Shown here: positions 1 through 64,000 of the stretch, piece after piece
Layout of the letters: every line of letters begins with the position of its first letter
Numbering within the stretch: position 1 is the first letter of the stretch
IMG/VR virus record: IMGVR_UViG_3300032280_000659
Coordinates: 32,001 to 96,000 of that record
Origin: a virus
Taxonomy: Duplodnaviria > Caudoviricetes
Reading direction: 5' to 3' (one strand)
DNA length: 64,000 bases
Made by a program: the position numbers and the translations under genes
Notes under the pieces: generated by a model
What the model was told of the DNA's origin: nothing
Databases searched by the model: none
What the model saw: the letters and a program-made list of their open reading frames with translations, nothing else

Positions 1-1
1 G

Positions 2-199
2 GCTATTCGACTCCACACTGGATGGGGTCTGAAAGAGGCCAAGGATTGGACTGACTATCTGGTTGGTGGCTGGCATTACGACAAGTTCGTTCCTGCCAAG
101 TCCGGGGCCAAGCAGAGTATCACTCTGAAAACGCCCGAAGCGGCAGAGGCACTGCTGCGTGATCTGGTGGGTTTGGGTTGTGAGGGTTATCTCTCATGA
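2..199 (+). CDS. 3' end of a ribosomal protein L7/L12 C-terminal-domain-like protein (partial, runs off window)
   Basis: Frame 2 from base 2 reads AIRLHTGWGLKEAKDWTD...EAAEALLRDLVGLGCEGYLS*, matching the L7/L12 CTD motif IR..TG.GLKEAK; not in the ORF track. Confidence 0.65.
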   Translation, partial: AIRLHTGWGLKEAKDWTDYLVGGWHYDKFVPAKSGAKQSITLKTPEAAEALLRDLVGLGCEGYLS

Positions 200-281
200 C
201 CTAAAGCCTTGTCCCTAAAGAACTTAGGGCGAGGCTGGGCCGCCAAATTTGATGTAAGTCTTTATCTGTAAACAACTTAGG
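200..281. repeat. Paired 11-7-11 palindrome element, copy A
   Basis: CCTAAAGCCTT-N7-AAGAACTTAGG (200-228), GC-rich 24-bp linker, TGTAAGTCTTT-N7-AACAACTTAGG (253-281). Confidence 0.85.
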
Positions 282-320
282 ACAAAATCAAAAATTTTTG
301 AGGCTCACTCAAGTTCCTGC

Positions 321-349
321 TTGACAATGACGATACTATACTGTAGAAT
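321..349 (+). promoter_or_regulatory. sigma70-type promoter with CGAT box
   Basis: TTGACA-atgaCGATactatactg(17)-TAGAAT; a second promoter TTGACA-17-TATACT starts at 411. Confidence 0.8.
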
Positions 350-487
350 GAGAGTATCACAAGTCAAGACCCCGCGACGATGCACAACATAAGAAACCAT
401 CACGACGGACTTGACAAGTGAGTATTAGTATCGTATACTGATACTGTCCGATTGAGTTAGTTTTACAATTACTTTGGAGGTTTTACT

Positions 488-748
488 ATGAAGGCTTTTA
501 GTTTCAATGTGACGATTGCTTCGGATGTTCTTGATACGGATGTGGTGGAAGATACGCTGCGTCAGGCTCTTGTCGATGGTCTGCCGAGCGAGACTCTTGC
601 TCTTGTCAAGGCCGATGGTGTGAAGGAGTATAGTGAGCAGGGTTGGAAGGTTGCTCGTAACCGTAAGTTCGGTATCGGTGTCAAGGAGGCCGGTGACGGC
701 CACAAGGCAACGAAGTCTAGCAAAGCAACAGAGGAAGCGGTTGCGTGA
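488..748 (+). CDS. hypothetical protein
   Basis: 86-aa ORF, strong GGAGG RBS, downstream of tandem promoters. Confidence 0.8.
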   Translation: MKAFSFNVTIASDVLDTDVVEDTLRQALVDGLPSETLALVKADGVKEYSEQGWKVARNRKFGIGVKEAGDGHKATKSSKATEEAVA

Positions 749-770
749 TAGACTCTAAGGAGTTATAATG

Positions 771-808
771 ACTGCGAGCCTCCACGGGACGCCGTGGGGG
801 CTTGCGGT
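771..808 (+). terminator. 17-bp GC-rich hairpin (terminator or processing site) upstream of tRNA-Arg
   Basis: ACTGCGAGCCTCCACGG-GACG-CCGTGGGGGCTTGCGGT; G-U pairs favour the + strand; weak U tail. Confidence 0.6.
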
Positions 809-814
809 ATTGAC

Positions 815-886
815 GGCCCCATAGTTAAATGGATATAATAAGTGACTTCTAATCTCTAGTTGCAGGTTCGATTCCTGCTGGGGCTA
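815..886 (+). tRNA. tRNA-Arg(TCT)
   Basis: Acceptor GGCCCCA/TGGGGCT, anticodon loop CT-TCT-AA, T arm GCAGG-TTCGATT-CCTGC; one mismatch in the anticodon stem; no encoded CCA. Confidence 0.88.
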
Positions 887-891
887 TTGTT

Positions 892-965
892 GGGGGTGTA
901 GATCAATTGGTTAGATCGCTAGCTTGTCACGCTAGAGGTTGCGGGTTCGAGTCCCGTCACTCTCG
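892..965 (+). tRNA. tRNA-Asp(GTC)
   Basis: Full cloverleaf, CTAGC-TTGTCAC-GCTAG anticodon arm. Confidence 0.93.
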
Positions 966-970
966 TTTGT

Positions 971-1052
971 TGTAAACCCTTACTACATAAGCACTTAGAG
1001 CAAATGCGGCGGGCCGGCCGCGTCGTAAGTCCTTATCTAGCAACAACTTGCA
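971..1052. repeat. Paired 11-7-11 palindrome element, copy B
   Basis: TGTAAACCCTT-N7-AAGCACTTAGA (971) and CGTAAGTCCTT-N7-AACAACTTGCA (1024); 53-bp offset; promoter TTGACT-17-TAGAAT at 1081. Confidence 0.85.
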
Positions 1053-1130
1053 TCAAGAATAATTTTTTAGAGTTTTTCGCTTGACTATGCCGATACCATA
1101 GTGTAGAATCGGTAGACACAGGAGAAGAAC

Positions 1131-1835
1131 ATGAAAACTGCTGATGGTAATGATAAGTTGGGTAAGGGTTGCATTGTGGTATCGCGTCCAGTGGGTGATA
1201 CTTGTCCGCCAGACTGCGACTATCTTGGCAACGGTTGCTATGCCGAAGCTACTGAAAACCAGTATAAAAATGCTCGTACTGCTGGTTTTGCTAATGTCGT
1301 GACCGAGAAGAATAAAATCCGTGCCATGATTCTGGATGCAAAGCGTCGTGAGAAGTCTATTCGTTGGCATGAACGTGGCGACTGGTTTCTCAATGGACAA
1401 CTTGACCTAGACTATGTTGCTAATGTAACGTGGGCTTGTGAGAGTATTCTTGCCGATGGTGATACGTTGCCCGATATGTGGTTTTATACTCATATCTACG
1501 ATGCTCGGCTTGTGAGTCTGGAAAAGTATATGAATGTATATGCTAGTGTGCATGATGATAATGATATGGGCGAAGCACTATCACAGGGTTTCAAGCTGTT
1601 TGCATGGTGTGACAGCGATATGAAGATTGCACCCAAGCGACCCAAGAGCAAAGCAAAGGCAGAAGCATGGCGACAAGCACTACCGAAGCTGGTGGTTCTC
1701 AATGCTACAAAGTTTGTAGTGTGTCCGGAAATCCGTCGTGGTCGTTCGGAAATCACTTGCACTGGTACTAAAGATAGTATATCATGTGACTTGTGTGTTC
1801 GTGGTTTGGCTAATGTCTTGTTTCCAGCCCATTGA
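1131..1835 (+). CDS. Cys-rich Gp88-like (radical-SAM-related) phage protein
   Basis: GNDKLG...TCPPDC...GCYA, RWHERGD, WFYTH and C-terminal CP...C...CDLC motifs typical of this phage family. Confidence 0.55.
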   Translation: MKTADGNDKLGKGCIVVSRPVGDTCPPDCDYLGNGCYAEATENQYKNARTAGFANVVTEKNKIRAMILDAKRREKSIRWHERGDWFLNGQLDLDYVANVTWACESILADGDTLPDMWFYTHIYDARLVSLEKYMNVYASVHDDNDMGEALSQGFKLFAWCDSDMKIAPKRPKSKAKAEAWRQALPKLVVLNATKFVVCPEIRRGRSEITCTGTKDSISCDLCVRGLANVLFPAH

Positions 1836-1846
1836 AAGGAATAAAA

Positions 1847-2416
1847 ATGAGCTACATTGGATTGTATGATGATGCAGGAAGTAAGAATGCTTTCTATATT
1901 ATCAAAGATAAAAAGATTGGTCGTAAACGGGTGGGCTTCAAAGAGTTTGAGAATGAGCAAGAGGCTAAGTTTGCCCATCGGGTTCAGTCTCATTTGGCAC
2001 AGTTTGATTTAGCCCCTATGGTATATGGGGATGTTGGTATGATTCGTAGGCATGATGGTGAGTTGACTGCTCATGGTTATTTGACCGAAGTGGCTCGACC
2101 TATGCCGGAATGTCATGATGATGAATATTGTGATGGTGAATGTTTTGAGAGTAGTTGTAAGAATGGTATTTCTATCATGGGAATAGTATCTGATTTAGAT
2201 GAGCATGGTTTATCATACAATGACGCTCATAGAGGAAACTTTGGTTATGTTCGACGCAAAGGATCATGGGTTCCGGTTGTGATCGACCTTGGTATTGAGA
2301 GTTTTACTGATTGGGATGAAGATATTTATGGACAGTTTGATTATAATGATGATTGTAATGATGATTATAATGGATGTAATTGTGTTCACTGCCAAAAATT
2401 TAGAGATAGGGGATAA
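1847..2416 (+). CDS. protein-kinase-like (PKL-fold) phosphotransferase
   Basis: GFKEF (beta3 Lys), DAHRGN catalytic loop, IDLG (DFG-like); acidic/Cys-rich tail. Confidence 0.6.
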   Translation: MSYIGLYDDAGSKNAFYIIKDKKIGRKRVGFKEFENEQEAKFAHRVQSHLAQFDLAPMVYGDVGMIRRHDGELTAHGYLTEVARPMPECHDDEYCDGECFESSCKNGISIMGIVSDLDEHGLSYNDAHRGNFGYVRRKGSWVPVVIDLGIESFTDWDEDIYGQFDYNDDCNDDYNGCNCVHCQKFRDRG

Positions 2417-2418
2417 TC

Positions 2419-2649
2419 ATGGCAAAGTATTATATCAAATGTGGGACACTAGAACTAATTTATTCCTGCAACAAATGTCCAAGGGATGCTGCGATGGATG
2501 CTATATGGGAAACAAATGAAAATGATACACTAGATGAACACTTCTATATAGATGAGCGTGGGTATAGAGACTATGTTACTGCTGATGGACATACTTGTGT
2601 ATTAAATACTGGTCATATTCTCATAGACGCAGGATGGAGTATTGAATAA
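2419..2649 (+). CDS. hypothetical protein
   Basis: 76-aa ORF with RBS, coupled to its neighbours. Confidence 0.7.
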   Translation: MAKYYIKCGTLELIYSCNKCPRDAAMDAIWETNENDTLDEHFYIDERGYRDYVTADGHTCVLNTGHILIDAGWSIE

Positions 2650-2819
2650 TGTGGATTATTATTGACGAGAAAAAGGTAAGACATTTGTGGGAATGTTCAG
2701 AATGTAATAGGCAAGCATATGTAGAGCCTTGGTACTATTCAGAGATGGGTACTCCATCGTGTGAAATTTGTGAAAGAGAGATGGAGTATATCAACACACA
2801 AATAGATATAGAGAGTTGA
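2649..2819 (+). CDS. small zinc-ribbon protein (56 aa)
   Basis: MWIIIDEKKVRHLWECSECNR...PSCEICEREMEY...; TAATG coupling; not in the ORF track. Confidence 0.65.
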   Translation: MWIIIDEKKVRHLWECSECNRQAYVEPWYYSEMGTPSCEICEREMEYINTQIDIES

Positions 2820-2901
2820 CGTAAACCCTTGCTACCATTGCACTTATGGCAAGCGGGGCCGCCCAACTTTGACGTAAGTCCTTAATCCACAAAGCTTTAG
2901 A
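2820..2901. repeat. Paired 11-7-11 palindrome element, copy C
   Basis: CGTAAACCCTT-N7-TTGCACTTATG (2820) and CGTAAGTCCTT-N7-AAAGCTTTAGA (2873); 53-bp offset. Confidence 0.85.
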
Positions 2902-2991
2902 GCAAATCCAAAAATCTTCTAAAGTTTCTACGCTGGATTGGTCGATAATAAGGATATGAGAACGACAAGAGAATCAACAAGGGGTGAGAGA

Positions 2992-3351
2992 ATGATCCAG
3001 TGGGTTGGAATTGTGATTACGATTTTGGGTCTGGCTTATACGGGAATCAAAGATTATCAAAAAGGTGATATTAAATTCCCTCCAATCCCACAGAAACCGG
3101 CCTTGACAAAGGTGGTTTATCCGGTACAATATTGTCTGATGGCTTACGATCCTAATGTTGACAAGGTTTTTTACTTACACGAAAATGGACAATGGCATGA
3201 TTACGCTCCAGAACAACGACGATATTCGACCACGCCGCAACCATATCAAAATCAAGGTCAAGAAACCGTGGGAAATTCCTACAGGACACAAGGAGCATCG
3301 GTATACCGTTATGGACAATCGCCCCAAGCGTCAGCGAACACGATCCGCTGA
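2992..3351 (+). CDS. membrane-anchored hypothetical protein
   Basis: MIQWVGIVITILGLAYTG N-terminal TM segment; ATG 2992 has a GGGGTG RBS. Confidence 0.65.
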   Translation: MIQWVGIVITILGLAYTGIKDYQKGDIKFPPIPQKPALTKVVYPVQYCLMAYDPNVDKVFYLHENGQWHDYAPEQRRYSTTPQPYQNQGQETVGNSYRTQGASVYRYGQSPQASANTIR

Positions 3352-3385
3352 AAAGCGTAGGGCTTGTCAAGATGATGACTATTGA
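3197..3385 (+). CDS. small basic protein overlapping the upstream gene
   Basis: KVKKPWEIPTGHKEH...MDNRPKRQRTR; promoter TTGACA-16-TACAAT at 3103 inside the upstream gene. Confidence 0.5.
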   Translation: MITLQNNDDIRPRRNHIKIKVKKPWEIPTGHKEHRYTVMDNRPKRQRTRSAEKRRACQDDDY

Positions 3386-3401
3386 CTATAATAGTTTGAT
3401 T

Positions 3402-3474
3402 GCCGATGTAACTCAGTTGGTAGAGTGTTAGTTTTGTAAACTAAATGTCGCCGGATCGTTCCCGGCCATCGGCT
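3402..3474 (+). tRNA. tRNA-Thr(TGT)
   Basis: GCCGATG/CATCGGC acceptor, TTAGT-TTTGTAA-ACTAA; atypical T loop ATCGTTC. Confidence 0.88.
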
Positions 3475-3475
3475 C

Positions 3476-3546
3476 TCCGGGATAGTGTAACGGTAGCACC
3501 AGAGATTTTGGTTCTCTTTGTCTGGGTTCGAATCCTAGTCCCGGAA
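3476..3546 (+). tRNA. tRNA-Gln(TTG)
   Basis: TCCGGGA/TCCCGGA acceptor (U1-A72), AGAGA-TTTTGGT-TCTCT. Confidence 0.92.
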
Positions 3547-3554
3547 TTAGATAT

Positions 3555-3626
3555 TGCCCGATAGCACAACGGTAGTGCGGCAAACTGTTAATTTGTAGGT
3601 TCTAGGTTCGAATCCTAGTCGGGCAG
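3555..3626 (+). tRNA. tRNA-Asn(GTT)
   Basis: TGCCCGA/TCGGGCA acceptor, GCAAA-CTGTTAA-TTTGT. Confidence 0.93.
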
Positions 3627-3629
3627 TTT

Positions 3630-3716
3630 GGAATCTTGGCCGAGTGGTTTAAGGCAGCGGTTTACTAAACCGCCGAGGGTTAAAATCCTCCGTGGGTTCG
3701 AATCCCTCAGATTCCG
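3630..3716 (+). tRNA. tRNA-Ser(ACT)
   Basis: GGAATCT/AGATTCC acceptor, G73, long variable arm, GCGGT-TTACTAA-ACCGC (anticodon 3664-3666). Confidence 0.88.
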
Positions 3717-3766
3717 CTAAAGAAAGGTCTTGACAACAGTCGATACTTACTGTAGAATACGAACAC

Positions 3767-3840
3767 GGGGCGTTGCAGCCGGTAGTTGCAATCACTCTTA
3801 TAAGGTGACCATAAGGTAGGTTCGACTCCTACACGCCCTA
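3767..3840 (+). tRNA. tRNA-Ile(TAT)
   Basis: GGGGCGT/ACGCCCT acceptor, TCACT-CTTATAA-GGTGA, GTAGG-TTCGACT-CCTAC; own promoter TTGACA-17-TAGAAT at 3730. Confidence 0.8.
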
Positions 3841-3871
3841 TTCGGAGGCTGATGTTTGGGTTACGATGGCT

Positions 3872-3943
3872 GGCCCTATAGTCTAACGGCTAGGACGACA
3901 GCCTTTCACGCTGTAGATTTGAGTTCGATTCTCAATAGGGTCA
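3872..3943 (+). tRNA. tRNA-Glu(TTC)
   Basis: GGCCCTA/TAGGGTC acceptor, ACAGC-CTTTCAC-GCTGT. Confidence 0.92.
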
Positions 3944-3950
3944 TTTAATA

Positions 3951-4157
3951 ATGTTTCATATTAGACATGATGTTGGCGATATGGTGTGGGTAGAAACTAC
4001 AGAGTATTCTGCTAGTAGAGCAAGAATTACCGGCACTCATACTGACGGGTACTATGTTAATTTCATAGATAAAACATCTGAACAAGAATCTTGTCACAAC
4101 TATCCTGTTATGAGTCGAAAGGTTAAGCCTATCGATTACATAGGACTAGAAAAATAA
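3951..4157 (+). CDS. small hypothetical protein (SH3/Tudor-like)
   Basis: 68 aa, HDVGDMVWV...ARITG...YYVNF beta-barrel pattern. Confidence 0.55.
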   Translation: MFHIRHDVGDMVWVETTEYSASRARITGTHTDGYYVNFIDKTSEQESCHNYPVMSRKVKPIDYIGLEK

Positions 4158-4230
4158 AATTTCTCAACTCTGACCACTTGACAGACCGATGATAGTATGG
4201 TAAGCTGTTGGCACACACAAGGAAACTAAA

Positions 4231-4395
4231 ATGAAGAATCTACGCATCTATGATATTGTAACTGAAGATGGTAAAACTCTTGCCGATATTCAACTTGCCA
4301 TGCAAGAAGATTTTGACTGGGTTGATATTTTTGATAAGTTATACGATATGACTAGTGAGAATGTTGAGAGTTATTCTTACGAAGAAGTTAAGTAA
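4231..4395 (+). CDS. small acidic hypothetical protein (54 aa)
   Basis: AAGGA RBS, promoter at 4178; not in the ORF track. Confidence 0.65.
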   Translation: MKNLRIYDIVTEDGKTLADIQLAMQEDFDWVDIFDKLYDMTSENVESYSYEEVK

Positions 4396-4401
4396 TAAGG
4401 C

Positions 4402-4474
4402 GGGCCTTTAGCTCAATTGGCAGAGCAAGGAGCTTTTAACTCTTAGGTTCAGGGTTCGAGTCCCTGAGGGCCCA
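4402..4474 (+). tRNA. tRNA-Lys(TTT)
   Basis: GGGCCTT/AGGGCCC acceptor, AGGAG-CTTTTAA-CTCTT. Confidence 0.93.
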
Positions 4475-4525
4475 CTTGACAATGTTGGTTGTTGGTGTAG
4501 AATAGAGGCATGAAAGGGATTTACT

Positions 4526-4699
4526 ATGCGTTATGAAGATTACTATGATGGATACAACTATAACTACGATGATCTCTTAGAGAATACTGAGGATCTCGGT
4601 TTAGATGAAGAACCTTGGATGCAGGATGCAGAAGATGACGAGGTTCCATCTTATGGTAAGAATTATTATTCAGATACCATTGAAGAAGATGACGATTAA
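4526..4699 (+). CDS. very acidic Tyr-rich small protein (57 aa)
   Basis: MRYEDYYDGYNYNYDDLLENTEDLGLDEEPWMQDAEDDEV...IEEDDD; own promoter at 4476 and an RBS. Confidence 0.65.
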   Translation: MRYEDYYDGYNYNYDDLLENTEDLGLDEEPWMQDAEDDEVPSYGKNYYSDTIEEDDD

Positions 4700-4794
4700 T
4701 TATTGTGGATGCTTCTAGGTGGGCCTAGACAAAATTATCTGGAATTATTTCCTATCATATGTAGAAGTACGTTCGAATCGTACCATCCACTTTT

Positions 4795-5286
4795 ATGTTT
4801 ACCATTGATAGCCACAGAAAAACTAATGATGGTAAAGTGATTCAGGGTTCTTCTCATACCTCTATTATTCTGAATCATCAGTATAGGAATAAAATTATTA
4901 TGGAGGCAGTAAAGGAGCTGCGTAGCCATAATTTTGATAGCATTGCTTGTTGTGGTACTAGTGGACTAATGGTTGTTCCACAGATAGCCGAGATACTAGA
5001 TAAGCATATTGTCGTGATTCGTAAACCAAGTGATAAACGTTATTCAATTTTTGATATAGAAGGAGTAGCACCTTATCATTATATTATTGTTGATGATCTT
5101 ACTTGTTCAGGAACCACTATAAAACTAATTCAGAATACTCTACATAATGAATGTCCACGCGCTATATGCGTAGGAGCCTACTTCTACTTACCGGATGAGT
5201 GCGCTTATTCTGGTAAAGAAGGTCATGAGCTTTTTCAAAAGGACTTCGGCTTCCCTGCTCTAAACTCCTTTCCACAAAGGACTTAG
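4795..5286 (+). CDS. type I phosphoribosyltransferase
   Basis: PRPP-binding motif YIIVDDLTCSGTT; IVVIRK. Confidence 0.8.
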   Translation: MFTIDSHRKTNDGKVIQGSSHTSIILNHQYRNKIIMEAVKELRSHNFDSIACCGTSGLMVVPQIAEILDKHIVVIRKPSDKRYSIFDIEGVAPYHYIIVDDLTCSGTTIKLIQNTLHNECPRAICVGAYFYLPDECAYSGKEGHELFQKDFGFPALNSFPQRT

Positions 5287-5340
5287 GGCAAGGCCGCCCG
5301 GCCCCGGTCGCCGTAAGTCCTTGTCTGACAACCACTTGCG
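5259..5340. repeat. Paired 11-7-11 palindrome element, copy D
   Basis: TCTAAACTCCT-N7-AAGGACTTAGG (5259) and CGTAAGTCCTT-N7-AACCACTTGCG (5312); promoter TTGACA-17-TAGAAT at 5369. Confidence 0.85.
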
Positions 5341-5440
5341 TCACGAAATTTTTTCTCAAAGTTTCCGCTTGACAGTGACGATAACATAGTGTAGAATCAG
5401 TGAAGTAGAACGATTGAACAGCAACACGAAAGGGATGATT

Positions 5441-6391
5441 ATGGCTCATGCAGTTGAACAGATGATGTTTGTTGGTGCGACCCCGTGGCACGGTCTGGGG
5501 AACCAACTCGACGAGGCTCCAACGGTTTCGGAGGCGATTACTGCCGCCGGTTTGGATTGGGAAGTTGGCTTGAAGGATCTGGTCACGGTGGACGGCCAGC
5601 CCGTTCCGGCCCGTGCGACGTTCCGCAAGACTGACGATAGCATCTTGGGCGTTGTCGGCCCCCGCTACACCCCGCTGCAAAACAGCGAGGCGTTCGACTG
5701 GTTCCAGCCGTTTCTCGACGCTGGCGAGTGCAACCTGCACACTGCGGGTTCTTTGCACAGCGGTCAGAAGGTCTGGGTGCTTGCCCAGTTGAACCGCAGC
5801 AATAGCGAGATCGTGAAGGGTGACGAGGTTGGGAAGTTCATTCTTCTCAGCAACTCGCACGACGGCACGACCGCTATCCGTGTCGGCTACACGCCGATCC
5901 GGGTTGTGTGTGCAAACACGATGGCAATGGCCCACAGTAAGGGTAGCGGTTCCAAGCTGATTCGGATTCGACACACACGTTCCAGCAAGAGCAATCTGGA
6001 AAACGTGAGGGATATCATGGACAACATCAACATGGAGTTTGAAGCGACTGCGGAGCAGTTCAAATTCCTTGCGTCCAAGAACTTCAATCAGGCTGACGTT
6101 CGCCGGTATGTCAAGGTGATGCTTGATATCGACGGCACGCCTGACGATCAGATCAAGACTCGTACCAGAAATATCATGGACGAGATTCTGGCTCTGGTCG
6201 AAGGCCCGAAGCAGAGTGCGACGGGGGTTCGTGGAACTTGGTGGGCCGCGTACAACGGCTACAACGAGTACCTGAATTACAACAAGGGTCGCACCGAAGA
6301 TAATCGGCTCGACTCTCTCTGGTTCGGCCAGAATGGGGTTGACAACTCCAAGGCTCTGACCACTGCCTTGGATTTCGCCAACGCACTGTAG
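5441..6391 (+). CDS. DUF932 / TIGR03299-type phage-plasmid protein
   Basis: MAHAVEQM...PWHGLG...AGLDWEV...YTPLQN...TAGSL...NSHDGT...PIRVVCANT...GTWWAAYN; markedly GC-rich. Confidence 0.9.
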   Translation: MAHAVEQMMFVGATPWHGLGNQLDEAPTVSEAITAAGLDWEVGLKDLVTVDGQPVPARATFRKTDDSILGVVGPRYTPLQNSEAFDWFQPFLDAGECNLHTAGSLHSGQKVWVLAQLNRSNSEIVKGDEVGKFILLSNSHDGTTAIRVGYTPIRVVCANTMAMAHSKGSGSKLIRIRHTRSSKSNLENVRDIMDNINMEFEATAEQFKFLASKNFNQADVRRYVKVMLDIDGTPDDQIKTRTRNIMDEILALVEGPKQSATGVRGTWWAAYNGYNEYLNYNKGRTEDNRLDSLWFGQNGVDNSKALTTALDFANAL

Positions 6392-6411
6392 TTTTCCTTT
6401 CGTGGCGTGGC

Positions 6412-6451
6412 AGGGGAGGCCGTCCCTCAGTGGTGGGGGGCGGCTTCCTCT
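6412..6451 (+). terminator. 18-bp hairpin terminator after DUF932
   Basis: AGGGGAGGCCGTCCCTCA-GTGG-TGGGGGGCGGCTTCCTCT followed by ATTTCT. Confidence 0.65.
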
Positions 6452-6473
6452 ATTTCTAAACAACAGGAGATTG

Positions 6474-6555
6474 CGTAAGTGCTTGCTACATAAGGACTTA
6501 CGTCAAGCCCGGCCCGGCAATTTAGTCCTAAGTCTAATGAAATCAATGACTTACA
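6474..6555. repeat. Paired 11-7-11 palindrome element, copy E (solo sites also at 6610-6638 and 6761-6789)
   Basis: CGTAAGTGCTT-N7-AAGGACTTACG (6474) and CCTAAGTCTAA-N7-AATGACTTACA (6527); 53-bp offset. Confidence 0.85.
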
Positions 6556-6680
6556 TCAAATAGCCTATAGACAACCATGCGAACTGCCGATATACTATAG
6601 GGTGGTGGTCGTAAGTCTAATGCTGCCAATAGGTTAGAGAAAAATAGTAAAAGTAATTTATAATTGTAATAGGGTAAATT

Positions 6681-6726
6681 TGTCTTAGCTTATCCTGCGG
6701 GTTTGCCGGTCATGCCGACAGTCAGC
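6681..6726. repeat. 46-bp tripartite motif, copy 1
   Basis: TGTCTTAGCTTA-N7-GGTTTGC-N13-AGTCAGC. Confidence 0.8.
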
Positions 6727-6938
6727 CAGATTTCTACATATATTAGATAGTCTGATGAATCATAAGTCTAGTATCCATAGGGACTTGCGTCAAATAGTAA
6801 CATGTGGTATACTGTCTGTAGGAGAGAGGCTATTAGATAAAGTAATAGTCTGTTGAGATTTAGTCTCAATTATTCTCAATAAAAATTATAAGCACTCTAT
6901 ATATTATAGGTCATAGTCTGGCCTATTCTGGGGTCCTT

Positions 6939-6984
6939 TGTATTACCTAATCGTCCGGGTTTGGCGGTCGTGGTGATAGTCAGC
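6939..6984. repeat. 46-bp tripartite motif, copy 2
   Basis: TGTATTACCTAA-N7-GGTTTGG-N13-AGTCAGC. Confidence 0.8.
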
Positions 6985-7017
6985 GAAAATTAGGGGTCTT
7001 TTGATTATAGGTGATTT

Positions 7018-7254
7018 ATGCAGAAGGAAAAGATAAAAGTCCGTGTGACTAATAAGAATCGGGCAAAGATTATATATAACCATGCTCAGAATGTTGCTGA
7101 GAATATGGATATGGGTACTGTTATTGCTTTTACTAGGGATACTATTATTGAAAGTTTTAGTAAATTAAGTAATGTGGAAATAACTAAGATAGTAGGCGAA
7201 TATAATCCTCAAATACTGGAGAATGTAAATGACAACTATAATAGTTACGAATGA
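7018..7254 (+). CDS. small helical phage protein (paralog family with 7229 and 8115)
   Basis: Shared pattern NR..I...MD...N..I..Y.P..LEN. Confidence 0.7.
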   Translation: MQKEKIKVRVTNKNRAKIIYNHAQNVAENMDMGTVIAFTRDTIIESFSKLSNVEITKIVGEYNPQILENVNDNYNSYE

Positions 7255-7429
7255 AAATAGAGAGAAAATAACTGATATCTATTGTAACAGACTGTTGGAT
7301 GATATGGACTTTAGCACATTGTACTGTTTTGCTTTTGATATGTTGAAGGATAATAAGAGTGGGTTGACTAATAAAATGCTGGAAGATCAAATCGTTGACT
7401 ACTACCCTGACCTCTTGGAGAATTACTAA
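7229..7429 (+). CDS. small helical phage protein (paralog)
   Basis: NREKITDIYCNRLLDDMDF...IVDYYPDLLEN. Confidence 0.7.
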   Translation: MTTIIVTNENREKITDIYCNRLLDDMDFSTLYCFAFDMLKDNKSGLTNKMLEDQIVDYYPDLLENY

Positions 7430-8114
7430 TGGAAGTAGAAATTAGTAAACAAGAAGCTTGGAAACTGTTAGATGCTATTAGTGCCTATAAGAAAGATTAT
7501 ACTGTTACTGGCGCTGTTAGTAAAACATTTGATAATATTACTAAGAAACTAAAAGAAATAGTAAAGGAATAAAATGACCTATATTTTCTGGCTAATTGCA
7601 TTCTTTTGCATGAGTCTTATTTACTATATTAAGAGTAATGAGTAATGGTGTATAAAATTAGTTAGTGATCTTTGGGGTGTCCTAATTTCGGAGGGCTTTA
7701 TGAAAGCTCTATGGAAAATAATTCGGGCTATTTTTTGCGGATGTTTATTCGCATGGATCGGGGTCTCTATGATGGAAACGGAACTAGAGATTCTTACTCA
7801 TAGTTCTTATGCTAAGTATATGGCTCATGATTTGTTCTATGGTTATTTATCAATCAGAACTTTTTATGAGAATATAGTATATGTGGCTGTTTTAAATTTT
7901 ATAATGGGTTTTTCAATAGGAATAATTTGGAAACCCGGCAGTTTAAAGATATAAGTATTAGACTATCTGATTAAAATTTATTTGATCCTATCTACTCTCA
8001 TGGTATAATACGGTAGTCAACGAAGCCGATAGTCAAGCAAATACTGAGGTATTTTGCGGGACTTTTGGAATCATGGGCAAGAAGTATTTTAACTTTTAAA
8101 CCATGAGGTGATTT

Positions 8115-8372
8115 ATGAAAAGTCGATTTATAGGTTCGGATAATCGTATTGAGATTCAGAGAAAGTATATTGATCAGATTCTGGGTGAATTAGATTTCAT
8201 GCAGATAAAAGATTATCTGAGAGATTATATAAGTAAGGAAAAAGATAAAGAATCTAACTATGCCTTGGAAGCTGAGATAAGAAAAGAAGCTCCAGATGTT
8301 TTGGTAGACAATTGGGATAGTTCTGATGGGCCAACCACCTTAATAGAGGAAGAAGGATATCATCATGCTTAA
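8115..8372 (+). CDS. small helical phage protein (paralog)
   Basis: NRIEIQRKYIDQILGELDF...IRKEAPDVLVDN; GAGGTG RBS. Confidence 0.7.
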   Translation: MKSRFIGSDNRIEIQRKYIDQILGELDFMQIKDYLRDYISKEKDKESNYALEAEIRKEAPDVLVDNWDSSDGPTTLIEEEGYHHA

Positions 8373-9533
8373 AACTTTCCACAGAATAATTTCTTTTGAA
8401 GTAGAGGGTGAAATTTATGATAGCTCTACTACTCCAGAGAGTATTCTAAAAAGTTATGACTGGCATTTTAAAGGATTTCATGACAATCATGAGGACAAAT
8501 GTTTCTTAGAATCATCTCATGATAATAGTCATGGACGCATTACTAAAATTGTGCGAAAGAATAAGATCAGTAAGACTGATAAAGCAGATACAGAAACTTT
8601 CACAATTAACAATAGGTGACTTATGAATTATCAAATAGTTTATTGGAGTGTTGGAGTTTTAGTAACATTGTTAGCATTAGTATCATTATATTATTACTCA
8701 TGCCATTGTTCTACTCCTGTTATTAAATAGTTGGTTAACTATAGTGCTATTGTGGGGGTTGGATTTAATAGTCTAGCCCCTGCATGGCTCTATAAACATC
8801 TCTTCATTGACCAACACGCGCCCATCAGGTATAATACCAATATGGGAGAGATGGTCATCATAGTATAGGATTTTCCTAACTATTCAGTTACCCAAAAGGA
8901 TTAGAATAACATGGATTATAGTTTTGTCTTTGACTTATACTATCTAACTTTAATAAACTCATCACTGATTAATAACTACCAATACGAGGAAAACAAAGGA
9001 GAGGTCCGTTGATCTATTGTATCTTGAATCTTATCTCAGTCAACAAGAAACTTTTTGAGGAAATCAATGATTGTTTTGCTTCTTGTTCTGGTACTATTTA
9101 TGGACTGATAGGGTGTATATAGTATATCATCCCCGGTCCTGCACTAATTATATATCTATCTTTGAAGTTGTCAAGCCAACAAACTCTATAACAAAAGGAC
9201 CATTAGGATGAATTCTTACAAAACAAAAACCAAACCGCAGAAGCACCAGGAGGAGACAATGAAAGTAGACCCTGTAAGCATCGAGACTGATGGTCTGGTG
9301 TGCGATCTTTTAATGAAGAGTATCGGTCGTCCAAAGAACTTAATAATGTGCAGGGCGATCAACCTGTGGGACAATCGATATCGTATCAATGTTTATACCA
9401 AGCATATGGTTGATGACATTGAAAGTAAAAAGATATCATATAGTTGTTTCGCAAAAGTTAGTAATAACGAATTAACTATTGTTTCAGAAACAGAAGTTAT
9501 TAAACCAAAATTTTAGATTAGGTTAAAGCTATT

Positions 9534-9579
9534 TGTGTTACCTTAACTAATAAGGTTGCGTTAGTTGCTCATAGTCAGC
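9534..9579. repeat. 46-bp tripartite motif, copy 3
   Basis: TGTGTTACCTTA-N7-AGGTTGC-N13-AGTCAGC. Confidence 0.8.
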
Positions 9580-9891
9580 GAGTGGTGGTGGTCTTTGAGT
9601 TTTGGATAAGATTTCGTTTCTTGTTATCCTAGAACCTTTTGGTATCATAAGGGTACGAGGAACAAAAAAATGAATGACGGCATAGTTATAATCATGATTC
9701 TTGGTTTAGTGTCGGGCTTTGGACTATTATCTATAATTATATCATTCTTTGAAACGGATTTTGAAGAAGAATATTTGGAAGAAATACGAAGAAGAAGAAA
9801 AAGATCACAACCGGCAACAGCTATACCAATAAATAATGAGCTAGATATATCAACATACGATTTTTATACTGATGAAATATAAGCACATACC

Positions 9892-9937
9892 TGTCTTAGC
9901 TTATCCTATAAGTTTGCCCCGGTTGAACTTAGTCAGC
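9892..9937. repeat. 46-bp tripartite motif, copy 4
   Basis: TGTCTTAGCTTA-N7-AGTTTGC-N13-AGTCAGC. Confidence 0.8.
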
Positions 9938-10619
9938 GAGAGTTGGAGGTCAGTATGATTGGTATACGTTTAGATAAAGATATAGCTTGTGAACATGTTT
10001 GTAAGATAGTAAAAGATTTAGTTAATAGTTATGCAAAGGAGAACGGAGACTTAACTAACGCCCTAATAAGTATTAATATAACCAAATTCTCAGAAGGAAC
10101 TATTAAAGACCAGATTCTAAATATAGAAAATCATTGACATCCACTATCCCTACTAATAGTATAAACCATAGAAATCATAAGGTCAATGAGTTACTTTTAA
10201 CCAAAGGATTTTAATTATGAAATATATTCTTATCATTATGTTGTCCCTTCTTTCTGCACAAACTTTTGCTAATGATTGTGTAGATGGTAAATGCATTATT
10301 CGATCAAATAAACCTGTGGCTACTATTACTAGTAAAGTAACTAAACCCGTTAAGAATTTTACTTCCAAAGTATGCAAGACTTGTAAAAATTTAGTTAGAA
10401 GGTGATCATGAGTCCCAAAAAAGTTAATAAGAAAAAAGTTAAACCTCCCGTAAGCCGTGCTAAATCTTCTGACAAAAAGAAACCGGCCAAAAGAGTCACA
10501 AAAAAACCCGTTGAGACTCAGGTAGTTTCATTACCACCAGAACCTATTGAACCAAAGACTCAAGGATTTTTTAATTACCTATGTTCTTTATTCTTAAAAT
10601 CCCCAAAGGATAACGAATC

Positions 10620-10748
10620 TTGAAAAATAGTAAAATAGTAAGAAAATCATCATTTTTTTTACCAGAATTACTATTTGTAGCCATAATAACACTATCCCTC
10701 ATGGTAATAGTTCGCCCAATAGTATCTTATATTCTACTAGGCTATTAG
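10620..10748 (+). CDS. 42-aa peptide with prepilin-like N-terminus
   Basis: TTG start overlapping the upstream stop (TTGA), AAAGGA RBS; MKNSKIVRKSS|FFLPELLFVAIITLSLMVIVRP... Confidence 0.4.
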   Translation: MKNSKIVRKSSFFLPELLFVAIITLSLMVIVRPIVSYILLGY

Positions 10749-11784
10749 AATATGGTCATTTTAAGCTTAGGTTAAACCCATATTAACTTGAATGATGCGG
10801 TTTTAAACCTTATAACTTATATCTTTCACTAAATTCGCCGAATTATTACTTATTGCTTATGGCCGTGGTAAAATTTGACCATAATAGGTTTTCCCTAAAG
10901 TTCCTATGAGTCACTAGTCGATACCTTGACAAGACCCTTACTCTTTGGTATACTGGTTCTATTGGTAATAGTAGGGATTTTGGTAATAATAAGGGGAAAT
11001 ATGTATAAAAATGTATTATTGACCGATAAAGAAATTGCTCTCTTAAAGAGAGTTGTTGGTGATTATCTTCATGAGAAAATTGTCCCAGAAGCTACTAATT
11101 TGACCATTATTCTTAATCGTCTCAGGGACATTAAACCCACAAAAAAGTATAATCAGAGTATCAATTAGGGAAATGAACCCACAAATGAGACGCAAATCAA
11201 AATACGGAAACTCTAATCAGAAAAGCCTACAAGAAACTAATGGACAAAAGAGTTGTCAGCGTTGTCGATTAACCAAACCAGTTAATCAATATGGTTTTAA
11301 TAAAAAAGGTCAATATAAATTGATTTGTAATAGTTGCGTAGAATATATGTCCCAATTATCCTCTTGGAATAATAGAAAATGAGCATTGTAACTAAAGACT
11401 CTTATAAGGCCGATATCTTTAATTTCTACATGGAATATTGGAAACAGGAAGATCCAAAGGGGGAACTATTTAACCTTACGATCAATAATGTTATCAGTTG
11501 GGAATGGCAAAAGCTTAAACTAACAAGAGAAGAGCTAAAGGGGCTTGCTAATTTTATCAATAGTTTTGTTGATGAGACAAAAGATAATCCCGTAGTAAAA
11601 CGTGGAGCAAGTCAAACAAGCTGTGGGGTGGAATAATGACTAAACCAATAATTTTAACAGATAAAGAAATTGAGGCGATTGAGGTGGCTATTGACCGATT
11701 TAGAGATTGGGTCAATGGATTTGATGATGATGAACGTGCCACTATTCTCCGTAGTCTATTAGAAAGAACAAAGGAGAATAAACA

Positions 11785-12297
11785 ATGAATAAGTTTGAAC
11801 AACACGCATTGACTGAATTTCGTGTCGCTGGTTGGGTTGATGAAGACGGAAAATTTAAAGACGATATGCAGGAAATGATATGCAAACATGTATTAAAATT
11901 GTTAGAAGTTTTTAGTAACGAAGGTCACTCAGGATCTAGTGCTAGTTATGCAATTGATCTATTTAAGACACTTGCAAATTTTGAGCCAATTGGTCCATTA
12001 ACTGGCGAGGATTTTGAGTGGGTTGTTGTTGGCAATGGTGTTTATCAAAATAAACGCATGGGTTCTGTATTTAAAGTGTCTGATCGTTTTGACGGCAAAC
12101 CATATTGGATGGATGGTAAAGTATTTTGGGAGTGGGCTTCTAGTCCTGATATTGATGATGGAAAGCCATTTAAAACACATTTTACAAATAGTGATTCGGC
12201 TGTTATGATTGAATTTCCTTGGACAAAGCCAGACAGTCCCGAATATATTTTTAGACCCACAGAACAATACCCCAATGAACATATTGAAGGAGAATAA
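11785..12297 (+). CDS. conserved phage hypothetical protein
   Basis: VFSNEGHSGSSA...PIGPLTGEDFEW...YQNKRMGSVFK, a motif seen in many phage proteins. Confidence 0.75.
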   Translation: MNKFEQHALTEFRVAGWVDEDGKFKDDMQEMICKHVLKLLEVFSNEGHSGSSASYAIDLFKTLANFEPIGPLTGEDFEWVVVGNGVYQNKRMGSVFKVSDRFDGKPYWMDGKVFWEWASSPDIDDGKPFKTHFTNSDSAVMIEFPWTKPDSPEYIFRPTEQYPNEHIEGE

Positions 12298-13825
12298 CTG
12301 ATGATTAATGAACCTTTGGCATGGGCGGTCATGCAACCCGATTCTTATTCTGTTTTCGCATCATATTATAAAGCTGTTGCTCATCGTGATATTTGTGCTG
12401 GTGGTGATATTATTCCTCTTTATCGTTCACCCAACCTTACTGATAAAGAAATTGTGGCGATTGAGTGGGCTATCGTGGATGCGGAAAAGGCTGGAAGTCA
12501 AAAAGACGCTGCCATCCTCCGCAATCTCTTAGAAAGAATAAAGGATAAATAATGATAATTCAAAAATCTTGGACAGAATTATTGGGACAACCTCAAAAAT
12601 ATGACCAAATTATGGATAATGACATTGTGAGACCAACAAACTATTTTTTTATAGGGGAGTTTGTAAAATTCTTATCAATATGCAAGTCACTTTCCCAAAA
12701 CGGTTTAAAAATGAAGGAATGGAACATATGAACAACGAAGAAATTGATGATATTAAGACCGTGTTAAACGAACAGATGTTAAGTATTTACAAGCTTAAAG
12801 ATTTGATTAACGAGGCTAGGATTTCCGGCACAACACTTCTTCCGGTTGCCGTAGTTGTTTTTATTAAGGAAATTTTAGAGTGTAACGAGGTAATCGCAGA
12901 AATAATCAATGGTCCTACTGGCGGAATTGAAAAAGTAGTTGAAAGAACAAAACTAAACAACAATCCTAACGAAGAGATAAAACCATCTCCGAAATCTCTT
13001 AGAAAGAATAAAGGATAAATAATGATTACCTATAAAAATAAAAAGATCAAAATTTTACCCAAATCCGAATTACCAACAGTATTGGAAAAACATAACCAAT
13101 CTGATATACAAGTTCCATTTCATCAGTATAATAATGATTTGATGGAGCATTTATGTTCTTTTATGGACGATATGGAAAAGCATGATCCTAAGAATGAATA
13201 TGATACAATTTACAGCTTTTATCATAATAATGAATGGGCGATAGTAATATTTGACCAAAATTCTTCTGGTAAAAATTATTTGGTAACTGGAGAATAACTA
13301 ATGACTAAACCCATAATTTTAACGGATAATGAAATTGAGGCGATTGATTGGGCGGAAATGGATGCAATTCTGCAAGAGGAGATTGAGTGGGCGGAAATGG
13401 ATGCAATTCTGCAAGCGGCAAACGAAACCTCTCCAGATCAGATTCAATTGTGGCAAAAAAGAGCCACCATCCTCCGTAATCTATTAGAAAGAATAAAGGA
13501 TAACCCATGAATGATAAACTAAAAAGTAATATCAGGAACTTTATTGTTGATTATGATAATACTGTGAGTGATTTTAATATGGCTGATTATGATTTGTGGC
13601 TTGAGACTGCTGTTAATCTTTTGAAAGAAGTTTTGGAGAATAAATAATGGTAATTCAAAAAACTTGGACAGACCTTTTGGGCAAGCCTCAAGGTAATGAG
13701 AGTGTTGATGGGAAAGATATTGTGAGGGAAATTAGCCTTCATCAATTCAGAATATTGTGGTCATTTAAGAGTAATCAAGAAGCTAATTGGATTTATACTT
13801 ATTGGACAACTATGGAGAATAACTA

Positions 13826-14134
13826 ATCAAAATAATCCCTATACAAGACTGTAAAGACAGACATCTCTACAGAATCAATTCTAGAAATTTTAATCTTGGT
13901 GTTTTTGACGCTGAGAACAGAGATTTTATTGGAATAAGAACAAAAACTGGAAATACATTTTTAGATAGGGAAAATTATAGTCTTGGTTGTGTGAAAGTGT
14001 TACAGGAAATAGAAAAAATACCAGACAATATTGAAGTAAAAATAGGACACAGGTCTGAAACTGAACTTAATGTTTGGGGAGATCGTTCATGGGTGGAAAA
14101 TAAAGATCTTTTTAACTATCTGGAAAATAAATAA
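13826..14134 (+). CDS. hypothetical protein with ATC at the start position
   Basis: 102 open sense codons (IKIIPIQDCKDRHLYRINSRN...FIGIRTK...) filling the gap between two junction motifs. Confidence 0.6.
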   Translation: MKIIPIQDCKDRHLYRINSRNFNLGVFDAENRDFIGIRTKTGNTFLDRENYSLGCVKVLQEIEKIPDNIEVKIGHRSETELNVWGDRSWVENKDLFNYLENK

Positions 14135-15019
14135 TGGAAAACGGGACAGTTGTGGTATTTGAACCCAAAAATTTTAATCCAGAGTTTTGGAATAATCTTC
14201 CAGAAAATGACAAGATTAAGTATTACGGGCCTTTGGGTTATGGATCGGACAAGAAGAAGTTCTTTGTGTTTTTGACCGAAATTAAAAATGCCCCCGGCCA
14301 TTGTGTTCTTGTTGATCTTGATGATGGACATTTAGAGGTTATGCGTCATGTTTCTGATTTTAGAGAAGTTAATAAAGAAGAATTTTAGGAGAATAAATAA
14401 TGACTCAACCGCTTGATGTTGGAAAAGTATTGGTAGAAAGACTAAAAAGATTTACTGAAAATATGGAGATTAAACTAATGACTGAAAATCCGCTACAACT
14501 AGCCACTAAAACTTGGATAGAAGCAGTCCAGAAATATTATGAGAGAGAACAGGATCGTAATCAACTTACTCAAATTTTCATGAGGGGCTATTTTAGTGGC
14601 TGGAGCGAAAGACAGGTGGCCCAGTTGGCCGATCAACTAGCTAAAAACGAAACTGATTATCCTTTATGGAGAGATAAGGAGAACAACTAATGGCTGGACT
14701 TGTATTATTTGTTATATTAGGATATATGGCTTGTATACGAATTTATGATTGGTGGAATGGATATGGAGAGCTATTTTAATGACTAATGAAGATAAAGAAG
14801 ATTGTCTTACTTTGTTAAATCAAATGAAAGAGTTTATAGTATATTTCAAAAGCACAAAAAGCATAAAAGACCCTACTACTGTTTCATTTGTTTATGCTAT
14901 GGATCAGTCTATTAATGTGCTTATTGAGATTATTGAAAATAAGCCACTAGAAGTTAAAAGAATGTTTTAGTGTAATATTTAATTGAAAGAATATCCAACC
15001 TCAATTTTAATAAATAATT

Positions 15020-15688
15020 ATGGACGATGCTATAATCATTAGCGACATTCACTTAGGAAGTAATGTCTGCGAAAGTAAAAGACTATACAATTTTTTAGAA
15101 CTAGTATATACTCATACTAATAAATTGATTATTAACGGCGACTTTTTTGACAATTTAGATTTTCGTAGATTAAAGAAAAACCACTGGAAAATACTGTCTT
15201 TACTTAGGAGAATGAGTAAACATATTGATATAGTATGGATAAGAGGAAATCACGATGGTGATGCAGAATTAGTGTCTCATCTGATAGGACTAGATTTTAG
15301 AGATGAATATTTTTTCAATAGTGGAGATCAGAAAATATTATGTTTACATGGCGACAGATTTGATGATTTTATCTACAAATATCCAAATACTTCTAAAGTA
15401 GCAGATACAATATATCGTTGTATACAAAGAATAGACAAAAGGTTCTTATCAAAATTTATCAAACAAAGATCAAAAACATATTTAAGATGCACAGAAAATA
15501 TGATTAATAGTTCCAGAGAATATGCTTTATCAAAAAATGTAGATATAGTATGTTTAGGGCATACACATCATCCTATGATTGACACCGATCATTCAATAGT
15601 TTACGCTAATAGTGGATGCTGGACGGAAAAAATTTGTACTTTTTTGTCTATTAAAAATGGACAAGTAGAACTTAAAATTTTTAGCTAA
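15020..15688 (+). CDS. LpxH-like calcineurin-type metallophosphoesterase
   Basis: SDIHLG, NGDFFD, RGNHD, LHGD.FD, GHTH, YANSGCW. Confidence 0.85.
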   Translation: MDDAIIISDIHLGSNVCESKRLYNFLELVYTHTNKLIINGDFFDNLDFRRLKKNHWKILSLLRRMSKHIDIVWIRGNHDGDAELVSHLIGLDFRDEYFFNSGDQKILCLHGDRFDDFIYKYPNTSKVADTIYRCIQRIDKRFLSKFIKQRSKTYLRCTENMINSSREYALSKNVDIVCLGHTHHPMIDTDHSIVYANSGCWTEKICTFLSIKNGQVELKIFS

Positions 15689-17389
15689 AAATAGAGAATC
15701 ATATAAATGCAAATTAATATTAAAACAGAACTACAAAATCTTGACCGTGATGATTTTATGGCAGTCTCACAACTTGTTGATCTGATAATATTTGATCTTA
15801 GTGATCTTCTAATTGATGTTGGCGATGAGATTATGCTTGATGCGGCGAAGGACTATATGATTGATCTTATTAATCCTGACCTATTAGATATGGACAATAA
15901 ATAATGAGCGTACCATACAAAGGAAACTGCGAACATCTTAAAGAAGGATATTGTATAGCTTGCATATCTAAGATTAGAGATAATTGGGGTGCTACTGCTA
16001 TGAGTTTTTCTAAAGATTTAAAATGCTATATTAATGTGTGGGATGGTGATTATCCAAATTGGATTGAAGTAAAGGATAATAATGAACAATCAGAGCAAAT
16101 GGGAATTGCTAGAGAGATTATGAAACAAGATAGTGAGTGTCTTAGGAATTTAAGTAAACATAATGATGACTCTATTAAGAACTTTGATTCTTGAATATGA
16201 TCTTGTTGAGGTTCATTATAATGAACTTTTGAAGAATAAACCTTACTTGATCAGGGTTTTTAGCTATAATAGTAGTGACCCTACTGAACTCAGAGTGGAC
16301 GAAAACCAAGTCAACAATCTATATCAAACTCTTAAAGAATACTATCTATTATGAAAATTCAAAACAAGAGTATTAATCAACAATAATGGGGGCGTTTTCA
16401 ATACAAAAAATCATGGTAAGACAAGGAAAAGGAGAATGGGATTTGACCGATATGAGAAAATAAAGCTTAGGTCTGGAACATTGACCTTGGATATCAGTGT
16501 TATTTTCAGAGTATTAGTAATGATACCTCACCTGCCATGATACAATATTTGTTATCTTGTTGTTTTTTTAGTTTTTTGATACTACAAATAGTATTTTTAT
16601 CTTTTGTTTTACTTTACGAACTTTATGAATTATTTTACTATTTGATCAATCCAAACTTTAAAACTAATGATGTGGGACTAAAATGAAATTTGAAGGAATA
16701 AAAAATTATGGATAATTTTGATTGGGATTCATTTCTAGAAGAATCTAGAACATATGAACCCTCTGCGACTTTATGGATTGATAAAGAATCAGATAGGGTA
16801 GAGTTAATTTTGGATACTGCTGCTTGTGTTTATAATGAATGGATAAAAGGCGAAGGAGCAGATATTAGTTTGGTTAGATGCAGCAAAACTAACAAGATTA
16901 TTGGTATTAATTTACCATTATATCAAACTAAGTTTAGCATATTTCATACTGATGGAGTGCAAGTTAAAATTAATGAAGGATACAAGAAGCTTTTCGTTGA
17001 ACAACAAGAGAAAAATTCATCATGAGATTATTTTTTGATATTATCGTATTCTTGCTAATACTTTTTTGTTTTCAAAGAATTGCTGAATTAAGCAACAGAT
17101 TAGGAATGAATATTATGGTTGTTCAAGGTTTACAAGACAGGATAAATGAACTGGAGAAAAAATGAAAAAAACTTGGCAACAAAAACAAAAAGAAAGTATT
17201 CAATCTGGTTATGACCGAGCCAAACAAATAGCAGAAGAAGTGTGGCTAGAGGGAGATCATGAAGGAACTCCTAATGATTTTTACTATTTTCAGTGCGGAT
17301 TTGTGGCGGGTTTGAACTATCAGCGACTACAAGCACTAAATAAATTGAGCCAACTTGATCAAGAGCTAGGACTAGAATAACATAAAAAT

Positions 17390-17475
17390 GTTAACCCTGT
17401 TCCCGTCGAATGTTTACGCTTAGTGCGTAGATCAACTAGGCTAATTGCCGACAGAGTAGGCGGGGCGGGGTTAAC
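17390..17475 (+). ncRNA. candidate structured intergenic RNA
   Basis: Closing stem GTTAACCCTGTTCCCGTC/GGCGGGGCGGGGTTAAC enclosing hairpins TACGC/GCGTA and GGC/GCC. Confidence 0.5.
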
Positions 17476-17716
17476 TATAGGAACATTACAAGTAGTATGA
17501 GAATCATTAACGAAAGACGATCTCAAATAGATGGCAATACCCTAATATCTTGTATATTAGAATATAATGGTAAATTGTTTAAGATTTCTGATTGTCCAAC
17601 TAAATTATTTATATGGTCAGAATTGAATGGATGGCTATTTATAGATTATGGAGACACAAAAGAAACTACACAAAAAAGTATAGAACAATTTTTGTCGATA
17701 ATGAAAGCATACACAA

Positions 17717-17902
17717 ATGAAAACATCGAATGAACTTAAAGAAAGATTAAAAACAATAGTACAAGAAGAATTTATTAACTCTTGGTTAGATGCTCCTAAT
17801 CCGGCATTTAATAATAAAACTCCACGACAAATGGTTATAGAACAAAATACTGATCAAATTGAAATGATGCTATATAGATTAGGAAGCGGAGAACCCACAT
17901 GA
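17717..17902 (+). CDS. MbcA/ParS/Xre antitoxin C-terminal domain (DUF2384-like)
   Basis: SWLDAPNPAFNNKTPRQMV...IEMMLYRLGSG signature. Confidence 0.75.
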   Translation: MKTSNELKERLKTIVQEEFINSWLDAPNPAFNNKTPRQMVIEQNTDQIEMMLYRLGSGEPT

Positions 17903-19180
17903 AACTTAAAGACATAGTACCATATTGTTTAGACTCTTTCAAATACAGTAGTAAATACTATTGGGTTATAAATGGCCTAACTTACACTATTGATTCTTTA
18001 AAGCGATATAGTCCAGTGCAATCCTTACAAGATCATTATGATGATCCGTATCCTAGTTTGTTTCGTAATGATAACGAAGTATGCGACTATATTAGTCTGA
18101 GTAGATATAGCTTTATTAATCCAAATGAAACTAAAAAAAGCTATGATTCAGAAGATAACTATCTGTCATTAAATCTTAATCATGAGATTACTATTTTTAA
18201 GAACTTTATCATGGTTCATAAAACAGACCATACCACAAATAACGACGAGAATAATATCTTTGAAAGAATGAATTATTTTGTGGCAAATGGACATGAATGT
18301 AATGCTCATCACTATACAATAGGGTTGTTTGCTACTGATCCATTAGGAGGCATAGCAACTAATTTGCGAGATTTATTTAAAGACTTGATAAACCCGCCCG
18401 TCCAACCTAAACCAGCGGAATTGACGCTTGATGAGAAGCTAGATGATCTTATTGATGATCTTATGAAAAATAGTAGAACTACGGCTGTTAAGAAATTGAA
18501 AAGGATGTTAAATGAACGACTATAATAAGTTAAGTTATGATGAATTAGTAAAGAAAAATCTTGAACTAAGACAAATTATTACTGCTCTTAGAAACCAACG
18601 AGAAGAATATGAAAAATGCACAGCAAGAATTAATCCTCCTAATAAAAGCTATAAAGAACTAGAACAAAAACTTGCAGAGACAGAAGAAAAAAAGCAAAAA
18701 GATATTGATGAACTATGGGAAACACGAATTACTCCATTACAAAATGAAGTTAAAGATAAAAAGATACAGCTAGAATCAGCATACAAAGCTAACGAATCTC
18801 AAAAGGATAGGATTAGAGAACTAGAGAGTATTATAGCTAATCAAAATACTATAATTCATATGGCTGCTGGCTATATTAGTTCAACTCCTCAATTTAGAAA
18901 TCAGCATCCTATGAATGTATTAAAGTGGTTAAGAGGTATAATTATACAATGAGTAGATATAAGATTTGTAAATTCGTAGATGGTAACGGACATGAATGGT
19001 ATCAGATTCAAAAAAGATATTGGTTTTTTTGGGACTATTTATGTGGATATAAAGGTGGCGCTCCAGAATTTTCTCCAAGAAGAATTCCTTTAAAATTCTA
19101 TAGTATGGAAGAAATTGATAAATGTATTAAGCTTGAAGAAATACAGAATAATCAATTGCAAATTAAGAAAGTAGAATGTT

Positions 19181-19672
19181 TTGATTATGATGGATAAATT
19201 TGATATTAGACCAACAATAATAGTATTGGGTATTTTAGTATTAGCTTTAATATTTATATTCTATTCAAATTATAGTGAGAAAAATTATAATGACCAATAC
19301 AAAGAAATCTTTATCAAATGCTTGTATTGTAAAGGTACTGGAGAACGAGAAGAAGATATTAATGAACTGATGTATCAAGCGAAAATGGCATTATGGTTCA
19401 ATAAACATATCAATATTGACAGGTGTGAAGTGTGTGATATGATTGAAGATAAGGATCAATATCCTTTTGGTGGTAAATTTATCTGTCCATTAGCTCAAAC
19501 TACTTTTATGTTTATGATGAAAGAATATACAAGTATTGGGACAAAAGTAGAAAAAACAGGTTGTAGTAAATGTATGGGAATGGGAACATTCTCCAGTTTT
19601 GATACGAAAACAGGAAAGTATTTAACTCAAGAGCAATATGAACTCAGAGAGGAAGCTAAATCAAATGACTAA
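19181..19672 (+). CDS. membrane-anchored DnaJ-type zinc-finger protein
   Basis: N-terminal TM; CLYCKGTG and CSKCMGMG repeats. Confidence 0.65.
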   Translation: MIMMDKFDIRPTIIVLGILVLALIFIFYSNYSEKNYNDQYKEIFIKCLYCKGTGEREEDINELMYQAKMALWFNKHINIDRCEVCDMIEDKDQYPFGGKFICPLAQTTFMFMMKEYTSIGTKVEKTGCSKCMGMGTFSSFDTKTGKYLTQEQYELREEAKSND

Positions 19673-20325
19673 AGATGAAAAATTTGACATATCGAAGGAT
19701 AATGATATTTATCTACAATCTCCAACCTTAAAAGAAGTATTAAGAGCTAGTGAGGATTTGTGTCATCACTTAAAAGTTCCTTATGATCCTTATAAAATTA
19801 AAGTAACTACTGATTATGGACGAGGGATAGTGATTTACTACAAGGAAAATGATGAAATTTAGAACAACAATAGAAATAGATATTACTGGTAACAGTAAAC
19901 TATCAGAACAAGATGTTCAAGATTTGATGCAAAAAATAATTGAGCATGGATCGCTACATACCAGTAAAAACATCCAGCATATTCCCATCAAACAAGTATC
20001 GTTCAATATTACAAAAACAGAAGATATAACATGGACTACTAAATCTGGCATTAAAGTCTGGATTAGAAAACCAATTGTGATGTAGAACTTTATAGAATCA
20101 CGCAAACGATAATGACTAAAGATTTTCAAAAACAGTTGCTACATATTATCTCTAAAATAGAAAAGATAGAAGATTTATGCAAAAAAGAGGTTGCTGAACC
20201 ATTCGGGCCTTATCTTGATACTATAGACTTTATGAAGGTGCTTGAGGGTAGTAAAAAATTAACATATTCAGAAGGATTAGAGGCTGGAATATCTCATATG
20301 GCAAGACAAATATTAAGGATTCTTT

Positions 20326-20781
20326 ATGAACGAAACTAATTTTGATATTAAACCAACAATAATAGTATTAGGAACAGTTATAGGGCTATTATTCTGTATT
20401 TTTATTCTTAATCCTATTCATAAAAAGAATATACAAAAACTGTCAGAACCACCACTGATAACTTGTAATCAATGTAAAGGCTCTGGAGAATATCCAACAG
20501 ACGTTAATAAACTTATGATGGATGCTAGTTTGGCATTATTCATAAATCATCATCTTATGGTTGACAAGTGTGAAAAGTGTGTTAAACTGCCTAACGGCGA
20601 CGGTTATGAATACTGTGAGACTGTTGAATCAAAGTATCAAACTTTACTTAAAGAATATGGTGCTGCTGGGCCGAAAATAGATATGGCGGCTTGTGAGAAA
20701 TGTATGGGGATGGGCCAATTTACCACAGTAAAAAAAGATGGGTCATATATGACTCAAGAAGAATATAATGAAACCAATTGA
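20326..20781 (+). CDS. membrane-anchored DnaJ-type zinc-finger protein (paralog of 19181)
   Basis: FDIKPTIIVLG TM start; CNQCKGSG and CEKCMGMG. Confidence 0.65.
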   Translation: MNETNFDIKPTIIVLGTVIGLLFCIFILNPIHKKNIQKLSEPPLITCNQCKGSGEYPTDVNKLMMDASLALFINHHLMVDKCEKCVKLPNGDGYEYCETVESKYQTLLKEYGAAGPKIDMAACEKCMGMGQFTTVKKDGSYMTQEEYNETN

Positions 20782-21028
20782 AGTTGGATTTGATGGAACT
20801 ATACAGATTTATAATGGAACTAGTAGTCCATATAAAATCATATTTGCACGATCAACACATGATGATAAGGGGCCAGATGTTTGGTCAGCTAGTTGGAATC
20901 CTAACATAAATAACAAAATTAAGAATACATTTATTTGGTGGGCAAAGAAAGATGAGCCAGAATTATTTTATCGAAATAAAGATGGTAAGCTGTTTACTGT
21001 AAATTTTGAACCTTTTGAGGCATAGTTT

Positions 21029-21418
21029 GTGACTGGTTTAAATATACGGTCGCCTTGGTCTACCCTTTTAATTAATGGTCAGAAAACGGTCGAAACCCGC
21101 TCCTATCGCCTCCCACAAAGATTAGAAGGAGTTGAGTTGGCAGTAATTGAAACTCCGGGGAAATCGGCTAAGTTTAAGAGTAGAATTATCGGAACCATAA
21201 CTTTTAGTCATTGTTTTCAATATCAGAATAAAGGTCACTGGGCTTTTGATTATGAAAGACATTGTGTTCATATTACTAATGAGTATGGTTGGAAAGATGA
21301 TAAGCCTAAGTTTGGATGGGTTGTAAAATCTGTGAAAAAGTTTGAAAATCCTATTGAACCTCCAGCTAAACGTGGTATAATTTACGCTAGAAACTGCAAC
21401 ATTTTTGAGGAGAAATAA
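21029..21418 (+). CDS. ASCH-domain protein
   Basis: LNIRSPWSTLLINGQKTVETRSY (G-x-K-x-x-E-x-R) signature. Confidence 0.85.
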   Translation: MTGLNIRSPWSTLLINGQKTVETRSYRLPQRLEGVELAVIETPGKSAKFKSRIIGTITFSHCFQYQNKGHWAFDYERHCVHITNEYGWKDDKPKFGWVVKSVKKFENPIEPPAKRGIIYARNCNIFEEK

Positions 21419-24346
21419 AATGAATAATACTGAACCAACCAGATTTAGCAAAGAATTTCTTGAGTCTGCCAGAGAATGTGCATCATACATTTTCGATAGT
21501 GAAACTGAACAAAATTCTTACCAGAACTATATTGAAGAAGGACATGATCCTAGAGAACATATTATGTATCATGCTGCTATTATACTAGGTAAAGATGATC
21601 AATTTGATGTTGATATTAGTGAATATGAAAATTTGGAGGATCAAGTATGAGATGGGTTTTTATTGTGGCTAGAAATTCTACCATTGAGAAAGTTAAAGTT
21701 TTTGATGATTATTTTCAGGGAGAGATTCATACTAATGAGTATCTTAGGATAGGATTTGGGGTCAATGGGGTTGATTTTCCAGAATATCGTAAAGGAGAGT
21801 ATTATCAAAGTGCTGATTCTGGAGTTAGTATTGGTCTTTATAAGGACAATACCTAAAAATTCAAGTTGACCGCTGAGTATGACGATGTATAATGCAAGGG
21901 TATCGAAAAGTTATTTTAATAAACACAAACCGGAGTTTTATTATGAGCGTTTTTAAGATTAGTGTTTTGGTTGCTGCTTTTTTGAGTTTTGCTCTTAGTG
22001 TTGGTCTTTGGTTTAGCGGTATGCCAGAGGCTAAAGATAGTGGACTTTTTGTAGGTTTGTGGGTTCCTAGTATTCTTAGTCTTGGTAATCTATTCTCTTA
22101 TAAGGGAGATTAATCATGGAAATGTTTATTTTTTTTGCAGGGCTAATAATTACTCTGATTGTTAGTTCTGGTTTAGCTATTAGTATTTTGTTTTTGGGTG
22201 ACATGAATCCAGACTCTAGGAAAAATCGAAGAGTTAATTATACATTGTCTGATCTGAAAAACAGTGACAATCTTAAAAAACTCATAGCAGAAATAAAAGA
22301 TTACAAAGAAAAAGTTGGCTGTTGACAAACAACGATACAGTAGTATACTAGGGCATACCTTGGAGAAATCAAATGAGTCCAACAGTTCAACAAAAAGTTC
22401 AAGATTTGATTGATAAGTATTTTATTGGTGAGAATAATTACTATCTGCTTATCAAACAAGATAACCTAAATAAATTCTTGTCAGAATACAACAAGATTAT
22501 TATCACTCGTACAGTTGAAGTTTGTGGTCTACACTAATTATTGGAGAAAATATGACAGTTCAACAGCTTCGTAATAGCGGATATAAGGTTAGGGTTCTTC
22601 ATAATCGTCTTTACAATGGATATTATAAGTGGCAAGTGGGTAGCAAGCCTAGTGGTGAACAGGGTTATGGGCCTATTGATCCAGATACTAAAGGTGGATC
22701 AACCCAAATTATAATTGATGGCCCATCTGGTGATCATTATGATGGACTCGCTATTTGTAGTAAGAAAGAGAACTATAATAAAAAGCTGGGCGTTAGAATT
22801 GCTCTTGGGCGTTGTAACATTAAACAGCCAGCATATATTCCAGTCGAGGCAGAAAATGACTAAAGAAGAAAAATTGGAAGAAATTAGGCGAATGTGCTTG
22901 GGTATTATGCAAAACTGGAGCCAAAAGTCTAGTTATAATGATCCTTATGAAGATGGAAAAATTGTTGGTCGTTCAACTTTAGCTGAAACCATTTTAGATA
23001 TCATTAATGAATCATCAAACACCTAATACCATTATAAGTTTGATTGGTGGGCCTTTGTGCGGCGAAAGTGTCACCATGAAAGGTGGTAGAGTTCCTAATA
23101 GTATTCCAATGTTTTCAGAAGATAAATTTTATACATACAATCTTATTATAAACCAAGAAGAAGATTGGACTAACATTTATTATGAATATTCTAATGAAGT
23201 AATGGAGGTCACTACTAATGGCAAAGAGTTTTGAAGATTTGATGAAGAAAACTTGTTCCAAAGATGTTATTATTGCAGGATATAAAAAAGCAATGAATTA
23301 TTGGGCGGAATATATTGGTCTTAATGAAGCACAACAGACAACAGGGACTATTTCAACTACAAAAATTTTTAGACCATACACTATTACTACCAAAACGGTT
23401 AGTCATTATAGTAAACCAAAGAGGCGTGATCCTGCACGACACTGGAAATGAAACTATACCAAGAAAAGACGGTGAAGGTTCTTGATCAAATAATGTGCGA
23501 TATTTGTGGTAAAAATTGTACTGATGATTTTTACAATAACCACGAAAATGCAACCCTTGAAGCAAATTGGGGATATAGCACCAGCAGAGATGGAGACAGA
23601 TTTGAAATTCATCTTTGTGAAAATTGTTTCAGTGAAACTCTAGGATTTCTAAGACATAAAAGAAAAAGTGTTTTGGGGCCATTTAATTATCCTTATGATA
23701 ATGATCCTTTAAATGGTTATAGACATGATATTTAGTATAGTTTGAATTGACAGAGATGTTTCACTATTTATAATAAATTATTCTCATACCATACATAATT
23801 TAAAAAGCTATAAAAAAGACATGATCTTAAATGAATACTTAATAACACAGTTGGATCATACTGTAATGATCTTATTGTCTATAGATAATAAAGAAATATT
23901 TCAATACAATTACTGGAACTGGATTAAACAAACAGAGCAATTACATCTATTGAATGACAACCTAACTATTGGTCATATTATTTATACTACAGGAATTGTA
24001 GAGAACAATGAAGATGGTAGTATGAGTTATAAGAGCGAACAGCATCCTAAAAATTGCACAATTAACTTTTATTTTGGAAAAGCTATTCCGTAATGAAGAT
24101 TGTTATGAGAATGAAGGGAGTATGTAAATAATATGTCAGAAATGGCACCACTTAAATATTTATGCTATGATAAAAATCAAAGAAAACATATCATTAGTAT
24201 TTGTGATAATGAAGAAATTAAAAAACATATACTTGATCTATATAATTTGATAGAGTATCAGCTTATAATGATACATGAACAAAGAAGCGAAATTATCGCT
24301 AAAGAACATAAAAAAGCATGGAAACATTACGACAAAAAAGACAGTG

Positions 24347-24478
24347 ATGAAACAAGAACATAGCCATAATCCACTATCTAGAGAGTTTCTATTACAGAGA
24401 AATTTTTGTTGTGGTAAAAAATGTGTCAACTGTCCTTTTATTCCTAAGTGGCAACACGGGGCTAATAAAAAAATTTAA
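24347..24478 (+). CDS. small Cys-rich protein (DUF5522-like)
   Basis: FLLQRNFCCGKKCVNCPF. Confidence 0.6.
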   Translation: MKQEHSHNPLSREFLLQRNFCCGKKCVNCPFIPKWQHGANKKI

Positions 24479-25656
24479 GCTTTGGCTTGACAACGCCGAT
24501 ATGATTTGATATACTAACGTATCGTGTTTGATGTTTTCATTGGTGAATCATTTGAAATTTTAGGTTAGTTAATTATAAGGAGATTTTGTGAATACTACAA
24601 GTTCATTTATTGATCAGGTTTTTGAATACATTAATACTCAGTATGGTAAGAATACACTCAAAACAGTTCAGATTAATAATAATAAGTCTGTTGTTGATAA
24701 AATTGTTACATCATCAATAAGACAAGAAGATAGTATAGAACATACAGCAAATAAAATCATTGCAATGCTGAGAATTAATCCATGAAGAAAAAAGATGTGC
24801 GTACCGATGCACACTCTTTCTATATGTCTGTTTACTCTTATATTGACATGGAGTATCATCCAAGATATAGTAAAATTTTAGCAGATTCAGACATATCTGA
24901 GATGCTTGTGGATTTTATCATCAGATATTATTGGGGAGGTAATACAGTACAGTTTACTGCTGGACAAACTATTAATGCTATCAAGATTAAATACAAGATC
25001 TAATGTTAGTAAAAATATGGATATTTCTTGCGTGTCTTATTCTTATAGAAACTATTGTGAATAGTTTTTCTGACCAAAATCAATAAAGGACGTTATAATG
25101 AAAATGTTTATTACTGCCTTTAGCTGCCTCTTTTTTTTTCAACAGTCGTTATACGCCAACCCAAATGAGTGGATGCCATACATTCCCAATGCTCCAGTAA
25201 CTAACTATCAAGCACCAACATTTGTAGAAACACAGCAAACTATACTTACAACTATTAGGCCAGCACCAATTATTGTCTATAGTTGGGTTCCGGTTTATGT
25301 TAATCAACCAGTTATTTATGAAAAGTATAGTATTTTTTATAGACAAAGAATTGTAGCTCAACAGCCCGTTATTTATTGGGTTTATAGACCCATAGCATAC
25401 TAATCAAGTACCCTCTGGACTAAATGAATGATACAGCCTGATACTAATAAAAGTTTCTTAAAAAAAGAAACAATATATCTAGAACAAAAAGAAAAGATCA
25501 AAAAATTTTTACAAGAAAATGACACTGGTAATGTCATCAGATGTATTGTAGAAAATCTGGATAGTATACCCGATCTAACACTTACTCAAAATGTAGAAAT
25601 GTTTAGGTTAGTATCTTCCTTAGAAGATGCTCAACACTCTTACAATAAGATATTTA

Positions 25657-26271
25657 ATGTTATTCAAGAAGATAAAACAACTCAAGTTTAATGCTGTGCT
25701 ACTACAGACAGACTCGCAAGAATCTTTGTGTAGAACATTTATTAGATTCCAAGAATTTTATGAGAGTCCAAAATTTAAAAACACTATCTTCACACTTGGT
25801 CAACTCAAGCATTGGTACAGCATCACCTATGGTGCTGATACATACCATAGAGATTGGGAGGGGTTTAATTTCCCTAGTTATGTACTAAAACCTTTTATAA
25901 ACGGACTGTTTGACCCATTAACAACAGAAGAAAGCGAATTAATATCCTTATTCAGATATAGAAATGACGATTTCTATGTTATAGGAGCAAACGATGAGTC
26001 TACCATAAGACATGAATTATCTCATGCTCTTTATGCGTATAGCAAACAATATAAAAAACATATAGATGTTATTTGTCACAAATATGATAAAAAACTAAAT
26101 AAAATAAAACAATATTTACTTGATAAAGGCTATTGTAATGATGTGTTAAATGATGAGATTCAAGCCTATACTACAGATAATGACGACGATTTTATAAAAG
26201 AACATTTAGATCCGATAATTGCTCATAAAATTAATAGGCTTTATACTAGCTATTACAATGAAACCAAATGA
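25657..26271 (+). CDS. HExxH-containing protein (putative metallopeptidase)
   Basis: TIRHELSHALY...DEIQAY; start codon uncertain. Confidence 0.5.
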   Translation: MLFKKIKQLKFNAVLLQTDSQESLCRTFIRFQEFYESPKFKNTIFTLGQLKHWYSITYGADTYHRDWEGFNFPSYVLKPFINGLFDPLTTEESELISLFRYRNDDFYVIGANDESTIRHELSHALYAYSKQYKKHIDVICHKYDKKLNKIKQYLLDKGYCNDVLNDEIQAYTTDNDDDFIKEHLDPIIAHKINRLYTSYYNETK

Positions 26272-26859
26272 AATAGATCAAATCAAAGTTGGAGTATTTG
26301 TATACGATATACTAAATAGAAAATATCGTATAGAAAATTACTCTATTAAATATTACGAAGGAAGTATTACACAAGTATTTGTGGATATTAGAAATGAATT
26401 TGGCGATCTTTTTCAAAATGTCGAATATCAATTTTTGTACACTAGTGTAGAGTATATGTCAGACTTAGAGCGTTTATTTTGTGATTGGGTAAAAGATAAT
26501 TATATAATATCAACACAAGACCTATACTATCTAGCCCTAGATGAACTAGATAAAATTTTTACATACTTTAGTGCAGGATTTAACTCTTATAATAGAATAC
26601 CCATAAACAATGACAATTAATGAAATAAAACGCTGGGCAAAAGAAAAAGGCTACTCTATTACTAAAGAAAAGAATGAGGATGGTACTCATCAGTATCTTT
26701 GGTCTAAACACAGTGATGCTTCTATTTCTGGGGTTACAACTAGTGTTAGTAAAGTGGCTACTGCTATTTTTAATCATATGACAGATAATAAGTGGGTTGA
26801 TCATCAAACAAAATTTAAAGAAGAACAAGCCGACATTAAAAAATTTACGGTGACTGATT

Positions 26860-27366
26860 ATGGTTCTTAAAAACTTATATATTGATAGAGAATGGGAAAC
26901 TAAATGTATAGACAAAATATGTGAATACATTAAGGATAATGGTTTATTTGATTTTGAGCTTGATAAAATAGCTATATTACAATTAAGTTATGAATATTCT
27001 GGCTTGATGGCACAACTAATGTCACACAAGCTATCTATGAAAAATGAGCCTATAGATATAGAACCAGTTAATATTCCATACAAAAATGAATTTGAACCAA
27101 TTATTCATCCAGATCAATTAGACCCATATACGAAACTTATTGTTATTGATAGCGGCTGTTTAAGCGGAAACAACTTTAAAAGAATAGAGAAGAAAATATT
27201 AGATTACGGCTTTATTAAAAGAAAAGATACATTTTTTACCTGTGTAGCGTGTGATCTTAATAGTATTTTTAAGCCAGATTTTTGTCCAATATATTTTAAT
27301 GGAGATGAACAGATGGTTCATTTCTGGTGGGAAACTAAAACAGATAAATTTAGGAGAGATAAATGA
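26860..27366 (+). CDS. phosphoribosyltransferase-like protein
   Basis: KLIVIDSGCLSGNNF PRPP-loop variant; C-terminal HFWWE. Confidence 0.55.
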   Translation: MVLKNLYIDREWETKCIDKICEYIKDNGLFDFELDKIAILQLSYEYSGLMAQLMSHKLSMKNEPIDIEPVNIPYKNEFEPIIHPDQLDPYTKLIVIDSGCLSGNNFKRIEKKILDYGFIKRKDTFFTCVACDLNSIFKPDFCPIYFNGDEQMVHFWWETKTDKFRRDK

Positions 27367-28010
27367 GTTCAGTAAAGCTAATTTCGGTAACTCCAGATGC
27401 AGAAAAACTTATGGCTTATTGTGCTAGAGTCTCAAACCCGAATAACCAAGATAATGATAATTATGCAAAGCTATTAGCATACTGTATTAAAAATCAACAC
27501 TGGAGTATATTTGAACAAGCTTTTATGACAGTTGAAATCAATACAACAAGAGGATTAGCTGCTCAAATTCTCAGACATAGAAGCTTTACTTTTCAAGAAT
27601 TTAGTCAAAGGTATGCAGATACAACATTACTTTCCGAAGATATTCCTCTATTTGAATTAAGAAGGCAAGATAATAAAAATAGACAAAATAGTATTGATGA
27701 TATATCTGATGAGACCAAAGTAAAATGGAATGTACAAATTCGTGAACATTTTTCTAAAGCTAAAGCTATTTATGATGGTATGGTTGCTGATGGAATAGCT
27801 AAAGAATGTGCTAGATTTGTTTTACCATTAGCAACTCCAACTAGGCTTTATGTCAGTGGTTCAATCCGTAGCTGGATTCACTATATCGAATTACGATCCT
27901 CTAACGGTACTCAAAAAGAACATAGGCTTATTGCAGAAGAAATTAGAGGAATTTTTTCGGAACAATTCCCCACAGTATCAGAAGCATTGAATTGGTCAAT
28001 AACTAATTAA
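27363..28010 (+). CDS. thyX: FAD-dependent thymidylate synthase
   Basis: HWSIFE, QILRHRSFTFQEFSQRY ThyX motif, ECARFVLP. Confidence 0.96.
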   Translation: MSSVKLISVTPDAEKLMAYCARVSNPNNQDNDNYAKLLAYCIKNQHWSIFEQAFMTVEINTTRGLAAQILRHRSFTFQEFSQRYADTTLLSEDIPLFELRRQDNKNRQNSIDDISDETKVKWNVQIREHFSKAKAIYDGMVADGIAKECARFVLPLATPTRLYVSGSIRSWIHYIELRSSNGTQKEHRLIAEEIRGIFSEQFPTVSEALNWSITN

Positions 28011-28071
28011 ATTCTAAAGACTCTCTTGACTTCTACCGATACTATGGTATACTTCGACAAACGGAGGAAAT

Positions 28072-28983
28072 ATGAGATTTGGATTGTGTTGCATTTCGCT
28101 CAAACTTAAAGAACAAGGGTTTGGTCATCAAACAATGACTTATAAGCGGTTTAATTCTCTTCCAAGAGAAGAGGCGTTAGAAATTCTTGGAGATAGAATT
28201 CTAAATAATCTAATTACAACAGATAAAACTATTCAATTTTGTGCAGAGAATAACTACACTTATCGTGTTAGTAGTGATATTTTTCCACTCATTACTTACG
28301 ATGAGGCTAATGTAAACCTTGAAGATTTGCCAAATTATGACGCTATTCAAAATGAGTTTGATAATATTGCACAGAGCGTATCCTCTACTAATGTACGGGT
28401 TTCTGCTCATCCTAGTGAATTTAATAGTTTGGCAAGTCTCAACGAAAAAGTTGTCGAAAAAACAATTACAGAACTCAACTTCTACAGTAGTTTCTTTGAC
28501 AGAATTGGACTTCCAGCAGATCGTAGATCACCAATGAACTTTCATGTTCATAATAATAATGGAACTAGAGAAGAAATTACCCACAGGTTCTACAATAACT
28601 TTAAGAAACTGGACAATAATTGTCAGGCTCGTATAACAATCGAAAACGATGACAAACTTAATTGCTGGAGTGTCAAAGAATTAGTAAATATTTTTCATCC
28701 AATCACAAGAATTCCCATCTGTTTCGATTATCTGCACCACAAATGTCATCCAAATAATTTGACAGAAAGTGATGCTATTAATATGTGTTGGGAGACTTGG
28801 CAAACTAAACCTCTTTTCCATTATAGTGAAAGTCGATTTGGTAGTAATCCAAGAGCGCACGCCGATTATGCTACTGAACCATTAGATACTTATGGACTAG
28901 AGTTCGATCTTGATATGGAACTTAAAGCTAAAGACCTAGCTATTGCAGAATATAATGAAATTTTAACAACACTTTCTAAATAA
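28072..28983 (+). CDS. uvsE: UV damage endonuclease (UVDE)
   Basis: GLCC, YRVSSDIFP, RVSAHP, IENDD, FDYLHH, HYSES, AHADY, MELKAKD. Confidence 0.92.
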   Translation: MRFGLCCISLKLKEQGFGHQTMTYKRFNSLPREEALEILGDRILNNLITTDKTIQFCAENNYTYRVSSDIFPLITYDEANVNLEDLPNYDAIQNEFDNIAQSVSSTNVRVSAHPSEFNSLASLNEKVVEKTITELNFYSSFFDRIGLPADRRSPMNFHVHNNNGTREEITHRFYNNFKKLDNNCQARITIENDDKLNCWSVKELVNIFHPITRIPICFDYLHHKCHPNNLTESDAINMCWETWQTKPLFHYSESRFGSNPRAHADYATEPLDTYGLEFDLDMELKAKDLAIAEYNEILTTLSK

Positions 28984-29457
28984 GGAGATATAACTATGGC
29001 TCAGATCGGTGCAATTTCAATTAGTCCTAATGTTAACACACAAGCGATCATCAACTTGCTAAAGGAAGATAAGAAGATTACTATTGGACAGGAGCAGGTT
29101 GCTTCCGATGGTTCCAAATACATACCCATAGAAAAGAATTAAATGTCTGCTAATCTCATTCTTATTACCGGTATAATATACCTATATATAGCTATAGAAC
29201 AAGGTTATTTACATAATAACTATGGTATGTTTATAGCATATCTTGGTTATGCCGCAGCCAATGTTGGGCTATATATGTTAGCTTCTAAATAGGAGAATTT
29301 ATGAAAGAGCCTAAAAAAATTAGACTAAATCCAGACGCACCAATATCTAAAGAACCAAACAAATATAGATTACCACCTATTAATAAAACTGAATGGGATG
29401 TTACTGGTCAAGATAATGATGATGTTTATATATCTTTAGATTTGGATATGGATAAAA

Positions 29458-29916
29458 ATGATGAAAATAATTCACAAGACAATTAAAAAAGCATATGAAA
29501 ATTGGGAGCCTAATCCTCTTGTTCGTTGTTATCATTATTGTGCTGCTTTTGATGGTACGAGAATGATTGAGTTTGCAAGAAATAATCCTATTAAGATGAG
29601 TACCAAAGCTTTTAGGATTGGAAAAAGATTTAATATCCCTAAGTATTTGGAGTATCCTTATGTTCATAGTGAATCTCATCTTATTTCTAAATTACTTGAT
29701 CGCTATAACTCCATTGATCCTAATTGGAGTGTATGTGTCTTACGAATTAATAGACAGGGATTAATTCTTGGGAGCAAGCCGTGCATTAATTGCTCTAAAT
29801 TGTTATCGGCAGTAGGGTTAACTCAGGTATATTACAGTAATGACGATGGTGATTTTATTTGTCCTACCAGAACCATCAAAGTTGACGTATTGACAATGCC
29901 GATACCTATGGTATAA
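29458..29916 (+). CDS. zinc-dependent cytidine/deoxycytidylate-deaminase-fold protein
   Basis: VHSE...SKPCINC (HxE/PCxxC) and VYYS. Confidence 0.8.
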   Translation: MMKIIHKTIKKAYENWEPNPLVRCYHYCAAFDGTRMIEFARNNPIKMSTKAFRIGKRFNIPKYLEYPYVHSESHLISKLLDRYNSIDPNWSVCVLRINRQGLILGSKPCINCSKLLSAVGLTQVYYSNDDGDFICPTRTIKVDVLTMPIPMV

Positions 29917-29953
29917 AGAAAGCGTTACTAGTCTATTCTTTTTTGGAGACAAG

Positions 29954-30172
29954 ATGAATTGTATTTATTGCAAAAATTGTGTCGGTATTGAAAGATATGA
30001 ATTTCTAATTGAAACCAATAGAAATGTAGTTTGTAAAGAATGTTCAGCAGAGAAGAAAGCTGTTGGATTTATGGATTGGGGACATAAAACAGCACCAAGT
30101 TTGGTTATGGTTCCAAGCAATGCTAAAGAAACTATTCGTAAACTTGATAGGGCTAATAGGAGAGCTAGATGA
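29954..30172 (+). CDS. TraR/DksA-like C4 zinc-finger protein
   Basis: CIYC...ERYEFL...CKEC; own promoter at 29890. Confidence 0.5.
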   Translation: MNCIYCKNCVGIERYEFLIETNRNVVCKECSAEKKAVGFMDWGHKTAPSLVMVPSNAKETIRKLDRANRRAR

Positions 30173-30271
30173 AACAGATAAAATCCCACTGCTATTTTCG
30201 TTTTTCTCCTAACTGAAGCTATTCTATATTAGAAATAACAAAATTATTTGTCAATAAATAGAAAAGAAAAA

Positions 30272-31618
30272 ATGATTAACTATCAAAAAGAAAAAACTGT
30301 TATTGTTTATCTGGCAATGAACACAAAAAGAGATGAATCTTACGGTAGAGATTCAGCTTCAATGCTTGTAAAAAGTCTTGATAGCTTGTATCAAAATTAT
30401 AATGAAAAATTTAAGCATGATATAATAATTTTTTACGATAAAAATCATGTATTTCTCCCAGATGACCAAAAAAGAATAGCAAACGGAAGAGAAGAAATAA
30501 AGTTTCAACTATTAGATGGTGACTTATGGAGTCCTCCTGATTGTGAAGAAATCAGAAAAAATCCAAATCCAAGTAATTGGACTGCTCCGCATTTTTCTGT
30601 CGGCTATCGCAATATGATGCGATGGTATGGTATACTGATATATAAATTTCTTACTGATCTTGGTTATGAAATGTATATGAGAATGGATGACGACTCATTG
30701 TTACATTCCACTATAGACTACGATCTCTTTGAGTTCTTACACAAAAACGATTATGATTATGGATTCAGATGTTACGTCAACGACCATATTTCTGTTTCAA
30801 ATGGATTAATAGAATTCTGTCATGAATATATAAAAGACAAAAATCTATCTAAACATTGGATAGACAGGTTTATCAACCAAAAAACAAATTGGAAATCTTC
30901 ATCTTATAATATTTTGGGTTACTACAATAATTTTTTGATATCAAAACTTGATTTCTGGATGAGGGATGATGTTCAGAAATTCCTCAAACACTTTGATGAA
31001 TCTGGTTTTATGTATACAAGAAGATGGAACGATCTAGTATCACAGGCTGTAACCATACAGCTTTTTATGGATAGAGAAAAAATCTATCAGTTCACTGATT
31101 GGACTTATGAACATGCAACTTTTGGCAATTATGATTCTCAAAATCACTTAACATGGGGAGGGCTGTATCCAAAAATAGAAAACAATAAGTATGTGCTAAA
31201 CGAATATTGTGAAAAATGGTTCAATAAGTACAACATTTTTGCCAAAAATAGTTTTCAAACACTTGATATCAAAAATTGCTTAAACTTTAAGCCAGTTTCT
31301 CTAAAAGATAATTGGTCAAAATCATTTTGCTTAGGCAAGGCACAGAATATTAACAATGTGTATGATCAAATCAACGACTATCTATTGAATTGTTTTGGCG
31401 AACTCAGAAATGACATACAATTTTCATATAAAACACCTTATGGTTTTGTTTGGCTCAATAATAATTCTTATGGAGATAAATATAACGATATTTTGGTTAT
31501 AAATTCTGATGTTATATCGGAAGTTTATTCTGAGCAAGATAAAGCTTCTGGATTTATTCTTAATCGCAATATTATAGTCAACCCTTGTAATTATGAAATA
31601 GGAGAACTAAATGAATAA
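30272..31618 (+). CDS. GT15 (Kre2/Mnt1-like) glycosyltransferase
   Basis: GYRNMMRWY, YMRMDDDS, YYNNFLISKLDFW, GFMYTRRWND match GT15 signature segments. Confidence 0.75.
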   Translation: MINYQKEKTVIVYLAMNTKRDESYGRDSASMLVKSLDSLYQNYNEKFKHDIIIFYDKNHVFLPDDQKRIANGREEIKFQLLDGDLWSPPDCEEIRKNPNPSNWTAPHFSVGYRNMMRWYGILIYKFLTDLGYEMYMRMDDDSLLHSTIDYDLFEFLHKNDYDYGFRCYVNDHISVSNGLIEFCHEYIKDKNLSKHWIDRFINQKTNWKSSSYNILGYYNNFLISKLDFWMRDDVQKFLKHFDESGFMYTRRWNDLVSQAVTIQLFMDREKIYQFTDWTYEHATFGNYDSQNHLTWGGLYPKIENNKYVLNEYCEKWFNKYNIFAKNSFQTLDIKNCLNFKPVSLKDNWSKSFCLGKAQNINNVYDQINDYLLNCFGELRNDIQFSYKTPYGFVWLNNNSYGDKYNDILVINSDVISEVYSEQDKASGFILNRNIIVNPCNYEIGELNE

Positions 31619-32083
31619 AATAACTTGGTTGGATCTTTATAATTTCCTTTATGATCAGGCTCATGATTTTAAAAATCTAGGGAAATTCGATTGGAGTTCT
31701 CCTGTTGTAATTCACGATGCTGAAACTGGAGACGAACATTTTTGTGATACATGGATGATATCTGATGATACAAACGAAGAAAAACCAGTATTGCTTATTA
31801 ACGCTCAAGAAATATACAAATGAATAATTCAAACATAAGATTCTCAAATCCAATAGAATATGTATTAAATCAAATGCTTTCTGGGTTGAAAGTAGAAACA
31901 TTTGATATCAGAAACGCAACAGATCAATGGAATCAAATTAAGAATATTCAGCCAGTCGCATACGCACTGGACAATGGAGACGGGAACATTTACAATATAA
32001 GTAAGTACGATAACCCGTACATAGACAGAAATAGAGTTGTGAAATTGTATCGTCACGACTAACTTGTTTTAGAAAGGTATAAA

Positions 32084-32428
32084 ATGAAAAGGATTTTGTT
32101 TTTTACATTATTGATTGTGTCTTTAACTACTATTTGTGAAGCTGCTCCTCGTAAAAGAACATATAATTATACTACCAGTAATAACACATCCTACACTACT
32201 AATGTAGATAACTCTACTGCTCAGGGTGTTGCTAATACTATGGCAGCTAGAAATTATGTTGGACATTTTGGGGGCAACAGTGGATATGAAGGTTGTGGTA
32301 GTGGGTATAGCAAAGAGCAAGCTTATAATAATTGCTGTTTTGCAAATGATACCAGACTAACAACTGTCGATGTTGGATATGCACAAGGGAGTAATGGTCG
32401 ATGGTTTTGTTGCCGTCGATATCGTTAA
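32084..32428 (+). CDS. secreted CAP/SCP-like small protein
   Basis: Signal peptide; GHFGG...YEGCG...CCF...DVGYAQG...WFCCRRY. Confidence 0.55.
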   Translation: MKRILFFTLLIVSLTTICEAAPRKRTYNYTTSNNTSYTTNVDNSTAQGVANTMAARNYVGHFGGNSGYEGCGSGYSKEQAYNNCCFANDTRLTTVDVGYAQGSNGRWFCCRRYR

Positions 32429-33063
32429 TCTTAACTTATATTTAAGGAGAAATTATGAAATATAGTATTCTATCGCTTTTGATCTTGGGTTTTGCTACAA
32501 CTTGTTTTGGCGGCGAACCAACTCTAGCGGAACCTATTAGTATGGTAGTTGTTGACAATGGAGCAGCAAATACCGTATGCACTGATTGTAATATTCGTCG
32601 CAGGGGTATTCTCCGAAACGGATATGTAGTTACTAGTCATGAACTAACTAGTAATAGTGCCTCCACAACAAGATCAGTATTTGACGGTAGGAATAATACT
32701 GTTCGATCAAGAATAGTGACTAAGAGTTTTTGTAATGGCGGTAAATGTAACACTGTAGTAAAGTAAGAGATTATTGCTAATAATGGTGGGGCGAGATAAT
32801 TTCAACCCCCATACATTATTAGTCATCTAAGAGGATCTAATCATGAAAGCAATATTTGAATTTAATTTACCAGAAGATCAACATGAATATGATGTTATGA
32901 ACCAGGCAAGCAAGACTCAATCTTTTTTGTGGAATTTTAGTCAGCAGCTTCGATCATGGCAGAAGTATTCTAATGATTTTCAAAACGCTGGAGATGCTTT
33001 AGATAAAATTCGTACAGAATTCCATAGACTTCTTAGCGAACAACAAATTAATATTGATCTATA

Positions 33064-33666
33064 ATGAGTATAACAATTATTGGTGACGTTCATGGTAAGT
33101 ATGAGCGTTACTATAAAATTATTCGTCAGTCAGACATTCACTCACATACTATACAGTTGGGTGATTTTGGTTTTAAATATAATACTCTAATCAATCTTGA
33201 TTCAAATAATCATAAAATATTAGGAGGTAATCATGATAACTACGATATTATTCATAAATATCCTCATTATCTTGGCGACTATGGCATTAGTATTGTTGGC
33301 GGGGTAGAATTTTTCTATTATCGTGGAGCATATAGTATTGATCGTCAATATAGAACAGTGGGGATAGATTGGTGGGAGCAAGAGCAAGTTAGTATTGATC
33401 AGTTTATGAAAGCTAGAGAACTCTATAGACAAAATAAGCCTAGAATTGTTATAACTCATGATTGTCCACAAAATATTGCTGCTATGATGCTGATGCCAAA
33501 TCAAAGAATATATGAGAATACAACAGGATGGGCCTTACAAGAATTATTAAATATTCATGAGCCTGAGTATTGGTTTTTTGGTCACTGGCATCAGTCAAGA
33601 ACCATAAGCTACGGGAAAACAATATTTATTTGTTTAGACGAACTAGAAACATTTAGTTTAAATTAA
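33064..33666 (+). CDS. calcineurin-like metallophosphoesterase
   Basis: GDVHG, QLGDFG, GGNHD, GAYSIDR, THDCP, FGHWH. Confidence 0.88.
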   Translation: MSITIIGDVHGKYERYYKIIRQSDIHSHTIQLGDFGFKYNTLINLDSNNHKILGGNHDNYDIIHKYPHYLGDYGISIVGGVEFFYYRGAYSIDRQYRTVGIDWWEQEQVSIDQFMKARELYRQNKPRIVITHDCPQNIAAMMLMPNQRIYENTTGWALQELLNIHEPEYWFFGHWHQSRTISYGKTIFICLDELETFSLN

Positions 33667-33669
33667 ATT

Positions 33670-34416
33670 ATGAAAACACTTTTTTGTATTATTGGTAATT
33701 TAAGGGGTGGTAAAGTTCCATACGAATCTTATAAAAGATATTTTAAAAACAAAAATATAGATTTATTATTATGTATTGGAAATACATATTCAGATTCAGA
33801 ATGGAGACAAGAAGCAAAATATATTTATGAAATAGACGAATCTAATAATAATGTATGGGAAAATATATACGATGAAGTTTCGGATTCATGGAAGCAAGAA
33901 AATTGGCTTCCTGAAAATGTATGGGGGCCGCACAATGGACGATCTGGTTCTGGTATGATTATTTGTGGTTTTAGAAAAAAACTATATGATTTTATCATAG
34001 CTAATAATTTATGTTATGATAGATATGTTATGACAAGATCAGATCATTACTATATTTCTGATTTTTTACCAGAAGTAAAATCCAATTGCTTATATATACC
34101 ACAGGGAGAAGATTACGAGGGTGTGACTGATAGATTTTTAGTTGCTGACCACAAATCTTTCTTGATGAGCTTAAGAAATATTGTTGATTTTGTTATTAGT
34201 AATCCACAAAAATATACTAATATTGAACAATATCTAAAAAACTATTATTTATCTATGAATTTAGATATATACAGAATAAAAAGAACAATGTATTGTATAG
34301 GAAGAGCAGATGAACAAACACGATGGCGTAAGCCTAAAATTGAGTATCCTGTACCTAACCATCCAGAATATTATCTTAAATATCCAGCAGAGTATGAGTT
34401 GATAACTTCTACTTGA
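33670..34416 (+). CDS. putative glycosyltransferase-like protein
   Basis: YDRYVMTRSD...YIPQGEDYEGVTDRF pattern. Confidence 0.5.
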   Translation: MKTLFCIIGNLRGGKVPYESYKRYFKNKNIDLLLCIGNTYSDSEWRQEAKYIYEIDESNNNVWENIYDEVSDSWKQENWLPENVWGPHNGRSGSGMIICGFRKKLYDFIIANNLCYDRYVMTRSDHYYISDFLPEVKSNCLYIPQGEDYEGVTDRFLVADHKSFLMSLRNIVDFVISNPQKYTNIEQYLKNYYLSMNLDIYRIKRTMYCIGRADEQTRWRKPKIEYPVPNHPEYYLKYPAEYELITST

Positions 34417-34447
34417 CTTAATGAATTGGTTGATGTATACTATACAT

Positions 34448-34545
34448 AGTTGATGCCGAAAGGTAGGGGTCGCGGGTATCCCCATAATTAACTTCCGTAG
34501 ACTCTTGGCGACATTCTGTGTAAATGACTGAGCAATGCCGCTCCA
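34448..34545 (+). ncRNA. candidate structured RNA or 5' leader starting at a promoter +1
   Basis: TTGACT-17-TATACT (34413-34441); AGTTGA/TTAACT closes TGCC-GAAA-GGTA and GGGG/CCCC hairpins; second hairpin to 34545. Confidence 0.5.
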
Positions 34546-34709
34546 ATATAAGGATTTAATCATGACAGAAGATGAGCGATTTGTTATATTTTGGCTATAC
34601 AATACAGTTACCAAAAGGATGCCGGATAATCCTTATGGTTCTAATGATATTATACTAAATGGGATTAATGTAACTGAAACCGTTAGGAAACTACTACAAG
34701 ATAGACTAT

Positions 34710-35402
34710 TTGTATAGAAATATGATAAAAAGACAACTGATATCTGTTATAGGCATAGAAATTATAGATATAGATCTATTTTATCATTTTATTAATTACT
34801 ATGATCCATATGTTGATGAATTTTCTATAGTTTTTAACTATCAAAATTCTGATTTTTTAGAATCTTTTTACGAAATGGTTCCCAGTAACAAAAGAATGAA
34901 TGTTAAACTATGGGATGGTTTGTATAACGAACATACTAAATCAAATCATATAAATAACATTATCAATCAAGAGAATAAATCCAGTATCATAGCAGATCAT
35001 GATGAGTTTATTGAATTTAATGAAGATTTTTTTGAATGTCCAAAAGATAAATACAATACTGGTTCTCTAATAGAAAGATTTCATTTGCAAGACAACAAGA
35101 TTGTACTGCGTAAAGTTCAAAGAGATGAAAGTCTGTTTAATCAATTCGAATATAAATATAATTTTGGAAACTTTAGAGCAATATCAAAGATTTGTTATGT
35201 GCATCAAAATATGAATGTTTCTCTAGGTCATCACAACCTAATTGAGAAAAAAGGTATTCATTGTAGTACAAATGTTCATCATTTTAAATACGATAGTTTT
35301 TTTCCAAAAGTTGTAGAAAATGTTTTAACTAATAAGTTTGGTTTCCAGCACGAAATTGAAAAAGTCAATAACTTCATTACTACAGAGAAATTATCTATAT
35401 GA
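34710..35402 (+). CDS. GT2-like glycosyltransferase
   Basis: FYHFINYY N-terminus, IIADHDEF (DxD), SLGHH, VHHFKY. Confidence 0.6.
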   Translation: MYRNMIKRQLISVIGIEIIDIDLFYHFINYYDPYVDEFSIVFNYQNSDFLESFYEMVPSNKRMNVKLWDGLYNEHTKSNHINNIINQENKSSIIADHDEFIEFNEDFFECPKDKYNTGSLIERFHLQDNKIVLRKVQRDESLFNQFEYKYNFGNFRAISKICYVHQNMNVSLGHHNLIEKKGIHCSTNVHHFKYDSFFPKVVENVLTNKFGFQHEIEKVNNFITTEKLSI

Positions 35403-35597
35403 ATGAAATAGAAAAAGCTAATATACTTGAAATTATCAAATTGTGTAATCGAAAAATTAAAGATCAAAAAGATCATGAGTCTACATCTGGATATGGTGAA
35501 GATTATAATGATGGCAGGATTGTCGGCGCTGCTGCATTAGCACGAAGAATACTAACTATACTAAAATATTTTGAACTTTAAGTAGCTAATTATTTTT

Positions 35598-36251
35598 ATG
35601 AAAATATCTCCTATAAAACACGATGATTCAAACACATTACTAATGTTTTCTGGTGGATTAGACTCTACTGGTGCGTTATGGAATCTTCTAAAAGATGAAA
35701 CAGTCAAACTACATATACATCACTTACATTTAATTAATCCAACAAAAAGAGCAAGAGCAGAACAAATAGCTGTTAAAAATATTCTGTCTCATATATGTAA
35801 AACTTATCATAATATTAAATACAGTGAGAGCTATCATGAATATACATCTTATTCATACTTAACTCAAATAGTAGGTACTAATCATATTATACTTAACGAA
35901 AACCTAATATCCGATAGTGATATGTATAATTTTATGGCAGGTACAATATGCTGGTCTTTACCACATATTAAAAGAGTAGCAATAGGTCGCACTAAATCAG
36001 ACGATACTCCAGAGGTAATAGAAAGAGCTATTAGAGGTAACGAAATACTAAAACTTTTAGCCCCTAATGTCAAGAAGATATATCCTGTTGAATATTTAAC
36101 AAAAGGCGAGATATACAGTATGTTGCCAGAAGAAATAAGGAATATGACTTGGAGCTGTCGAACGCCTATTAATACTAGTGATAGTATATTCAAAGAATGT
36201 GGAAAGTGTAAAACCTGTTTAGAGCTTGGTAAAATCAAAGATAAAAAATGA
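35598..36251 (+). CDS. QueC-like PP-loop ATPase
   Basis: MFSGGLDS PP-loop; TWSCR...CGKCKTC zinc site. Confidence 0.75.
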   Translation: MKISPIKHDDSNTLLMFSGGLDSTGALWNLLKDETVKLHIHHLHLINPTKRARAEQIAVKNILSHICKTYHNIKYSESYHEYTSYSYLTQIVGTNHIILNENLISDSDMYNFMAGTICWSLPHIKRVAIGRTKSDDTPEVIERAIRGNEILKLLAPNVKKIYPVEYLTKGEIYSMLPEEIRNMTWSCRTPINTSDSIFKECGKCKTCLELGKIKDKK

Positions 36252-36704
36252 TACTAGACACTCAGCACTGGCAAAATCTAAAGCCACCACTATCTCCGAA
36301 TGAATACGAAATAGAATTATTTAAGCTCCATATAAATGGACTTCATCCAGTTTGCTTACTAGGAATGACGAAAGAGTTAATTCCATTATGTGATTTTATG
36401 GTTGATATTAATCCTATACCACAAGATAAATCCGTTATTAAATTAGACTGGAAAGACCTAGATAAAAAATCATCTGTTATTATTGGTGACGGAGTATTAA
36501 ATTTAGCTGGCATAGAACTTATTGATCATCTTTTAAATCTTACGGACAAAATAGTATGCAGAGTATTTCTTAAAAAACTAGAAGGTATGAAATATGCGCA
36601 GTATTTCCCACAAGAGTTCTTGGGAGCAGAGTTAATTATTCCAACTCAAGAGAATGTTGTTATGGTTATCTGGGATAAATTACTTAATTAAGGCGTTATT
36701 AAAA

Positions 36705-37418
36705 ATGGAATACGAGAATATTTTTAGACATAGAGGACAGTCCTATGATCTAGCGATGAATAAATATCCCAATGCCAGAAATCAAGAATTCTATCAACTT
36801 TTTGCTAGACATCCTATAACAAAGAATGAAACTATATTAGATATACCATCTCTTGGAGGATATTTAAAAAAATACTGCCTAGAAGATACGACTGTGCTAT
36901 CGTTAGATTTTTCCGAATCTATTAATAATATATCGGTAGTATCTCCATACGAAAAATGGAATATTCCTAGTGTCGATAGAATAGTGTGCCTTGCTTCAAT
37001 TCATCACATACAAAAATTGGGTCTTTTTTTAAATAATATCCCATCACATATAAAAAACAAAGGATTTATTCATTTAGCAGATGTTTCATCAGGTAGTAAT
37101 ATTTCGTTTTTTTTAGATGAATTTGTTGGCAAATATACGTCTACGGGGGAGCATAAAGGGTTATACTATAATTAGAATAATATATTATTTCCTAAAAACT
37201 TATCAGTATTAAGTATTTCTGAAATAGAATGTCCTTGGGTCTTTGAATCTATAACAGATATGGTTAACTATTGTAGATTATTATTTGATCTACAAAATAT
37301 ATCTGATAAAGAAATACTGGATAGTTTAACAAAATATGTAGGGTATAGAACCATCAACGATAATATTTATTTAAATTGGCATTTAACATATATTGATCTG
37401 CAATATAATAGAATATAG
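36705..37418 (+). pseudogene. class I SAM methyltransferase interrupted by one in-frame TAG (37173-37175)
   Basis: ILDIPSLGGYL, CLASIHH, LADV motifs; frame stays open for 80 more codons (CPWVFES...YCRLLF...LNWHLTY) to TAG 37418. Confidence 0.7.
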
Positions 37419-37427
37419 GAATAAATT

Positions 37428-38201
37428 ATGTGGCTAAGACCAAAGGCAAGAATGAATTACTGGAATTGTTCCAAGTTTGCGGACTTTATTCGTGGAACAA
37501 AGAAACCATATGCTTTAGAGTGGGGTAAATGGGACGAGTGGAAAAAAGAACAAAAAAAGAAAAGACCAGTACGATTTTGGTTGGCAGAAGAAGGATTAGC
37601 TAAACTACAGGATTTATTCATGCTTCCTGCTGATATTTATAGCGAGATAAGATACTATATAGGTAATCGTTGGATAGACAAACTTCATTACCTAAAAACT
37701 GGATTAAAACCAGGGCATTATTATGAGTTTGACTATAGGATTCTTCATGGAATTTTTAATGAATTAGTTATTTATGTTGAGGTTGAACTGGCTCATACTA
37801 TGAAAGCATATCCTGAGCGTAAATATAAGTTTGTTAGTGGGCGATGTGAACAGGCAGGATTAGATCATCTCAAATGGGCCTGTGATTTAAAGTATACTAA
37901 AGATTGGGGAGTAGACAAAAAAGATCCCAAATACGGAAAACCAACTCACCAAGCTATTAATGCACAAAAAATAAAAAAGCTTTATCAGTGGTGGAAAGAT
38001 CGTCCAAATAGACCAGAACCTATGGATGTTGCCAAATTAACTTGGAATCAAGACAAAGAAAATAGTTTAATGAATGGTAAAATAACAAGAAAAGAATTAT
38101 CTCAATTCAAAAAACTTGAAAAGATTGAAGCAGACTATGAAAAAGAAGATACAAAGATGCTCATTGAACTAATTAAAATCCGTAAGGAGTTGTGGTCATG
38201 A
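37428..38201 (+). CDS. conserved phage hypothetical protein
   Basis: 257-aa Trp-rich ORF ending EDTKMLIELIKIRKELW. Confidence 0.75.
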   Translation: MWLRPKARMNYWNCSKFADFIRGTKKPYALEWGKWDEWKKEQKKKRPVRFWLAEEGLAKLQDLFMLPADIYSEIRYYIGNRWIDKLHYLKTGLKPGHYYEFDYRILHGIFNELVIYVEVELAHTMKAYPERKYKFVSGRCEQAGLDHLKWACDLKYTKDWGVDKKDPKYGKPTHQAINAQKIKKLYQWWKDRPNRPEPMDVAKLTWNQDKENSLMNGKITRKELSQFKKLEKIEADYEKEDTKMLIELIKIRKELWS

Positions 38202-39353
38202 GAAAAGTTAATCTAGAACACGATCTCATCAAATCAGACTATATCACAGATAAGTGTGCAAACAGCGAATCTTACAGTCAAAATCTGTATGCCGCTATGT
38301 GCAATAACTTATTCTACAAGAATGGTGAGGAATGGAGTTGTTCTTGGAGATACGCTGGGGGTGTTTTGGCAGATATGCGGAATATGGGGGAGAGTTATAT
38401 TGATTTTTATTGTTCTGGAATAGGCAGTCATCATGATGGATATGTCGGAGAGAGTTTTGTTACTGATGAAATACGATCAGACTTATTGCAATTGGGTTGG
38501 ACTATTAAAGAATATCCTCAGAGTGAACAAGTTGATACTCTCTAAGAGAGTTCCTATTTAAAAGAGGGTACGCTCTGCTCTTGGTTATATTAAACGCCAC
38601 CACAACGAGTCACCATAGGACTTGACAAATGAACCAGAGGACGTTAAACTACAGTTGAACGACGAATCATCCACTAAACAGGAAAAATAATGAACGAGTC
38701 AGTCAATCAATCTATTTGTGATTTCTATAATAGTGTTTGGAATTATATGAAAGCTGAATATAAGCCAAAGTGGGCTAGGCTTTATAATGCTGAAGATACT
38801 TTGGATGAAATGATTCAGATTACTGGGCAGTATTATCTTGGTGGTAATAATATTATTGATACTGCTGGAGATATTGTAGTCCTTCTTAAGAATAGAAACA
38901 AATAAACATAAATTTATGACATCAATAGATAAATCAGATCCTTATTTTGATATAGATACCTATATTAATAGACTTGAAAAAACTATTCAGCATCAAAATT
39001 ATTTAATAGAATCTCTTAAAAATGAAATAAGAATTCAAAGAAAAGAAATAGGGGGCTTGCGTGAAGAAAGAAGGGCATTATTGAATTCAGATAATCCTCC
39101 AATGATTGATCACGACCTATGGAAAGAAAATGAATCAAATGGTATATAATGATTTTATTAAACTGGTTGATCAGACTAGTAATCAATTTAATTGGAGGCG
39201 TGGTCAAAGTCTAATGAATGTTCTTCATGGAGTTTGGCCCGAAAAGTATCAACAGATTGCTGGAACGGATAGCGACTGTTATTATGACGAGAATAAAGTA
39301 AAAACTACAATTGAATTACTAGAAATCAATTGGAATCCAGACAATAAAAAAAT

Positions 39354-39908
39354 ATGATATATTTTACTAGTGATACTCATTTTGGACATTACAATATAAT
39401 CAAACATTGTAATCGTCCATTTGATAGTGTTCATGTAATGGATCAAATCATATTAGATAATATAAATGAAGTTGTTGAGCCTTATGATACTCTGTACATT
39501 CTTGGAGACTTTTGTTTTAAGGGCAAAAAACCTATAGAATACAGACTAAGAATACTTTGTCAAAATGTTCATCTTATACTTGGTAATCATGATAAAAGAA
39601 CAGACTTTATTGATAGTAATACTGCTGATATGAATGGATTTAGCAGCATACAGGAAGTTAAAGAAATTATATATTGTAATCAAAGAATATATCTTAGTCA
39701 TTATCCTCATCGTTCTTGGCCTGCTAGTCATAAGGGAAGTTGGATGTTATTTGGTCATGTTCATTCCAAACTAGATCATGAAGATAGGCTATCTAATAAA
39801 AAAACCCTAGACATTGGCGTAGATAACACAGTCAACTATAATAAACCATTCGGACAACCTTGGAGTTTCAAAGAGTTACAAAAGCTTTTTAATACTAAAA
39901 CACAATAG
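39354..39908 (+). CDS. calcineurin-like phosphoesterase
   Basis: FTSDTHFGH, LGDF, GNHD, SHYP, FGHVH, DIGVD. Confidence 0.9.
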   Translation: MIYFTSDTHFGHYNIIKHCNRPFDSVHVMDQIILDNINEVVEPYDTLYILGDFCFKGKKPIEYRLRILCQNVHLILGNHDKRTDFIDSNTADMNGFSSIQEVKEIIYCNQRIYLSHYPHRSWPASHKGSWMLFGHVHSKLDHEDRLSNKKTLDIGVDNTVNYNKPFGQPWSFKELQKLFNTKTQ

Positions 39909-39920
39909 TAGATTTATTAA

Positions 39921-40553
39921 ATGAATAAAACAATATATACATATTATGAGCCCCTAAGAATAGGTAGAGATTATACAGAAGAAGATCTGATTAAAATTTG
40001 TGCAAAATCTTGGGAAAAAAACGGCTGGAAACTTGTAGTTTTAAATTATGAAATAGCAAAATCACATTATTTTTATTCGGCCTACTCTGAAATAGTTAAA
40101 CAATTACCTTCTGTGAATCCAAAATCTTACGACTATCATTGCTATATGAGATGGCTTGCTATGTCTAATATCGGCGGTGGCATAATGATAGATTATGATG
40201 TTGTTAATCTGAGTTTAACAGACGATTCTATTTTTCAACAAAAAATAATCACAGGATTTCAAGGTCATGTTCCGTGTGTTGTATCAGGAACAGCAGAACA
40301 GTATTTAGAGGTATGTAAAACTTTTTGTCAATTAAGAGATAACAAAAAGTGTCTGAGCAATAGTTATCATAAACTACACACATCAGATATGATGATGATA
40401 GCTATGGGTTTTAAAGAAGAACAATTCAATAAAATTAACTATGTTGCTGATTACCCTAAAATTGCTCCGCTTGTTCATTGTCCTCAAGATGTATGTATAA
40501 AAAATGACAAAAATAAACTTCAAATAATGACAAAAATTTTATATGAAAATTAA
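39921..40553 (+). CDS. putative glycosyltransferase-like protein
   Basis: SWEKNGW...CYMRWLAM..GGGIMIDYDV (DxD) as in GT32-like folds. Confidence 0.55.
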   Translation: MNKTIYTYYEPLRIGRDYTEEDLIKICAKSWEKNGWKLVVLNYEIAKSHYFYSAYSEIVKQLPSVNPKSYDYHCYMRWLAMSNIGGGIMIDYDVVNLSLTDDSIFQQKIITGFQGHVPCVVSGTAEQYLEVCKTFCQLRDNKKCLSNSYHKLHTSDMMMIAMGFKEEQFNKINYVADYPKIAPLVHCPQDVCIKNDKNKLQIMTKILYEN

Positions 40554-42779
40554 CAACAAAAGCATTTACAATTAAGTCTAAATATAGCCATTTAGAATTT
40601 TAAAGTCTATACTTGACAAAAGCCGATCAACAGGTTATACTACAAGTCAATTCGGTTAAATTACTAGGAGATTATTATGCCTCTTTTTGAAGTTAATACA
40701 GTTTCGTTGTTTCGTCATAAGTATATTATTCAGGCAAAGAATCTTGAACATGCTTATGATACAGTTTTGATTGATAAACCAGAAGAATTGACACAAAAGC
40801 ATCTTGACGAAACTATTCTTGATGGTAGGAAAATTGACAGAGAAGAGTTTGAAAGACTTTGTAATACTTCTATGAATGATAGTAGTGAGTTGAGTAATGG
40901 TCATCTTGGAACACGAATTATACACAAGGTAAACTACAATGAGTCCTGAGTTAACAGCAGAACTAATGGGACAGTATCCAGACCAGTTTAAGAATCTCAA
41001 ATACTTAGAGTGTGATGATGGTTGGTACGAGATTCTATCTAGACTTTGTTATATTGTAAATAATCGTCTTGACTATAAGAAAAGGCTTAATGAGCCATTA
41101 GAATTTTTTTATTGGAGTCAAATTAAGGAAAAGTTTGGCGGATTACGGACTTACTGTTATGGTGCTGATGAGTTTATTCGTGGAGCAATAGAAATGGCAG
41201 AAAGTATGAGTTATATTACTTGTGAAGTTACTGGAGAAAAGGGGAAAGTTCGATATAAAAAGTTTGACGAAAATAGACAACCTATTCCAGCTTGGGTTAG
41301 AACTCTTTGTGATAGCGAGGCAGAAAAAGAAGGGTACGTTGTCTAAATTAGTGACAAAAAAGAAAAATTCTGGAATCGCCTAAAGATTCCCTCTTGACAG
41401 TGCCGATAAGTGGTATATACTTGGTGAGTAACGTCAACCAAAACAGGAGAAAAGAAAATGGGAAAAGGCCAAAAAACTTGTGAAAAATGTGGAGCTACCA
41501 CAGGCCCAAGAGCTTATATGTGTCCTAAATGTAATGCTCCGTTCGTTTTTAAGGCAAAGAGTAAGGATTCTAAGAATACGAAGATCATTCGTGATTTTAA
41601 CTGGAAGGAATTGGTAAAAGGAGATAGGATCAGAGTTGGTGGAGGCCCATACTTTGTGAGGGGTACAGACTTTATTCCAATGGGTTATAGAGGCCGTTTT
41701 ATTGTTGAAAGTATTGATCAGCATGGAATTCAAGCTTGGGGACTAGACAAGAACCAAGGTTTCTGCCATATTTATATGGGGCCAGATTTTCAAAATAAAG
41801 AGACTGGAGTTTGGAAGATTAAGCACAAGCTTATGAAACTGAAACCGAAAGTTGAGGTTTAATTATGAGTCTAACTCAAGAACAAAAAGATCAAATTAAT
41901 AATCTTATAGATCATCGTGATCAAATTGTGGGTCATTTGTTTCATATTGAACGTATCTTGAAAACATATTTTCCAGAAGAATTTGAGAGAGCTATTCAAT
42001 TCTATCTTCCTCAAATTACTACTGCTCTTTATGAAGATAGGAAATGGCTCAGTAGAGGAGAGTATAGTTTACAAAACACTATTGACAATCTGATGGAACG
42101 TGCTAAAATAGAACCAAGCAATCAAAGCCTTAAGAAATTTATTTAATTGGAGCAGAACGATGACAGACACATATAGTATCGTAGACCTTAATGGTTTTGC
42201 TAGTCAAATGAGAAAGGCTGCGGCAGATTCTTTTAGCGAAACTCACACAGAGAATCTTGACGAATTTATTTCTCATCAACAAGTAATTAATCTGATACGT
42301 TCACAAAGTCTTGGTTTGGATGAGAATGATGATTATATTATTAATGAAGATATTTTTGACAATATCTTTAATGATATTAGAGATTGGCTGTATGGTGTTG
42401 GCATTGCTAGACTAGCAGCAAAAGGTGAGATTGAATGTGCTTGGGACAACGACTCTAATCAAATGGTTTTTTGGCTTCCTAATAAAAACAATCCACAGCA
42501 TATTAATCATGAATAATCATATTGTAAATATAAGACTAGAAATAGACACAATCAAAGAATACATAGAAACTGAATTGTGCAGAAAATGTGATGAGATGCG
42601 TCAAAAATTAGAAGCACTAGAGATAACTCTGGACGAATATATTGTATCAAGTGATCAAGACAATGATCGTGGTTCTTGACCAAATGACCCATCTTTATTA
42701 GTATAAATCAAAGGCTGGTTGGGTGATAGCCACTTTTGTAGTAATTGATATCACAAACTTTTATAAAAGGACAAGATTT

Positions 42780-43022
42780 ATGGGAGCTACTACTATTTTG
42801 ACGAAGCAAGAAAAGGTCATGACATATCTAACAAAGGGAAAGACACTAAGCCAAGACAGTGCTTACAATCTTTTCAATGTTGGTAATCTAAGAGCAACCA
42901 TCAGTGATATTAAGCCACTGCTTAAGTCACAGGGTTTTAATGTTGTGACATCTACAGGAAGAAATGGCGAAACTAGATATGGTGTTGCTTCTAGTAAGCT
43001 AAGTTTCAAAAGAAAGTCTTGA
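42780..43022 (+). CDS. winged HTH protein
   Basis: KQEKVMTYLTKGKTLS...FNVGNLRATISDIK...G.TRY. Confidence 0.6.
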   Translation: MGATTILTKQEKVMTYLTKGKTLSQDSAYNLFNVGNLRATISDIKPLLKSQGFNVVTSTGRNGETRYGVASSKLSFKRKS

Positions 43023-43091
43023 TTTAAAATGATAAAGCAAACCCCCGATGCCTCTAAACTATGCACACTTTCGGGGGTCTTTATCTAACTT

Positions 43092-43523
43092 ATGTCACAG
43101 TTATTTTTATTTGACGATGATTCTTCTGTCGAGAACATTAGTGATTCTAATGTAGCAGATGTAGCTGAACAACCTCAAGCAGATAATAACACCAAGGCTT
43201 GTCGCATCTGTAATAAGACTAAAAATATTGATGATTTCTTTTTAGATAGAGGTAAAGCATATTCAAAGTGTAAGGATTGTTTTAGCGAATACCAAAAAGG
43301 CTTAAGGATTGCTAAAAAATCTGCACCAGAAAAACCATCTAAATGTGAGTGCTGTGGTAAAATTCCAGATAAATGGATTTGTGATCATTATCCAGGCACA
43401 GAGATTTTCCGTGGCTGGGTTTGTTCAGATTGCAATTTAGCTGCTGGATATGTCGGAGACTCATACGAAGGAGCAGTCCAATTAGTCAATTATCTCTACA
43501 AAAGAAAAGATATAACTAACTAA
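43092..43523 (+). CDS. endonuclease VII-like (His-Me finger) nuclease
   Basis: CECCG...CDH...FRGWVCSDCNLAAGYVGDS. Confidence 0.8.
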   Translation: MSQLFLFDDDSSVENISDSNVADVAEQPQADNNTKACRICNKTKNIDDFFLDRGKAYSKCKDCFSEYQKGLRIAKKSAPEKPSKCECCGKIPDKWICDHYPGTEIFRGWVCSDCNLAAGYVGDSYEGAVQLVNYLYKRKDITN

Positions 43524-43786
43524 AATGATGAAATATTGTTTGTCTCTCATTGTTGTAGGGGTGTTTTTATGTTGCGTAGGGTCTAATTTTATACTCTATG
43601 ATAAATACGAAAAGCTATTATATAGGGTACAGAAGCTAGAAGCAGGCCCAGCAAAAGGATTATTGTTGCAACCAAATGAGGAATCAAGCAAAAGACTTAG
43701 CGATGAAGAAATAGATAATCTACTTAAGGAAATGTTTGAACAAATGTTACGGTCTAAAACGGTCTAATTAAGGTGTATATTAAATA

Positions 43787-44136
43787 GGGCTAGTAAAGGT
43801 ATCGACAGGTAAAATAGGTATAGACGGCATCGACTGGTTAATCGACCGGCCAGTTTAAAAGTCGATTAAAATTGTTAATTGGCGAAGTAACTCTCGCTCT
43901 CGCTGCCTAATTAATTAGGTACTGAGTGGGGCGGCATGAGCCTTATTACCAAATCATGCTGACTCCGATATTCGGATATGGTAGTCCTACCAGACATAAA
44001 TAGGAATGATGATTGTACTCAATCTGACACAGATAATTCTGATAGCTTTGTTGATAGTGTGATAACAATCAACTAACGATGTAGAAGTTTATATTGATGT
44101 TTATTCTGGACAGGGGTTCGACTCCCCTCTAGTCCA
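43787..44136 (+). ncRNA. ssrA: tmRNA
   Basis: 5' GGGCTAG...TCGAC, 3' GGAC-AGGGG-TTCGACT-CCCCT-CTAGTCC-A with G3.U70; tag ORF 43881-43910 GEVTLALAA*. Confidence 0.93.
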
Positions 44137-44204
44137 CTGAATTTAAACCGGGTCTTCTTTAGTAAGCTCATTAAATAAAAGTTTCGCTAATACTAATAGA
44201 AATA

Positions 44205-44753
44205 ATGAACACTAAAAACATATCTCTTATAGGTAATTGCCAAACAGCAGCTTTATGTAAGTTTTTGAGAAAGCTACCAAACCAAAATGAATGTTTTTGG
44301 TTATGTTTTGAGCCAGAATGGATGAATAGTCGTTGGGCATATAATATAGATTTATGGGGAGCAGAACAATTATTGTTTCATATTTTTGATTATGAAACAT
44401 GTATTCAAAAATTAATGAATTCCGATCTTGTTATTTATCAGCCAAATTTTTTAAATAACAGCATTTTAAGTCAAATAAATAATAGTAAAATTTTATCTAT
44501 AACATTATCTCCTATTTTTGTAAATAATTTAAGTTTTATGACAGAAAAAGAAGAAAAATATAAAACAAATATTAAAGTATCTGATATTATTAAACAAAAT
44601 TTAGATAAAAAACTATATCATAAAGTAGATAATCATCCAACTACATTTTTAACATTAGAAATAGTAAAAAAAATTTGTGAAATAAGTGACATGGATTTTT
44701 TCCCAGAATCTATTTATCTTGATTTATTATCAGATCAATATCCAGATTATTAA
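44205..44753 (+). CDS. WcbI-like polysaccharide-modification protein
   Basis: IGNCQ N-terminal and NHPT C-terminal motifs. Confidence 0.55.
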   Translation: MNTKNISLIGNCQTAALCKFLRKLPNQNECFWLCFEPEWMNSRWAYNIDLWGAEQLLFHIFDYETCIQKLMNSDLVIYQPNFLNNSILSQINNSKILSITLSPIFVNNLSFMTEKEEKYKTNIKVSDIIKQNLDKKLYHKVDNHPTTFLTLEIVKKICEISDMDFFPESIYLDLLSDQYPDY

Positions 44754-44836
44754 ATACGTCTGTTTCCAAACATAAAGAAAAGTGTTGACAACGCCGATAT
44801 GTATGGTATACTTGGAGAAACACAGGAGAATTGGAA

Positions 44837-46138
44837 ATGTCGTTTGAGCATCTTAATGGTTTTGTTCGTGATCTGAAAGCAACTAGTAGTACAATTGATA
44901 AGGTTGGCATTATTGAGGATTATACTTCCTCTAATGACAGTGGTGCGAATTTTCTTAAAAAGATTCTTCTTTACACTTATCATCCTCTTTGGCAGTATAA
45001 TGTGACTAGTGATAATCTTAAAAAGAAGAGTCATCTTCGTGGTAAGGTATACAAGTCCATATTTGATCTGTTGGATGCTTTGAAGAATAGAGAAATCACA
45101 GGTCATGATGCTATTGGAGCAGTTAATACTTTTATTGACAATCAAAAAGAATACGAAGAGCTTGTCCATTGTATCATTGACAAGGATTTGAAAACCCGTG
45201 CTGGAGATAAGCTGATTAATAAAGCTATTCCAGATCATATTCCCACATTTAGTGTTGCTCTAGCCGACAAGTATATTCCTAAAATCGTAGACTGGAAGGA
45301 TGGATGGTATGTTAGCAGGAAGATCGACGGTGCTAGATGTATTGCTATTGTTGATAATCATGGTAATTCTACCTTTTATTCCCGCACGGGAAAAATCTTT
45401 GATACTCTTGATATTGTTAGCAGTTGCATTAAAGCTTTGGGACTTACTAATGTAGTTTTGGATGGAGAACTTTGTTTAGTTGATGAGAATGGCAATGAGG
45501 ATTTTCAAGGAGTAATGAAAGAGCTTCGTAAGAAGGATCATACTATTCCTAACCCCTCTTATAAGATTTTTGACATGATTACTCATGATGAATTTTATAG
45601 TCAGAAGGGAGAATATAACAGACCATTTGGTATCAGACTCAAGAATCTTACAGAAGTCATGGGGAAGAATGAATGTTCTTGTTTGACACTTCTGAAACAA
45701 TCTTTGGTGAAGGATGAAAGCCACTTTCAAGATATGATCAAAGAATCTAGCCAGAATGGCTGGGAGGGGCTTATGCTTCGATCTGATGCTCCGTATAAAG
45801 GCAAGCGATCCAAAGACCTACTCAAATATAAAGCCTTTTCTGATGACGAATATGAGGTTCTGGACACTGAAATGGGGCCATTTCGTTATGTTAAAGATGG
45901 TGCAGAATGTGAGGAGACTATGTTGAGTTGTGTGATGATTCAACATAAGGGTCATTCTGTTAGGGTAGGTTCTGGTTTTAGTATTGAACAAAGGCAGGAA
46001 TTTTATAAGAATCCGAAGAAGATTCTTGGCAAGATAATTACGGTACAATATTTTGAGGAAACTGAAAACGATAAGGGAGGAATAAGCCTGCGATTTCCAA
46101 CCTTTAAGATTCTTCATGGAGAAGAAAGAGATATTTAA
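44837..46138 (+). CDS. lig: ATP-dependent DNA ligase
   Basis: KIDGAR adenylation motif, VLDGEL, WEGLMLR, LLKYK, VGSGFS, SLRFP; promoter at 44785. Confidence 0.95.
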   Translation: MSFEHLNGFVRDLKATSSTIDKVGIIEDYTSSNDSGANFLKKILLYTYHPLWQYNVTSDNLKKKSHLRGKVYKSIFDLLDALKNREITGHDAIGAVNTFIDNQKEYEELVHCIIDKDLKTRAGDKLINKAIPDHIPTFSVALADKYIPKIVDWKDGWYVSRKIDGARCIAIVDNHGNSTFYSRTGKIFDTLDIVSSCIKALGLTNVVLDGELCLVDENGNEDFQGVMKELRKKDHTIPNPSYKIFDMITHDEFYSQKGEYNRPFGIRLKNLTEVMGKNECSCLTLLKQSLVKDESHFQDMIKESSQNGWEGLMLRSDAPYKGKRSKDLLKYKAFSDDEYEVLDTEMGPFRYVKDGAECEETMLSCVMIQHKGHSVRVGSGFSIEQRQEFYKNPKKILGKIITVQYFEETENDKGGISLRFPTFKILHGEERDI

Positions 46139-46231
46139 GTCTAGATTAGCTAAAGAAACAGGTCTTGACAAGACGATAGCATTAGTGTAGAATTGGAGCA
46201 TACGCCTTGGAACCAATCCTTTGAGGACATT

Positions 46232-46930
46232 ATGATAGATGCAATTGTTGAGAAAAAGCCGATTGTTATGAGTACGAACAAGGCAGATGAGTTTTTTAAA
46301 AACTTTCCCAAAGATAAGGTAGTTGCTTATAAAGATTATTGGGAGAGTGTTCGTCCAAAAACTGACGAAGATATTTTTCGTCGCTATCTCTTTGCTTATT
46401 GTAGCGTTCATACCACTTGGCAGGGCAATGTTAAGGGATATAATGCTATCAAAAACTTTAACGAGTGGGTAGATAATAAAGAAACTCTTTTGACAAAACT
46501 CCACAAGAGCGGAGTTGGATTGCATAATAATCGCACTAACTATATCTGGGATTTTAGTACCAAGTTTTGGGCTAATCCTAAAGATTTTTATTTGACCACC
46601 AAGAAATATCATGTTAAAAAGCGAGACAGTATTCTTAATAAGATTAGTGGTATTGGGCTGGCTAAAATTAGCTTTGCTCTTGAAATGATACATCCTAATG
46701 AGGCGAGGGTACTCTGCGGAGATATTCATCAGCTTAGACTTTACGACGTTGAGGCTCTCAAGTATAATAAAAGTAAGACTGGTTCAGCAATCTACAAAAA
46801 GATGGAGCGCCATTGGATGATTAATTGTGGCAAATTGAAAGTCCCATCTTATGTAGCAAGGTCGATCTATTGGGATGATCTTCAAAAGAAGGAAGATAGT
46901 CGTTACTGGAGCTATGTGCTAGAATCATGA
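46232..46930 (+). CDS. HhH DNA glycosylase-like protein (Ogg-like)
   Basis: ISGIGLAKISF HhH followed by CGDIHQLR; own promoter at 46165. Confidence 0.65.
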   Translation: MIDAIVEKKPIVMSTNKADEFFKNFPKDKVVAYKDYWESVRPKTDEDIFRRYLFAYCSVHTTWQGNVKGYNAIKNFNEWVDNKETLLTKLHKSGVGLHNNRTNYIWDFSTKFWANPKDFYLTTKKYHVKKRDSILNKISGIGLAKISFALEMIHPNEARVLCGDIHQLRLYDVEALKYNKSKTGSAIYKKMERHWMINCGKLKVPSYVARSIYWDDLQKKEDSRYWSYVLES

Positions 46931-47104
46931 GTCCAATAAGATTTCCTAGGGTTGCTATCCTAAAAGATAATGAGATAGTAGAATATGGCTATATGAATAA
47001 AGACATGCCTCAAAGTGATGGCTCGTACTTGTATGAAATTTATGGAGACTCTGCAAGACTTTATATTCTAACAGAAAGCGAATTTTTACACGTTGGAGGG
47101 GATG

Positions 47105-47224
47105 ATGAGTCAAAACGGTAAGGGTAGTAAGCCAAGACCCAAAAGCGTGGATCAAAAAACTTGGGAGAAAAATTACGAGAGAATCTTTAGGCATGAGGGG
47201 CGTACCCAAAAGAAAAACACATGA
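47105..47224 (+). CDS. small conserved phage peptide
   Basis: GKGSKPRP...WEKNYERIF; not in the ORF track. Confidence 0.55.
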   Translation: MSQNGKGSKPRPKSVDQKTWEKNYERIFRHEGRTQKKNT

Positions 47225-48039
47225 ACAATATAGCCCTCTCAGCATTGTGTAAAGAGCCTGCCGAAAATATAAAAGAGTGGATAGAATACCATTCTGCAAT
47301 CGGGGTGGATCATTTTGTTCTTTATGATAATGGTAGTTATCCAAAGCTTACTGATGTCTTTAGTTCAGAAATTAAAAATGGACTGGTTAGTATTGTTGAT
47401 TGGACAAAAGATAACCAAAATGGTAGACAAATTAGAGCACAAGTTCATTGTATAAATAACTATGACTATTTTAGATGGATTGGTTTTTTTGACATAGACG
47501 AATTTGTTGTTTTATTAGATAAGTCTACCAATATAAAAACATATTTAGATAAATATGAAAATTATGATGGTTTATGTTTACATTGGTTATTATTTGGTGC
47601 TAATAATCATATAAACAGACAAGACTCTGTTATATACAATTATACACAATCTTGTCCTTCTCATGGAGCCAATGAACATATCAAATCTATTATTAATCCA
47701 AAAGGATATCCTAATAAAAAAATAATTAGCTATCATAATCCGCATTGGATACCAACAATTAAGGGAAGTGTTAATGTTTTGGGCGATCCTGTTGTGGATG
47801 CTTTTGGAAGTACCAGACAAAGAAAGTCTAAGCCAATAATTAATGAAATAATGAGATTAAATCACTACTATACTAAAAGTTTAGAAGATTTTCAAATAAA
47901 AGCAGCAAGGGGTGGAGGAAATAAAGCTGATAGAAAATATGAGCAGTTACACTTCAATAGTATGCAAAAAGAAAATGTTTTTAATAATGATATTATTTTG
48001 TTATATGATAGGATAAAAAATAATGGTAATGATAACTAA
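47221..48039 (+). CDS. GT92/GT2-like glycosyltransferase
   Basis: IKEWIEYH..IGVDHFVLYDN, WIGFFDIDEF, KSIINP, LNHYYTKS. Confidence 0.8.
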   Translation: MNNIALSALCKEPAENIKEWIEYHSAIGVDHFVLYDNGSYPKLTDVFSSEIKNGLVSIVDWTKDNQNGRQIRAQVHCINNYDYFRWIGFFDIDEFVVLLDKSTNIKTYLDKYENYDGLCLHWLLFGANNHINRQDSVIYNYTQSCPSHGANEHIKSIINPKGYPNKKIISYHNPHWIPTIKGSVNVLGDPVVDAFGSTRQRKSKPIINEIMRLNHYYTKSLEDFQIKAARGGGNKADRKYEQLHFNSMQKENVFNNDIILLYDRIKNNGNDN

Positions 48040-48922
48040 TTTTGATAATAATCATAGTGTATTTTTTCAATGTAATTGTAAACAAGAAATACTTGTTATA
48101 GATTATGACCATCAATATAAAACTGCAGACCTAGCTATTTACGAAAGTCAAGACTCTTTTTATCATAAGCTGTCATTATGGCAGAGATTTAGATATGCTA
48201 TACAAGCTATTTTTACAGGTAAGCCTTATCACGATCAAATTATATTAGACAATAAACAACTCAAACAGTTGAAAAGTTTTCTATGCTCAATTGATACTTA
48301 GGTGTAATATAACATGTAAGATATCAATGTTGTAGTCCTTAAACAAGGGTGACAATTATGCAAAATTCTAATGCTTTTATTTTTGGTAAAGTTACAAACA
48401 AAAATAAATATCTTCATCAGGCACTTTACGAAACTAATGCTATTATAAAAAAACTTGAAGAAGAAAATAATAGACTAAAAGACGTTCTTACTAACCTAGC
48501 GTCAAAAAATAATAAAGGTTATGCTTTCAGTAGTGAGACTTTAAATGAGCCAATGCTTACAGCATAAGGGAAAAAATAAAAGAATAATAACACAAATCGG
48601 TGAATATGAATATTTAATTGAGGGAGAAAGTGATTGGGCTAAATTTGGTTGTCAATCAGATATTTCGGTAATAACATCTGCTAATTTAGATGGTGGGCCA
48701 TTCTTATTGGTTGGAGATTCTTTCCTAGGTAAAGGCAAAATATCATTAATACAAAATATTGATAGTGGACGAGACGGTTACATAATACTTAAGATCGTAT
48801 TATATTCTCAAGAGGACAAAAAATGATTTCAGAACTTATTCCAGTAGTTGGCTATTATCAAGCTATGATAATTTTAGGTTATTCAGCCGATCAGATTCAA
48901 CAAATTATTAGAGGGTCTACAT

Positions 48923-49108
48923 ATGAGTCAACTTCACAAGAGTAATAAAAATAGAGTTTTCTTTGGTGTTTGTGGAGGACTAGCAGAGAGTTTGGGATTA
49001 GATGTTTCTGTTGTAAGGATTGGCTTTGTTACTGGGGCAATTTTTACTGGTAGTATTCTTTTCTGGGTCTACTTATTATTTGCATTAGTTTTACCCAATG
49101 AAGAATAA
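48923..49108 (+). CDS. PspC-domain membrane protein
   Basis: LHKSNKNRVFFGVCGGLAESLGLDVSVVR...YLLFALVLP. Confidence 0.85.
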   Translation: MSQLHKSNKNRVFFGVCGGLAESLGLDVSVVRIGFVTGAIFTGSILFWVYLLFALVLPNEE

Positions 49109-49850
49109 TATTGTTAGATATAGTATATTATTAATATTCTTTACCACCAGCTCTTTCGGAGGAACTATAGATCCTAAGGCTAATGATGAAAAACATATAG
49201 AGTACGGATTTAAACATGAATGTGTTGTTTTGATTGGGGGTCTAAATAAAGAAAAAGAAAAATATAAAGCTTCTGCTGTTATGATCAATCCCAGATGGGC
49301 AGTAACCGCAGCACATGTTATTAATGACACAAGTCATATCTATATAATACATAAGAGCAAACACATTGATATCGTCTCAACTAAAAAGCCATCAAAATTT
49401 GATATAAATATATTTGGGAAAATGGATATTGCTTTATGCTATTTAGCAGAAGATGTTCCTTTGTCGTTTTATCCAAGTCTGTATGATAAGGGTGATGAGA
49501 TAGGAAAAATATCTAGTCAGGCTGGGTATGGAGACACTGGCACATTTGCAACTGGAAGTATTAAAAACGACGGAGTTAAAAGAGCCGGAACGAACTTTAT
49601 AGATTCTGTAGAAAAAGATATGCTTATTTGTTCTATCTTAGATAAGCCATATACAACGATGGAATTTTTAATTTCTCATGGGGATAGTGGGGGTGGTCTT
49701 TTTATAGACCAAAAACTAGCCGGTATACATTCGTGTATATGGAGTAGGGATGGGAGCAAGCCAAAAGCAACTTACTCTAATTTTAGTGGTCATACTAGAA
49801 TTAGTACATTTAAGGATTGGATAGAATCAACGATTAAAAATCATAAATAA
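49098..49850 (+). CDS. secreted trypsin-like serine protease
   Basis: Signal peptide; TAAHV, DIAL, GDSGGG catalytic triad. Confidence 0.88.
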   Translation: MKNNIVRYSILLIFFTTSSFGGTIDPKANDEKHIEYGFKHECVVLIGGLNKEKEKYKASAVMINPRWAVTAAHVINDTSHIYIIHKSKHIDIVSTKKPSKFDINIFGKMDIALCYLAEDVPLSFYPSLYDKGDEIGKISSQAGYGDTGTFATGSIKNDGVKRAGTNFIDSVEKDMLICSILDKPYTTMEFLISHGDSGGGLFIDQKLAGIHSCIWSRDGSKPKATYSNFSGHTRISTFKDWIESTIKNHK

Positions 49851-49962
49851 TCTAGACATAAGCACAATCTCAGACTTGTCTAAGATTTTACGCCGCTGGT
49901 AGAAATACCATTGATATGGTGTAAATTAATATATGGTCTTTATTTCTGGCGAGAATATATTA

Positions 49963-50442
49963 ATGAAAAATTTTGATAAATTGGTTATTATATTTGCTTT
50001 ATGTCTAATTGTTTTTTCTTTGTCGTATAAAAAATTTGACGTTCATGTTACCCCAAAAATAAATGTAATTTTGGTTCCAAAACCAGCATTGACAACCAAT
50101 ATATTCTATAATGAATACGATAAAGCAAAAACTACTGCTGATACATATGCCAAAAAACTAGTGTTAATTTTTGGTGCTGCTTGGTGTCCGTATTGTAAAG
50201 ATCTTAAAAAAGATAGTTCTACTATTAGAGAATTTGATGATTATGTTGTATGTTTTATAGATATAGATAATAATAAAGATATAACAAATAAATTTCAAAT
50301 AAAAGAACTTCCAACTTCAGTAATACTATATAAAAACAATGAAGAAGCTAGGAAAAGCGGATATAAAAAAACTGAATATATAAAATGGTTAAAACTTAAC
50401 CAAAACCATGGAGAAAACACATGGTCAAAATTATCTTCGTAG
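49963..50442 (+). CDS. membrane-anchored thioredoxin-family protein
   Basis: FGAAWCPYC and ELPT cis-Pro loop; N-terminal TM. Confidence 0.8.
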   Translation: MKNFDKLVIIFALCLIVFSLSYKKFDVHVTPKINVILVPKPALTTNIFYNEYDKAKTTADTYAKKLVLIFGAAWCPYCKDLKKDSSTIREFDDYVVCFIDIDNNKDITNKFQIKELPTSVILYKNNEEARKSGYKKTEYIKWLKLNQNHGENTWSKLSS

Positions 50443-51269
50443 TATGCCTTATAATTTTTATGATAAATAAAGCAAATGGTGGGGAATTTTTTCATAGGTT
50501 TCATAAAACTTATAATATTAAAAGCACTTATACAAATAATAGGACTATTTCTGTAGGATTAGTTTTAATTAATATTACAAAATATAGAGAAATTTTACCA
50601 TCGGATCTGGTGTACAATCAAGTATTATCGTACTCTAAGCAGGAATCTTTTGGAGATGAACATGGAAGAAGTACAAATGTACACGAAACAGTGCATGGCA
50701 TTAATAACGAATTAAGAAATTACTATAAGATATCATTAAAGAAAAACGTTAATGCTTTTTATGCTGGTGAAGGCATGGGCGTTATTGTAGAAAATCCTAA
50801 TATAACTATGAAGCATATTATTCCATATATTCCAAAAGCTCTTATGGGATATAGATACAATTTGTATTTTGTTCAACAGATTAATGACTGGAATAGTGTT
50901 CCAACATATCCAATAGATGAGTGGTCTGCTTATATAGCTGGAGCAGAATGTGCTGTTGATGACGCGATGAACGGCATAGCTACAGAAAAATCTGATTGTG
51001 TTTCTGGGTCTTTAGAGTTTAGCATATACTGTACAGCACTAGCCCTTGCTGTTAAAAATAATGATCCAGATTATTGGAGAGATAATAAACAATTTAAAAA
51101 TATTCTACAATATTTCTTAATTAAATCCGAAAAGGTTTTTTTTGAAGGGCAAGATATTTTCCCATCAGAAAAACAAGAAAAACTTTTTAAAAACCTTAGG
51201 TATCATGATGATGCAAAAGAACTCAGAGATTTTTTAGTATCTGAATTTCAAGGAGTCTTTATAGACTAA
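50421..51269 (+). CDS. secreted HExxH protein (putative metallopeptidase)
   Basis: Signal peptide; VHETVHG and DEWSAY. Confidence 0.5.
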   Translation: MVKIIFVVCLIIFMINKANGGEFFHRFHKTYNIKSTYTNNRTISVGLVLINITKYREILPSDLVYNQVLSYSKQESFGDEHGRSTNVHETVHGINNELRNYYKISLKKNVNAFYAGEGMGVIVENPNITMKHIIPYIPKALMGYRYNLYFVQQINDWNSVPTYPIDEWSAYIAGAECAVDDAMNGIATEKSDCVSGSLEFSIYCTALALAVKNNDPDYWRDNKQFKNILQYFLIKSEKVFFEGQDIFPSEKQEKLFKNLRYHDDAKELRDFLVSEFQGVFID

Positions 51270-51770
51270 TATGAAAACTTTTTTAATTGCTTTAGATTTT
51301 TATCCTTACTATCGTCTACCAAATCTTAGTGAGGTGAATATGCTAAATGAACTTGCTAAAAAAAGTTACAAAGAAACACAAAAAGAAGAGATGCTTAATC
51401 AAACATTATGGTCAGCAATTTTTGTAAAAATGAAAGAATTGAATCCAATTGCAATTCAGTGTGTGCCAATAAGAGGCACCCCAAGAAGATTAAAATCTAA
51501 AGAATTTAATAATAAAACTGGAGAAATAAATTATCCTATAATATTTAATGATCCTAATATTAGTTTAGAAGTTTCTAGAGTAAATATTAAAGTCAAAGAT
51601 TTTTGTATAGATAAAGATAAAACATATATTACATATGAAAAAGCACAAGGAGCTATCAATATTTTGCATGATAAAATTAAAGATTATATGCATATTAAGA
51701 GTGATGATCTATTATATGATGAGGGATCACATTTTTTACGAAGCTTAGAATATGAGATTAGAAAGCTGAT

Positions 51771-52361
51771 ATGAATAAGTTAATTTATTATTCTCAGTTT
51801 AAAGAGGATAAATTAATAGTTGATAATATTATTAAATCAAAAAAAGATGGTTTTTTTATTGAAATAGGTTGCGCAGAGGATGGGGTCGTAAACAGTAATA
51901 CTAAATATTTTGAAGATATTGGATGGAATGGGTTTTTAATAGAGGCAGATCCATCTTCGATTTGTGATATACAGAAGCATAGAAAAGCACCAGTGCTAAA
52001 TTACGCCATCACGAATCAAGACCATATATTTATAGACTTTTTTGTTCAAGAAGATAAAGGTTATTCTGGAACACTAAGACAAAGTGGAAATAAAATTTCA
52101 GTAAAGTCTATATCTTTATATTCATTATTAAAAAATCTTGGCTGTAACACTCATATTGATTTATTATCAATTGATACAGAAGGAACCGAACTGGATGTTC
52201 TTGACGGATTAAATAATATTAGGCCGTCTATTATGATCGTTGAGTATAATACTGCTTTAATCAAAAATGATATTACAGGAGTATGGAATAAATTAGAAAC
52301 ATTAAATTATGAAATTAAATATCAAACAAAATGTAATCTAATTGCTTGTCATCGCAAATAA
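51771..52361 (+). CDS. FkbM-family methyltransferase
   Basis: FFIEIGC..DG..SNT..FE..GWNG.LIEA; LSIDTEG.E. Confidence 0.88.
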   Translation: MNKLIYYSQFKEDKLIVDNIIKSKKDGFFIEIGCAEDGVVNSNTKYFEDIGWNGFLIEADPSSICDIQKHRKAPVLNYAITNQDHIFIDFFVQEDKGYSGTLRQSGNKISVKSISLYSLLKNLGCNTHIDLLSIDTEGTELDVLDGLNNIRPSIMIVEYNTALIKNDITGVWNKLETLNYEIKYQTKCNLIACHRK

Positions 52362-52500
52362 TTCTTAAGCCGCCTTAAAAAAATTTAAGGTAGCCCATTG
52401 ACATAGCCGATAGTGGTTGTATAATCAAAGAAGTCGGGTTGTCATATCAGTCGCGTGACTGAGGCTTTCCGAATTTGGTTTTAAGTTGGAGATATATATT

Positions 52501-52785
52501 ATGGCTGAAGTAATTACTGCGACTAAGCAAAGTCGTATTCGTTGTTCTGATGAGGCTTTTCTTGAGGCTGTTTATTCCAGCAATACTTATGCAGAGATTG
52601 CAGAGAAAACTGGACAGAAGGTTGCTAGTACAATGGCAAGATATGCTCGTAGTAAGAAAGCTCTTGAGGCTAAGGGTATTCAACTGCCAGAGATGCAGCG
52701 AAAGAAACCAGTTAAGTCTATTGATAGTGTCGAAAATATGGTAGAGATTGTTGGTAGACTCAAGGCCCATCACGCTAGAACGTGA
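52501..52785 (+). CDS. HTH-like DNA-binding protein
   Basis: SNTYAEIAEKTGQKVASTMAR; promoter at 52398. Confidence 0.55.
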   Translation: MAEVITATKQSRIRCSDEAFLEAVYSSNTYAEIAEKTGQKVASTMARYARSKKALEAKGIQLPEMQRKKPVKSIDSVENMVEIVGRLKAHHART

Positions 52786-52886
52786 TTTTATTAACAATGC
52801 TTCCAGCTACATTGCTCATAAATATTATTAGAGACAAAATAAACAAAAATCTAACAATGGTTATGGTATGTAGTTTGGAAGTATAT

Positions 52887-52959
52887 GGGGGTGTAGTCCA
52901 AAGGCAGAGACAGTGGACTTAAAATCCATCCAGTGTGAGTTCGATTCTCACCACCCCTA
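52887..52959 (+). tRNA. tRNA-Leu(TAA) with a short variable region
   Basis: GGGGGTG/CACCCCT acceptor, GTGGA-CTTAAAA-TCCAT, A73. Confidence 0.85.
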
Positions 52960-53589
52960 CTATTTTATAGTATCAGATTCATATAGCATTATTTCTTTAG
53001 TTTGGTATTGAAACGCTTTAATAAATCCAGAATTCTTAAACAATGGGTGATTTGAGTCAAGTCCTCTCCATCCGCCTATTTGTCCGGCTATATGATCAAA
53101 ATGACTACTATTACAATTAGTTATTAGAATATATTTAAATTTTTTACAAGTTTTAATCCACTCTATAAAAATAGATACGGAACTGTCGTCCCAGTGTTGC
53201 AAAACATCCTTGATTATGAGAAGGTCTACTGGCTCAATCGTATCCCTTTGTTCAAAAACATCAATACTCATGAATTTAAGATGCGAATTATATTGATACG
53301 TTGTTTTTAAATATTCAATTAAATCCAAATAGATATCATAACCAAAATAGGATATATTTGCTTTTGCAAAAATAGCTTCGCCAACTCTCCAATCCCCGCA
53401 TCCAATATCAGAAACACTACGAATATTATACTTATGCAAAAATTCTTTTATATAGGCGATATATTCTTTATTATATTCTACAGAACTTCCAGACCCACTT
53501 GATCCTCTATATCCTGCTATGCCGTTTGTTCCCCAAAGACCATTCTCGTATATAGAAGAAAAAATTTTTTTCATTTTATTGTCTGACAT
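52960..53589 (-). CDS. class I SAM-dependent methyltransferase
   Basis: FSSIY..LW...SGSGSS, DIGCGDW, KDVLQHW; AGGAG RBS; the only convincing minus-strand gene. Confidence 0.85.
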   Translation of the reverse strand: MSDNKMKKIFSSIYENGLWGTNGIAGYRGSSGSGSSVEYNKEYIAYIKEFLHKYNIRSVSDIGCGDWRVGEAIFAKANISYFGYDIYLDLIEYLKTTYQYNSHLKFMSIDVFEQRDTIEPVDLLIIKDVLQHWDDSSVSIFIEWIKTCKKFKYILITNCNSSHFDHIAGQIGGWRGLDSNHPLFKNSGFIKAFQYQTKEIMLYESDTIK

Positions 53590-54510
53590 AATATTTCTCC
53601 TAATATGATTATATACTAATACACTATAACCATAAAAATAGAATCATCTCTATATGACATTTAACAAATGGATAAATCAAGACGAAGAATTTGGCCCAAG
53701 AATTGACCGAATCTTAGACGATATAAAAGTTTGTGTTGAACAAGAAAGAACTGACGATATTATGAAATGGCTTCTGGCTGCGTATGTTGTGGGTCATGGA
53801 CAAGGATATGATACTGGACATTATGATGCTAATAAAGACTGTGAAGAACAGCTTGATGAATACCGTATGGGAGATGACTTTTAATATAAGGAGAAATAAT
53901 GAGTAAAAATTCAATAGAAGTATATAAGGTTGGTAGCAGGGTTAAGCTTGCCGACGACGTTTATGGAACTATAGTAAGTGTCAAGATTACTGCCGATAAC
54001 AAGATAAACTATGAGTGCGGCTGGTGGAATGGTAGATCTTATGCTAAAGATAGTTTTGATTCTAATCAAATCGAAGTTACACTAGCGGATAAATCTCGCA
54101 TAGGCTTTGTATGATCGAAGAATATGAGAACTGGGAAGATACTATAAGGCGTACATTTATTGAATTAGCAACTTATATGGAAAAAATAATGAGCAAAAGT
54201 CTTTGTAATGGCAGGATTAAGAATAATAATCCTAAATCCCCAATAGAATATTTTTTACTAGTTACTGTTAGAGAGTATAATGATTATGAGGGTGGAACTT
54301 ATATAGATGAGGTTAGAACGTCTGCTGAGTTCCTAGAAAAAGAAAAAGACTCTTGCGACGATCCTTTTTATCAAATCTATGGATCAGTACCAATAGATAT
54401 GGATGGCTTGCCGACAACCGTTTTTCTTGGTGAGTTTCATAGTATAGATAAAGCAAGGAATTTTCTATATAATCTTACTGGTGAAATCCCAGATATCATC
54501 TCTTATTAAT

Positions 54511-55035
54511 ATGGTTAATACCAAATATAAGATTGATCTATCAGACTACTATCATGAGAATGGTGGTTATTGTACTCTATATAAAATATCTCACCAACCA
54601 TTTTTAGGCTTTAAAGAATTTATTTCCAAGTCTAGAGCAGAATATGCCAGAAAAATTCAGACCCAATTAAGTAAATACGACCTTACTCCCAAAGTATGCT
54701 CTGAATTATGTAAGATGGGTTATGAACCATTCTTTCCTAATAAAATAAGTGGGTGGGGATATATTACAGAATTGGCTAAGCCAACTAATGCAAATATACC
54801 GTTATGGAAAATACAAAAACTAGTTGATACTATTTATAGTACAACAAAGTTAAAATTTTGGGACTGTCATTCGGCCAATCTAGGATATATCATAAGAGAG
54901 GGCAGAATGAAATTAGTTTGTATTGATACTGGTAAAGAAACTTGGGACGGATATGCTAATTATTTTGGAAACTCTGATCCCGGCCCTAAGTGTTCGTATT
55001 GTTTAAGATATCAATGTAAATGTACTGGAGATTGA
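54511..55035 (+). CDS. protein-kinase-like phosphotransferase (paralog of 1847)
   Basis: GFKEF, GYITELAKP, DCHSAN, IDTG, Cys-rich tail. Confidence 0.6.
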   Translation: MVNTKYKIDLSDYYHENGGYCTLYKISHQPFLGFKEFISKSRAEYARKIQTQLSKYDLTPKVCSELCKMGYEPFFPNKISGWGYITELAKPTNANIPLWKIQKLVDTIYSTTKLKFWDCHSANLGYIIREGRMKLVCIDTGKETWDGYANYFGNSDPGPKCSYCLRYQCKCTGD

Positions 55036-55036
55036 A

Positions 55037-55366
55037 GTGCCATATATTAATGAACAAGACAGAAAAATACTAGATCATCATATAGATAGTTTAATTTTTG
55101 TATTTAAATGCTCCTTAGAGGGAGAAATTTGTCAACAACAAAACTTGACAGACAATCAAACAATGATGCTTTTAGGTAAAATTAACTACTGTTTTTCTCG
55201 TATTGTAGGAGGACTAATGGTAAATCCTTCATATAATAAAGTTGCCATGATTACTGGGGTACTGGAGAATATCAAGCAAGAATTTTATCGTAGAATTGCT
55301 GAACCATACGAAGATAAAAAAATTCTTGAGAATGGAGATATCAAGGAATATAAAAAAAATAGTTAA
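55037..55366 (+). CDS. conserved phage protein (DUF6899-like)
   Basis: MPYI...GKINY...KQEFYRR..EPYEDKK..NGD. Confidence 0.65.
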   Translation: MPYINEQDRKILDHHIDSLIFVFKCSLEGEICQQQNLTDNQTMMLLGKINYCFSRIVGGLMVNPSYNKVAMITGVLENIKQEFYRRIAEPYEDKKILENGDIKEYKKNS

Positions 55367-56026
55367 GGTGTATATATCAATATCCAAATAATTCGGAGGC
55401 TATAATGTCAAAAGATATTGATAAAATTAGTAAAGATATTATTCAATTAAATAAAGAAATTCGTAGCGTAGAGTTATCGAACACTAAAGAATTTTCTGAG
55501 CTTAAAAAAATACTAAAAAGTATGGATAAAAAACTAAATGATATCTCTGAAAAGATTAAAGAATTTGAAATTATCATGGATGCTGCTGACATTATAGAGG
55601 AACATATGGATGACGAGGAAGAAAAATATAACACTGAATGGAATCCATATGATGATGAAGATTATCAGCCAGAAGATTACGAAAAATATGAAGATGATGA
55701 AGATAACTAATGGCTAGTTTAGCTCTACTAGTAACAATAATTTTTATATCAGTGCTAATTATAGGGCCGATTAGTTATTTATTGTCATTATTCAATTGGA
55801 TGCCAAGGCTTATTGTATGGATCATGGGACTACTTTGTATCCTTGTTGGAGGCATGGCTTTGACTTTGCCTCTGCTCTTTTTAAAAGTTTTGGGTCTGAT
55901 AGACATAGCCATAGGCTTTAAGATAATATCGAACAAGAGAGAAAAGAAAACTGAAGGTTGACAAGATGCTTTGCCGATGGTATACTTGAGCCATCACAGG
56001 AACGATAACACTTTTGGAGAAAAACG

Positions 56027-58705
56027 ATGAAGTTGGCAGACAGAACGATTGAGACTCACAGCGTTGGCGTTGCAAGTAGGAATCAGTTCAATATTGCTCA
56101 GACGAGCAAAATGTTTAAAATCCTTTCAGATTCTCTTTATTCTGATAAGGTAATGGCTGCAATCCGTGAGCTTTCTACTAATGCTTATGATAGCCATATC
56201 TCTGCCGGAAATAAGAACTCCTTCAAAGTTACTCTGCCTACTGCTGCTAATCCCACCTTTATGGTTAGAGATTATGGTACTGGTCTTAGTCAGGCTGATA
56301 TGGAGGACTTGTATACCACCTATGGTGCTTCTAACAAAAATGATAGCAATGATTTTGTTGGTTGTCTTGGTCTAGGATCTAAGAGTCCCTTTGCATATAC
56401 CAAGAGCTTTACCACTGCATCATACTATAATGGCAAGAAGTATACTTATATTGCAGCGATTGACGATAGTGGTGTTCCTACTCTGAATCTTTTTAATACT
56501 TCAAATACGTCTGAGCCTAATGGTCTTGAGATTAGTTTTGCTGTTAAGCAGCATGACTTTCAAGAGTTTACAGACAAGGCTAAGAGAATCTTCCACTATT
56601 TTCGCATGAAACCCATACTTGAGGGTGGTATCGGAAATAATCTTCAAGATCATAAGTATAGCAATACTAATATCATCATTAGTGGTGAAGGTTGGAGGGT
56701 GTGTAGACTCAATAATGATAATAACTATTTCCCTAATGGTTATCATCGAATTGATAGTGGTATCGTAGCTATCATGGGTAATATCGCCTATCCTGTTCAG
56801 ACTGCACAGATTGTGGGTCAAGAAAAGGAAGAAATGCCCGATCATATCCAGAAGTGGAATAGAGCTTTCCAGAAAGCAGATATTGATTCTTGGAAGAGTT
56901 TTGTTGGTGAGATTCTTAACTCTGGCCTTTATCTTGAGCTTGATTTTGGTATCGGTGAACTGGAAATGGATGTTTCCCGTGAAGGTTTGCAGTATACCAA
57001 GGATGTTATCAAGACGCTGCGTAAAAAGACTCAAGAAATTTACATGGAAATGAAGGAAGAATTCTCCAAGAAAATTCAAGCTTCCAAGAACAAAGTAGAG
57101 GCAATTACTTCATACTATACTATGAATGAATTGGCTGGCGGCTGGGGTGTTGGTGCAACTTGGACTGATCCCAAGGGTAAAGATCATCCTATTAACTCTG
57201 GCAATGACTTGGAATATAAAATTCCTGCTGGTAAGAGTCTGTACGTTTTTAATTATAAGACTGCTGGCTATCGTTCTCGTCGCCAAGTTGCTCTGACGGA
57301 CAGAATCCATCACGAAACTCTTACTGGTAAAGGTTCCTATTATTGGAATAACCAGAAGAAGAAGGGCACAATGGCTTTCTTTGTGTGCGATGTTGCGAGT
57401 GAAGAAAGTGCCAAGAAGATTCTCACAAGATATTGCAATGCTAATGATTGTTTTGCTTATCTGATGATCGACACTAAGGATCATACAAAAAGCAATACAG
57501 GTTTTGATCAACTGATCGAAGATGTCGGGGCTGAAAATCTGCTTAAGGTTTCAGACTACAAGCATCTGACACAAAGCTCTGGCCCAAGAAAGTCTTACAG
57601 CAGAAATTCTAATGGTAGTGTTAGCGATCAAGATGTATTCTTTATTCACGGTTATGATAAGGATAGTAAGCAGATTACGAATCCTTACAATGACGCTACA
57701 TATCTAAGAATTCTTTCAGAAGAACAGCTAGAGAATTTTCTTGAACAAGACGAGATTGTTTATGTTCCCATGTTGAGATATGGAACAGAACCTGAGTCTG
57801 GTTGTCCAGAGATTGCTGGGATTAGTAAAACTCTCCAAGAAGATACTCTAAAAAGCATAACTAAGGACTTGATTGGCAATAGTAAGATTTATGCTATCAA
57901 AACAGCTTTCCTTAAAAAGCTTGAGAAGGATGGCTATAATCTTGTTAACTTCAATGATTTTTTGAAGCGTCAACTCAAAATTGTAACACAAAAGCACTTT
58001 AAGAATCTTGGCTCTATCAATAAGCTTGTTGAATATTGTAAGAAGGAATACGCAACAGAAGAGAAGAACGGTGGTGGATATAGGTATTATCAGCATGGAA
58101 CAACAGATAAGCAGTTTATGTTTCATATTCTGAATATCTTTGGCCTGGATTATGATAAGTTTATTAACAACAAGGCTCTTGTAGATTGCTTAAATAAAAC
58201 TATCCTCACAGAGTTCTTTGCTAATACTGTTCATCTAAGCCCCTTTAATATTCCACGGTTCAATCAAACAGAATATCTTTCTCATATCTCTAAGCTTATG
58301 AAAGAGGCTGGGATCGAAGATGTTGACGGTAAGGAGATTCGTAATGCTAACTTGGCTTATAATACCTTAACAAGAATGATTTCTCAAAATTTGTATTGTG
58401 GTCAAGCAGATGACACGGAGAGTTATCTCAAAATTATCCGTGGGACTTCTGCTCAAGATATTAAGACATGGAAAATCTCTGAGATTAGGGAAAAGATTAA
58501 GACAGAAGTAGACAAGAATCCTATGCTCAAGGTTATTATGGGAAATCATCAAGTATCAGGCAATCTGGTAGATCTTAAATCTAATCAGAATCCTATCATT
58601 GAAGATCGCTCATATTATGGAAAGCAGAGTAGGGATTGGGTCGAGCAGATGAGTCAGGAGAATATTGACCTGTTTAGGATTCAGTTGAGTAGTTTGATCA
58701 AGTAG
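56027..58705 (+). CDS. rIIA: T4 rIIA-like protein (GHKL ATPase N-terminus)
   Basis: MFKILSDSLYSDK..AIRELSTNAYDSH, VRDYGTGLS, GLGSKSPFAYT, VSREGLQY; directly upstream of rIIB. Confidence 0.88.
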   Translation: MKLADRTIETHSVGVASRNQFNIAQTSKMFKILSDSLYSDKVMAAIRELSTNAYDSHISAGNKNSFKVTLPTAANPTFMVRDYGTGLSQADMEDLYTTYGASNKNDSNDFVGCLGLGSKSPFAYTKSFTTASYYNGKKYTYIAAIDDSGVPTLNLFNTSNTSEPNGLEISFAVKQHDFQEFTDKAKRIFHYFRMKPILEGGIGNNLQDHKYSNTNIIISGEGWRVCRLNNDNNYFPNGYHRIDSGIVAIMGNIAYPVQTAQIVGQEKEEMPDHIQKWNRAFQKADIDSWKSFVGEILNSGLYLELDFGIGELEMDVSREGLQYTKDVIKTLRKKTQEIYMEMKEEFSKKIQASKNKVEAITSYYTMNELAGGWGVGATWTDPKGKDHPINSGNDLEYKIPAGKSLYVFNYKTAGYRSRRQVALTDRIHHETLTGKGSYYWNNQKKKGTMAFFVCDVASEESAKKILTRYCNANDCFAYLMIDTKDHTKSNTGFDQLIEDVGAENLLKVSDYKHLTQSSGPRKSYSRNSNGSVSDQDVFFIHGYDKDSKQITNPYNDATYLRILSEEQLENFLEQDEIVYVPMLRYGTEPESGCPEIAGISKTLQEDTLKSITKDLIGNSKIYAIKTAFLKKLEKDGYNLVNFNDFLKRQLKIVTQKHFKNLGSINKLVEYCKKEYATEEKNGGGYRYYQHGTTDKQFMFHILNIFGLDYDKFINNKALVDCLNKTILTEFFANTVHLSPFNIPRFNQTEYLSHISKLMKEAGIEDVDGKEIRNANLAYNTLTRMISQNLYCGQADDTESYLKIIRGTSAQDIKTWKISEIREKIKTEVDKNPMLKVIMGNHQVSGNLVDLKSNQNPIIEDRSYYGKQSRDWVEQMSQENIDLFRIQLSSLIK

Positions 58706-58801
58706 TCAGAAATTTCTCAAGACCCCTTGACAAGCTTGCCGATTAGTGTAAAATGACAGTATCACGGGTATCGTAACTATAAAGTATTAGGAGTTTGGAT
58801 T

Positions 58802-59668
58802 ATGGCTGTTCCGTTTATGTTTGTGGATGGTAATTTGACTCTGGTTCTTAATAATCAGAGTTATCAGGTGTTGCCAGATCATATCAACTATAAGTTGATT
58901 CTGGAAAGACTTCCTACTGCTACGGCAGAGGAACTGTTGGAAGTTGTTGATGTTCAAAAGGCTGTTGCTACTTTTAGTGATGGTCTTGTAGAGATCAAGA
59001 ATGGACAGGTTCTTTATGAGGGTGAGGAAGTTCACGGCAGTATCAGTAAGCGTATTCTAGAGTTTATGAGCAAGGGATTGCCGTTTCAGCCCCTTGTTAA
59101 TTTCCTGAATAATATCATGGAAAATCCAAGTATGCAGAGTCAGAAAGAACTGTATGACTTCTTGGAGCATGAGCATCTTCCTATTACTGAGGATGGTCAT
59201 TTCCTTGCCTATAAGGCTGTTCGTTCAGACTTTAAGGATAAGTATAGAGGAGTTTTTGATAACAGCGTTGGGAATGTCTGCACAATGCAACGAGCAAAGG
59301 TAGACGATGATCGTGGTCGTGGTTGTTCTAATGGACTTCATGCTGGAGCATTGAATTATGTTGCTCATTATGGTAGTCTGGAAGCTGGCGACCGTATCGT
59401 GATTGTTAAGATTAATCCCAAGGATGTAGTCAGCGTTCCAAGCGATTCTAATTGTGAAAAGCTTCGTACTTGTCGATATGAAGTGGTTGGACAGTACGAG
59501 GGTGAGCTACTCAAGCCTCTGTACAAAGCTGATTTTAGTCAAGACAATTACGATGATGAGGATGAATATCTTGACGATTACGATGAAAGCTATTGGGATC
59601 AGTTTGATGATGACGAAGAAGATGAGATGGATGATGAAGATGTGGATAATAATGGTTTCTATAGGTAA
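58802..59668 (+). CDS. rIIB: T4 rIIB-like protein
   Basis: NPS...ELYDFL...ITEDGHFLAYKAV...CSNGLH...VKINPKDVVSVP.D...KLRTCRYEV; acidic tail. Confidence 0.9.
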   Translation: MAVPFMFVDGNLTLVLNNQSYQVLPDHINYKLILERLPTATAEELLEVVDVQKAVATFSDGLVEIKNGQVLYEGEEVHGSISKRILEFMSKGLPFQPLVNFLNNIMENPSMQSQKELYDFLEHEHLPITEDGHFLAYKAVRSDFKDKYRGVFDNSVGNVCTMQRAKVDDDRGRGCSNGLHAGALNYVAHYGSLEAGDRIVIVKINPKDVVSVPSDSNCEKLRTCRYEVVGQYEGELLKPLYKADFSQDNYDDEDEYLDDYDESYWDQFDDDEEDEMDDEDVDNNGFYR

Positions 59669-59675
59669 ATAGTCA

Positions 59676-59756
59676 AGGTGGTGTTTGGAACTTGTAAGAT
59701 AGTACCTATATAGTTTTTACTATCATACAATAGGGGTTCGATTCCTCTACCATCTT
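59676..59756 (+). ncRNA. tRNA-like RNA lacking a normal anticodon arm
   Basis: Acceptor-like AGGTGGT/ACCATCT with G3.U70, T arm AGGGG-TTCGATT-CCTCT, long central stem TTGTA-GATAGTA/TACTATC-TACAA. Confidence 0.6.
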
Positions 59757-59835
59757 TTTGGATATTGCTTTTGATGGTAGTGTTTACTGTCCCAATATCA
59801 AAATTGTGAGTAGAAAGTTGGAAAAAGGAAAACAA

Positions 59836-60993
59836 ATGTTTAGCGATAATATTGGCTTTAATCCGTTTGATAAGAACAACAATGTTCATGCTAATGGTAA
59901 CGCTCAGAATAGACAAAGATTTTTGAGTTCATTCAACCAGAACCATATCTTTATTTATAACGGCAATCCTCGTAAAAAGATTAGTAGCATGAGTCATACT
60001 ACTGATATTAATGAGATGCTTGAAGCAAATGTAAATAATCATTCCGATTCTTATTTTTATGTGAATGGTGGTCGTAAAGTCTACGCTATTAAGCAGTTCA
60101 CCAGTTGTTTTTGCGATATGGATGCTGGACGAGATGATCAGGGCAACTATTTTAAGCCCAGTATTGTAATGCAAAAGAAGAAAGAGTTTCTCAATAAGAT
60201 CAATAGTTTTCCTGTAAAGCCAAGTTGGGTTGTCGATACCCGAAATGGCTATCAGTGCTACTGGATTTTTGATGATGCCTCAAGAAACATTGTTGGCTCT
60301 AATCAAACTTTCTGGAATGGTCTGCAAAAGAAACTAGTAAATTACTTTGGTGGTGATCCCAGAGCTATTAAGCCAAATCAGATTTATCGTGTTCCGTACA
60401 CTTGGTGGCGTAAAGAGTGGGAGAAGAAAGCTCCTTACTTCACAAGCTTACTTCATGGTAGCACTGGTCAACCAATTAATGTCGCTGATCTAAAGTCTGC
60501 TCTTACTGGTCAACCTGCTACTCTACAAATTGTTCCTGATAAGTGTAGTGATGAATGGTATAAGGGCTATGCTAAGGCATATAAGCAGTCTGATGTTACT
60601 GGTGTTCCAGTGTCAATCAATGTTGCGACCAATATTCTAAATCAGATGAAGTCTTTGAATCCAGAAGTATATACTAATAGTACAGACGATATTAAGCCTG
60701 TATATGGTTATGCTAGTGGTAGTGTTTTTCAAAAGGCTTATGGCGATCCTATGCCTGTTCATCCGGTTGATGAAGATGTTCTGCTTGATCACAAAGATGT
60801 TTCTGAGGATGCACAGGACACTCTACCAGACGAGGATATGAACCTAGATGGTCAGCAGACCAAGCTTTTAAAGACGGTCGTGGAGTTCCTTAATCAAGTC
60901 TCAACGCCCCTTTACTTTAGCAATAACAGGTTTCTGTCTAATGCTGCTAAAGAACTAGCATCTAAGATCAGCGACAAATTTTGTATTGGATGA
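59836..60993 (+). CDS. RepB/AEP-type DNA primase-like protein
   Basis: YFYVN, CFCDMD (DxD), PSWVVDTRNGYQCYW, GDP....QIYRVP; ATG 59836 has an AAGGA RBS. Confidence 0.65.
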   Translation: MFSDNIGFNPFDKNNNVHANGNAQNRQRFLSSFNQNHIFIYNGNPRKKISSMSHTTDINEMLEANVNNHSDSYFYVNGGRKVYAIKQFTSCFCDMDAGRDDQGNYFKPSIVMQKKKEFLNKINSFPVKPSWVVDTRNGYQCYWIFDDASRNIVGSNQTFWNGLQKKLVNYFGGDPRAIKPNQIYRVPYTWWRKEWEKKAPYFTSLLHGSTGQPINVADLKSALTGQPATLQIVPDKCSDEWYKGYAKAYKQSDVTGVPVSINVATNILNQMKSLNPEVYTNSTDDIKPVYGYASGSVFQKAYGDPMPVHPVDEDVLLDHKDVSEDAQDTLPDEDMNLDGQQTKLLKTVVEFLNQVSTPLYFSNNRFLSNAAKELASKISDKFCIG

Positions 60994-62130
60994 GGGTTTA
61001 GTGTCAGGGGTATTGGAAATTCCATACCCTTTGACACAGCCAATATATAAAGGAGAAAACAAATGGGTAGACATATTAATCCTCTTTTACAGCTTTTATT
61101 GACTGATGAAGAAGCTAAGAAGAAATTTATTGAGCTAATGAATGAGTCGGGATCAGCAAGAGATCTTTACTATTATTTTCAAAAGAATACTTTTTATGGC
61201 AATAAGTATTATCTTAGTTGGCAAACAATTAATAATATCATAAAGAGATTAGGCTTTAAGGGTCGCAGAGGACGAAATCGCAAGAATGTAACTTCTCAAA
61301 ATAGATATAGTTATAGGTAATAATCATGTCGAATGGCGGAAATATTTATGACGACGACGATGATGATGGCTATGATGATAGTCAGGACAATTTAGAGAGT
61401 CATTATAAAAAATACTTTAAGTTTGATCCCGATGCGTGGGATGCTTGGGGAAAAATGCTATATGACACTCTTAACGACATAGTTGAACATCCGTCGAACG
61501 TGTGGTATATTGGCCCTAGCTTTCCAAAGAAGTTGTTACCTGTGAATAGTTGGAATCCCAATGCTGGTAAGGATAAGTCCTTCCAGTATTTGGGGTCCAA
61601 TTATCAAGGACAGCCAATTTGGAAAAAACAATATTTTATTCACAACAAGTTGGCTACTCAATACATGAATCATATCAAATCACATGCTGTTAATTTTATT
61701 CATCAGCCTCATTACTATAAAGGAATGTTCGATATAATGAACTAAATTATGAAATCTAATCAATGGTATAGTATTAATGATATAGATTTATTTGTGGAGT
61801 CATCTAGAGTGTTAGTGTATAGTGCATTTGGTCAAAATCAATCAGAATTGGATGGTATAAATATTAATATAGAAGCTTTAGATGATGAGGCTAAAAGAGA
61901 GTTAGATAGATGCTTATCTCAACGAGAATGTATGGTTATCGTAAAGGATTTTCTCGTACCATCTAAAAACGGTAAAACATATAAGATATCAGAAAAAAAA
62001 TATAAGGCATTTATAGACTCACTAAATGCAAGATTAGTGAGTAATATGTTACATAGATTATCTCATGATGGCTTATTGGAGAGTGCATTTGATGAGGAGT
62101 CAAATGACTTTGTTTTTTGGGTAAAAGAAA

Positions 62131-62577
62131 ATGAAAACAAAAAAGAAAATAGTTAAGAATATTAAGCCCAAAAGCTATGATATTAATTATGAGTATATAT
62201 GTCCATTATGTGGATGTAATCATTGGTTAACAAATATCGAAACTAAGACAAAGGGATTTAGGGTAGCTTGTGACTGCGGAGCAATACTATTTCCTAAAGT
62301 GGTAAAAAAAATCAAAATTATATATAAGACTACTAATGTAGAGAGAGTAAAAAAGACAGCAAAAGAGACTGAGACTACAACAAAATCACCAGATATTGTT
62401 TTGGAAAAGTCTATTGCAAATAGTGCTTGTGATACATTGGAAAAATATGGTTTTGAAAGATCAGAAGCTTTATCTCTAGTAGAGAAAGCATTTGCTCAAA
62501 TTCAACTAAATGATAGCGTAAGTTTAATTAAAAAAGCCTTGGAACTATTGGGAGCTGAAAAATGCGAAACTCATTGA
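62131..62577 (+). CDS. zinc ribbon fused to a RuvA C-terminal-like domain
   Basis: CPLCG..H...CDCG N-terminus; C-terminal ACDTLEKYGFERSEA...LIKKALELL; overlaps the ruvB start. Confidence 0.65.
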   Translation: MKTKKKIVKNIKPKSYDINYEYICPLCGCNHWLTNIETKTKGFRVACDCGAILFPKVVKKIKIIYKTTNVERVKKTAKETETTTKSPDIVLEKSIANSACDTLEKYGFERSEALSLVEKAFAQIQLNDSVSLIKKALELLGAEKCETH

Positions 62578-63458
62578 GACCTACAAAGTTTGAAGATATT
62601 ATTGGACAAGCAGATGTTGTCAAAAGACTGAAGATTCTTACTCATAGTTGTAAAAATTCAGAACAAGTTATTCCACATCTTTTAATTGACGGACCTCCTG
62701 GCCTTGGTAAAACCACAATTGCTGGAGCTATTGCATCTGAGATGGATGTTAATCTGTATACAGTTAATGCTGCTAATATCAGAAGCCCAAAGAATATTCT
62801 CCCATATCTAATGGGTATCGCACCAAGGTCGGTTTTGTTTATTGACGAGATTCACAGACTGCCTAAATTGGTGGAAGAATTTTTATATCCAGTAATGGAA
62901 GACTATAAGCTAGATATTGTTATTGAAAATAAACCTGAATCTATAGAATTACCAGTATTTACTGTTATCGGAGCAACTACTAGTGGTGGAAGCTTAAGCC
63001 AGCCGTTTTATGATAGATTTGTTATTAAGGAGCATCTGTCTTTTTATAATCCCGATGAATTAGCTAAACTGGCAGGATCGAACGCTAAAAAGCTTGGACT
63101 AATGATAAGCGATGAGTGTCTTTTGGAAATCTCAAAAAGAAGCAAAGGAACTCCAAGAATCTTAAATGCTAGGCTACAGTGGTATAAAAGTTATTTGGAT
63201 ATGTACCCCGAAGAAACTAATATAGATACGATCTTTGAAAGTCAGGGTATCGATTCAAATGGTTTTGATTGTAATGATAAAAAGTACATAAATATTCTAA
63301 AGAAGAATATAGGCAATCCACTAGGACTAAAAAGTTTATCTGCAATGTGTGGTATTGCTATGGAAACAATAGAGAATAGTATAGAGCCATACATGATCAG
63401 AATGGGATATATATCAAGAACACAAAAGGGCCGAGTAATATCGGATAAAAACATATGA
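62562..63458 (+). CDS. ruvB: Holliday junction branch-migration ATPase
   Basis: LRP..F.DIIGQ, GPPGLGKTT, FIDEIHRL, GATT, GTPRI, IEPY.I..G...RT.KGR. Confidence 0.95.
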   Translation: MRNSLRPTKFEDIIGQADVVKRLKILTHSCKNSEQVIPHLLIDGPPGLGKTTIAGAIASEMDVNLYTVNAANIRSPKNILPYLMGIAPRSVLFIDEIHRLPKLVEEFLYPVMEDYKLDIVIENKPESIELPVFTVIGATTSGGSLSQPFYDRFVIKEHLSFYNPDELAKLAGSNAKKLGLMISDECLLEISKRSKGTPRILNARLQWYKSYLDMYPEETNIDTIFESQGIDSNGFDCNDKKYINILKKNIGNPLGLKSLSAMCGIAMETIENSIEPYMIRMGYISRTQKGRVISDKNI

Positions 63459-64000
63459 GTCAATTAATCAAAGATAAGCATATTGCGCTAATCTCCCATA
63501 CAAAAACTTTACAGACAGACGAGAATGTTAATATGCTATTTTCCTCTCTAAAAGGAGACTTTAAAAGAGACTGGTTTGTAAAACACGCATATTTTTGCTT
63601 GCCATTAGTAATGGGAAATCAACATGGATTTATTCTTAAAAGCATACATGATATAGAGGTCACATGGAATGGAGGAGAAAACCCATCAGATGTTGTTATC
63701 AACTATATTGATAAAGACTATCATGATAAAAATATTGGCTTACAATCTATAAAAAGTCACTTCGGCATGGGCACAATTACTATTCAAAATACATTCTCCC
63801 TAAGGACACCATCCGGGATTAATCTAATGACAATTAATCCACCCAATTTGTATATTGATGGGCTTTATCACATGACTGCCGTTATAGAAACAGATAATCT
63901 AAGAAGAGATTTTACTTTTAATTTAAGACTAACGAGACCAAACTATACTGTTAAAATTAAAAAAGGAGATATTATTGGTTGCGTAATACCATACCCTAGG
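63455..64000 (+). CDS. DUF6065-like protein (partial, runs off window)
   Basis: KRDWF..HAYFCLPLVMGNQHG...SHFGMGTIT...LRTP...PPN...VIETD...FTFN. Confidence 0.65.
   Translation, partial: MSQLIKDKHIALISHTKTLQTDENVNMLFSSLKGDFKRDWFVKHAYFCLPLVMGNQHGFILKSIHDIEVTWNGGENPSDVVINYIDKDYHDKNIGLQSIKSHFGMGTITIQNTFSLRTPSGINLMTINPPNLYIDGLYHMTAVIETDNLRRDFTFNLRLTRPNYTVKIKKGDIIGCVIPYPR

Follow-up and report, generated by a model that had tools for sequence, protein, structure and literature searches.

An 82-bp element composed of two imperfect palindromes is present in 13 copies, all in one orientation, in the 114-kb record of an uncultured lake phage (IMGVR_UViG_3300032280_000659; 78% complete). All 13 are confined to a 16-kb early region, and five of them lie in the window, the 64,000-nucleotide stretch of this record analysed here. 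We favor, with slightly better than even confidence, the view that the element is a promoter-coupled, double-stranded-DNA docking platform for a putative sequence-specific protein. The array reported in an initial annotation of this DNA is genuine, and it is larger than that annotation stated.

Organization of the array

A position weight matrix (PWM) derived from the element copies identifies 13 sites in the 114-kb genome with scores of 74–99 bits, the rest of the genome scoring 15 bits or less. The half-site, allowing up to two mismatches, is matched 46 times compared with 13 for a reversed control, and the matches cluster at genome coordinates 22.5–38.6 kb. Within the window the elements begin at positions 200, 971, 2820, 5259 and 6474, just where the initial annotation placed them. 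Each consists, as it also described, of two imperfect 11-7-11 palindromes whose starts are 53 bp apart (arm complementarity is 5–10 of 11 positions), joined by a 24-bp linker that is indeed GC-rich (73–78% G+C, against ~40–45% in the flanks). The modules between elements do differ in composition, ranging from 35 to 58% G+C.

Element A (200–281, + strand; 89.7 bits, genome coordinate 32200) comprises palindrome 1 (200–228), the GC-rich linker (229–252) and palindrome 2 (253–281), and has orthologues with a CCTAAAGCCTT..AAGAACTTAGG signature in at least ten relatives. It is followed on the same strand (282–349) by an A/T-rich UP-like tract and, 39 bp past the element, a sigma70-type promoter, TTGACA-N17-TAGAAT (321–349). 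Element B (971–1052, +; 92.4 bits) starts 4–5 nt past tRNA-Asp, a distance previously given as 6 nt, with an A/T tract and promoter (1053–1109, +; TTGACT-N17-TAGAAT at 1081–1109) 28 bp beyond it. Element C (2820–2901, +; 88.4 bits) has no consensus promoter after it, and the 56-aa ORF whose TGA immediately precedes it is absent from five relatives. Both A and C begin on the base after a stop codon, as noted earlier; this codon is TGA, and the same TGA belongs to the conserved TTGA flank of the half-site.

Element D (5259–5340, +; 82.0 bits) overlaps a stop codon, also as described, the TAG of the upstream ORF falling inside half-site 2. Its A/T tract and promoter (5341–5397, +; TTGACA-N17-TAGAAT at 5369–5397) lie 28 bp downstream, so that the gaps of 39, 28 and 28 bp after A, B and D stand as first reported; the palindrome centers of D would fall at about −78 and −131 from the start site predicted from the hexamers. 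Element E (6474–6555, +) is the last and most symmetric of the array, scoring 73.5 bits on the + strand and 64.2 bits on the − strand, and a weak promoter, TAGACA-N17-TATACT, follows it at 6568–6596 with a gap of 12. Two solo sites had been proposed further downstream, and both are weak. That at 6610–6638 (+) is a possible degenerate single palindrome (16.2 bits) that barely exceeds shuffled background, shuffled genomes giving 1–7 matches of at least 12 bits; that at 6761–6789 (+), with arms matching at 6 of 11 positions and a score under 12 bits, has no statistical support.

Copies in related phages

The initial annotation suggested a profile scan of the whole genome and of related phages. 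Beyond the 13 copies here, 34 further contigs of uncultured viruses supplied 168 distinct copies; more are present in phage contigs binned into freshwater MAGs. Alignment of 42 copies shows zero indels and a mean column identity of 75%, and in 175 of 176 cases the two palindromes stand 53 bp apart. The geometry is rigid, close to the earlier statement that sequence drifts while spacing never does, and sister lineages carry the same half-sites at fixed distances of their own (52, 50, 48–49 or 42 bp). This weakens the argument from five helical turns, and such shifts of 1–11 bp argue against one universal face-to-face geometry of the bound units. Lineages that share the invariant positions have proteins just 25–50% identical. 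There is one cluster per genome, with 6–17 copies over up to ~19 kb and none outside it (five relatives; the reversed-pattern control gave 0).

Taken as a whole, the element has rough two-fold symmetry, the half-sites at its ends being inverted (minus-strand scores are 46–64 bits). Such near symmetry, in an intergenic, multicopy sequence, could suggest a selfish miniature repeat (MITE-, REP/BIME- or Correia-like) served by a transposase in trans, an origin to which we give very little credence. BIME/REP and Correia repeats are, like this element, extragenic pairs of imperfect palindromes with a linker of defined length, some with promoter elements or IHF sites. They are chromosomal, dispersed in both orientations, and spread by RAYT or transposases, whereas the element forms a single phage cluster in one orientation, is coupled and phased to promoters, and is accompanied by no RAYT and no encoded transposase. 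Direct target duplications are also absent, the TTGA/TCAA flanks being inverted and part of the palindrome, and copies are stable at orthologous positions in relatives of 70–90% identity.

Conservation of the half-sites

All four half-sites have invariant TAA...TT positions, while the spacers evolve fast. Among the 168 distinct copies, A4 and A5 are conserved at 100% and T10/T11 at 92–100% in every half-site, and the 7-bp spacers have almost no information content. Orthologous copies have half-site identities of 77–86% and spacer identities of 46–61%; spacer identity drops to 36–42% between non-orthologous copies (different genomes and flanking genes), and the spacers are visibly different even among the 13 copies of this genome. 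For the linker, length and composition are conserved, but not sequence.

The initial annotation noted that the half-sites fit the core of the IHF site (WATCAANNNNTTR). A full match is present in copy E and in no other copy; as a general feature the site is not supported, since the half-sites conserve TAA-N4-TTR and keep T, not C, before AA. No HU/IHF gene is present in the phage record. Pfam and PHROGs scans of ~190 ORFs revealed no HTH, RHH or HU/IHF-type protein; one sigma-factor-like ORF was the sole exception. These scans yielded no candidate binder of the element, which counts against a docking platform, as does the incompleteness of the record (78%).

RNA structure

The element follows a stop codon and precedes the next promoter, the usual place of a terminator, its inverted repeats outfold mononucleotide shuffles, and sigma54-type start sites coincide with its edge. 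An action in RNA (terminator, RNase III-type processing site or 3′/5′ stabilizer hairpin at unit borders) is nevertheless very improbable. Covariation between the arms is absent, the top mutual-information pairs all being adjacent columns. Under two pairing schemes, 70.9% and 71.9% of cells are paired, which is at or under the shuffled level (482 of 500 and 500 of 500 shuffles are at least equal). The fold is not weakened when copies exchange half-site 3, the linker has no folding advantage over its shuffles, and mismatches are kept at fixed positions. Minimum-free-energy folds are inconsistent in topology between copies (z-scores −0.25 to −2.8). Terminator prediction on the + strand gives no intrinsic terminator at any element. 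More than 15 nt separate half-site 4 from the T-rich tract, no T-run directly following the element, and Rfam has no match to it. There is no selection for a hairpin in the element. Helical phasing to the promoter, described below, is moreover a property of DNA.

Coupling to sigma70 promoters

A strong promoter with an A/T tract lies downstream of 128 of the 168 copies. Offsets to the −35 hexamer peak at 28–29, 39–40 and 50–51 bp (Rayleigh p ~1e-21 at an 11-bp period, a value that overstates independence as the copies share descent). Comparison within orthologous groups addresses part of this problem: orthologous copies shift their −35 distance in steps of about one helical turn, with differences of 0–2 bp (180 pairs), 8–12 bp (77 pairs) or 20–21 bp (11 pairs) and few intermediates. 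The promoter register is quantized in helical turns. The element and its promoter are also gained or lost as a single unit between conserved genes.

The platform lies upstream of a strong early promoter of the sigma70 type, which has an UP-like A/T tract, and occupies a defined face of the helix; its palindrome centers are at about −78 and −131, or farther upstream by one or two turns. A four-half-site architectural or activator platform, one of two possibilities raised in the initial annotation, fits the base conservation of the half-sites, the absent arm covariation and this quantized register. That a protein binds, in what stoichiometry it does so and in which direction it regulates are inferred from these patterns. 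Each 29-bp palindrome extends to ~37 bp (TTGACGTAAGTCCTT-N7-AAGGACTTACGTCAA) and would be the site of one unit with two-fold symmetry; the G+C-rich linker would hold two such units 53 bp apart, and the bound protein would act on RNA polymerase at ~13 early transcription units simultaneously. As the promoters are already near consensus, timed shut-off or insulation of the units is a more likely action than activation.

Such an action would resemble that of phi29 p4 in holding RNA polymerase from an upstream site. In the phi29 early/late switch, p4 binds imperfect inverted repeats upstream of strong early promoters, next to the divergent late promoter. The likeness is that an upstream protein on a defined face could either activate or over-stabilize RNA polymerase; phi29, however, has one switch region against 13 copies here, its sites are unrelated to the element in sequence and geometry, and the phage yielded no p4-like protein.

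Two observations on the promoters count against the docking platform. Near-consensus promoters with UP tracts have no obvious need of an activator, and about a quarter of the copies are without a strong sigma70 promoter.

Sigma54-type promoters

The loci fetched contain 87 sigma54 boxes, compared with 5–11 for control patterns (~10-fold enrichment), and a palindrome lies 8–52 nt downstream of 37 of the 87 but of none of the controls. This genome has three such boxes (TGGCAYG-N4-TTGCT), at or just past the left end of the array. Copies facing a sigma54 box number two of 13 here and 13 of 168 in the main family, although in some sister lineages most copies have one; in the sister lineage L131 all nine boxes are 23–62 bp from a palindrome.

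It is accordingly conceivable, though unlikely, that the element is an enhancer, acting from upstream or downstream, for a host bEBP, with the sigma54-type promoters facing or following it as the primary targets and the sigma70 link secondary in this lineage. Enhancers of bEBPs (NtrC, XylR, PspF) are paired dyad sites, and those of FlrC are downstream of the start site. Like the enhancers of NtrC at glnAp2, XylR and PspF, the element is a fixed-spacing dyad pair, the usual layout, adjoining TGGCAC-N5-TTGC boxes, and the enrichment of boxes next to palindromes, the nine boxes of L131 and the three at the left end here all accord with such a role. Most copies in this genome are, on the other hand, without a box, and the helical phasing relates to the sigma70 promoter. 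Whereas bEBP enhancers usually lie 80–150 bp upstream, the element is no more than a few tens of bp from the start; the usual gap of 8–18 bp puts it at the transcription start itself, which is unusually close. No bEBP gene is present in the record or in four near-complete relatives, where RuvB is the only PF00158 protein, and the activator would have to be borrowed from the host.

On the docking-platform view, the element may gate these promoters as well: at the left end of the array, leftward promoters of the sigma54 type have it at about +1 to +100. A broader proposal, which we regard as speculative but not far-fetched, is that a host or phage factor lands on the double palindrome and so sets the transcription program of a whole clade of large freshwater phages, insulating and timing the ~13 sigma70 units and gating sigma54-type promoters. 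Gating would occur at the edge of the array here and, in sister lineages, at nearly all units, the promoters firing into the element, and the inter-dyad distance would be tuned per lineage (53, 52, 50, 48–49 or 42 bp). If true, this would be a new logic of phage promoter architecture, and these would be the first group of phages shown to use host sigma54 systematically.

Exchange of gene units

The other possibility raised in the initial annotation was a dedicated system for shuffling promoter-bearing cassettes, with changes in module order or content falling precisely at the elements. Endpoints of homology between relatives are enriched there: 28 of 138 map to the element or to the 10 bp on either side, where 8% would be expected, and blocks restart 3–8 bp before it (the −20..0 bin holds 12 left endpoints). 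Units are gained, lost and rearranged at elements among relatives, but module order is largely syntenic. A single chimeric element was found, L081:7630, which combines two non-allelic copies. Palindrome 1 is co-inherited with the upstream gene, and the linker and palindrome 2 with the downstream gene.

The 11-7-11 layout, present in all copies, is that of a tyrosine-recombinase core site, in which inverted arms of 11–13 bp flank a crossover spacer of 6–8 bp, and exchange points within elements would suit an attC-, dif- or loxP-like site for programmed excision and insertion of promoter-bearing cassettes; position at unit borders, right after a stop codon, adds to the likeness. We consider such a site extremely improbable, and an integron- or lox-like mechanism is unlikely since recombinase genes are lacking and conservation within the element is lowest in the 7-bp spacers. 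Tyrosine recombinases (PF00589), which the initial annotation proposed to look for elsewhere in the genome, are found in none of five records (the phage record and four relatives at least 91% complete), and no serine recombinase or Y1 transposase is encoded. Strand exchange requires matching spacers, yet those of non-orthologous copies diverge as given above, and the junction of the chimera is not at a fixed spacer position. The likeness to integron attC fails as well. Integron cassettes are promoterless, and attC, served by IntI with attI/Pc, folds as single-stranded DNA with extrahelical bases and is variable in length; the length of the element is fixed, no single-strand hairpin or pairing signal is seen, there is no integrase, and the cassettes bring their own promoters and mostly keep their order.

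As element and promoter together form a ~150-bp repeat, the docking platform would, as a side effect that is shown in part, also be a point of ectopic homologous recombination at which gene units come, go and change places. Promoter-early stem-loop (PeSL) cassettes of T4-type phages (Arbiol et al. 2010, PMC2839356; Comeau et al. 2014, PMC4122927) offer a precedent; in these the second component, a G/C stem-loop, varies in position and functions as a terminator (PMC2839356, PMC4122927). The element could by analogy be a mobile cassette with no dedicated binder, persisting in a duplicated terminator/promoter unit as homology for shuffling. This is improbable, even though element and promoter come and go as a unit, endpoints are enriched at the element, and both the chimera and the separate inheritance of the two halves with their own flanking genes accord with it. 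The conserved stem-loop and predicted terminator that define PeSLs are missing; the promoter is instead preceded by a rigid double palindrome of 82 bp with four half-sites, in helical register with it. Module order is mostly kept, and hitch-hiking leaves unexplained the invariant positions across 168 copies and across the divergent lineages. Shared with PeSLs are a repeated intergenic composite motif directly after stop codons, an A/T-rich tract with a strong sigma70-like early promoter, and modular exchange by homologous recombination between related phages. The setting is also alike, a plastic early region rich in small ORFans, and the genes neighboring the elements are mostly ORFans.

Occurrence of the double-palindrome element

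The initial annotation described an 82-bp element made of two imperfect 11-7-11 palindromes, with starts 53 bp apart and a 24-bp linker between them, in five copies (A–E, at window positions 200, 971, 2820, 5259 and 6474). All five are present with this geometry, as part of a genomic array of 13 copies in a single orientation, at positions 22529, 23503, 25236, 25941, 26818, 27769, 28839, 30942, 32200, 32971, 34820, 37259 and 38474 of the whole record. A weight matrix built from these copies recovers the same 13 sites and no others genome-wide; two "solo" palindromes that had been proposed at window positions 6610 and 6761 score at or below background.

The source record, of which the window is bases 32001–96000, is linear and 114,486 bp long, with a completeness estimate of 78%. 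Structural genes, including those for the large terminase and for head and tail proteins, run leftward between 0.5 and 22.5 kb, and nearly all genes from 22.5 kb on run rightward. A megablast search with window 1–8000 gave no match to cultured phages, and tblastn puts the identity of the terminase with its Bacillus phage counterparts at 26% or less; by these comparisons no cultured phage is close, or usable for annotation transfer. About half of an 892-aa protein (window 56027–58705), namely the first ~490 residues, is homologous to rIIA lysis-inhibition proteins of T4-like phages, at 32–38% identity.

A short-pattern scan of IMG/VR identified the element in 34 more contigs (1–232 kb), and 168 distinct copies were collected. 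Four relatives of at least 91% completeness and a 141-kb MAG contig have 6–17 copies each, in a single cluster spanning up to ~19 kb; no copies lie outside the cluster in these five, and a reversed control pattern has no matches. Among 185,579 species genomes the double-palindrome pattern matches no isolate genome and only 10 MAG contigs; several of these derive from lake MAGs (e.g. Lake Lanier), their taxonomic labels are inconsistent, and they are mis-binned phage contigs. The element-bearing group consists of widespread uncultured lake phages of 126–230 kb, in which copies number hundreds and the element organises the early region. Full-text literature searches on the motif and topic found no description of the element, which is real, rigid and widespread, and unmatched in those searches.

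Anatomy and spacing

The half-site, extended outward, reads T-n-G-n-C-G-T-A-A-G-T-C-C-T-T, and in all four half-sites A4 and A5 never vary and T10/T11 show 92–100% conservation. Half-sites 2 and 3, the inner pair, come nearest to consensus, and the outer ones depart from it in fixed ways: half-site 1 often has AAAC or AAAG in place of the inner AAGT, and half-site 4 has TTG in place of the inner TCC. Perfectly matching consensus half-sites occur in none of the palindromes (0/336). The 7-bp spacers carry almost zero information, and the 24-bp linker keeps its length and a G+C content of 73–78% but not its sequence. Forty-two copies from six genomes align without gaps over 82 columns, with a mean column identity of 75%.

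Of 176 palindrome-to-palindrome distances in the main family, 175 are 53 bp. Sister lineages, contigs with the same half-sites, have their own fixed distances of 52, 50, 48–49 or 42 bp and often a palindromic linker. Because these lineages fix other values, the distance is a lineage-specific constant, and the proposal of a universal spacing of five helical turns does not hold.

Coupling to promoters

Downstream of 128 of the 168 copies there is an A/T tract and then a strong TTGACA-N17-TAnAAT promoter. The element-to-−35 distances peak at 17–19, 28–29, 39–40 and 50–51 bp (Rayleigh p ~1e-21 for an 11-bp period, among copies that share ancestry). Because of this shared ancestry, orthologous copies, taken to be those that precede a gene of the same family, were compared with one another. 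The distances differ by 0–2 bp in 180 orthologous pairs, by 8–12 bp in 77 and by 20–21 bp in 11, with intermediates rare, so that evolutionary change in the distance comes in whole helical turns. This is a constraint at the DNA level, on the face of the helix. In copy D the centres of the two palindromes are at about −78 and −131 relative to the inferred start site. Where conserved genes are otherwise adjacent, element and promoter (~150 bp together) are either both inserted between them or both missing.

The possibility that a half-site is itself a promoter was rejected: its TTGAC flank is −35-like, but on the consensus there is no −10-like hexamer 16–18 bp away. A CGATA(A/C) box is conserved within the 17-bp spacer of early promoters (window 321–349, 411–439, 1081–1109, 3730–3758, 4476–4503 and 5369–5397); it is found also in promoters that have no double palindrome, such as those inside the tRNA cluster.

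DNA site or RNA structure

Readings at the RNA level were rejected on predicted folds, mutual information, two pairing schemes, a linker-hairpin test and Rfam, all of which were negative. The top mutual information values are between adjacent columns only. For the two pairing schemes, two local hairpins and one long hairpin, paired cells amount to 70.9% versus 71.6% and 71.9% versus 73.9% in partner-shuffled sequences, so neither exceeds its shuffles, and compensatory changes are rarer than in shuffles under both. The fold is no weaker when half-site 3 is exchanged between copies, and among the five window copies the predicted folds differ in topology. A role of the linker as a mini-terminator or hairpin was likewise set aside, since main-family linkers are no stabler than shuffles; several sister-lineage linkers are palindromic. 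No terminators are predicted on the transcribed strand at the elements, and Rfam matched tRNAs and nothing else.

Fixed conserved bases, free positions between them and conserved mismatches give the element the look of a protein-recognised duplex. A promoter-coupled, putative protein-binding platform is the best reading of the element, and one that we hold at somewhat better than even confidence.

Exchange at the elements

The initial annotation had also suggested that the elements bound cassettes that are shuffled by recombination. Gene-family maps of 34 loci show module order to be largely conserved, with some rearrangements. Homology blocks between relatives tend to resume 3–8 bp before the element start, and 28 of 138 block endpoints fall within the element ±10 bp, versus 8% expected. 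A 56-aa CxxC...CxxC ORF (window 2649–2819) is not in five relatives; the right edge of this indel coincides precisely with element C's TTGA flank, and the ORF came with a different palindrome 1. The gene for tRNA-Asp (window 891–966) is missing in one relative (L105), where the deletion edge is the start of element B. The copy at position 7630 of locus L081 is a chimera, with a palindrome 1 that matches the genome copy at 25236 (27/29) and a downstream part that matches the copy at 26818. Over all pairs, palindrome 1 is co-inherited with the upstream gene, and the linker and palindrome 2 with the downstream gene. Given the chimera and this split co-inheritance, exchanges inside elements do occur.

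The exchange of gene units is the part of the shuffling proposal that stands; the absence of a recombinase, the variable spacers and the conserved order speak against the rest. The phage encodes no tyrosine or serine recombinase and no Y1 transposase. The most variable part of the element is the spacers, whose match a tyrosine recombinase would require, and the chimera junction has no fixed position. An integron- or lox-type mechanism is unlikely. The promoter-early stem-loop cassettes (PeSLs) of T4-type phages exchange by ordinary homologous recombination between repeats (PMC2839356, PMC4122927), and the same process is enough to explain the exchanges seen here. The PeSL-like role as a recombination seam is a by-product of the element. 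With exchange points in the elements, the PeSL idea of regulatory repeats as the seams of modular phage evolution reaches beyond T4-like phages.

Sigma54-type boxes

The pattern TGGCAYG-N4-TTGCT has three matches in the genome versus ~0.4 expected, all on the minus strand, at 21544, 22633 and 23635 (1530–1544, 2619–2633 and 3621–3635 of locus L010). All three are near-consensus, have a T-rich upstream flank in common and are oriented toward the structural genes; those at 22633 and 23635 fire leftward into the first two elements. An account of the boxes as ordinary promoters of minus-strand ORFs at 22.5–24.6 kb was rejected, since codon-position substitution patterns favour plus-strand ORFs in the two stretches with alignable relatives (genome 23018–23443 and ~23719–24175).

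That the putative binding platform is a sigma54 enhancer is a serious sub-hypothesis on the identity of the binder. Over all fetched loci there are 87 boxes versus 5–11 for control patterns, with a palindrome 8–52 nt downstream of 37 and upstream of 19 (controls, 0), and in the sister lineage L131 every one of nine boxes is near a palindrome. A box is faced by only 13 of the 168 main-family copies, and genes for sigma54 activators (bEBPs) are found neither in this record nor in four near-complete relatives. The link hints at phage use of the host enhancer-dependent polymerase, which to our knowledge is barely documented; literature searches on arrays of sigma54 enhancers in phages yielded nothing relevant. 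Two sister-lineage viral contigs (L036 and L070) have tandem TGGCACG-N4-TTGA/C boxes every 26–34 bp, an odd arrangement for promoters, adjoining double palindromes with a 42-bp distance.

Candidate binding proteins

HU/IHF (PF00216) is absent, and Pfam and PHROGs comparisons of ~190 ORFs revealed no classical DNA-binding domains, with the exception of a sigma-factor-like ORF. This 207-aa ORF (genome 12688–13311, minus strand; Sigma70_r2, Pfam 1.4e-5; PHROG "RNA polymerase sigma factor") is common to six sister-lineage loci, near their double palindromes, and is probably a phage-encoded sigma factor. An 88-aa early protein is the one most widely shared with the sister lineages, in which its family is zinc-ribbon-like; it has no functional match in Pfam, PHROGs or the ESM Atlas, and nothing specific links it to DNA binding. 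Lineages whose proteins share only 25–50% identity have one and the same half-site consensus, which is at least as compatible with a conserved host factor as with a phage factor. If a protein does bind, a single operator–regulator pair would control the whole early programme, and the element would offer an experimental route into transcription timing in phages still ungrown.

Neighbouring genes

Nine tRNA genes (Arg, Asp, Thr, Gln, Asn, Ser, Ile, Glu and Lys) lie at window 815–4475, with sigma70-type promoters of their own scattered among them. A DUF932 gene between elements D and E (window 5441–6391; Pfam 2.2e-49) has a G+C content of 52–58% versus ~35% in the neighbourhood, and it looks like a horizontally acquired unit. 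A 127-aa early protein (L005:2321–2704, ending at window 199) is conserved in at least 13 related loci and includes a stretch that resembles the C-terminal domain of ribosomal protein L7/L12 (Pfam E 1.8e-4, below cut-off). Among 91 ORFs from window 1131–29913 and L010, a small ORF matches the Thoeris inhibitor Tad3 (Pfam 1.1e-34), and others match Thy1 and UvdE.

Follow-up and report, generated by a model that had tools for sequence, protein, structure and literature searches.

The DNA analysed here, referred to as the window, is a stretch of 64,000 nucleotides corresponding to bases 32001-96000 of a 114-kb IMG/VR viral contig, which originates from an uncultured freshwater phage of ~230 kb. 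Related complete genomes are 225-238 kb in size and have direct terminal repeats. In the region of interest, rIIA (56027-58705) is followed by a sigma-70-like promoter, rIIB, a tRNA-like element and a gene coding for a protein of 385 aa, in that order (Table 1). The rIIB stop codon is a TAA at 59666-59668, and the tRNA-like element, which is 82 nt long (59675-59756, plus strand), begins 7 nt later. The putative promoter between rIIA and rIIB would launch a transcript that either ends at the element or passes through it. For the 385-aa gene (59836-60993), no function was found in Pfam, PDB or PHROG, and among the ESM Atlas neighbours of its product RepB_primase/PriCT is present in 15-30% of the members. 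This neighbour had originally been called a primase; the gene is indeed there, but its identity as a primase is a lead only.

Table 1. Coordinates, in the window, of the tRNA-like element, its parts and the surrounding features
Feature	Coordinates	Strand	Remarks
Sigma-70-like promoter, TTGACA-16-TAAAAT, in the rIIA/rIIB interval	58727..58754	+	Consensus scan, 11/12 matches; consensus match only
rIIB	58802..59668	+	PHROG RIIB lysis inhibitor, E 1.7e-72; ORF list
Acceptor-like stem, 5' strand (A)AGGTGGT	59675..59682	+	Pairs with 59749-59756
D mini-hairpin GTT-TGG-AAC	59683..59691	+	GG of the loop is G18/G19-like
Long hairpin, 5 + 7 bp around an A.A mismatch	59692..59730	+	Lineage-specific
13-nt loop CCTATATAGTTTT of the long hairpin	59705..59717	+	
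T arm AGGGG-TTCGATT-CCTCT	59732..59748	+	Canonical T loop, G53:C61
Acceptor-like stem, 3' strand ACCATCT plus T at the discriminator	59749..59756	+	
T-run TTTTT	59755..59759	+	Overlaps the stem end; T arm + T-run terminator-like in a scan
Two-tier hairpin, outer GATATTG/CAATATC, inner GATGGTA/TACTGTC, loop GTGTT	59761..59799	+	Minimum-energy fold
385-aa gene, downstream of the element	59836..60993	+	Family unassigned; primase-like is a lead only
Complete phage tmRNA	43787..44139		Rfam 95.7 bits, full-length model; missed by ARAGORN

Folding of the element gives, in order, an acceptor stem, a D mini-hairpin of 3 bp capped by a UGG loop, a hairpin of 12 bp whose loop measures 13 nt, and a canonical T arm, after which comes UUUUU. 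In the acceptor stem, AGGTGGT (59676-59682) pairs with ACCATCT (59749-59755), the third pair being G.U, and an eighth pair may be formed by A59675 and T59756. Position 73 is T (U), and CCA is not encoded in the element. The tRNA hallmarks that are present comprise the acceptor stacked on the T arm, a T54-psi55-C56-R57-A58 loop, the G53:C61 pair and the GG of the D loop. The acceptor stem and the D hairpin adjoin without nucleotides 8-9 between them, and the three-dimensional fold may therefore differ from that of a tRNA. Folding energy alone is weakly unusual, with z values of -1.5 to -2.0. The parts listed in the original prediction were all recovered at the positions given for them, namely the 7-nt gap after the rIIB stop, the acceptor with a third G.U pair, the T arm and the GTT-TGG-AAC element, as were the interrupted 12-bp stem with its 13-nt loop at the place of the anticodon arm and the U at the discriminator position.

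ARAGORN identified 10 tRNAs in the window, the element not being among them, and called no tRNA at the element site in 19 relatives. An Rfam search at gathering thresholds detected the tRNAs of the window and its tmRNA but nothing at the element. In a permissive local Rfam search, the best match was to tRNA-Sec, with 18.1 bits (cut-off 47, E 0.32), and came from the acceptor and the T arm; the same search gave no tmRNA match at E values up to 10 and no YrlA/Y RNA match. Comparison of the element with the tRNA, tmRNA and YrlA models, which had been proposed as a check, thus yielded no Rfam match above cut-off. The canonical anticodon arm of 5-bp stem and 7-nt loop is absent from the window version, and its 82 nt contain no ORF and no message domain.

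Approximately 400 IMG/VR contigs encode a related rIIB. Two protein-guided scans for rIIB-bearing viral contigs gave 241 and 399 relatives, and about 160 loci were fetched from these two overlapping searches. A T-loop motif was found within ~100 nt after rIIB in every fetched locus that reaches past this gene (162 loci, some contigs being included twice), and the two fetched loci without it are both cut off by the contig end. In the 23 close variants, 99.8% of the pair cells are standard and compensatory changes occur at 6 pairs, which none of 500 shuffles matched. A covariance model was built from diverse members and 54 distinct variants were aligned with it, giving 95.3% of paired cells versus 75% in shuffled and 40-57% in slid controls, and changes on both sides at 19 of 20 pairs. 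As it was fitted to the model, this 54-variant alignment leans towards structure; the same compensations are visible in the raw sequences, unaligned to the model. In each of five genomes (225-238 kb) the covariance model found exactly one strong match, of 52-55 bits, the next-best matches (30 bits or less) being true tRNAs. Since there is a single copy per genome, the element is not a general punctuation system, and a multi-copy system of this kind was rejected as a candidate.

The different parts of the element vary in distinct ways. All 8 acceptor pairs covary family-wide, with 92% of the cells paired, and the outer 2-3 pairs, which are A:U, are often mismatched in other lineages and erode into A/U tracts. 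The D mini-hairpin, whose stem is 3-4 bp long, changes on both sides at all three pairs (GUC/GAC, GUU/AAC, CGC/GCG, CUUG/CGAG) and is paired in 98%, and its loop UGG(N) is invariant across the family; covariation at the family level favours this mini-hairpin over a canonical D stem. In the T arm, 4 of 5 stem pairs covary (99.6% paired) and the loop GTTCGAT is invariant in the 54 variants. The long hairpin shows compensatory changes at 3 pairs in the close group. Among 39 haplotypes of the window lineage, nucleotide diversity (pi) is 0.073 in the element versus 0.205 at the 4-fold sites of the adjacent rIIB. This variation sits mainly at compensating stem positions, the loops being almost invariant and ~8-fold more conserved than synonymous sites. 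In the 39 haplotypes the 13-nt loop, CCUAUAUAGUUU(U), hardly varies, and it is common to the L065 group, which shares part of it as CUA(U)AUAGUUU. As judged from these substitution patterns, the element is under strong purifying selection. Covariation, the single strong match per genome and the low diversity together indicate that it is real, functional and not decaying. Conservation of synteny and covariation beside rIIB had been named as a test of the prediction, and a homologue with covarying structure does occupy the same place in the relatives. Similarly, the covarying stems, the near-invariant loops and the low pi bear out the earlier view of an intact structure rather than a decaying tRNA.

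Across the family, which forms a size series from 47 to 87 nt, the constant core consists of a G-rich acceptor, usually with A residues on its 5' side and a T-run on its 3' side, the D mini-hairpin and the T arm. What lies between the D mini-hairpin and the T arm is variable. In the shortest form, of 47 nt (L100), this middle module is a 6-nt linker, and in the forms of 57-60 nt (L054, L099, L121) it is a linker of ~15 nt. A 3-bp stem with a GNRA cap is found in L172, 6 bp with a 3-4-nt loop in L120 and L139, a 6-bp stem with an internal loop plus a small variable hairpin in the L049 and L077 types, and a hairpin of 12-13 bp in the window lineage. The minimum-energy folds of the short relatives give the same junction. 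The replacement of the anticodon arm by a long hairpin, as described in the original prediction, is therefore true of the window and is not a feature of the family, the arm being absent or tiny in many relatives. In L122, a separate GC-rich hairpin (GACTCC-GTAA-AGGAGTC, L122:2370-2404) is located between the rIIB stop and the tRNA-like element.

Two types of relatives come close to a true tRNA. With the Rfam tRNA model, the L077 type scored 29.3 bits and the L049 type 27.2 bits, for a threshold of 29 that the L077 type alone touches. When aligned to tRNA, both show a canonical D stem (GUCU/AGAU), a 5-bp anticodon stem and an anticodon loop of 19-23 nt, which begins with CUCUGG or CUCUAG and continues with 12-16 extra nucleotides. 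These forms are possible intermediates between a tRNA with a CUG or CUA anticodon and the form without anticodon. In both (L077:3880-3966 and L049:3885-3968), the oversized loop is followed by a small covarying hairpin. The combination of AGTCTGGNGACT and GGTTCGATTCC is also found inside ordinary tRNA genes of unrelated viral contigs, and in several variants the T arm is identical to that of the phages' own tRNA-Trp. The near-tRNA relatives (27-29 bits) and the motifs shared with tRNA genes and tRNA-Trp indicate that the family descends from a tRNA gene. By its sequence, the window version is a derived form of this tRNA-descended family and is unable to decode. A normal tRNA, named beforehand as a finding that would speak against the prediction, was seen at the site in no relative, yet some have this near-tRNA with its oversized anticodon loop. 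A tRNA-like piece not called by ARAGORN was also noticed inside a tRNA cluster in L182 (L182:1631-1689), as well as in L177, L184, L209 and L210, which are unrelated contigs. It has a AGTCTGGTGACT D motif, a T arm and an encoded ACCA, and adjoins a tRNA with a CUA anticodon.

Directly downstream of the element, the inner stem of the hairpin at 59761-59799 shows compensatory changes and is paired in 46-49 of 49 sequences. This hairpin is found only where the 385-aa gene comes next; it is part of the leader of that gene and separate from the tRNA-like element, and it may be a regulatory leader of the primase-like gene. A pairing of the acceptor strand TACCATC with the downstream GATGGTA was considered as a conserved feature and discarded, because GATGGTA sits in its own covarying hairpin. 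Where the hairpin stem is switched to GATAATG/CATTATC, the acceptor strand is unchanged and the alternative TACCATC/GATGGTA pairing is lost. In many relatives, the 385-aa gene is not adjacent to the tRNA-like element. The small ORF found directly 3' of the element in other lineages, for which Pfam has no family, is a homologue of the window ORF 61326-61745, and its identification as a homing endonuclease insert was rejected in view of this homology. Members of this ORF family (also L054:3944-4360 and others) are 112-150 aa long and have a very acidic, Tyr/Asp-rich N-terminus. At least 10 sub-lineages have the homologue of ORF 61326-61745 directly 3' of the element, so that the window's genes for 385 aa and 85 aa form an insertion/deletion cassette.

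The explanation that we favour, and to which we give an even chance of being correct, is that the element is a cis-acting, tRNA-shaped 3'-end and processing module of the rIIB mRNA, acting through RNase P and RNase Z and through partial termination. The original prediction had offered a decoy or an RNase P/Z cleavage signal, and among its options the cleavage signal in the rIIB transcript fits best. In all relatives, 5-21 nt separate the rIIB stop from the element, which accompanies rIIB even where another gene comes next. The parts that have been kept are the acceptor/T-arm stack and the elbow of D loop and T loop, the anticodon arm having been replaced or lost, and RNase P, RNase Z, the CCA-adding enzyme and the T-loop modifying enzymes read precisely this stack and elbow. 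The T loop, the G53:C61 pair and the D-loop GG are invariant or covarying, which goes beyond the needs of a plain terminator hairpin. The distance from the element to the next ORF, which has a ribosome-binding site, is 12-19 nt in at least 10 sub-lineages; as this leaves no room for a promoter, transcription of this ORF must pass through the element. A T-run of at least 4 is present at the 3' end in 47 of the 54 distinct variants and often pairs with the 5' A residues; most of the phage's own tRNAs have just TT after the discriminator. The terminator-like flag of the scan, the simple hairpin that phage PA5oct has after rIIB and the strong purifying selection likewise count in favour of this explanation. 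CCA is encoded neither in the 10 tRNAs of the phage nor in its tmRNA, and the phage genomes encode no CCA-adding enzyme. As the phage tRNAs and tmRNA come without encoded CCA, the host must already use RNase P, a 3' endonuclease and the CCA-adding enzyme on such substrates.

From the structure, conservation, single fixed position, tRNA descent and inability to decode described above, we infer the following enzymatic steps. The transcript from the promoter upstream of rIIB would reach the element, and the rIIB message would acquire a tRNA-derived, non-decoding RNA as its 3' end. Part of the polymerases would be halted by the closing stem and the U-run. Host RNase P would cut on the 5' side of the element, and a 3' nuclease such as RNase Z would cut after position 73. 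These cuts would set the 3' end of the rIIB mRNA and part rIIB from the downstream cistron, freeing a small stable tRNA-like RNA to which CCA would probably be added. Several observations weigh against a processing module: there is one element per genome, the abutting acceptor and D hairpin could give a fold different from tRNA, and the weak or mismatched outer acceptor pairs of several lineages could lower recognition by RNase P. In addition, the near-invariant 13-nt loop is not needed by a pure cutting signal, which suggests an added role in trans or in protein binding.

That loop also speaks for a possible but distinctly less probable explanation, in which the RNA, once released, is a tRNA mimic acting in trans: it would bind and titrate a factor, from host or phage, by which the elbow or the acceptor end of tRNA is recognised. 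Candidate targets are a tRNA-targeting defence enzyme, a modification or CCA enzyme, or EF-Tu, and the loop of the long hairpin would provide lineage-specific recognition. The loops, notably the 13-nt loop, are far more conserved than neutral sites, the elbow and the acceptor are fully retained, and such a mimic is compatible with release by processing. On the other side, many relatives lack the long hairpin together with its loop, the element has no linked partner gene, and no significant complementary target of the loop was found in the window (12 matches versus 13.3 expected). A specific form of this idea, which we rate almost as low as the general one, is that of a tRNA decoy made early from the rII transcript, which would soak up an anti-phage enzyme that attacks or senses tRNA, or another tRNA-binding factor, with a middle module tuned to the host lineage. 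Rather improbable, in our estimation, is that an old tRNA gene simply gave rise to an ordinary intrinsic terminator or attenuator whose tRNA-like details are functionless today. The 5' A-tract, the closing stem and the U-run in 47 of the 54 variants are terminator-type features, the site was flagged as terminator-like in the scan, and in phage PA5oct a simple hairpin occupies the corresponding position behind rIIB. However, the stems are free to covary but the sequences of the T loop and the D loop do not change, a constraint not placed on terminator loops; branched terminators of 47-87 nt are unusual, and the ORFs 12-19 nt downstream need read-through.

The remaining alternatives have little to recommend them. 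The G3.U70 pair is the determinant for alanyl-tRNA synthetase (AlaRS), and the original prediction had drawn on it, as well as on a resemblance to the tRNA-like domain of tmRNA and to Y RNAs. When pair 3:70 was numbered by anchoring on the T stem, the 23 close variants had G.U in 20 cases, A:U in 2 and G:C in 1, and the 43 variants parsed family-wide had G.U in 11, A:U in 15, G:C in 9, A.C in 4, G.A in 2 and A.A in 2, all 11 G.U being from the window lineage; the L065 group, which lies outside this 43-variant parse, also has G.U. The pair is thus lineage-specific and already gives way to A:U or G:C within the close group, so that an AlaRS identity was not borne out. Because G3.U70 is replaced in relatives, a conserved role with AlaRS, tmRNA or SmpB is not supported; on sequence alone, charging confined to the window lineage is possible. 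It is accordingly very unlikely that the element mimics the tRNA-like domain of tmRNA, accepts alanine and engages AlaRS and/or SmpB, even if the third acceptor pair is G.U in the window and most close variants, a non-Watson-Crick pair occupies 3:70 in several other lineages and the phage depends on host trans-translation factors for its own tmRNA (G3.U70, A73, CCA not encoded), no SmpB gene being found in four related phage genomes. Against such a mimic stand, besides the Watson-Crick pair in 24 and the mismatch in 8 of the 43 variants, the U73 in place of A73, the covarying D hairpin where the tmRNA domain has an open loop, and the lack of an Rfam tmRNA match and of a message domain, and these same features argue against the tmRNA domain as the identity of the element, as do the lack of an SmpB gene in the phage genomes and the presence of a complete phage tmRNA. 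The comparison with Y RNA fared no better, as there is no YrlA match, the ends form an acceptor stem and no Ro/TROVE domain was found in five genomes. Equally improbable is a signal at the DNA level, such as a promoter, an origin or single-strand initiation site, or a protein-binding palindrome beside the primase-like gene. It could appeal to a weak sigma-70-like match inside the element (TTGGAA-18-TATAGT, 59685-59714, 9/12), to the loop palindrome CTATATAG (CTAATTAG in L048) and to the neighbouring gene, which may be a primase. Yet the pairs that covariation preserves on one strand are of the RNA type, G.U among them, the T-loop motif is specific to RNA, a 1-nt insertion in the D loop changes the promoter spacing in many variants, and the hairpin and the primase-like gene are absent in many relatives; an origin of replication at the element was rejected, there being no change in GC skew. 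The least probable reading is that of a tRNA that still functions in decoding, its oversized anticodon region being either excised or tolerated, for instance a CUG/CUA tRNA carrying a short insert. It draws on the L077 and L049 types, with their scores, possible canonical D stem, 5-bp anticodon stem and CUCUGG/CUCUAG loop start, but no known bacterial mechanism excises inserts of 12-16 nt, such a loop is missing from the window form, the arm is wholly absent in many relatives and ARAGORN called none of the 19 relatives. Recoding of stop codons, suggested by the CUA/CUG-like loops, was rejected after a crude ORF-coverage test in the window, in which TAG gave no specific gain.

The processing module preferred here has its precedent outside phages. 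In plant mitochondria, mRNA ends can carry t-elements, tRNA-like structures of non-canonical shape that have a conserved GGTTCRANYCC arm and serve as substrates of RNase P and RNase Z (Forner et al. 2007, PMC1920247). These RNAs receive a CCA tail and base modifications but no amino acid (Ceriotti et al. 2024, PMC11658184). They are the closest counterpart of the phage element, which has the structural features of the t-element definition (PMC1920247), a GGTTCGATTCC arm in a non-canonical fold directly flanking an mRNA. Common to both are the GGTTCRANYCC T arm, the position at a message end, the non-decoding nature and the origin from a tRNA gene. In contrast to t-elements, the phage element is not organellar, occurs once per genome at one fixed gene under strong selection, and has a D mini-hairpin abutting the acceptor, a conserved U-run and a variable, lineage-specific module, and its processing is only proposed.

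Other tRNA-related RNAs resemble the element in part. At the 3' ends of MALAT1 and NEAT1, a tRNA-like fold (mascRNA and menRNA, respectively; mentioned in PMC9777231) is cut by RNase P, which defines the 3' end of the transcript, and RNase Z cleavage and CCA addition then yield a free small, non-decoding tRNA-like RNA. The likeness is that of a tRNA-like fold terminating a longer transcript, but these RNAs are eukaryotic and nuclear and their upstream RNA is stabilised by a triple helix, whereas the upstream RNA in the phage is an mRNA with its stop codon 7 nt away. With the tRNA-like domain of tmRNA, the element shares the acceptor on a canonical T arm, the GG of the D element, the lack of an anticodon and, in the window lineage, G3.U70; it differs by its D hairpin in place of an open D loop, its U73 instead of A73 and its unconserved G.U, and it has no P2, pseudoknot, message domain or Rfam match, the phage having a separate, complete tmRNA. 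The stable RNA species 1 and 2 of phage T4 (rnaC, rnaD) are tRNA-related, non-decoding RNAs of unknown function that are processed by tRNA maturation enzymes. Like the element, they are small, phage-encoded, tRNA-related and non-decoding; compared by description, they differ in that they lie inside a tRNA gene cluster, measure ~120-140 nt and are not linked to rII. YrlA and Y RNAs, which are found in some phages too, share the elbow module of T arm and D arm but have the opposite topology, their 5' and 3' ends forming the Ro-binding helix where the phage element has its acceptor stem.

No tRNA-like element next to rIIB and no t-element-like device of a phage were found in the literature searched, Rfam holds no description of an rIIB-linked tRNA-like element, and a large viral structured-RNA screen mentions tRNA-like candidates in general terms only. 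A tRNA-shaped mRNA-end or cutting signal is therefore most likely not yet described in phages, such signals being known from plant mitochondria and a few animal long non-coding RNAs. The element is absent after rIIB in the records of Xoo-sp13, PA5oct, an uncultured 595-kb phage and Mwe-JY26 (four records), and the closest rIIB proteins of cultured relatives are at most 43% identical. Large freshwater phages of an entire clade retain the element at a single fixed place under strong selection. Should it serve as a processing signal, the maturation of a phage mRNA would involve RNase P and RNase Z of the host; should it act in trans, it would represent a tRNA decoy that is both natural and minimal. 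Either way, the natural series from 47 to 87 nt can define which tRNA parts recognition requires in the absence of decoding.

Other RNAs were noticed in the window. The tRNA cluster at 815-4475 includes a tRNA-Ile(TAT), and none of its tRNA genes encodes CCA. At 3630-3717, ARAGORN called a tRNA-Ser with the unusual anticodon ACT. Finally, the Rfam DUF3800-VIII RNA motif was detected at 17391-17474, with a score just over threshold (40.7 versus 40.2 bits).
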